DNA from: an uncultured Caldithrix sp.
Lineage (GTDB): Bacteria > Calditrichota > Calditrichia > Calditrichales > Calditrichaceae
Assembly: GCA_964468415.1 (NCBI GenBank)
Contig: CAYXUS010000246.1
Span: 1 to 21,391 of the forward strand
Length of the DNA stretch: 21,391 bases
Direction of reading: 5' to 3'
Made by a program: the position numbers and the translations under genes
Notes under the pieces: model-generated
What the model saw: the letters and a program-made list of their open reading frames with translations, nothing else
What the model was told of the DNA's origin: nothing
Databases searched by the model: none
In this document: one piece after another, positions 1-21,391 of the stretch
How the letters are laid out: the number at the start of each line of letters is the position of its first letter
How positions within the stretch are numbered: position 1 is the stretch's first letter

Positions 1-178
1 TAAAGCGGTTGACAACGAGGATAGCTACGGACAACATTCAATGATCCTTTAAAACCGACCCGTAGCTAACATACCAACCCTTTAAGGGGAATGCACTACC
101 TAAATCTGTAGTTTTTAGGAAGAGGTGGGCTTTTTTTACTTGGATACTCCGCCGATGAATCGGCAGCTATTGGCAAAA

Positions 179-274
179 ATCCCTACGGGATTTTGGGATC
201 AGCCTCCCATATTTGCCATCGAACGAAACTTGTATCAGCCCACCGTTATGATATTCTCCCCATCCCGTAGGGAT
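179..274. repeat. Pair of 13-bp perfect inverted repeats ATCCCTACGGGAT / ATCCCGTAGGGAT (each itself an ATCCC-N3-GGGAT hairpin) 70 bp apart, in a GGGAT-rich structured region upstream of tRNA-Leu
   Basis: Seen directly at 179-191 and 262-274. Additional GGGAT copies occur at 195-199 and 275-279. A CCCACC...GGTGGG pair (239-244 and 302-307) encloses the second hairpin. Confidence 0.45.
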
Positions 275-390
275 GGGATGATATTAACCCGCCAATTCAT
301 TGGTGGGATAATTCTGCACAAAAATTTACTCCACAGGGAACAAATGATTGCTTTCTGCATTTTATTTTAATAAATTTGCACACTGCAAAT

Positions 391-474
391 GCGAAAGTGG
401 CGGAACTGGCAGACGCGCTAGGTTCAGGGTCTAGTGGGCGCAAGCCCGTGGGGGTTCAAATCCCCCCTTTCGCA
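391..474 (+). tRNA. tRNA-Leu (anticodon CAG), type II tRNA with a long variable arm
   Basis: Hand-folded cloverleaf. Acceptor stem GCGAAAG/CTTTCGC, anticodon stem CTAGG/TCTAG with loop TTCAGGG (anticodon CAG), long variable arm TGGGCGCAAGCCCG, T-arm GGGGG-TTCAAAT-CCCCC. Near-identical in architecture to E. coli tRNA-Leu(CAG). CCA is not encoded. Confidence 0.9.
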
Positions 475-480
475 CAACAA

Positions 481-515
481 AAGCCCCGGAATAAATTCCG
501 GGGCTTTTTTATTTT
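481..515 (+). terminator. Rho-independent terminator after tRNA-Leu
   Basis: Perfect stem AAGCCCCGGA/TCCGGGGCTT with AUAAAU loop, followed by TTTTTTATTTT. Confidence 0.65.
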
Positions 516-698
516 CGGGCATTCTGCTTTCTTCTACGGAAGCACCGCTAAACTTAATGCATCCTGAAAAGCCCGCACAAAACCGATTTTGTCAATCAGC
601 CAATAATCACGGGTTTTGTTTTATCGGAATACGCCTAATTTCTTTTGTGCATTCACGACAAAATTCCATCCGGTTTGCTGCATGTGTCATTTGCCAGA

Positions 699-2057
699 CT
701 ATTTTAGCAAGAGGGCCAAAATCGAAAACGCATCGATAATCCAGAGCATGGGCGAAATTTCGCGCCCCTTGCCCGTAAAAAGCTTAATCACCGTCCAGCT
801 TAAAAAACCCCAAATTAGCCCCTGAGTAATGGAATAGGTAAAGGGAATCAAAATCATGGCCAAAAAGGCCGGAATGGCATCGTCGTACTGACTCCAGTTA
901 ATTTTAACGGCCGGTTGCATCATGAACACCCCGACCAGTACCAAAGCCGGTGCCGTGGCCAGCGCGGGAATCACCGAAAGAATCGGGGCAAAAAACATAA
1001 ACGGCAAAAACAAAAGTCCGGCCACAATGGCGGTCAATCCAGTGCGTCCGCCTTCTTCGATGCCGGTAGCCGACTCGATGTAACTGGTTCCGGAACTGGT
1101 GCCCAACAACCCCGAAATGGCCGTGGAAAACGCATCGACAATCAGCGATTCCTTAATGTTTAACGGCTCGCCCTTCTCATCCGTCAAATTGCCGGCTTCC
1201 GCCACGCCGATAAAGGTAGACAAACTGTCGAACATGTCGGCAAACAAAAAGACAAAAATAACCGGCCACATAGCCAGACGCAACGAATCAATGAAATTCA
1301 AATGCAGTACCAACGAAAAATCCGGACGCGAAAACACCCCCTTCCAATCCACCAGTGTAGCCGAACCGTAAAAAGCCGTGGCGTCGCCGTACAAACGCCC
1401 GATGGGAATGGCCATCAGCGTGGTCAGTAAGATACCCAAAATCAACGCGCCGCGTACGCGTCGGGCAACCAGAACTCCCGTGATGAAAAGCCCCAGAGCA
1501 AAGGTCACCGTAATGGCATTCAGCGAACCGAAGGAAAGAATCGTCGCCGGATTGTGCACAATAAAGTGAGCGTTTTCAAAACCGATCAAACTGATGAACA
1601 GACCGATGCCTCCGGCAATGGCAAACCGCAACTGGCGCGGAATGGCCTTAACGATGTACGTGCGCACGTTAAACACCGAAAGTAAAATAAAAATCACCCC
1701 CGACCAAAACACGGTGCCCAAGGCCGTCTCCCACTTTACACCCATGCCCAGCACCACCGAATAGGTAAAAAAGGCGTTTAAGCCCATGCCCGGAGCCAGT
1801 AAAATAGGGTTCTTGGCATAAATGCCCATGGCAATGCTGCTAAAGGCACTCACCAAAACCGTAGCCGTAAGCACTGCGCTAAACGGCATGCCTGTTTTGC
1901 TGAGAATCGACGGATTTACTACAATGATGTACATGCTGGCCAAAAAGGTCGTAATTCCGCCGATGATTTCGTTCCGTAAAATAACACGTTCGTTGGGGCG
2001 TGCAAACCAGAAGGTGTTCATTTCGTCTCTCCACCGTTTAATGAATACACTCGTCAC
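699..2057 (-). CDS. NCS2 family nucleobase permease (AzgA/PbuG-like guanine/hypoxanthine/adenine permease), multi-TM
   Basis: Protein-level resemblance to AzgA-type permeases (GITTFLASMYIIVVNP..., Gly-rich TM segments). The likely true start is the internal Met at 2021 (MNTFWF...), which follows GGAGAG 5 nt upstream. The ORF-track start at 2057 lacks an SD. Confidence 0.85.
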   Translation of the reverse strand: MTSVFIKRWRDEMNTFWFARPNERVILRNEIIGGITTFLASMYIIVVNPSILSKTGMPFSAVLTATVLVSAFSSIAMGIYAKNPILLAPGMGLNAFFTYSVVLGMGVKWETALGTVFWSGVIFILLSVFNVRTYIVKAIPRQLRFAIAGGIGLFISLIGFENAHFIVHNPATILSFGSLNAITVTFALGLFITGVLVARRVRGALILGILLTTLMAIPIGRLYGDATAFYGSATLVDWKGVFSRPDFSLVLHLNFIDSLRLAMWPVIFVFLFADMFDSLSTFIGVAEAGNLTDEKGEPLNIKESLIVDAFSTAISGLLGTSSGTSYIESATGIEEGGRTGLTAIVAGLLFLPFMFFAPILSVIPALATAPALVLVGVFMMQPAVKINWSQYDDAIPAFLAMILIPFTYSITQGLIWGFLSWTVIKLFTGKGREISPMLWIIDAFSILALLLK

Positions 2058-2069
2058 AAACTGAAATAT

Positions 2070-2150
2070 TCGAAAGAAGATGCGGGAGCTTAAGTTTTCC
2101 CTCCTCGCATGCCCGGTTTAATTGGCCTTAAAAGCGTTTAAATGCCGGGC
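2070..2150 (-). promoter_or_regulatory. Leader structure of the permease mRNA: two consecutive hairpins then a U-tract (attenuator or riboswitch expression-platform-like)
   Basis: On the minus strand, 5'-GCCCGG...CCGGGC (2150->2111), then AUGCGAGGAG-12nt loop-CUCCCGCAU (2110->2080), then CUUCUUUCG. This ends about 49 nt before the 2021 start codon. No gene lies upstream on this strand that it could terminate. Confidence 0.3.
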
Positions 2151-2160
2151 GGTTAATCTA

Positions 2161-2180
2161 AAGCAATGTGGGCATTGCTT
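2161..2180. promoter_or_regulatory. 20-bp perfect palindrome AAGCAATG-TGGG-CATTGCTT in the divergent permease/fumarase intergenic region (candidate operator)
   Basis: Seen directly in the sequence. 8-bp arms with a 4-bp spacer and no flanking T-tract, so an operator is more likely than a terminator. Confidence 0.3.
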
Positions 2181-2290
2181 TACAAGGCAAAATTAACCAA
2201 ATCTTCCGCCTCATTCAAAAAATCGCAAAAATCTCCGATTGCCAATTCTCCTGAGTTTAATACAAAAAACAGACAAAAAAACGCCTTGAC

Positions 2291-2333
2291 TTTGTTGCAA
2301 ATAATACCGATTTTGCCCCGACTTTGAGACAAA
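2291..2333. promoter_or_regulatory. Two TTTG-N3-CAAA palindromic boxes (TTTGTTGCAAA, TTTGAGACAAA) 32 bp apart, each preceded by GACT
   Basis: Seen directly. GACTTTGTTGCAAA at 2288-2301 and GACTTTGAGACAAA at 2320-2333. The spacing equals three helical turns. Confidence 0.3.
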
Positions 2334-2448
2334 AATTAAACAAAGGGCGCTCGTAATAAGTGCAAAGACCTTCCCCCTTTTATTTTCGCTTTTATCTTTG
2401 TGTTTGTGTTTTTATTTTGTAAATTTTACCGATTGAAAGCAAAGGACA

Positions 2449-2468
2449 AGGCATTAAAAGGCATTAAC
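2449..2468 (+). repeat. Perfect tandem direct repeat AAGGCATTAA x2 immediately upstream of the fumarase-alpha RBS
   Basis: Seen directly at 2449-2458 and 2459-2468. The SD AGGAGA follows at about 2472-2477. Confidence 0.5.
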
Positions 2469-2485
2469 TTGCAGGAGAAAAACTC

Positions 2486-3355
2486 ATGGAACTGAAGGAA
2501 GCGCTTTTAGAACTGATTCGCCGGGCGGCAACGGATCTTCCTCCCGATGTGGAAGCGGCGCTGCAAAAAGCGTACGAAAAGGAAGACGACAATACCCCGG
2601 CCAAAAACGTGTTTGCAACCATTTTGCAGAATGTGAAAATGGCACGCGAACAAAGTACCCCCATTTGTCAGGATACCGGCTCGCTGGTTTTTTACATCGA
2701 CTTTCCCGTGGGGCATGCCGAAAAAACCTACCGCGAAGCCATTGAATGGGCGGCTGTCGAAGCGACCAATCGACAATATTTGCGCCCCAATGCCGTTGAT
2801 CCGGTCACCAATAAAAACAGCGGAAACAACCTCGGGGTTAACGCCCCTTACATTCACTTTCACCAGTGGGATAAAGACGAGGTGCGCATCCGCTTGCTTT
2901 TAAAGGGCGGCGGCAGCGAAAACGTAGGCTCGCAGTACAAATTGCCCCACGCGCCCATCAAAGCGGGACGCGATCTTGAAGGCGTGCGCAAAGTTATCAT
3001 TGATGCCGTGACCAACGCGCAAGGTTTGGGCTGCGCACCCGGAACCATTGGCGTGGGCATTGGCGGCGGGCGTGATACCTCGTACGCACTTTCCAAGGAG
3101 CAGTTTTTCAGAAAAATGGGACAGCGCAGCGAAAACAAAGAACTGGCCGAGCTGGAACTGCGCCTGTTAGACGAACTGAATCGTCTGAACATCGGTCCCA
3201 TGGGCTTTGGCGGAAAAACCACGGTACTGGATGTGTTTATTGCCGCGCAGGCCCGCCACCCGGCGACTTTTTACGTTTCCGTTTCGTACAACTGCTGGGC
3301 CTACCGCAGAAAAATGTTGACCATTAAAAACGGCGAGGTGGAATATGACGATTAA
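2486..3355 (+). CDS. Class I (Fe-S) fumarate hydratase / L(+)-tartrate dehydratase alpha subunit (FumA/TtdA N-terminal catalytic domain type)
   Basis: 289 aa with the conserved Fe-S hydro-lyase alpha-subunit pattern (PICQDTGS..., GGGSEN, GIGGG). AGGAGA SD 8 nt upstream. The stop overlaps the next ORF's start. Confidence 0.85.
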   Translation: MELKEALLELIRRAATDLPPDVEAALQKAYEKEDDNTPAKNVFATILQNVKMAREQSTPICQDTGSLVFYIDFPVGHAEKTYREAIEWAAVEATNRQYLRPNAVDPVTNKNSGNNLGVNAPYIHFHQWDKDEVRIRLLLKGGGSENVGSQYKLPHAPIKAGRDLEGVRKVIIDAVTNAQGLGCAPGTIGVGIGGGRDTSYALSKEQFFRKMGQRSENKELAELELRLLDELNRLNIGPMGFGGKTTVLDVFIAAQARHPATFYVSVSYNCWAYRRKMLTIKNGEVEYDD

Positions 3356-3932
3356 ATTGAAAACTCCGATTTCGGAAGAAGAAATCCGAAAATTGCACAT
3401 CGGTGACACGGTGCTTCTTTCCGGTGTCATCGTCACCGCCCGCGATCAGGCGCATAAATTGATGATCGAAGAACGTCCGGATTTCATCCGCAAATACTTG
3501 AAAGAATCGGTGATTTACCACTGCGGTCCGGTGGTACGCCAAAATCCGGACGGCACCTGGAAATTTGTGGCCGCCGGTCCCACCACTTCCGCTCGCGAGG
3601 AACCGTATCAGGCCGAGGTGATCAAGGAATATCAGGTGCGCGGCGTCATCGGCAAAGGTGGCATGGGGCCCAAAACGCTGGAGGGCCTGCAAAAGTACGG
3701 CGCCGTGTATTTCCACGCCGTGGGCGGGGCCGGAACGCTAATCGCCAATGCCGTCAAGCGCGTCATCGACGTTTTTAAGCTGGAAGAATTCGGTACACCC
3801 GAGGCTTTTTGGGTAATCGAAGTGGAAGATTTTCCCTTGGTGGTCACCATGGATTCGCACGGCAACAGCATGCACAAAGAAATTCTGGAACAATCGAAAG
3901 CCAAGGCCGAAGAACTGATGGGCCTGAAATAA
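3345..3932 (+). CDS. Class I fumarate hydratase / tartrate dehydratase beta subunit (FumA C-terminal domain type)
   Basis: 195 aa. GKGGMGPKT...AVGGAG is typical of the beta subunit. Its start ATG lies inside the ATGACGATTAA overlap with the alpha stop (translational coupling). GAGGTGG SD. Confidence 0.85.
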   Translation: MTIKLKTPISEEEIRKLHIGDTVLLSGVIVTARDQAHKLMIEERPDFIRKYLKESVIYHCGPVVRQNPDGTWKFVAAGPTTSAREEPYQAEVIKEYQVRGVIGKGGMGPKTLEGLQKYGAVYFHAVGGAGTLIANAVKRVIDVFKLEEFGTPEAFWVIEVEDFPLVVTMDSHGNSMHKEILEQSKAKAEELMGLK

Positions 3933-3958
3933 ATATCCAATCCTTTTGGGAATATTTA

Positions 3959-4001
3959 CCCCCTTTGTTTTCTTTCATGAAACGAAGGGGGTTTTTTATT
4001 T
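3959..4001 (+). terminator. Rho-independent terminator after the fumarase alpha/beta genes
   Basis: Stem CCCCCTTT...AAGGGGG with a 17-nt loop, then TTTTTTATTT. Confidence 0.6.
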
Positions 4002-4040
4002 GTTTGCAAAAACGCCAATTGCCGCGAAAGGAGACAAACC

Positions 4041-5435
4041 ATGCGCAAGGAAAAAGACGCTCTGGGCGAAGTTTTCGTACCGGATGACAAATATTACGGG
4101 GCACAAACCCAACGGGCACTAAAAAATTTTATGGTGGGCAGTGAACGGTTTCCGCCGGAATTCATTCGTGCCCATGCCATCGTAAAAAAGGCGGCCGCAC
4201 GGGTAAATGCCGCTCTGGGCGAGCTAAACGTACCCATCGCCCGCGCCATCGAACAAGCCGCGGATGAGGTGATAACCGGTAAGCTAAACGATCACTTTCC
4301 GCTGGTCATCTGGCAGAGCGGCAGTGGCACGCAATTTAACATGAATGTCAATGAGGTAATCGCCAACCGGGCCAGTGAAATTTTGGGCGGACGTCCGGGT
4401 GCCAAGTCGCCCGTGCATCCCAACGATCACGTAAACATGGCACAATCCACAAACGACACGTTTTCCACCTCCATGCACATCGCTTCTGTTCTGGCGTTAA
4501 AGGAAAAACTGCACGGTGCGCTGGTCGCCTTCGAAAAAGCCTTGCAGAGCAAAGCGGAACAGTTCAAAGACATCATTAAAATCGGCCGGACCCATTTGCA
4601 GGACGCCACACCGCTTACGTTGGGGCAGGAATTTTCCGGTTATGCCGCGCAAATACATGCGGCACACGAAGTCATTCGCGGTGTACTACCCCTTTTGAGC
4701 GAATTGCCGATCGGCGGCACGGCAGTAGGTACGGGGTTAAACACCAAAACCGGTTTCGATGAAATGATGGTGGCGGAAATCACACGTCTTACCGGCCACA
4801 CGTTTAAAGTGGCGCGTAACAAATTTGCCGGTTTGGCCGCACACGATGCCCTGGTGGCGCTCTCCGGCGCTTTAAAAACGCTGGCTGCGGCGCTGATGAA
4901 AATTGCCAACGACATCCGCTGGTCGGCCAGTGGCCCGCGCAGTGGCCTGGGCGAAATTATTTTACCGGCCAACGAACCGGGTAGCTCCGTTATGCCCGGA
5001 AAAATAAATCCCACGCAAAGCGAAATGCTCACGCAGGTGGTTTGTCAGGTGTACGGCAACGATACTACGATTTCCATGGCCGGTTCACAGGGTAACTTTG
5101 AGCTGAACGTGTTTAAGCCGGTTATTATTTTTAATGTGCTGCAATCCGTTACGTTGTTGGCCGAGGCCATGAATTCGTTTCGCGAAAAGGCGCTTGAGGG
5201 GCTTGTGCCGCATGTTAGAAACATGGAACACCATCTAAAAAATTCGCTGATGCTGGTAACCGCATTGAACAAACACATCGGTTACGACAAAGCGGCGGAA
5301 ATTGCTTTAAAAGCCTGGCAGGAGGACAAAACGCTCAAGGAAGCGGCTGTGGAATCGGGCTATGTGAGCGAGGATCAGTTTGACCAATGGGTAAAACCGG
5401 GAAAAATGATCGGGCCGGAAGAGAGGACAGAATAG
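4041..5435 (+). CDS. fumC: Class II fumarate hydratase (fumarase C)
   Basis: 464 aa. It carries the fumarase/aspartase-superfamily signature GSSVMPGKINPTQSEML (FumC-type, not the AspA-type PAKVNP) and a C-terminal half closely matching the E. coli FumC pattern. AAGGAG SD. Confidence 0.9.
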   Translation: MRKEKDALGEVFVPDDKYYGAQTQRALKNFMVGSERFPPEFIRAHAIVKKAAARVNAALGELNVPIARAIEQAADEVITGKLNDHFPLVIWQSGSGTQFNMNVNEVIANRASEILGGRPGAKSPVHPNDHVNMAQSTNDTFSTSMHIASVLALKEKLHGALVAFEKALQSKAEQFKDIIKIGRTHLQDATPLTLGQEFSGYAAQIHAAHEVIRGVLPLLSELPIGGTAVGTGLNTKTGFDEMMVAEITRLTGHTFKVARNKFAGLAAHDALVALSGALKTLAAALMKIANDIRWSASGPRSGLGEIILPANEPGSSVMPGKINPTQSEMLTQVVCQVYGNDTTISMAGSQGNFELNVFKPVIIFNVLQSVTLLAEAMNSFREKALEGLVPHVRNMEHHLKNSLMLVTALNKHIGYDKAAEIALKAWQEDKTLKEAAVESGYVSEDQFDQWVKPGKMIGPEERTE

Positions 5436-5856
5436 AAAAAGGGCCAACGAGCAATTTTGCCATTGACCCTTTTGGGAGGAGGAGCTATGCGTTTCATCAT
5501 TTAATATCGACTTCTACCACACAAACCTTAAGTTCTTTTCTTAACTGGTTAAAATTTTTACGTTTTTTTTCGGGCAAAAGTTCGCGATTTTGGAATATTT
5601 AACGGAACTGCTCCGTTTCCGTTCCCTAAAAAAGAAAATTTTCGGCGTTTTTCTGTCCATCTGCTAAAAAGTCGGTCGGTTACCAACCTTTGCAGGCAGA
5701 GGCCCAAATTGCAATGAGACGAAACCTATCCGAAAAATTAAAGTTAAATGATAGAATTTCGATTATGGAAAGCAAATGTGTGGTGTGACCATTGTCATGG
5801 CACATTTCGAGTGAAATGTCGATCTTGGCACTGAAATTAAAACAAGGAGAAAAGCC

Positions 5857-5919
5857 ATGAAGATTAAAATCAAGGCAAAATACAAAATTAAAAGCATGAA
5901 AGCCCATTTTTCCCGATAA
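5857..5919 (+). CDS. Candidate SD-led small ORF (20 aa, MKIKIKAKYKIKSMKAHFSR), Lys/Ile-rich
   Basis: AAGGAGA 6 nt upstream of the ATG. It sits in a 570-bp intergenic region that ends in a strong plus-strand terminator. Nothing homologous is recognised. Confidence 0.2.
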   Translation: MKIKIKAKYKIKSMKAHFSR

Positions 5920-5977
5920 ACATCCTATTAGGAGAGGTTCACCCATCTTCCATATACCCACTCCTCCCAAAAGAATC

Positions 5978-6012
5978 AAGGCATCCTAATTTTAATGGAT
6001 GCCTTTTTTAAT
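5978..6012. terminator. Bidirectional intrinsic terminator (GGCATCC-loop-GGATGCC) after the giant minus-strand gene and a short plus-strand transcript
   Basis: 7-bp perfect stem flanked by TTTTTTAATTT on the plus strand and a T-rich run on the minus strand. The giant ORF's stop lies immediately adjacent at 6013-6015. Confidence 0.55.
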
Positions 6013-9000
6013 TTACCCGTTTTCGCCGGTAAGACGGGCAATCTGCAAAATGTAAAAGCGCAATTGCTCCTGTTCTGCGGATGAAAGGGGCTGTTGCTCA
6101 ATTTTAACAATACGCTCCACATCACGCAAAGCACGCATTACATTTACCGGTAACTCCCCCGCTGCCTGTGCCTGATGATTCAAATAGTGCATGGCGGCCA
6201 GTAGAAATTGTTTTAGATTGTCGTCCGTAACATTGCGCAGCCCCGAATGAAGCTGGCTCAAAACCCGTTGATCCGTGCTTTGAAACGGAATCCCGTTTGC
6301 CGCCTGATTTTTTAAAAGCACCTCAATAGCCTGACTTAGTTGAACAAAACTTTCTACCTGCCCGGCGACTTTTTCTCCGATCAACTGCCAGATTTCCTTT
6401 CGCCAGTGGCGCACCTTTACGGGAATACGCAACAAATGCTCGGTTTGCCGAAGCCAGGCTTCGTCCGGAGTTAATGTAGTATCCTTTCTGCCAAGTAAAA
6501 CATCGGGCTCGGTATTAAAGAGATTCTCTTGTAAAAGAACCGCCAAATCGGGACGCAAGGTCGGCAAAAGTTCGCTGCGGAACGCCCCGTTTTCAAAGAA
6601 GTCACCGACGGGCAACCCGTGTCTCCTGACTAATTCGACCTGGAAAAGCGGGATGAATTCGTGCATTAATTTCGTGTCTTCGTGCAGGGCAAAAAGGGCG
6701 CTATTGCCGGCCGGGAACAGCGGTTCCAGATTTCGAAAATGCTCCAGATCCACATCCTGATACAAACGGAGCGTGTTCAAAATTTCGTACACGGGCAAAT
6801 AGGGCAAAATACGTTCTTGCAGTGCAAATTGTTGCGGCATCACACTTTGCTGGTCGTTGGCAAATTCTTTTAAGGCCCGGAACAGTCCGGTCGTTAACTG
6901 ATTGATCCCCAAAATCATTGTCTGGGCCCGGTTGTGCCCAATAGCGCGCAATAACGTACCGTGTTTGGAAAGCGGGAGCACTCGGGTGAGACGCTCTACT
7001 ACCTTCTGCCCCACATCCGCCTGCGAAACATTGCCCGGGCGAATTGTCGGACGATCTCTAAACGAGGGGGTCATGCGCGAAACAAAATAGGAGACAATGT
7101 GGATGCCCACCACATCTTCATCTCGCCCGTACACAATTTGGCGAAAGTTTTCGGAGGCAATCTGCAGAAATTTGTCGTACATGGGGTCCGACCAACCCAG
7201 TGTCAGACGCCGTAATTCCTTTTCCCCTTTTTCGTGATATTGCAGGCGTGTGGAAATGAGCGGTTCACCGGCATGGAGCAACTCCTGATCGTGGTACTGC
7301 TGCTGAAGTTTTACATGGTACAGAGTGTTGGCTCGCTCGCTTGCCGGCAACATGCGCAGTTTTTCCGAAATCGTACTTTGAAAGGTTCGCAGGTCGCCAC
7401 TGCTAAACACTCCACGTAAAGGGGTAATCGCAAATTCCGCGCTTTTGGCGGCTGGCGGAAGTAACAATTGGTTTAGCTGCTGCTTGTTTCTGTGGTTTAA
7501 CAGGAACGCAGGGGTGCTGCCTATTGCGTCGTAAAACCCGCCCTGGCGTTGCATGGGTTCTCCGCTTCCCAATTTCAACCGCACCTTCCCCAACAACCCC
7601 TTTTGTGCCAGCCATTTGACCACTTTAAACTTGGTTTCTTTGTACAATTGGGCGGCAAGGGCCTGCCCTACCTGCTGGCTTAAATCGGAACCAGCTACAA
7701 ATATTTCGCAGAGCATCTGGCTAAAACGTTCCTCCGGCGACTGGGATGTGGCCCGGTGACTTTGCACGTAGTTCCACAATTCGTTCAGATAGGTCTCAAT
7801 GCGCTTGACGACGTCATAATCTTCAAAAAGAGGGATGACCCAAATGTCGGGGAGAGCTGTCCTGGGCGAACGACGCAATACGGCTTCTTTGCGAGCACGT
7901 AATTTTTGCTCCAGGCGGATCAACGCTTCGGTTTTGCTGGTCATGCTGACCTGCAGGGCCAGAATGAGGCCGGCGTTACCGACATCTCCGCCCAGTTCGT
8001 TAATCTCGGTCAGGTTGAATACTGTGGTGTCAATGGCAAAGGGATCGACCGAGGTAATCATGTTTTGATGAATGCGCGGTGTTAACACAAATCGTTTGAG
8101 TAAATCACGGTAAAATCCTACCCGAAAAAGTAATTCGGGATTATCGGAATGCTTGAGGATGGCCGGAATGGAAGCGTGCAATGCCTTGCGTAATTTTTTG
8201 TTCAAAAGGAAATATTCTTCCAGCCCTTTTCGCCGCTGATTGCGGAGCTGACGCATTTTTCGTTCGAGGCGGTCGTTGTGCGTCCAAAGGGCCGTTAACG
8301 GATCTTGAGCGATGCCTAATTTCATTCCCAGGCTGCGCCAAAAACCGGGCCGTGTTTGCGCCGGAAGTAAACTACGATAGCGTTTTTCCAGTTGGTTGGT
8401 AAGTGCGGTAATTTCGTTTAGTACTTTCCAGAATTTTTCCCGACGTCGCGGGAGTTCCTGAAGGGCCGTGCGTAGTTCCGGGTCTAAGTCCAAATCGTTC
8501 TCCAGAGAGAGAAGCAATGTCAAAATGTTTGCCAAACGGCTTACGTTTTCGATAACAACAGCCCCAACCAAACGGTGGCCCTGACCGGAAGGCCGTGTGC
8601 TGCCGTCCCAGTCTCCCCAAAAGGAGAGAAAGGCGGGTACTTGTTCTCCTTGTAATTCGGCCAGAATTTCTGCCTCGACAAAGGCGTTTAGGTCCTGAAG
8701 AAGCTCGTCAGCTTCTTGCACGGAATTAATGGGCACCGTCTCGCCAAAAAACTCGGCAACTAATTCTCGAGCCAGCTTTTCCAGTACCCCGGGCGATGGC
8801 CGATGCCCCCGGAGAATGGTTTGCATGAGGTTGGCCGCCTGAATATCCACGGAAAGCGCATACATTTGTGTGGGATGAACCGTGCGATCCAAAATGCGTT
8901 TGCGGAAACGCTGCTGCCGCGAGGCCAAATTGTCTTTGTAAAATTCGCGTTGCAACAACTCTTGCAAATAGGCATTGCGCTGTTTCTGCTCCATGAATCG

Positions 9001-11646
9001 CAATGCCTGCCAAATGGCTAATTTGTCGTTAAACTGACGCATAAAACCGGCAAGTCGGTTGCGTAGATGCTCTTCGACAAATGCGGTACGCTGGTCGGGA
9101 GTAGCAAAAGGCTTGCGCGTGCGATCGAAGTGCTGGCAGGCCAGGTGTTGAACGGTTTCAACCGTTTTTTCCCAGACGGAGAGTTGTTGGTTTGCGTAAG
9201 TCATCCAGCGGCCGGAAGACAGCGGCGGCATGGTCTTCTTTTGGACGGCCGACGCTTCCTGAGCGGTTAATCGGTTTAAACCGATTAAAACCCGCCGCAT
9301 CTGGTAATAAAGCTGCTCGTCACTCACACTACCACCTAAGGTCAGCCGAAATGCATTACGCGCAATTTGGTAGCCTTGGGCGGTACGGGCAAAGGTCGTA
9401 AGAGGAACCAGCCCGATGCCCTGATTGGCCAGATTCGATGACAGCGTTTCCTGTGAAATACCGGCCGGCAAACGCTTAATAAACAGCAACGGGTACATGC
9501 TGCCCGCCGGCGTCTGCAGCGTTCCCAGAAAAGGATTGCGCTCCTCAGGCAATTCCTGTTCTGCCTTTTTCAACCAGCTCATTCTCCGGGCAAACAATCG
9601 ATTACGAAAATCCCAGTAGTTTTCTACTTTCTCGCGTCCATTCCGATAAAATAAATACGCAATAAGCAACGGCAACCGATGATCCCGTACGAATTTTAAT
9701 CTCTCAAGGAAAAGCGTGCGCACATCGGCTTCAGGAATTTCTACCACCGTCAGTCGCGCCCCGGCAAAACTATCGGTCTTGGAAAGCGAATGAATGGTAA
9801 TAAGCTTCTCCGCATCTTTTCCGGCTATGTATCCGGTACGTACCAGTTGAGTGACAAGTTGCTTAAGCGTTTTTATCCGTCGGGAAGACTGCCAGGGGCC
9901 AACATTTTGATACGATAAATCATCAATCACTCGAACCCCTTGCCGTAAGGCCCAGTGCAAAATGGAAAGCAATTCTTCTTCCGGCAAAATGCGCCCCGTT
10001 GCATTATGCGGGTTGTTGAAAACAATGGCACCATTTTCGCGCCATGAGCTATCTCGCAATAAGAGAGCCTCCATTTGCTCAATAAAATGTTTTGCCGAGA
10101 ATGTGTGGAGTGGGCTCAAAGGGAGAGTTTCCACGTGAGGGAAACAATGTTCATACGTCCAACTCAAATCCAGCGTAGCAACTTTTTTAATAGGGCCGAA
10201 ATGGCCTAATAAGCCCAATGCCGTTCGTGCCGAACCGCTAACCACTGCACACGCCTCTCGTTCGTACTCAGGATGGAGGGCAAGAAAAACCTCTAAAAAA
10301 TTTTCCTTTAGCTCCCTGATGAAGGTTTTATCATCCAAACGGTCAAAAAATCGATCAATTAATTCAAATGATGAAAAAGAAGAAAACGAATCGTCCGCAA
10401 CCCTTTCACCCTCAAAAGAACGGCTTCCATGCTCTCCTTTTTGCCGAGCAAAATTCTGCCATTTTTCGGCAATACCCTGGACCTTTTGCGCATTTCTTGC
10501 CATTTGTCGAGTAAAAGAAGCCGCGATTTCTTCGGCCCGGCGAACGGTTAAAAGTGCGCTGCTTCCCGTAAAACGATCTGTTTGGCGCTGAAGCTCACTC
10601 TCGATGTTCTCATCAATTCCGTCTTTGTTAACCTGGAATGCACGTTTTTTCATCTCCTGACTCAGGGCAAAATGCAGCAGCTCGGCTTCCGGTGCAGATG
10701 GTGTGCCTTTCAGCTCGAAATGCACCGTTTCCAAGTGTTGAATGTAATCGGCCCGGCCCATGACCAAAACAATGGAATGGCCTTTTAGCCCGGGATTAAT
10801 CGCCTCCGGAGTAAGAAAGCGAAGCACACGATCCGCCAAAAGAGTCTCACGGGCCAACGAAAAATGGTTGGGCGCATTATTTACTTCCACAACAAATAAC
10901 GGATAAGCTAAAACCAATTCCCGCAAATGCCGCCGAAATTTTTCAGACGGTACTGCACCAAGAAAAACAAAATGCGGCTGATGCACCTCTGTTTTCTGGA
11001 ATTCCGCTTGCAAAGCGGCAAGCGCATGTTCCTCGTCATTGGGCAACACATGCTTCTCGGTTTGCTCCAATTCAAACAAAAAATTTGGCAAGGAAACATT
11101 AAAAAGCCAAACAACCGCAGGCCGGACACGTAACGCGCGATTTAACATGAACAAAAATACACGAATATTCTCTACAAGTCCGCCGCTGCCCAGCATCAAC
11201 TCTTTGTGCCCGGTCTGTTGGCCAATATCGTATTTTAACGGTTCAAGCTGTTCGTTCTCCAGCCAGTGGCGGATACGCTCTACCAAGGGCCCCGGGGAAC
11301 GCCGATTGTAGCCACCACGCGGCATGTAAGGATTGCACAAAGGTATTGCATCAAATACAAATTGTGCATTACGCCGTTGGATATCATTTGCAGAGACCGT
11401 GCCCAAAAAGCGTTGAAACGCTTCTTTGTCCTGAACAGTCTCCGGATCCGTTTGGAAAACCAATTGACGAAAAAGCGCCGTCAATCGGTTATCCTGTATC
11501 GGATGGCCAATATGAAAATTCACCCGCTCCTTATCGGGAACGGGTGCCATAGCCGTGGCCTCACTTATCTCCGAAACTTTAGCCGCTTTAAGCGGCTTTA
11601 AAGCAAAAAAATCTTCTTGCATTTTCTCTGCAAAGTTAATCCACAA
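6013..11646 (-). CDS. Giant (1877 aa) multidomain protein: tandem fold-type-I aminotransferase-like domains (about res 40-400 and 425-800) fused to a divergent PEP carboxylase-like domain (about res 800-1877)
   Basis: Uninterrupted 5.6-kb ORF. Domain 2 has the class-I aminotransferase motifs in the canonical order: Gly-rich VVSGSARTAL, NNPHNATG, DDLSY, SLSKTDSFAGARL (PLP Lys codon 9778-9780) and FRLTLGG. The C-terminal part has the PEPC motifs in native order and spacing: RTVHPTQ (H at 8875-8877), VIPLFEDYD, EIFVAGSDLSQQVG, RLKLGSGEPMQRQGG, LRAIGHNRAQ, and a C-terminal RLTGENG. The start is ambiguous: TTG at 11646 or ATG at 11622. Confidence 0.8.
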   Translation of the reverse strand: MWINFAEKMQEDFFALKPLKAAKVSEISEATAMAPVPDKERVNFHIGHPIQDNRLTALFRQLVFQTDPETVQDKEAFQRFLGTVSANDIQRRNAQFVFDAIPLCNPYMPRGGYNRRSPGPLVERIRHWLENEQLEPLKYDIGQQTGHKELMLGSGGLVENIRVFLFMLNRALRVRPAVVWLFNVSLPNFLFELEQTEKHVLPNDEEHALAALQAEFQKTEVHQPHFVFLGAVPSEKFRRHLRELVLAYPLFVVEVNNAPNHFSLARETLLADRVLRFLTPEAINPGLKGHSIVLVMGRADYIQHLETVHFELKGTPSAPEAELLHFALSQEMKKRAFQVNKDGIDENIESELQRQTDRFTGSSALLTVRRAEEIAASFTRQMARNAQKVQGIAEKWQNFARQKGEHGSRSFEGERVADDSFSSFSSFELIDRFFDRLDDKTFIRELKENFLEVFLALHPEYEREACAVVSGSARTALGLLGHFGPIKKVATLDLSWTYEHCFPHVETLPLSPLHTFSAKHFIEQMEALLLRDSSWRENGAIVFNNPHNATGRILPEEELLSILHWALRQGVRVIDDLSYQNVGPWQSSRRIKTLKQLVTQLVRTGYIAGKDAEKLITIHSLSKTDSFAGARLTVVEIPEADVRTLFLERLKFVRDHRLPLLIAYLFYRNGREKVENYWDFRNRLFARRMSWLKKAEQELPEERNPFLGTLQTPAGSMYPLLFIKRLPAGISQETLSSNLANQGIGLVPLTTFARTAQGYQIARNAFRLTLGGSVSDEQLYYQMRRVLIGLNRLTAQEASAVQKKTMPPLSSGRWMTYANQQLSVWEKTVETVQHLACQHFDRTRKPFATPDQRTAFVEEHLRNRLAGFMRQFNDKLAIWQALRFMEQKQRNAYLQELLQREFYKDNLASRQQRFRKRILDRTVHPTQMYALSVDIQAANLMQTILRGHRPSPGVLEKLARELVAEFFGETVPINSVQEADELLQDLNAFVEAEILAELQGEQVPAFLSFWGDWDGSTRPSGQGHRLVGAVVIENVSRLANILTLLLSLENDLDLDPELRTALQELPRRREKFWKVLNEITALTNQLEKRYRSLLPAQTRPGFWRSLGMKLGIAQDPLTALWTHNDRLERKMRQLRNQRRKGLEEYFLLNKKLRKALHASIPAILKHSDNPELLFRVGFYRDLLKRFVLTPRIHQNMITSVDPFAIDTTVFNLTEINELGGDVGNAGLILALQVSMTSKTEALIRLEQKLRARKEAVLRRSPRTALPDIWVIPLFEDYDVVKRIETYLNELWNYVQSHRATSQSPEERFSQMLCEIFVAGSDLSQQVGQALAAQLYKETKFKVVKWLAQKGLLGKVRLKLGSGEPMQRQGGFYDAIGSTPAFLLNHRNKQQLNQLLLPPAAKSAEFAITPLRGVFSSGDLRTFQSTISEKLRMLPASERANTLYHVKLQQQYHDQELLHAGEPLISTRLQYHEKGEKELRRLTLGWSDPMYDKFLQIASENFRQIVYGRDEDVVGIHIVSYFVSRMTPSFRDRPTIRPGNVSQADVGQKVVERLTRVLPLSKHGTLLRAIGHNRAQTMILGINQLTTGLFRALKEFANDQQSVMPQQFALQERILPYLPVYEILNTLRLYQDVDLEHFRNLEPLFPAGNSALFALHEDTKLMHEFIPLFQVELVRRHGLPVGDFFENGAFRSELLPTLRPDLAVLLQENLFNTEPDVLLGRKDTTLTPDEAWLRQTEHLLRIPVKVRHWRKEIWQLIGEKVAGQVESFVQLSQAIEVLLKNQAANGIPFQSTDQRVLSQLHSGLRNVTDDNLKQFLLAAMHYLNHQAQAAGELPVNVMRALRDVERIVKIEQQPLSSAEQEQLRFYILQIARLTGENG

Positions 11647-11689
11647 ACCAAGGCAGGAAAAACCGTTTAAACGCTTCCCCTCCCCCTAC

Positions 11690-12655
11690 CTAATCTTTCT
11701 TAAACACCTTCCGTATAACCGCCTCTAATGTCTCAACCAGTTGCCCGCTCTTTTGCTGATCCAACCCCGCAAGCGAAACGATCGTCCGGGCATTTTTTAA
11801 TTGTTGACTCGCCTCTGCCAGCCGTGCCAGCTGCGGTGAAAGGAGCAGCAACTCGGGATGCTGTTCAAAGGCCTGCAACTCTTTTTGTTCCATCTCCCAC
11901 TGCATTTTGCGCCGTTCAAGTTCCTGCTCTACCCGGTAACGGGCCAATTCTGCCTCTTTCTCCTGCGCTTGCTGTTGCAACTCAAACTCCTTTAGTTGCA
12001 ACTGATGCTCCATCGCTTTGATCTTTTCGTCTGTCTCCAGTTTTACCCGCGTTGCTTCTAATCGCGCCGCCTGATCCACTTTCTCGGTTTTTTCCCGGAT
12101 GCGTGCCGCCTCTTGCTGACGCATCGCTTCCGCAATTTCCGCATCCAGTGGCTCTACCCCCTGCACGCTTAAGCTGACAAACTGTAAACCGAACTTGGGG
12201 CATTCTTTTTCAAGAACCTTTTGCAAATGCAGGCGTAACGCCTCGCCGCTCAGCTCGTCAATCTCATACCGTTCACAGAATTCCCGTGTTGCCGCTTGAA
12301 TCAACAACGCCGTTTCTTCCGCAGCTTTTTGAACCATGTTCTTATTCCATCCCCCACTGCGCACCAGTGTCTCCAGATGATCTTCCGAAGCGGCAATGGT
12401 AAAAACGAGCTTAATCTTTACCGGCAATTTCCCTTTGGCCTCGCTCTCAAATTCCTGCGTCAAAGAATAAATCGTAGCCGGCACGGCCAGGCTAAAATGC
12501 CGGGGATAGTACCGCCCCTTACGCCTTCGAATCTTTCCTCCGCTATCGCTCAAAATAATCTCGTCCGGCCTTCTTTGACGGAACTCAAACAAAAATATCA
12601 AAATGACAACGACCAAAACCACCAGCAAAATAATGACGCCCATGGCAAACTCCAT
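11690..12655 (-). CDS. SPFH/band-7 (flotillin/YqiK-like) membrane protein with a C-terminal Glu/Gln/Ala-rich coiled coil
   Basis: N-terminal TM helix (VIILLVVLVVVILIFLF), SPFH-like core, then a long EA/EQ-rich coiled coil. Co-oriented with the giant gene, 43 bp upstream of it. Confidence 0.7.
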   Translation of the reverse strand: MEFAMGVIILLVVLVVVILIFLFEFRQRRPDEIILSDSGGKIRRRKGRYYPRHFSLAVPATIYSLTQEFESEAKGKLPVKIKLVFTIAASEDHLETLVRSGGWNKNMVQKAAEETALLIQAATREFCERYEIDELSGEALRLHLQKVLEKECPKFGLQFVSLSVQGVEPLDAEIAEAMRQQEAARIREKTEKVDQAARLEATRVKLETDEKIKAMEHQLQLKEFELQQQAQEKEAELARYRVEQELERRKMQWEMEQKELQAFEQHPELLLLSPQLARLAEASQQLKNARTIVSLAGLDQQKSGQLVETLEAVIRKVFKKD

Positions 12656-12828
12656 CTATGTTTGGTTGAATTTTAACTTTTGTTCTGCACATCCTTTGCG
12701 TACAGAGTACCCCCCCATTAATCCGCACGCTTTCCCTGTGGAATATTTATATTTTATTATTAAAATGCAATTTTATTTATTTTGCTTCTCCAAAAGTCCC
12801 ATTGTAAATTGAAAAAAAGGAGAGAAAA

Positions 12829-13317
12829 TTGTACACCCGAATATTTCTTCTTATCACTGCCTTTTTTATTTCGGCTTGTATTTTTGAGCAAAAATTAGAC
12901 TCAGATGATGTGATAGTCTCATTTACTCTTAGCGATACAACCGGAAGAGAAGCCTCTGTTTTCAAGTCCGGAGAAAATTTCATCGTCTCTTTTACGGTAC
13001 GAAACCAATCCGATGTTGCCTTAACTTACGACTACAGTAACCCGCTCATCCACTACACAATTTTTCGGGGAGATTCTCAGGTCTGCAGCTCCATAGATGA
13101 AATGAACTACACTGCCGTCGTCCTGCATGGCAAGCTCCCGTCTGCTTCTACCCTAAAAGACCAATGGGTTGCGCCCAATACGCCCGGCCGGATTGCCGCA
13201 AAAAATAGAGTGACCTTACAGCCCGGAACCTACCAAATTAAAGTGTACCATTCCCCATTATTCAACGAATACCGCCTGCCCCAAACCCCGGAACGTACTT
13301 TCAAAATTACCCAATAA
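12829..13317 (+). CDS. Small secreted lipoprotein (lipobox ISAC), possibly a BsuPI-like beta-sandwich protein; TTG start
   Basis: Signal peptide plus lipobox L-I-T-A-F-F-I-S-A-C. AAGGAGAG SD before the TTG. Locally AT-richer than its neighbours. The fold assignment is tentative. Confidence 0.5.
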   Translation: MYTRIFLLITAFFISACIFEQKLDSDDVIVSFTLSDTTGREASVFKSGENFIVSFTVRNQSDVALTYDYSNPLIHYTIFRGDSQVCSSIDEMNYTAVVLHGKLPSASTLKDQWVAPNTPGRIAAKNRVTLQPGTYQIKVYHSPLFNEYRLPQTPERTFKITQ

Positions 13318-13404
13318 GCACTCTCCGCCAAAAATTTTCTTTCAAATAGGCGCATAATTAGATAAATTTCCGTACACGAAAACCCTCAAGCAAAAGGAAA
13401 TTTC

Positions 13405-14637
13405 ATGATCAGTACTACCGTCTTTATTCTTTCCGTTATTTTTTTGTTCATTTTCGGCTTATTGTTAGGCTCCGGCGTAACGTATTATTTCCTTTCACGC
13501 CAGCAAAAAAATGCCGCCGATTTAGCCGCAGAATTCAGTGCACGCGCTCAGGAAGAAAAAACACGGGAGTTAGAGACTCTCCTAAATCAGGTCAAGGAAT
13601 CCTTTGGACATCTTTCCATGCAAGTGCTGGATAAAAGTACCCGCCAGCTTCTGCAAATGGCCGATAAAGTTCTGGAAGATCGCTCCAAACTTTCCGAAGA
13701 ACAATTAACCGGCAAGAAAAAACTGATCGATCAAACACTGGAAAACATGAAAGAAGAATTAAACAAGGTACAAAATCTGATTCAAAAAATAGAAAGCGAA
13801 CGCAAACAGACCTACGGGGAAATCAGCACACAACTCAAGCAATCTGTGCAGCAAACGCAGAAATTACAGGAAATTACCCACCAGCTGTCGTCCGCCCTTT
13901 CTCACACCCAGGCCCGTGGGCAGTGGGGAGAGCGCATGGCCGAAGATGTGCTGCGCATGGCCGGCTTCATCGAGGGAATCAACTACCTGAAACAAAAGCG
14001 TCTCCAAAATAACGACAAACGACCCGATTTCACCTTTTTGCTTCCCCAGAACCTCAAAGTAAACATGGATGTCAAATTTCCGTTGAATAATTATCTGGCC
14101 TATTTAAATGCCGAAAACGAACAGGAAAAAGAGCACTACAAAAATCTCTTTCTGAAAGACGTCCGCCAGCGCATTAAAGAAGTAACCACCCGCGATTACA
14201 TCAATCCCGCCGAAAACACGGTCGATTACGTCATCGTTTTTATTCCCAACGAACAGGTGTATGCCTTCATTAACGAACACGACAGCGCCATTCTGGACGA
14301 AGCCTTGCGCAACAAAGTTATTCTTTCTTCCCCCATTACCCTGTATGCGGTACTGGCGGTTATTCGCCAGGCCGTGGACAACTTTAACCTGGAACGCACG
14401 GCAGCCGAAATTCTGGCATTATTAAACGATTTTAACAAACAGTGGGAAAAATTCAAAGATTCCATGGACAAAATGGGCAAAAAGCTCAGTGATGCCCAAA
14501 AAGAATTCAACAACCTGGTTACCACCCGTACCAATCAGTTGGAACGCCCCTTGCGCAAAATTGATCAGGTACGCATCGAAAAACATCTGGACGCTTCTGT
14601 CCGTTCTTCGCTTCCGTCACCCAAGCAAAAAGAATAA
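13405..14637 (+). CDS. rmuC: DNA recombination protein RmuC
   Basis: N-terminal TM, long coiled coil, and a C-terminal RmuC nuclease-like domain with RPDFTFLLPQNLKVNMDVKFPL. Confidence 0.85.
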   Translation: MISTTVFILSVIFLFIFGLLLGSGVTYYFLSRQQKNAADLAAEFSARAQEEKTRELETLLNQVKESFGHLSMQVLDKSTRQLLQMADKVLEDRSKLSEEQLTGKKKLIDQTLENMKEELNKVQNLIQKIESERKQTYGEISTQLKQSVQQTQKLQEITHQLSSALSHTQARGQWGERMAEDVLRMAGFIEGINYLKQKRLQNNDKRPDFTFLLPQNLKVNMDVKFPLNNYLAYLNAENEQEKEHYKNLFLKDVRQRIKEVTTRDYINPAENTVDYVIVFIPNEQVYAFINEHDSAILDEALRNKVILSSPITLYAVLAVIRQAVDNFNLERTAAEILALLNDFNKQWEKFKDSMDKMGKKLSDAQKEFNNLVTTRTNQLERPLRKIDQVRIEKHLDASVRSSLPSPKQKE

Positions 14638-14642
14638 AATTC

Positions 14643-16211
14643 ATGAAACGTATTTTTTTATTTCTGTTCGCGCTGGCCTTCAGCGCGCCCGGCGCACAAA
14701 TTCATTACACGCTGCGAATCACCGAACCCGGCCGGCATGTGGCAAACATAACCATTGAGGCACCGGTAAACAATGCCGATACACTGACTTTCGCCATGCC
14801 CGCCTGGTCTCCGGGACGATACGTCATCTACAACTTTTCCCAAAACGTGTTCGATATTTCCGCCCATGACGAATACGGCCATTCCATTCGTCCTTTGCTC
14901 ATCGATAAACAAACCTGGCAGGTTCCTTGTCGGGGGAAAAAGCGCATTACTTTTAGCTACCGCATTTTTGCTCACACTTTGGACGGAACGTTTTCGACCA
15001 TCGACACTTCCGGGGCTTCGCTCAACGGCGCCAGCCTGTTCATGTACGTACGCGGACGCAAGCATTGGCCCGTCCTGCTGGATATTCAGGCGCCTCGTCC
15101 CTGGCGGATTGTTACCGGATTTGACAACCAAAGCCGGCCCTACCATGCCCCCAATTACGACGTTTTCATCGATACCCCCATCGAAATGGGCAGACTGTTT
15201 ACCCATGTATTCAACGTGCTCAACAAACCGCACACTCTGGTTTTTCACCGGCCTTTACCCACTCCCTTGTTGCAAACATTTAAAAACGATTTACAAAAGG
15301 TTATCCGGTCTCATGCTTCGCTTTTTGGCGATAGCCTGCCTTACCAGCACTACGTATTCTTTTTCCACCTTCTGCCCCACTTGCCCCATCCCGACGGCAT
15401 GGAGCATTTGAACGCCTGCCGCGTCATGTTGCGTATGAACATCGATTCGGTCAAAGCAAATGCCAACACCGACCCCGATTACGACAATTTAATCTGGTTA
15501 AGCGCTCACGAATTTTTCCACACATGGAATGTTAAACGTTTACGTCCCGTGGGTTTGGGCCCGTTCGACTACACCAAAGAAGTGTACACACCCAGCTTGT
15601 GGATTGTAGAAGGCTGGACTTCGTACTATGCCTATCTGGCTTTATTGCGCACCGGAATTTACACGTCTCAAAAATGGCTTTCGGAAATCGGGGGACGCAT
15701 CAACCGCTATGAAAGTTCTCCCGGGAACAAACTACGCACCTTAACCGAAGTTTCCGTTTTAACCTGGTTGTTTACCGGTCATGTGCCGCATTATGCCGAA
15801 ACGAACATTCACCGGACAACCTATTCTTATTATTACAAAGGACTTATCGTTGGATTTTTGCTGGATGCTTTATTCCGGGGTCACTCGGGCGGACAATACG
15901 ACCTGGATGATTTTTTGAAGGAACTCTGGGAAACCTATTATTCGGCACCAGCCTCTTCTTATTACCTGTCGGGACGTGGCTACAGCGAGCAAGAGATCGA
16001 GAATCGAATCGCCAAAAAGCTGGGCGAAGAAGGAAGGGCTTTTCTGCGGCGCTGTGTGCATTCCACCCGAAAGCTCCCTTACGAATTGGTTGAAAATTTA
16101 GGATTAAAGTTCAGCAAAGAGAAAAGAAGCGGAAAATTCATTTTAGAAGAAAACCCGGATGCCTCCGCCGAGCAACGCCGCTTGTGGCAATCGTTTTTGC
16201 AACGGAGGTAA
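14643..16211 (+). CDS. M61 family (glycyl aminopeptidase-like) zinc metallopeptidase, secreted
   Basis: Signal peptide MKRIFLFLFALAFSAPGA, and HEFFHTWN (HExxHxW) is typical of M61. Starts 5 bp after the rmuC stop. Confidence 0.8.
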   Translation: MKRIFLFLFALAFSAPGAQIHYTLRITEPGRHVANITIEAPVNNADTLTFAMPAWSPGRYVIYNFSQNVFDISAHDEYGHSIRPLLIDKQTWQVPCRGKKRITFSYRIFAHTLDGTFSTIDTSGASLNGASLFMYVRGRKHWPVLLDIQAPRPWRIVTGFDNQSRPYHAPNYDVFIDTPIEMGRLFTHVFNVLNKPHTLVFHRPLPTPLLQTFKNDLQKVIRSHASLFGDSLPYQHYVFFFHLLPHLPHPDGMEHLNACRVMLRMNIDSVKANANTDPDYDNLIWLSAHEFFHTWNVKRLRPVGLGPFDYTKEVYTPSLWIVEGWTSYYAYLALLRTGIYTSQKWLSEIGGRINRYESSPGNKLRTLTEVSVLTWLFTGHVPHYAETNIHRTTYSYYYKGLIVGFLLDALFRGHSGGQYDLDDFLKELWETYYSAPASSYYLSGRGYSEQEIENRIAKKLGEEGRAFLRRCVHSTRKLPYELVENLGLKFSKEKRSGKFILEENPDASAEQRRLWQSFLQRR

Positions 16212-16216
16212 AAATT

Positions 16217-16543
16217 CTATTTTTCATCTTTTTCCGATAACACAAGCAACACCCGGCCTTCCTTTTCGCACACGGGATACGTTGGAATCTTTAAATTCGG
16301 ATTGCCGGTAAACGCACCGTCTTTTAATGCAAACCGCCAGCCATGATAAATGCAAACAATGTGGCCCTGCATCAGCACACCATCGCTTAACGGCGCTCCC
16401 TGATGCGGGCACCGATTGCGCATGGCGAAAAGTTTACTCCGGTGGCGAAAAATCACAATGGGCTGCCCGTCTACTTCCAAAGAAAAGGCCTGGCCCTCCC
16501 GGATCTCGCTACTCTTGGCAACAGCTATTTCACGAGATATCAC
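16217..16543 (-). CDS. Rieske [2Fe-2S] domain protein (NirD-like small subunit)
   Basis: CPHQG...CIYHGW Rieske ligand boxes. 4-bp ATGA overlap with the upstream MBL gene. Confidence 0.75.
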   Translation of the reverse strand: MISREIAVAKSSEIREGQAFSLEVDGQPIVIFRHRSKLFAMRNRCPHQGAPLSDGVLMQGHIVCIYHGWRFALKDGAFTGNPNLKIPTYPVCEKEGRVLLVLSEKDEK

Positions 16544-17382
16544 AGACGTACTTCTTCTCCAAGCTGAAAGCCTTTGTCCGTTTCCACCACGCGTCCGGCT
16601 ACTCGGAACGGATCGTGCTCGAATACCAGAATCCAGTTTTCTTGAACGGCCTGGGGCAGCAGGCGTTTTTTTTCTTCCAGAGTAATCAACGGATTGTTGT
16701 CATAGGCCATAATGTAAGGCAAAGGAATGTGTGAGGCCGTCGGCATTAAATCGGCACAATACAGCAACGTGCTTTGCTCATCATAAACTTTGACTAACTG
16801 CATGCCGTGAGTATGGCCGTACATCACTAAAACCTGAATCCCCGGGAACAATTCTTTGGGTCCCTCCAATTCTACCAGTTGCCCCGCTTCTTCGATGGGC
16901 TTAAAGTTTTCGGGCATGTAGCTGGCCCGGTCTTTTTCGCTGGGATGGTTCGCCCAATACCATTGTTCGCCCTGCACGTAATATTTGGCATTTGGGAACG
17001 TAGGCTGCAGCTTTCCATCCTTAACGGTGGTTGCTCCCCCTACATGGTCAAAATGCAGGTGAGTAATAATTACGTCGGTCACATCTTCTGGACGGATGCC
17101 GTACTTCAAGAGGTCTTTTTCAAGATCGTGTTTCGTTTGATCCACATTGTAAATTTTCTGCAGTTTTTCGTTCATCTTATGCCCCACTCCGGTATCGACG
17201 AGGATCAAACGACGCTCACTTTTAATCACCATCGTGCGCAACGCCAGTTGAATGCGATTCAGCTCATCCGCAGGGTTGGTTTTGCTCCACAATACCTTGG
17301 GTACCACCCCGAACATGGCTCCTCCGTCCAGCCAAACATAACCCGATTCGACGGTAAAAACTTCGTATTGACCTATCTGCAT
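16540..17382 (-). CDS. MBL-fold metallo-hydrolase
   Basis: THLHFDHVGG (HxHxDH) plus downstream His/Asp ligands. Confidence 0.8.
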   Translation of the reverse strand: MQIGQYEVFTVESGYVWLDGGAMFGVVPKVLWSKTNPADELNRIQLALRTMVIKSERRLILVDTGVGHKMNEKLQKIYNVDQTKHDLEKDLLKYGIRPEDVTDVIITHLHFDHVGGATTVKDGKLQPTFPNAKYYVQGEQWYWANHPSEKDRASYMPENFKPIEEAGQLVELEGPKELFPGIQVLVMYGHTHGMQLVKVYDEQSTLLYCADLMPTASHIPLPYIMAYDNNPLITLEEKKRLLPQAVQENWILVFEHDPFRVAGRVVETDKGFQLGEEVRL

Positions 17383-17453
17383 TCCGACCTCCGTTGTAAC
17401 TTTTTTCCAAATTCCAAATTTCTGCCGGGCCAGCCCGGTGTTAGAAAAATGGG

Positions 17454-18299
17454 CTAATATTTCAAGTGGCGGTCAAACCACGATTCGGTTAAATCTCTGG
17501 CAATATTGTACGCCTCGGTCCCGACCTCGAAAGGATGGCGCGTGCCAAAGGTGTGATCCGCATCTTCGATAATCTCCAACCGCTTGGAAAATGCTCCGCA
17601 ACGTTCGTAAAGCATTTCGCTCTCCGCAGCAGGGACCACGGCATCGGCCCCTCCGTGAATAAAAAGTGTCGGGGCTTCCAGTTCCTCAATACGATCTACC
17701 AAATTAAACTTCTTTTCATTGTCTTGCAAATCATCCACAAACGATTGGTTAATTCGAAAAGTCGCCTTTTTGCTCGCGTCGTCGAACTCTACAAAACCCT
17801 GTTCACGCAGCATTGCCAGTTGCTCTTCGCTTAAACGTCCGAAATGACTAACCGTAGCCCACGTAACCAATGCGCCAATTTCTTCCGGCATTTCCAGTGC
17901 CGAGAGAATGGCTATTCCGCCGCCACGACTGTGCCCCAAAAGTCCGATGCGCTCCGGATCGATAACCTGCTTGCCCACTTTCCCTTCGCGAATGGCCCGA
18001 ACCACGGCCTGCACGTCGGCCAACTCCTGCGAAATGGTATTGCGTGCAAATGCGTCCATCGCAGTAAAGTTCTTACCGTCCGGCCCAATACCATTTAACG
18101 AAAAATTCATTGCTAACGTAACGTAATCGCTACGTACCAAAGCCCGCGCCAGATCGGGGTAAAAGCCCCAATCTTTTGAGCCTAAAAAGCCGTGCAACAG
18201 GATGATGACCGGCGCCTGATTTGTCCCTTCCAGATAGCGTAAATCAAAATGTACCGGTTCGTTGTTTTGATTATTAATCGAAAGTAAACGGCGAATCAT
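17454..18299 (-). CDS. Alpha/beta-hydrolase (dienelactone hydrolase/esterase-like)
   Basis: Nucleophile elbow GHSRGG, with downstream Asp (GGADAVV) and His (DHTF) candidates for the triad. Confidence 0.8.
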   Translation of the reverse strand: MIRRLLSINNQNNEPVHFDLRYLEGTNQAPVIILLHGFLGSKDWGFYPDLARALVRSDYVTLAMNFSLNGIGPDGKNFTAMDAFARNTISQELADVQAVVRAIREGKVGKQVIDPERIGLLGHSRGGGIAILSALEMPEEIGALVTWATVSHFGRLSEEQLAMLREQGFVEFDDASKKATFRINQSFVDDLQDNEKKFNLVDRIEELEAPTLFIHGGADAVVPAAESEMLYERCGAFSKRLEIIEDADHTFGTRHPFEVGTEAYNIARDLTESWFDRHLKY

Positions 18300-18454
18300 G
18301 GTAATTCTCCAAAACCTCCTCTACATTAAACCAATCTTTCTTGAAAAATTGCGGTGATTGACTATTTACAACCTGAGTACTCGATTCGTAAGGAAAACTA
18401 ATTTGGGGATTTAAAAATTGCATAATCGAAAGAAGGAAAAAATGAATCATAATA

Positions 18455-18796
18455 TTAAAATTGCTTGACCAACCTTGCTAAATTCGAAACATCTTCGGAA
18501 GAAAAATGGGGAAACGCGGGCATTTCACCACGTCCATTAATGATAACTTGTGCGATTTGCTCTTCGGTGAGATTTGTTTTCTGCAAAGACGGATAGCCAT
18601 TTTGCCCCTGCCCCGTAGTTCCGTGGCACGAAGCGCAATTGTGTGCATACAAAACCGTGGCAGAGCGCACACCGCTTTGCCTGGTTTGCCCTTTCCCAAC
18701 TCTTTTGTACGGATCATTCGATCCTAAAAAGGCGGCAATAATCACCAATGCGGCTGCCATAAAAACCGCAAAAACAATAAGCGGCTTATTTTCCAT
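18455..18796 (-). CDS. Membrane-anchored or periplasmic class I c-type cytochrome (mono-heme)
   Basis: N-terminal hydrophobic anchor, CASCH heme-binding motif, distal Met in GEMPAF. Confidence 0.8.
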   Translation of the reverse strand: MENKPLIVFAVFMAAALVIIAAFLGSNDPYKRVGKGQTRQSGVRSATVLYAHNCASCHGTTGQGQNGYPSLQKTNLTEEQIAQVIINGRGEMPAFPHFSSEDVSNLARLVKQF

Positions 18797-18995
18797 ATTT
18801 CTCCCGAACCTGTTCTGCGCGTAGTTTCGTCAAGATTGGGAACATCTTTATTGCAAATCAATTTTAATTTAACAAAATGAGGAGCAAAATCAAAGATTTT
18901 GGTCACGTTGCCGGTACTGAGGGAAACACAATAATTCTTGCCCGGCGAAGAAATGTCTATTAATTTCAAAGAAAAAGAAAAACGGCTGGCACATT

Positions 18996-19979
18996 ATGAA
19001 ACGCAGAAAATTTTTGAAAAGCAGCGCCCTAATAAGTGTTGGAACCTGGCTTCCTGCTTCTTTCTTTTCGCTGCCGATGGTTTCCGTTGCTTCCGGGAAG
19101 AAATCCCGTGTGGTCATTGCCCGTGATCCTTCTGTTTTTAACAACAATCGCTTGAATAGCAGAAAAGTTACCGATCTGCTGGACAATGCCATTCAAGCCT
19201 ACTTTAATGTGGATCATCCTTTACACGGCTGGCAGAAAATCGTCCATCCCGGCGAAGTCATTGGCGTTAAAGTGAACTGCCTTTCGGGGCGAGGTTCCAC
19301 CCACAAAGAACTGGTCGATGCGGTCGTCGAACGCTTGCGCCAAGCCGGTATTAAAGCACGTAACATCATCATTTGGGACCGGCTGAACAAAGACCTGGAA
19401 GAAGCAGGGTACCGGATTCGCTACAAAGGCAAAGGCCCACTGGTCTTCGGCAACGACGCCGTGGGATTCGATCCTGAGTTGCAAGTATTCGGCCAGGCTG
19501 GTAGTCTGGTAACACGCATCATGACCCACCTGTGTGACGGGATCATTAATCTGGCGCTCCTTCGGGATCACAGTATTGCCGGCGTGTCCATTTCTCTCAA
19601 GAACCTGTTCGGAGCCATCCACAATCCCAACAAATACCATCTCAATGTCGGCGATCCTTACATTCCCGATGTGAACGCCTTCCCGGTTATTCGTCGGAAG
19701 GTGCGCTTTACCATTGTCGATGCGCTCGAAGCCCAATATCACGGAGGGCCGGCTTACATGCCCCAATGGCGCTGGCCGTATGCCGGTTTGCTCGTCGGAC
19801 AAGACCGGGTTGCAATTGACTACACAGGATGGCACATCATCGAAGAAAAACGAAGGGCAATGGGATTACCTCCACTAAAAGACGAAAACCGAGAGCCCCG
19901 ATACATTTTCACAGCCAGTGACTCGGATCATTTGTTGGGTAACAGCAATCCCAGGCTTATCGAAAAAATCATGGTGTAA
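18996..19979 (+). CDS. DUF362 domain protein with twin-arginine (Tat) signal peptide
   Basis: N-terminus KRRKFLK + hydrophobic region + VSVA. The core matches DUF362 patterns (VIGVKVN..., LKNLFG..., IVDALEAQYHGGP). Confidence 0.7.
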   Translation: MKRRKFLKSSALISVGTWLPASFFSLPMVSVASGKKSRVVIARDPSVFNNNRLNSRKVTDLLDNAIQAYFNVDHPLHGWQKIVHPGEVIGVKVNCLSGRGSTHKELVDAVVERLRQAGIKARNIIIWDRLNKDLEEAGYRIRYKGKGPLVFGNDAVGFDPELQVFGQAGSLVTRIMTHLCDGIINLALLRDHSIAGVSISLKNLFGAIHNPNKYHLNVGDPYIPDVNAFPVIRRKVRFTIVDALEAQYHGGPAYMPQWRWPYAGLLVGQDRVAIDYTGWHIIEEKRRAMGLPPLKDENREPRYIFTASDSDHLLGNSNPRLIEKIMV

Positions 19980-19997
19980 TTCGGCAAAGGTAAAAAC

Positions 19998-21189
19998 GAT
20001 GAAAGAACAAACCATTTTAATCGACCAATGGCCGGGACAAGAGCGAAAGAAATCATTCGGTGTAAGCCGACGAACCTTTCTAAAACTTGCCTCTTCCGCC
20101 GGGATTCTCCTGGGCCTTCCGGGCATAAATTGGTCGGAGGGGCGCGCTTTGCTGGCTGCGACCGGAAATGATGAGCGGTTTGTACGCGAGGCCCGTTATT
20201 GGGAAAAGAAGGCCCACAAACAAGTTCACTGCCAGCTGTGTCCCCGCGGATGCGTGGTGGACGACCACGAGCGGGGCTACTGCGGAGTTCGGGAGAACCG
20301 CGGGGGAACTTATTACACATTGGTTTATTCCCGGGCAGCCACCTACCATATTGATCCCATTGAAAAGAAGCCGTTGTTTCACTTTCTCCCCGGGAGCATG
20401 GCTTTTTCCATCGCCACAGCCGGTTGCAATCTGAATTGTAAATTTTGCCAGAATTGGCAAATTTCGCAGGTCACGCCGGAGCAGGTCGATAGCTACTACC
20501 TGCCGCCGCAAAAACTGGCGACGCTGGCCCGTGAATACAAAACAAAATCGATTGCCTACACTTACAACGAGCCCACGATTTTCTACGAATACATGTACGA
20601 CACAGCCGTGGCCGCCCAAGAACAAAGCGTAAAAAGCGTAGTCATTACAGCCGCTTACATCGAACACGATCCCATTGCCGAACTGTGCCAGGTAGTGGAT
20701 GCCATAAAGGTAGATTTAAAAGCGTTTTCGGAAAAATATTACAAAGACATTGTCCACGGCGAATTAAAACCTGTGTTGCAAGCCCTGGAAACAATTCGTA
20801 AGCAGGACACGTGGTTGGAAATTGTGTATCTGGTTGTGCCTACGCTAAACGACAGTGAAGCGGAAATCAAAAAACTTTCGCGCTGGATTAAACGCTATCT
20901 CGGCCCGGATGTACCCATCCATTTTACCCGTTTTTTCCCGCAATATTTATTAAAAAACCTGCCCCCTACTCCCGTAGCAACGCTCGACCGCTGTAAAGCC
21001 ATCGCCGATGCCGAGGGCTTGCATTATGTGTATGTGGGCAACGTACCGGGCCATCCCGCGGAAAATACGTACTGCCCCCATTGCGGAAAGCCTTTGGTTG
21101 AGCGCATTGGCTTTACGATAAAAAGCATGCACATTACCAATGGGAAATGCCCTTATTGCGGGACAAAAATTCCGGGTATTTGGAAGTAA
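19998..21189 (+). CDS. AmmeMemoRadiSam-type radical SAM enzyme (PFL-activase-like) with a Tat-like N-terminal signal
   Basis: HCQLCPRGC...GYCGVREN N-terminal Cys box, then AGCNLNCKFCQNW (Cx3Cx2C radical SAM cluster) and PIEKKPLFHF. The N-terminus has SRRTFLK plus a hydrophobic stretch. I prefer the start at 19998 (AAAGG 8 nt upstream) over the ORF-track 19918, which would overlap the DUF362 gene by 62 nt. Confidence 0.85.
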
Positions 21190-21353
21190 CTTCCACAAAA
21201 CAGGGTTGACAATCACTCCCGGTACCCGTAAAGCCGTAAGCAGGCGCGGCAAATTTCTCCTGATAAAATTGCTTTGGCCTTCGGCCTGCCTTTGTGGTGG
21301 CAGAACCTGCCGATGCTCTAAACCAGCGAAGCCTGCTCCTTAAAATAAAAAAA

Positions 21354-21380
21354 GCCTCAATTGAACATTGAGGCTTTTCG
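21354..21380. terminator. Intrinsic terminator hairpin GCCTCAAT-loop-ATTGAGGC, flanked by an A-run and a T-run (bidirectional)
   Basis: Seen directly. 8-bp stem, AAAAAAA upstream and TTTTCG downstream. Confidence 0.5.
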
Positions 21381-21391
21381 TGGGCGATGTA

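Follow-up and report, generated by a model that had tools for sequence, protein, structure and literature searches.

A single gene in the 21,391-nt contig analysed here (the window) encodes a giant protein in which two aminotransferase-fold domains are fused to a divergent domain of the PEP carboxylase (PEPC) type, and this gene is paired with a gene for an SPFH/stomatin-like membrane protein. The two genes may form a module that consists of an SPFH membrane scaffold and a soluble 1869-aa tri-domain enzyme converting PEP to oxaloacetate and then to aspartate. This is the reading we prefer, and we give it a little less than an even chance. The giant gene, the domains of its product and the partner gene are arranged as follows (residues are numbered from the upstream TTG codon):

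6013..11622, minus strand: giant fusion gene; start either at the ATG at 11622 (1869 aa) or at the TTG at 11646 (1877 aa); stop codon at 6013-6015
10627..11622, minus strand: putative pseudo-aminotransferase domain at the N-terminus (aa 9-340); large domain of fold type I containing a 7-stranded sheet
10327..10626, minus strand: linker between the two aminotransferase-fold domains (aa 341-440); variable, mostly helical
9256..10326, minus strand: class-I aminotransferase domain (aa 441-797); Pfam PF00155
6016..9249, minus strand: divergent "long" PEPC-like domain (aa 800-1877); TIM barrel with large helical elaborations
11690..12655, minus strand: SPFH/stomatin-like membrane protein of 321 aa, upstream of the giant gene; N-terminal TM anchor, SPFH domain and coiled coil

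The first-pass annotation of this DNA had described one open reading frame of 1877 aa at positions 6013-11646. The frame is intact. It runs uninterrupted on the minus strand for 1877 codons from a TTG and contains no internal stop. The in-frame TTG at 11646 lengthens it by 8 codons relative to the ATG at 11622 (M9), which is the start used by gene callers and by the closest homologues. The true start is probably this ATG, giving a protein of 1869 aa, and a gene call of that length (P0393) is present on the same contig. No transmembrane segment was found in the giant protein. Promoter and terminator scans gave no enrichment over shuffles, and the sole match of an Rfam scan of the window was a tRNA.

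Full-length relatives of 1835-1950 aa, with 44-99% identity, occur in more than 480 protein clusters, and a tblastn search of a one-genome-per-species collection gave 333 matched stretches. The gene is distributed patchily over Calditrichota, Ignavibacteria/Bacteroidota, Acidobacteriota, Chloroflexota and other phyla, and the genomes that carry it annotate its product simply as an "aminotransferase". The complete genome of the cultured Caldithrix abyssi DSM 13497 contains an orthologue (WP_006927506.1). Among 240 matches in 1.84 billion representatives, the complete members are proteins of 1700-1950 aa in which the C-terminal domain begins at about residue 700-850. The domains are split in none of these complete members; shorter matches are short contigs or are labelled partial. 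In other words, the distribution check proposed with the first-pass annotation shows a full-length protein that recurs across several phyla with the same architecture and length. These findings bear on the possibility that the long frame is an artefact, that is, a mis-assembly or frameshift that joined separate aminotransferase and PEPC genes. No support for an artefact was found, and the upstream TTG with its 8 extra codons is the only oddity. The recurrence of full-length homologues in independent assemblies, the complete C. abyssi genome included, and the lack of complete members with split domains refute it for practical purposes, leaving it a vanishingly small probability.

The middle domain is predicted from its sequence to be a catalytically intact class-I PLP aminotransferase. 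An AspAT-type motif set had been assigned to residues ~425-800, and the assignment is borne out by a match to PF00155 (Aminotran_1_2) well above the cut-off of 19.7 bits (43.3 bits, E 3.7e-11 for the domain alone; 37.9 bits in the full-length protein) and by the invariance of the PLP lysine, K623. The following residues, whose codons were checked against the window, correspond to the canonical aminotransferase positions:

10003-10005, minus strand: N548, cofactor Asn, in NNPHNATG (aa 544-551)
9910-9921, minus strand: D576 and Y579, the D-x-x-Y pair, in IDDLSY
9778-9780, minus strand: K623, PLP-Lys (SLSK), in SLSKTDSFAGARL (aa 620-632)
9346-9348, minus strand: R767, carboxylate-binding Arg, in FRLTLGG

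Residue conservation was measured in alignments of 25 and of 75 homologues. All five residues are invariant in the smaller alignment, and K623, N548, D576 and R767 are at least 90% conserved in the larger one. Solved aminotransferases align NNPHNATG, IDDLSY and SLSKTDSFAGAR with their canonical motifs. The sequence matches in the PDB are class-I fold PLP enzymes, mostly aminotransferases along with two C-S lyases, and the best of them is Bna3 (3b46, E 8.6e-9). The nearest relatives of this domain do not point specifically to an aspartate aminotransferase: they comprise kynurenine, methionine and DapC-type transaminases as well as C-S lyases. No NCBIfam equivalog was reached for the domain, the best score being 33 bits against cut-offs above 350 (355 for DapC_actino, the best match). 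The PF00155 match begins at profile position 88, and the domain has only variable sequence where Bna3 carries a "YsptrG" segment.

Structural modelling indicates that the N-terminal domain is an aminotransferase fold without the PLP lysine, in other words a predicted pseudo-enzyme. Its AF2 model (pLDDT 85, pTM 0.76) gave 590 Foldseek matches in the PDB at E<=1e-3; among the matches listed, 50 of 50 are class-I aminotransferases, and the best is 1u08 (E 1.2e-9). A Pfam scan of the domain gave no match. Because hhalign found no significant alignment between the N-terminal and the middle domain, whether run locally or globally, the assignment rests on structure. There is no invariant Lys in aa 255-300 among the aligned homologues. 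The strand expected to end in "SxSK" reads VLRFL-TP (aa 274-280), "FLxLG" takes the place of NPxNPTG (the Asn is absent) and "FFVExN" takes the place of D-x-x-Y, as mapped by the order of the strands in the model. The domain retains "VNFHIGxP" and "PYMPRGG" (Y107). The earlier claim of tandem aminotransferase-like domains therefore stands as far as the fold is concerned, because the two copies share it by Foldseek and Pfam, but it does not extend to the active site. Since the N-terminal copy lacks the PLP lysine along with the remaining cofactor residues, there would be one active transaminase site per chain, not two. The linker between the two domains has a consensus of nearly all "x" and is modelled as long helices with low to medium pLDDT.

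The C-terminal domain appears to be a strongly diverged PEPC that is nearer to the archaeal type. The structure prediction suggested by the first-pass annotation yielded a confident AF2 model (pLDDT 85.8, pTM 0.88) that matches PEPCs specifically. Foldseek gave 36 PDB matches at E<=1e-3, every one of them a PEPC (1jqn, E 8e-11), and the next match has an E of 0.23. The predicted model displays the PEPC-type TIM barrel together with its characteristic helical elaboration, and on each of the 8 predicted barrel strands the sequence motif agrees with the one that E. coli and Anaerolineae PEPC carry there. About 550 conserved residues of the domain lie beyond the archaeal PEPC core.

Direct sequence searches missed this kinship. 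PF00311 gave no match even at E<=10, whether the query was the full protein, one of five sub-fragments or any of 9 family members, and PF14010 (PEPcase_2) gave none for the giant protein or 8 aligned relatives, again even at E<=10. An NCBIfam scan of the giant protein returned no PEPC family, and PDB sequences yielded no PEPC to either profile or single-sequence searches. With hhalign, the domain gave nothing against E. coli PEPC alone, and against E. coli plus Anaerolineae PEPC the motif order was right but the alignment was not significant (E 0.043, probability 1%). An hmmsearch of the two PEPCs with a profile of the domain and P0378, a protein of a standalone sister family (A6), produced only a weak local ISM...PLFE alignment. 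A two-sequence PEPC profile run against a 5.8-billion-protein set recovered only Enterobacterales PEPCs with at least 82% identity. The connection is made by family A6. The C-terminal domain aligns with A6 at an hhalign E of 5.7e-30 over 716 columns, A6 aligns with bacterial PEPC at E 1.5e-4, and 3 of 5 A6 members match PF14010 (best E 6e-10), P0378 reaching 32.8 bits against a gathering cut-off of 25. PEPC kinship is thus visible only via structure and an intermediate family. The first-pass assignment of the region to the PEPC family is upheld by the predicted structure and the A6 bridge, but the PF00311 profile search proposed for it fails, as does PF14010.

The motifs and candidate catalytic residues of the C-terminal domain are located as follows:

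8875-8877, minus strand: H924, in LDRTVHPTQ; counterpart of E. coli H138, the catalytic His
8575-8628, minus strand: FWGDWDGSxRPSG, a C-domain motif
8074-8076, minus strand: R1191, in TPRIHQ; on a barrel strand
7939-7959, minus strand: QVSM, a C-domain motif
7822-7824, minus strand: E1275, in PLFE (aa 1272-1275); metal ligand, counterpart of E. coli E506
7684-7686, minus strand: D1321, in AGSDLSQQ (GSDLS, aa 1319-1323); metal ligand, counterpart of E. coli D543
7546-7548, minus strand: R1367, in KLGSGEPMQRQGG; glycine loop, counterpart of E. coli R587
Further C-domain motifs: LRTFQS, RDRPTIRP (R1532), LRAIGH (R1567) and the C-terminal ENG

PEPC motifs in native order and spacing had been reported for this region, and the translation agrees: 348 residues separate H924 from PLFE, and R1367, the glycine-loop Arg, lies 47 residues past the SDS box (GSDLS). 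The motifs and spacings quoted earlier are all present except for the form of the C-terminal tail. A TG tail had been described, and LTGENG does end the protein, but its last residues are ENG, unlike the NTG of PEPC. In PEPC, the metal ligands are a Glu and an Asp, and a conserved His deprotonates carboxyphosphate, in a reaction with a deltaG of about -32 kJ/mol (PMC10176493). The counterparts of these residues, H924, E1275 and D1321, are invariant in 75 sequences; their pairings with E. coli residues come from hhalign and barrel-strand positions. R1367 is also invariant, and so are N1876 and G1877 at the C-terminus, the latter a candidate counterpart of the terminal Gly of PEPC. The candidate equivalents of the PEP-binding arginines of E. 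coli (R396, R699 and R713) are R1191, R1532 and R1567, all invariant, an equivalence drawn from motif and strand order; hhalign put R396 elsewhere at low confidence.

The glycine loop reads K(L/M/F)GSGEPMQRQGG versus the PEPC signature FHGRGGxxGRGG. The position of E. coli H579 is occupied by L, M or F and that of R581 by S, while the Glu, Pro and Gln of GSGEPMQRQGG are invariant. Both H579 and R581 matter for the function of E. coli PEPC. Because both are replaced, carboxylase activity is a property that we infer for this domain, and, judging from these substitutions, bicarbonate activation could be altered or lost. One rival reading keeps the architecture and changes the chemistry. The barrel would bind a metal together with PEP or a related 2-oxo/enol acid, but its reaction would not be bicarbonate-dependent carboxylation. 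It might instead hydrolyse PEP or use it in a transfer, catalyze some other C-C lyase/ligase reaction or carboxylate a different enol-phosphate, and the PLP domain would be a transaminase, C-S lyase or other PLP enzyme that does not act on oxaloacetate/aspartate. The altered loop with its own invariant residues favors this reading, as do a divergence so large that both PEPC Pfam models miss the family, the ~550 conserved residues past the archaeal core, and the presence of PatB/cystalysin C-S lyases, GntC and DapC among the nearest relatives of the aminotransferase. Further evidence comes from at least one genome, the Anaerolineaceae MAG L070, which encodes a canonical PEPC 3.9 kb from the giant gene, indicating that the giant protein is not simply the sole PEPC of that organism. 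However, the residues of the carboxylation step are invariant (H924, the metal ligands and R1367; also GDWDG, LRAI and DRPxxRP), and the standalone sister family, which passes the PEPcase_2 gathering score, sits among central-metabolism genes. A different chemistry is regarded as unlikely, though far from negligible.

The partly lost glycine-loop signature also fits a reading in which the PEPC-like region has no catalytic role and serves for regulation or scaffolding, perhaps by sensing PEP, aspartate or malate or by driving oligomerisation. The protein would then amount to a large aminotransferase that is regulated and docks on the SPFH scaffold. A pseudo-enzyme is already predicted among the three domains, and the PTA-like domain of malic enzymes is a precedent for an allosteric enzyme-like domain at this metabolic node (PMC8100219). 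Yet the invariance is centred on catalytic and metal positions across phyla at 44-47% overall identity, which is unexpected for a decayed site, and the PEPC-like domain contrasts in this with the N-terminal domain, a true pseudo-enzyme from which the cofactor residues are visibly gone. A non-catalytic module is quite improbable on this evidence.

The giant gene has a strictly conserved partner. In all 75 loci with upstream sequence, the gene immediately upstream, on the same strand, encodes an SPFH homologue; no other conserved neighbour of the giant gene was found, and the gene surroundings beyond the pair differ between genomes. The first-pass annotation had overlooked this sole conserved partner. 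The SPFH protein of the window starts with a hydrophobic helix, and an N-terminal hydrophobic anchor is present in 69 of 72 partners. It matches Pfam Band_7 (PF01145) with 25.3 bits (cut-off 23.6), and its closest solved relative is the PH stomatin 3bk6 (E 0.005). Neighbouring fumarase genes were considered as part of the system and rejected, as no more than 2 of 80 loci have them conserved beside the giant gene. The strict pairing in surroundings that vary as in mobile cassettes, the patchy occurrence across phyla and a weak PADLOC match (E 0.0012) between PbeC and the SPFH coiled coil could also be taken to mean that the pair is a membrane stress/defence module with co-opted enzyme domains. 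The PbeC match, however, is marginal and confined to the coiled-coil region, and a PADLOC scan of the giant protein gave no match. There is also no nuclease, ATPase or other effector-type domain, and the preservation of PLP and PEPC-type catalytic residues speaks for small-molecule metabolism. A stress/defence role is very improbable.

How does the module compare with known systems? Archaeal-type PEPC (atPEPC/PepcA, PF14010; 3odm of Clostridium perfringens) shares with the C-terminal domain the catalytic His, the Glu/Asp ligands and the loop Arg, and its Pfam model recognizes members of the sister family but not the domain itself. It has ~525 aa (55-60 kDa, PMC8100219), whereas the C-terminal domain is twice as long (1078 aa), carries the altered loop, is always fused to two aminotransferase-fold domains and is always SPFH-paired. 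Bacterial and plant PEPCs (PF00311; E. coli Ppc 1jqn/1fiy, maize, Arabidopsis) have a catalytic module of similar size (about 900-1080 aa) and the same motif order. The E. coli Ppc/C-domain pairs are TAHPTE/TVHPTQ, GGDRDG/GDWDG, ISM/VSM, PLFE/PLFE, YSDS/GSDLS, GRGG..R/GSGE..R, LRVTEQ/LRTFQ, SRPxxRR/DRPxxRP and LRAIPW/LRAIGH. The C-terminal domain differs from them in having no significant direct match, in the replacement of H579/R581 and in ending in ENG instead of NTG.

Known class-I aminotransferases are ~400-aa homodimers. Compared with them (Bna3/kynurenine AT 3b46, YbdL 1u08, DapC 2o0r, Thermus/Pyrococcus AspAT), the middle domain keeps the PLP-Lys, the Asn, the Asp-x-x-Tyr and the C-terminal Arg, and the N-terminal domain keeps the fold. 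In the giant protein, however, the two copies are in tandem in one chain, the first without the cofactor residues and the second without the N-terminal arm and the Tyr70-type segment. SPFH genes usually share an operon with a dedicated client (NfeD). As in the SPFH/stomatin-NfeD two-gene operons, the upstream gene here encodes an SPFH/stomatin-like protein that is predicted to span the membrane once and contains a coiled coil, and it is strictly co-encoded with one partner, but that partner is an 1869-aa soluble, predicted metabolic enzyme and not an NfeD protease/OB-fold protein. The searched literature contained no description of this pairing, and neither the literature nor the family libraries searched described an aminotransferase-PEPC fusion, in line with the first-pass statement that no such architecture was known. 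A 2020 review of the PEP-pyruvate-oxaloacetate node lists four PEPC types, none transaminase-fused (PMC8100219).

In the preferred reading, aspartate synthesis from PEP, the C-terminal domain would bind PEP and Mg2+/Mn2+ and carboxylate PEP with bicarbonate to form oxaloacetate, using the H924, E1275/D1321 metal ligands and loop R1367 that it keeps and its candidate phosphate/carboxylate-binding arginines. The middle domain (K623) would then aminate the labile keto acid oxaloacetate to aspartate, and the strongly exergonic carboxylation would pull transamination forward. Channelling of PEP to aspartate within the fusion is a plausible hypothesis. In class-I aminotransferases, which are obligate dimers, each active site draws on residues of the partner subunit; an intramolecular pseudo-dimer of the N-terminal and middle domains is proposed on this basis. 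The elements that the middle domain lacks, of the N-terminal-arm and Tyr70 type, would come from the N-terminal domain (VNFHIGxP, PYMPRGG) and complete one active site per chain. The SPFH partner would presumably tether or organise the enzyme at the membrane. Known PEPCs are inhibited by aspartate, competitively in the archaeal type (PMC8100219), so a fused aspartate-forming domain could be self-inhibitory. More tentatively, the family may constitute a fifth PEPC class that is "long" and sequence-dark, is fused to a pseudo-dimeric aminotransferase, makes aspartate from PEP, HCO3- and an amino donor, is held at the membrane by SPFH and has spread by horizontal transfer.

PEP carboxylase is among the best-studied carbon-fixing and anaplerotic enzymes. 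The present family adds a PEPC-like module that every sequence library missed and that is nevertheless conserved over several phyla. The orthologue of the cultured C. abyssi makes the idea of an aspartate synthase directly testable. If the enzyme is active as proposed, it would be a natural case of covalent channelling of unstable oxaloacetate, and it would combine an intramolecular pseudo-enzyme/enzyme aminotransferase "dimer" with the first metabolic enzyme to serve as a dedicated client of an SPFH scaffold. Metabolic reconstructions of abundant sediment, soil and hot-spring lineages would then be missing a step that incorporates CO2 and forms aspartate.

The reading frame at 6013..11646 (minus strand) runs without interruption for 1877 codons from a TTG, as the first-pass annotation had claimed, and full-length relatives of its product recur. 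More than 480 protein clusters span the full length of this giant protein at 44-99% identity, and the relatives among the 120 matches listed are 1837-1904 aa long. A tblastn search of a one-genome-per-species collection found relatives at 333 places, and when 1.84 billion representatives were scanned, all complete matches were 1700-1950 aa long, with the C-terminal module starting from residue ~700-850. The clusters, the tblastn places and this constant architecture rule out an assembly artefact, a reading that carries practically no weight. Both P0393, as called on this 21,391-nt contig, and the nearest homologues are 1869 aa long, which makes the ATG at 11622 (residue M9) the almost certain true start; residue numbers here count from the TTG. 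The hosts include Calditrichota (closest to the window), Ignavibacteria/Melioribacteraceae and other Bacteroidota-labelled MAGs, together with Acidobacteriota (Bryobacterales/Solibacteraceae), Chloroflexota (Anaerolineae), Aminicenantes and Marinimicrobia. Public records call the protein just an aminotransferase, including the orthologue in the cultured Caldithrix abyssi DSM 13497 (WP_006927506.1, UniRef H1XUL0).

What is the C-terminal half of this protein? Its 1078 residues found no match in Pfam, NCBIfam or PDB sequences at permissive thresholds, in searches with the protein, with fragments of it and with nine relatives; a Pfam scan, proposed earlier as a check, therefore gave the region no PEP carboxylase (PEPC) family match. 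Support for the PEPC-like reading comes from structure comparison and from a sequence bridge through a standalone family. The AlphaFold model of the C-domain is of high confidence (pLDDT 85.8, pTM 0.88), and its match to PEP carboxylases is unambiguous. All 36 Foldseek matches in the PDB at E<=1e-3 are PEP carboxylases, led by the E. coli enzyme (1jqn, E 8e-11, probability 1.0) and followed by maize, Arabidopsis and archaeal-type enzymes; the next match lies at E 0.23.

The bridge is formed by P0378, a standalone protein of 1038 aa and the one outlier in an exhaustive search of representatives with the C-domain profile (E 4e-22). Its family consists of five standalone proteins of 976-1038 aa (P0378, P0385-P0388) and aligns with the C-domain over 716 columns (hhalign probability 99.8%, E 5.7e-30). 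Pfam PEPcase_2 matches three of the five; two of these reach the gathering cut-off of 25 bits, among them P0378 with 32.8 bits. Against a pair of E. coli and Anaerolineae PEPCs, the family places ISM, PLFE, YSDS and GRGG in register (E 1.5e-4). The C-domain thus belongs to the PEPC superfamily, though the profile of neither described PEPC family picks it up, and the five-member family could itself represent a PEPC type not yet described. Its genes lie in a housekeeping, central-metabolism setting (GAPDH, transketolase, homoserine dehydrogenase), and no SPFH or aminotransferase gene was found near them at the loci examined.

Loci of the standalone family
L082, 6892-10008
L083, 1851-4850
L084, 8001-10931

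Each predicted barrel strand of the C-domain bears the expected PEPC motif in the expected order, and the named residues are all invariant in 75 homologues. Reference positions were those identical between E. coli Ppc and the canonical PEPC of locus L070, used together with the predicted barrel strands. The candidate equivalents of R396, R699 and R713 were assigned from motif and strand order, and a low-confidence hhalign alignment put R396 elsewhere.

PEPC motifs in E. coli Ppc (E. coli numbering) and in the C-domain
E. coli LTAHPTE (H138); here DRTVHPTQ (H924)
E. coli WMGGDRDG; here FWGDWDG (1009-1015)
E. coli LDIRQ (R396); here LTPRIHQ (R1191)
E. coli ISM; here QVSM (1232-1235)
E. coli PLFE (E506); here PLFE (E1275)
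E. coli GYSDSxKD (D543); here AGSDLSQQ (D1321)
E. coli FHGRGGSIGRGG (H579, R581, R587); here KLGSGEPMQRQGG (L1359, S1361, R1367)
E. coli LRVTEQG; here LRTFQS
E. coli GSRPxxRR (R699); here RDRPTIRP (R1532)
E. coli LRAIPW (R713); here LRAIGH (R1567)
E. coli C-terminus ...NTG; here ...ENG

The PEPC motifs quoted in the first-pass annotation are present (H924 in TVHPTQ, PLFE at 1272-1275, GSDLS at 1319-1323, and R1367), and the spacings given there hold as well. The sole correction concerns the C-terminal tail, which ends ...LTGENG in place of the PEPC-type NTG. The family is most strongly conserved in the invariant block FWGDWDGSxRPSGQGH (aa 1010-1024, window 8575-8628), an extended counterpart of the PEPC 'WMGGDRDGNP'; used as a search pattern, it recovered all 333 matching places.

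In PEPC chemistry, the metal is bound by one Glu and one Asp, and carboxyphosphate loses its proton to a conserved His (PMC10176493). The C-domain keeps all three and has lost the equivalents of H579 and R581; it looks catalytically equipped. A purely regulatory PEPC-like module, set beside these invariant residues, is improbable. The glycine loop is modified relative to canonical PEPC. This alteration, ~550 extra conserved residues in the C-domain, and nearest transaminase relatives that are not AspAT-like all speak for the main rival reading, in which the same architecture carries out a different chemistry. That reading is less likely than the leading one but a serious contender; the kept metal-holding and His residues count against it.

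The middle domain (aa ~441-797) passes Pfam Aminotran_1_2 when scanned alone (43.3 bits against a cut-off of 19.7). Matches of the family profile to PDB sequences are class-I fold PLP enzymes only, mostly aminotransferases and two C-S lyases, with Bna3 (3b46, E 8.6e-9) as the best. The aminotransferase motifs quoted earlier were found, NNPHNATG at aa 544-551 and SLSKTDSFAGARL at aa 620-632. The key residues are all invariant in a 25-sequence alignment, and are at least 90% conserved among 75 sequences where reported there.

Middle-domain residues invariant in 25 homologues
N548, in NNPHNATG
D576 and Y579, in IDDLSY
K623, the Schiff-base lysine, in SLSK
R767, in FRLTLGG

The middle domain thus carries the residues that define a working class-I aminotransferase. 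Its substrate cannot be read from sequence, and no NCBIfam equivalog was reached (best 33 bits against cut-offs >350). A possible lead is R474, in VVSGSxRTAL, an invariant, family-specific Arg in the loop where Thermus-type aspartate aminotransferases have Lys109, the binder of the side-chain carboxylate.

The N domain (aa 9-340) has no Pfam match. Its AlphaFold model (pLDDT 85, pTM 0.76) matched 590 PDB chains at E<=1e-3 in Foldseek, and all of the best 50 listed are class-I aminotransferases; matches include YbdL (E 1.2e-9), DapC, kynurenine aminotransferases and Thermus AspAT. The earlier description of tandem aminotransferase-like domains is thereby borne out. The N domain is nevertheless a pseudo-enzyme. 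When cofactor positions were located by the sequence order of the seven sheet strands, the strand due to end in S-x-S-K read VLRFL-TP (274-280), 'FLxLG' stood in place of NPxNPTG, and 'FFVExN' in place of D-x-x-Y. No conserved lysine was present at residues 255-300 of the homologue alignment.

Class-I aminotransferases function only as dimers, with parts of each active site contributed by the other subunit. The N domain keeps the N-terminal 'VNFHIGxP' and 'PYMPRGG' (Y107 invariant), and the middle domain lacks elements of this type: its Pfam match begins at profile position 88, and at the Bna3 'YsptrG' position it shows only a variable linker. From this we infer that the two domains may pair within the chain as a pseudo-dimer that has one active site.

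All three folds are already known. Their combination (pseudo-aminotransferase, aminotransferase and a long, sequence-dark PEPC) is absent from Pfam, NCBIfam and the literature searched, as are the 'long' PEPC-like clade as such and the strict pairing of such a fusion with a stomatin-like gene. A 2020 review recognizes four PEPC types, none fused (PMC8100219). The architecture is undescribed in these sources, as had been suspected, and the earlier structural interpretation was largely right.

Features around the giant gene in the window
391-474, plus strand: tRNA gene (Rfam RF00005, 49.6 bits)
2486-3932, plus strand: split class-I fumarase (alpha and beta subunits)
4041-5435, plus strand: class-II fumarase FumC (TIGR00979, 710 bits), adjoining the class-I fumarase
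11690-12655, minus strand: SPFH partner, directly upstream, 321 aa (N-terminal transmembrane helix, SPFH/Band-7 domain, coiled coil)
18996-19979, plus strand: 327-aa ORF, family not assigned, preceding and overlapping the radical SAM gene
19918-21189, plus strand: AmmeMemoRadiSam-system radical SAM enzyme (TIGR04337, E 3e-117), possible twin-arginine signal

The SPFH gene, missed in the first-pass annotation, is the only conserved neighbour of the giant gene. Its product matches PF01145 (25.3 bits against 23.6), with PH stomatin as the nearest solved relative. By tblastn, an SPFH homologue lies directly upstream on the same strand in 75/75 loci with upstream sequence; the remaining five of the 80 compared end at a contig edge. 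The spacing is 39-425 nt in 74 of these, and the computed gap of 1400 nt in the other (L028) reflects the late start, at that locus, of the giant gene's tblastn match. The linkage spans at least four phyla, and de novo clustering of all ORFs found nothing else common to more than 7/80 loci. The N-terminal anchor is kept in 69/72 SPFH partners; the giant protein itself lacks any TM-like segment. That the pair serves as a stress or defence module is slightly less probable than a purely regulatory PEPC-like module; the regulatory, stress or defence, and artefact readings all rank below a different chemistry.

Both fumarases act on C4 dicarboxylates, in keeping with the theme of the giant gene, and point towards it; as conserved partners they were rejected, being beside it in at most 2/80 loci. 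The 577 nt between fumC and the giant gene (5436-6012) are AT-richer (GC 0.42) and contain neither a convincing ORF nor an Rfam match; their one terminator-like site (5674-5688, minus strand) is weak. The strongest terminator-like hairpin of the region (11521-11546, minus strand; 10 pairs, 7 G-C, then a T-run) lies inside the giant CDS ~75 nt past the ATG, where the conserved 'PVPxEERVNFHIG' is encoded, and is probably chance, since terminator-like sites are no more frequent than in shuffled sequence. A spurious 101-aa ORF (434-739) begins within the tRNA gene. In L070, an Anaerolineaceae MAG, the giant gene is followed 3.9 kb downstream by a near-complete canonical PEPC gene (10541-13276, plus strand) whose product shares 31% identity with E. 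coli Ppc and has every signature motif; therefore, the two can coexist in one genome. At the PEP node, the C. abyssi genome paper gives only PEP carboxykinase (called 'ATP PEP carboxylase') and malic enzyme (PMC5317091).

The leading reading, held tentatively at somewhat under even chances, is that PEP is carboxylated to oxaloacetate and converted to aspartate on one chain, with the SPFH partner at the membrane. The PEPC-like barrel would combine PEP and bicarbonate into oxaloacetate, and the live transaminase next to the barrel, with the dead N domain completing its active site, would turn the oxaloacetate into aspartate. Carboxylation of PEP is a strongly exergonic step, at about -32 kJ/mol (PMC10176493); the coupled sequence would thereby be irreversible as a whole, and the labile keto acid would be spared. 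Known PEPCs are inhibited by aspartate, and in the archaeal type the inhibition is competitive (PMC8100219), a point against simple aspartate channelling. The function first proposed stands as a good hypothesis. The SPFH partner would localise or organise the giant enzyme at the membrane, and an SPFH scaffold with a metabolic enzyme as its dedicated partner would be unusual in itself.

Follow-up and report, generated by a model that had tools for sequence, protein, structure and literature searches.

The locus described here raises the question of whether radical SAM chemistry can take place outside the cytoplasm. This chemistry requires SAM and a reductant near -450 mV. To our knowledge all characterised radical SAM enzymes work in the cytoplasm owing to their need for SAM and a very low-potential electron donor, and we know of no periplasmic SAM pool. 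In a 21,391-nucleotide stretch of DNA from an uncultured Caldithrix sp. (contig CAYXUS010000246.1; the whole stretch is called the window), a DUF362 gene (ORF A) and an AmmeMemoRadiSam-type radical SAM gene (ORF B) form a two-gene operon. From the gene structure, motifs, conservation, neighbourhoods, domain fusions and fold we infer export and topology, the supply of electrons and SAM and the role of DUF362. Both proteins are probably exported by Tat as subunits of an AmmeMemoRadiSam variant that works outside the cytoplasm.

ORF A encodes a protein that opens MKRRKFLKSSALISVGTWLPASFFSLPMVSVASGKK and matches Pfam DUF362 (PF04015) over residues 90-278 with 58.6 bits (cutoff 24). The longest reading of ORF B runs from GTG 19918; homologues support a start at ATG 19999, 19 nt past the DUF362 stop, which gives a protein that opens MKEQTILIDQWPGQERKKSFGVSRRTFLKLASSAGILLGLPGINWSEG. 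This protein scored 77 bits against Pfam Radical_SAM and 391.7 bits against TIGR04337 (cutoff 220) with a match over residues 65-395. All 33 aligned radical SAM homologues matched TIGR04337, a family that is itself labelled a 'hypothetical equivalog'. In the AF2 model of the radical SAM protein the pLDDT was below 50 at residues 1-22 and 37-56, a helix spanned residues 24-38 and the folded core began at about residue 58, such that the first 57 residues of the model lie outside the core. Judging from its sequence, the hairpin downstream of ORF B is likely a bidirectional terminator that ends the two-gene operon. A promoter scan of the intergenic region gave no signal above background.

Table 1. 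Features of the window discussed in the text.
Feature	Coordinates	Strand	Remarks
c-type cytochrome, membrane-anchored, divergent	18455..18796	-	Cytochrome_CBB3 58.8 bits
DUF362 gene (ORF A), LarA-like fold, predicted Tat-type signal	18996..19979	+	327 aa
DUF362 predicted signal: KRRKFLK (residues 2-8) plus uncharged h/c-region (residues 9-34, ending VSVA/SG)	18999..19097	+	RR kept in 113/120 homologues
DUF362 motif H192-SIAGVSISL-K202-NLFGAI-H209-NPNKY-H215	19569..19640	+	residues invariant in 34 homologues
AmmeMemoRadiSam-type radical SAM gene (ORF B)	19999..21189	+	396 aa; predicted N-terminal targeting extension of 57-64 residues
n-region motif I-D-Q-W-P (residues 8-12) of radical SAM protein	20020..20034	+	I-D-x-[LIVW]-P in 70/114 homologues
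Radical SAM protein, predicted Tat motif SRRTFLK (residues 23-29) plus h-region LASSAGILLGLPGINWS (residues 30-46)	20065..20136	+	17 uncharged residues after motif
N-terminal Cys cluster C78-x2-C81-x3-C85-x9-C95, putative auxiliary metal/Fe-S site	20230..20283	+	invariant, 33 homologues
Radical SAM cluster motif C143-x3-C147-x2-C150 (CNLNCKFC)	20425..20448	+	invariant in homologue alignment (33 homologues)
C-terminal CxxC...CxxC (C359, C362, C384, C387), zinc-ribbon-like	21073..21159	+	invariant; weak zinc-ribbon Pfam matches
13-bp hairpin with flanking A/T runs	21349..21379		hairpin in sequence; likely bidirectional terminator

The earlier note had reported that both ORFs begin with a twin-arginine motif and a hydrophobic stretch, and this was borne out: KRRKFLK and SRRTFLK are present at the positions in Table 1, in keeping with the Tat consensus S/T-R-R-x-F-L-K, and both are conserved. 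The x-R-R-x-F-L-K motif was kept in 114 of 120 radical SAM homologues and 113 of 120 DUF362 homologues drawn from more than 10 phyla, and the family logos read x-R-R-x-F-[LI]-K. In ORF A the start MKRRKFLK is followed by 26 uncharged residues; across homologues the median length of this stretch was 17 residues in the radical SAM proteins and 14 in the DUF362 proteins. Residues 14-33 of the DUF362 protein are disordered in its AF2 model. The conservation is that of signals, with RRxFLK and hydrophobic character retained and the flanking sequence variable. RRx[FL][LIVMF][KRQ] followed by 13 uncharged residues near the N-terminus was then sought more widely: among the 33 ORFs of 100 aa or more in the window only A and B matched, and the 84 related loci gave just 3 matches in 2655 other ORFs, a chance rate of about 0.1% per ORF. 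The TIGR01409 TAT_signal model matched the radical SAM protein (17.4 bits, cutoff 16.7) and 20 of the 33 aligned homologues; no match to the DUF362 signal was reported at E <= 0.01. Precomputed PF10518 matches were present on a few radical SAM homologues.

These data bear on the reading that translation of the radical SAM protein really begins downstream of the RR pair, which would leave the motif untranslated or fortuitous. Several in-frame starts are available, including GTG 19918 and ATG 19999, and a strong Shine-Dalgarno sequence is not evident. Against this, the extension is conserved in frame in the same 114 of 120 homologues, which share 62-83% identity, and persists in genome loci at identities as low as 45%; the 396-aa product was also returned by independent gene callers (P0001), and the motif rarely arises by chance. 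As all homologues translate the RR pair and it precedes every conserved part of the enzyme, the later start considered in the earlier note did not hold up, and we regard an annotation artefact as highly improbable.

Among the radical SAM N-termini of 84 genome loci (more than 10 phyla) 69 were of the RR type, 3 had KR, 8 were otherwise hydrophobic, 2 had no signal and 2 were unclear. A hidden frameshifted signal in the signal-less radical SAM genes of loci L081 and L062 was rejected owing to stop codons upstream. In some relatives the non-RR hydrophobic N-termini look Sec-like, which would entail export of an unfolded Fe-S protein and is difficult to square with cluster assembly.

Conserved RR pairs and hydrophobic stretches could also serve ends other than export. 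They might be 'remnant' Tat-like sequences, as in NarG-type proteins, or cytoplasmic-face membrane tethers. Their role would then be to recruit a proofreading chaperone or to keep the enzymes at the membrane, and the chemistry would remain in the cytoplasm, which provides SAM and low-potential reductants. In 70 of the 114 radical SAM homologues I-D-x-[LIVW]-P stands at a fixed spacing from the RR pair, mostly 11-14 residues before it, and in most homologues cysteines occupy fixed positions within the h-region. This is more constraint than a plain signal needs, and a chaperone-binding or membrane-tether role fits it too. Moreover, an N-extension is lacking in 91 of the 150 nearest clusters; these are canonical family members and presumably cytoplasmic. 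Other features of the N-termini speak for export. By inspection, the flank charges of most non-RR N-termini predict an N-in/C-out orientation. In 40 of 113 DUF362 homologues a cysteine lies at one fixed position about 24 residues past the RR pair (a broad lipobox-like pattern was found in 21 of the 113), an arrangement that would make sense as a lipoprotein signal only where the outer face gives access to the site.

The partner proteins bear on the same question. Although no Memo or AMMECR1 gene was found inside the window, a Memo-AMMECR1 fusion (L084 19573-21072) appeared once the search was carried further along the same contig; it lies downstream, just past the window and 8.4 kb from the radical SAM gene, with scores of 278.6 bits for TIGR04336 and 184 bits for TIGR04335. 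Its signal in the source organism is of the lipoprotein type (MIRKTIFHVLIGGIWAMVLFTGAC/ESE), and the signals of Memo-AMMECR1 proteins are of the ordinary Sec or lipoprotein kind, with AxA or Cys sites (an example from elsewhere is MKKAIILLAPILLLSQNEAMA/SK), which argues against a purely cytoplasmic system. Memo-AMMECR1 adjoins the radical SAM gene in 38 of the 84 related loci, often together with DUF362. Hence, the earlier note was mistaken in placing DUF362 where AMMECR1 or MEMO1 usually stands: DUF362 is an extra component, the added fourth partner of what is, by its sequences, a bona fide AmmeMemoRadiSam system. The same contig also encodes a fused MFS/spermidine synthase (L084 15296-17407). 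A 645-aa OMP-like gene between this gene and Memo-AMMECR1 was discarded as a partner because it is not conserved in other loci, and no NapH-like or FMN_bind electron conduit gene was found on the 32-kb contig.

A neighbourhood survey, which the earlier note had proposed for DUF362 and TIGR04337-like radical SAM genes, found the pairing to be recurrent. DUF362 lies immediately upstream of the radical SAM gene in 45 of 63 RR-type loci versus none of 10 non-RR loci (Fisher p = 4.6e-5, with loci counted without correction for phylogeny), and the two genes usually lie within about 25 nt of one another or overlap. Further recurrent neighbours are the fused MFS/spermidine synthase (46 loci), DUF6599 (17 loci) and NapH plus NapG-like or NosR-like polyferredoxins (15 loci).

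Such tight coupling, together with the restriction of DUF362 to RR-type radical SAM genes, would also fit a self-contained maturase and its substrate, in which a PFL-activase-like radical SAM enzyme modifies DUF362 in the cytoplasm (by a cross-link, radical or cofactor) prior to export of both proteins, with Memo and AMMECR1 as incidental neighbours. Loci L001, L002 and L087 (Calditrichota and Latescibacterota) have no Memo-AMMECR1 within 10 kb, as this reading would allow, and by HMM the glycyl-radical activases are the nearest characterised relatives of the radical SAM protein, all below cutoffs. We rejected identity with these activases, since the PFLA score was 60.8 bits against a cutoff of 231.75 (TIGR02493) and the other activase models also fell far short. 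The pairing with DUF362 is not obligatory: it is missing from 21 of 66 RR/KR-type loci (18 of the 63 RR-type) and from Memo-AMMECR1-rSAM triple fusions, whereas the same radical SAM clade adjoins Memo-AMMECR1 in the 38 loci noted above and the window's own contig encodes that fusion. In addition, a radical SAM enzyme that acted in the cytoplasm would have no need of a conserved export signal of its own. We therefore find the maturase-substrate reading quite doubtful.

Domain fusions, surveyed in the 50%-identity clusters nearest to the radical SAM protein, gave further evidence on topology. P0265 and P0279 have a single TM segment, then FMN_bind and then the radical SAM domain, with no TM segment between the two domains; FMN_bind domains are extracytosolic and are flavinylated by ApbE (PMC8238504). 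P0255 and P0252 are signal-CBM11-rSAM and signal-beta-propeller-rSAM fusions, and in P0310 a Sec signal is followed by Memo-AMMECR1 and then the radical SAM domain. In these fusions the radical SAM core follows a single N-terminal TM segment or signal and shares a side of the membrane with FMN_bind, CBM11 and the beta-propeller. P0263, P0264 and P0269 are NosR-type fusions with FMN_bind, NapH-like Fer4_5, an extra TM segment and then the radical SAM domain, for which the side of the membrane is not fixed by our crude TM count. Given the Sec and lipoprotein signals of the partners and the fusions to extracytosolic domains, the alternative that the RR pairs serve folding quality control only, raised in the earlier note, is disfavoured, and we consider cytoplasmic chemistry behind non-export N-termini unlikely. 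In sequence terms, signals, partner proteins and domain fusions agree on periplasmic targeting. The most likely reading is thus the one first proposed, a periplasmic or membrane-associated redox module, with export as predicted from these three lines.

A c-type cytochrome gene is indeed divergently adjacent to the operon, as had been stated. Its synteny is limited to Calditrichota (L001, L087 and L088) and it was absent from the loci of other phyla; hence, we rejected it as a conserved core partner, and it is probably a neighbour only.

DUF362 had been described as a putative Fe-S/redox domain; the Fe-S part does not apply here. The alignment of 34 homologues has a single invariant cysteine (C95) and no ferredoxin domain, and the protein has a LarA-like fold. 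LarA cofactor and catalytic residues are R75, H108, H174, K184 and H200 (PMC11770544). The DUF362 H192-x9-K202 spacing, H-x2-A-G-x-S-x3-K, is that of LarA H174...K184 in 5HUQ, and thus at the level of sequence the LarA-fold DUF362 protein retains the catalytic-His/cofactor-Lys motif of LarA. These equivalences come from motif spacing and manual alignment, using LarA segments fetched from the PDB with approximate LarA motifs. By such alignment DUF362 differs from LarA in having no His at the His108 position (IIIWDRLNK) and a semi-conserved residue at that of Arg75, and the His200 counterpart may be H209 or H215. Sequence identity is 11-18%, and the LarA C-terminal domain is absent from DUF362. 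A Pfam search of ORF A gave no match to LarA_N (PF09861). PDB searches with the profile of 34 DUF362 sequences (no chain at E <= 10) and with the DUF362 sequence returned nothing, the peptide query likewise missing LarA. We did not assign the protein to LarA. The LarA-like pocket may carry a cofactor.

The preferred reading, Tat export of both proteins, suggests the following scheme. The radical SAM enzyme would gain its [4Fe-4S] cluster or clusters in the cytoplasm, and the RRxFLK signals would guide both proteins, once folded, to the Tat translocase. After crossing they would come to lie at the outer face of the inner membrane, with the signal either cut off or its helix left as a tether. 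In about one-third of homologues, those with a Cys at the signal end, DUF362 may have a lipid anchor. The Memo-AMMECR1 fusion, exported unfolded via Sec as a protein or lipoprotein, would meet the Tat-exported pair, and jointly the proteins would modify a substrate in the envelope or periplasm by a radical-initiated reaction. To cleave SAM, related organisms could bring electrons across the membrane via NapGH/NosR-like polyferredoxins and extracytosolic covalent-FMN domains, the latter acting as flavodoxin analogues. SAM might be loaded before export, which would allow a single turnover, or be delivered via the co-localised fused MFS/spermidine-synthase membrane protein. DUF362 most likely would bind a nucleotide-derived cofactor or the substrate as a partner enzyme specific to Tat-type systems. 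The full proposal is that a widespread AmmeMemoRadiSam clade, exported with its clusters, reduced through such conduits, supplied with SAM by either route and accompanied by a LarA-like DUF362 perhaps having an organometallic or nucleotide cofactor, performs radical SAM chemistry outside the cytoplasm; we hold this to be evenly poised. The Tat-type clade is found in Calditrichota, Acidobacteriota, Planctomycetota (including anammox bacteria), Thermodesulfobacteriota, Omnitrophota and other phyla.

If true, periplasmic targeting of so broad a clade would break the cytoplasm-only rule for radical SAM enzymes and provide the first extracytoplasmic example. Memo and AMMECR1 are disease-linked and conserved as far as humans; their function would then have to involve a substrate present in the cell envelope as well. 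The role of these two proteins, the provision of SAM and low-potential electrons beyond the cell membrane and the ligand of DUF362, a sister family of the nickel-pincer LarA enzymes, would become questions open to test. Experiments are feasible because the cultured type strain Caldithrix abyssi LF13 has the same two-gene locus.

The earlier note considered a Tat-targeted radical SAM enzyme unusual, and our literature searches, which found no precedent, support this view: the open-access literature yielded nothing on exported, periplasmic or Tat radical SAM enzymes, nothing on TIGR0433x and only passing mentions of AmmeMemoRadiSam, with no characterised member. Burroughs et al. reportedly catalogued Memo gene contexts in 2019 (JBC 294:10211), and that catalogue may already cover part of the present contexts. 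Radical SAM maturases of exported proteins (anSME, QhpD and PqqE) share with the present system the genetic coupling to periplasmic proteins. Both they and PFL-AE lack a signal peptide and work in the cytoplasm; among solved structures, PFL-AE (8fo0/3c8f, E ~1e-4) is the closest to the radical SAM protein. Tat-exported Fe-S proteins such as NapG, hydrogenase small subunits and Rieske proteins have in common with it a twin-arginine signal on a cofactor-loaded Fe-S protein; we know of none that is a radical SAM enzyme or depends on a diffusible cytoplasmic co-substrate like SAM. Flavinylated conduits of the NapH/NosR type deliver electrons at the outer face, where NapH-like proteins feed extracytosolic reductases, and NapH-like and FMN_bind proteins are neighbours or fusions among the radical SAM relatives; the flavinylation survey itself (PMC8238504) does not mention radical SAM, Memo, AMMECR1 or DUF362 proteins. 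Relative to LarA and the DUF2088 nickel-pincer-nucleotide racemases (Pfam clan CL0471), DUF362 is distinguished by its predicted export. The canonical AmmeMemoRadiSam system (TIGR04335 AMMECR1, TIGR04336 Memo and TIGR04337 radical SAM) has a predicted function only, such as base modification (PMC2034487), and for the Tat-type clade a site outside the cytoplasm speaks against a cytoplasmic nucleic acid as the substrate. The two share the TIGR04337 core, Memo and AMMECR1 partners above the TIGR04336 and TIGR04335 cutoffs, and the CX3CX2C, N-terminal CX2CX3CX9C and C-terminal Cys pairs. They differ in that the canonical radical SAM protein has no N-terminal extension whereas that described here has a predicted Tat signal, that Memo and AMMECR1 are here fused and carry a Sec or lipoprotein signal, and that the clade as a whole adds DUF362, the fused MFS/spermidine synthase and NapGH/NosR-like conduits.

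The DUF362 and radical SAM (rSAM) genes are co-directional in our ORF reading of the region, with 19 nt between the DUF362 stop codon and the rSAM ATG, and the rSAM gene ends 202 nt before the window does. The usual automatic names are 'DUF362 domain-containing protein', in keeping with a PF04015 match of 58.6 bits (cutoff 24), and 'AmmeMemoRadiSam system radical SAM enzyme', in keeping with a TIGR04337 match of 391.7 bits (cutoff 220) over residues 65-395. Synteny with the divergent cytochrome c gene and the hydrolase, metallo-beta-lactamase and Rieske genes behind it is confined to Calditrichota. The 67-aa ORF overlapping the rSAM gene gave no family match and is probably spurious. Elsewhere in the window, a giant ORF shows just one recognisable domain, at residues 484-778, with the fold of class I/II aminotransferases, and has large orthologues in other Calditrichota (L001, 1299 aa; L087, 1856 aa), and the two adjoining fumarases are apparently redundant.

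Positions of the features discussed (window coordinates unless a locus is named; L numbers denote related genomic loci, L084 being the window's own contig)
Feature	Position	Strand	Remarks
ORF A, DUF362 protein	18996-19979	+	327 aa, N-terminus MKRRKFLKSSALISVGTWLPASFFSLPMVSVASGKK
ORF B, rSAM	ATG 19999 (start)	+	396 aa, N-terminus MKEQTILIDQWPGQERKKSFGVSRRTFLKLASSAGILLGLPGINWSEG...
I-D-x-[LIVW]-P motif	20020-20034		rSAM n-region
13-bp hairpin	21349-21379		downstream of the ORF A/ORF B pair
Membrane-anchored cytochrome c, alpha/beta hydrolase, metallo-beta-lactamase-fold protein, small Rieske ferredoxin	16217-18796	-	block kept in Calditrichota loci L001, L087, L088
67-aa ORF	21140-21343	+	overlaps rSAM gene 3' end; gene call in public assemblies (L084 11142-11345)
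Giant ORF	6013-11646	-	1877 aa
Class I (Fe-S) fumarate hydratase	2486-3355, 3345-3932	+	two subunits
Class II fumarase C	4041-5435	+	adjoins class I enzyme
Partner gene cluster	L084 15296-21072	-	three genes, 4-10 kb past window 3' end
Fused MFS/spermidine synthase	L003 12688-15087; L029 9132-11264; L084 15296-17407		700-840 aa; also in 43 other loci
rSAM with CxxCH haem-c segment	L059 7743-9029; L075 7998-9275		between Tat signal and rSAM core
rSAM without N-terminal signal and adjoining Memo-AMMECR1	L081 3663-6374		Nitrospiraceae; stop codons upstream of rSAM

The earlier note had read twin-arginine (RR) N-termini in both adjacent ORFs, and this reading held. The 33 window ORFs that reach 100 aa were scanned for RRx[FL][LIVMF][KRQ] followed by at least 13 uncharged residues; 2 matched, solely DUF362 and rSAM, and the same pattern occurred in 3 of 2655 unrelated ORFs of related loci. 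The rSAM N-terminus also scored 17.4 bits against TIGR01409, TAT_signal (cutoff 16.7). For either protein we compared the 120 best homologues (identity 62-83% for rSAM, 51-76% for DUF362); the motif was kept in 114 and 113, respectively, the six and seven others being N-terminally truncated gene calls. The consensus is x-R-R-x-F-[LI]-K with a median uncharged stretch of 17 (rSAM) or 14 (DUF362) residues after it, and the n- and h-region sequences vary. We surveyed 84 loci from Calditrichota, Acidobacteriota, Aminicenantes, Latescibacterota, Zixibacteria, KSB1, Planctomycetota (including Scalindua and Brocadiaceae), Thermodesulfobacteriota, Verrucomicrobiota, Lentisphaerota, Omnitrophota, Elusimicrobiota and others: 69 rSAM N-termini carried an RR signal, 3 a KR variant and 8 another hydrophobic type (mostly Omnitrophota and Elusimicrobiota), 2 were signal-less and 2, truncated at or near a contig end, were unclear.

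The start codon could be misplaced: the longest reading of ORF B begins at GTG 19918, upstream of the ATG shared by homologues, and the earlier note had allowed for a true start downstream of the RR motif. Such a downstream start does not hold, the extension being kept in homologues, and we regard a start-codon artefact as exceedingly improbable. In the AF2 model, residues 1-57 lie outside the folded core. Within the n-region, I-D-x-[LIVW]-P occurs in 70 of 114 homologues, mostly 11-14 residues before RR, and might serve to bind a chaperone or partner. In most rSAM homologues, but not in the window protein, the h-region contains one or two Cys whose places are fixed, at +4/5 and +8/9 from RRxFLK (as in LPCLAACAG), too early for a usual lipobox. 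Haem c is attached solely outside the cytoplasm, yet c-type cytochromes are normally Sec-routed. The rSAM homologues with a haem-c segment (Anaerolineales and Latescibacterota) carry LDCTACH and RCLSCH.

The earlier note also had DUF362 in place of AMMECR1 or MEMO1, which does not stand. L084 (32.5 kb) continues past the window 3' end through an Mla-like ABC transporter cluster to opposite-strand genes, among them a Memo-AMMECR1 fusion (TIGR04336, 278.6 bits; TIGR04335, 184 bits) with a lipoprotein-type signal, MIRKTIFHVLIGGIWAMVLFTGAC. Between the transporter cluster and this fusion lie first a fused MFS/spermidine-synthase membrane protein (NF037959, 68 bits) and then a 645-aa protein with a Sec signal, a weak HhH match and an OMP-like C-terminus (...QLTF); the other 83 loci hold no counterpart of the 645-aa protein. 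In the survey of DUF362 beside TIGR04337-like rSAM genes that the earlier note had suggested, DUF362 lay directly upstream in 48 of 84 loci and a Memo-AMMECR1 fusion adjoined rSAM in 38; nearby were the fused MFS/spermidine synthase (46, second in frequency to DUF362), DUF6599 (17), NapH+NapG-like or NosR-like polyferredoxins (15) and a second DUF362 paralogue (13). In Acidobacteriota the usual order is DUF362-rSAM-MemoAMMECR1; in Planctomycetota it is MemoAMMECR1-DUF362-rSAM. DUF362 accompanied 45 of 63 RR-type rSAM genes versus 0 of 10 that lack RR (Fisher p = 4.6e-5, with no correction for phylogeny). A DUF362-maturase pair unconnected with Memo/AMMECR1 would have this association on its side and the 38 adjoining fusions against it, and seems to us quite improbable. 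Given the gene content across the 84 loci, DUF362 is no stand-in for Memo or AMMECR1; it is a fourth component alongside rSAM, Memo and AMMECR1.

From four independent observations on protein sequences and gene contexts, we infer that the whole system is probably extracytoplasmic. The Memo-AMMECR1 partners (38 loci) begin with conventional signals of the Sec or lipoprotein type, which have AxA or Cys sites. In 40 of 113 DUF362 homologues a Cys stands at one fixed site about 24 residues past RR, where a lipoprotein signal would put it (broad lipobox-like pattern in 21 of 113). The NapGH/NosR-like neighbour in L014 has an internal QRRKVLTGLAAGAAVVPLL ahead of its NapG-like half and that in L062 an FMN_bind domain; NapH/NosR-type conduits supply extracytosolic reductases with electrons, and FMN_bind domains, which ApbE flavinylates, lie outside the cytosol (PMC8238504). 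L084 (32 kb) itself holds no electron conduit gene. An exhaustive representative search with rSAM gave 1547 clusters at E <= 1e-30; of the nearest 150, 31 were RR/KR forms, 7 were of another hydrophobic type, 9 were long N-terminal fusions and 91 were canonical and lacked an extension, with targeted forms concentrated in the closest 50. Fused rSAM cores of the clade lie behind an N-terminal TM or signal (P0262 among them): single TM-FMN_bind-rSAM with no TM between (P0265, P0279); FMN_bind, NapH-like Fer4_5, extra TM and rSAM (P0263, P0264, P0269); signal-CBM11-rSAM (P0255); signal-beta-propeller-rSAM (P0252); Sec signal, Memo-AMMECR1 and rSAM (P0310); and DsbD_2-rSAM (P0256, P0260). In the cell, radical SAM enzymes are usually reduced by flavodoxin-type FMN, and therefore the fused covalent-FMN domain is a plausible periplasmic stand-in for flavodoxin.

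Points against export, or not explained by it, are the lack of a conduit gene on L084, the I-D-x-[LIVW]-P motif and the fixed h-region Cys; Sec-like rSAM variants, too, would need Fe-S clusters after unfolded export. The RR N-termini might be cytoplasmic 'remnant' signals or tethers, a reading that we hold unlikely beside the fusions and partner signals. In L081, the signal-less rSAM stands beside a Memo-AMMECR1 with a lipoprotein-like N-terminus, a mixed case that matches neither an all-cytoplasmic nor an all-exported picture.

Burroughs et al. 2019 reportedly extended the known Memo gene contexts. In the open-access literature, which leaves that paper uncovered, we found no description of Tat-targeted or periplasmic radical SAM enzymes and no DUF362 link; a flavinylation survey (PMC8238504) likewise mentions neither. 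We rate the system as known but uncharacterised and its Tat-targeted form with DUF362 as new, subject to Burroughs et al. 2019; the finding would be of high interest if export is confirmed.

With operon structure, motifs, conservation, neighbourhoods, fusions and fold as observed, DUF362 and rSAM would fold in the cytoplasm, where rSAM would take up its Fe-S clusters, and would then be Tat-exported in folded form. On the outer side of the inner membrane they may work together with the Memo-AMMECR1 lipoprotein, itself exported by Sec, and electrons would arrive via NapGH/NosR/FMN conduits in organisms having such genes. SAM would be pre-bound or supplied through the MFS/spermidine synthase protein. 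As its C-terminal loops have K+R counts of about 4, 0, 5, 0 and 3 (14 homologues examined), its spermidine-synthase-like (SAM/dcSAM-binding-fold) domain is tentatively, by this crude prediction, placed outside. For the canonical AmmeMemoRadiSam system cytoplasmic RNA-base modification was proposed (PMC2034487), against which an envelope location would argue, at least for this clade.

The earlier note's putative Fe-S role for DUF362 finds no site, since the subfamily (61% mean column identity) has one invariant Cys only; its invariants are K92, N94, C95, D191, H192, K202, H209, N210, P211, K213, H215, D225, D242 and Q247. The comparison is with LarA (5HUQ), where ESH174FFAGFSGGRK184...NH200 was set beside RDH192SIAGVSISLK202NLFGAIH209NPNKYH215 in the window protein and HSIAGLSGGLK in orthologues of L040 and L043. 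Membership in LarA was rejected, the R75 and H108 positions not being conserved as Arg and His. The two agree in the A-G-x-S core and in the distance from the catalytic His to the cofactor Lys; DUF362 is LarA-like in fold and part of the pocket, and Tat export would make sense if a complex cofactor were bound.
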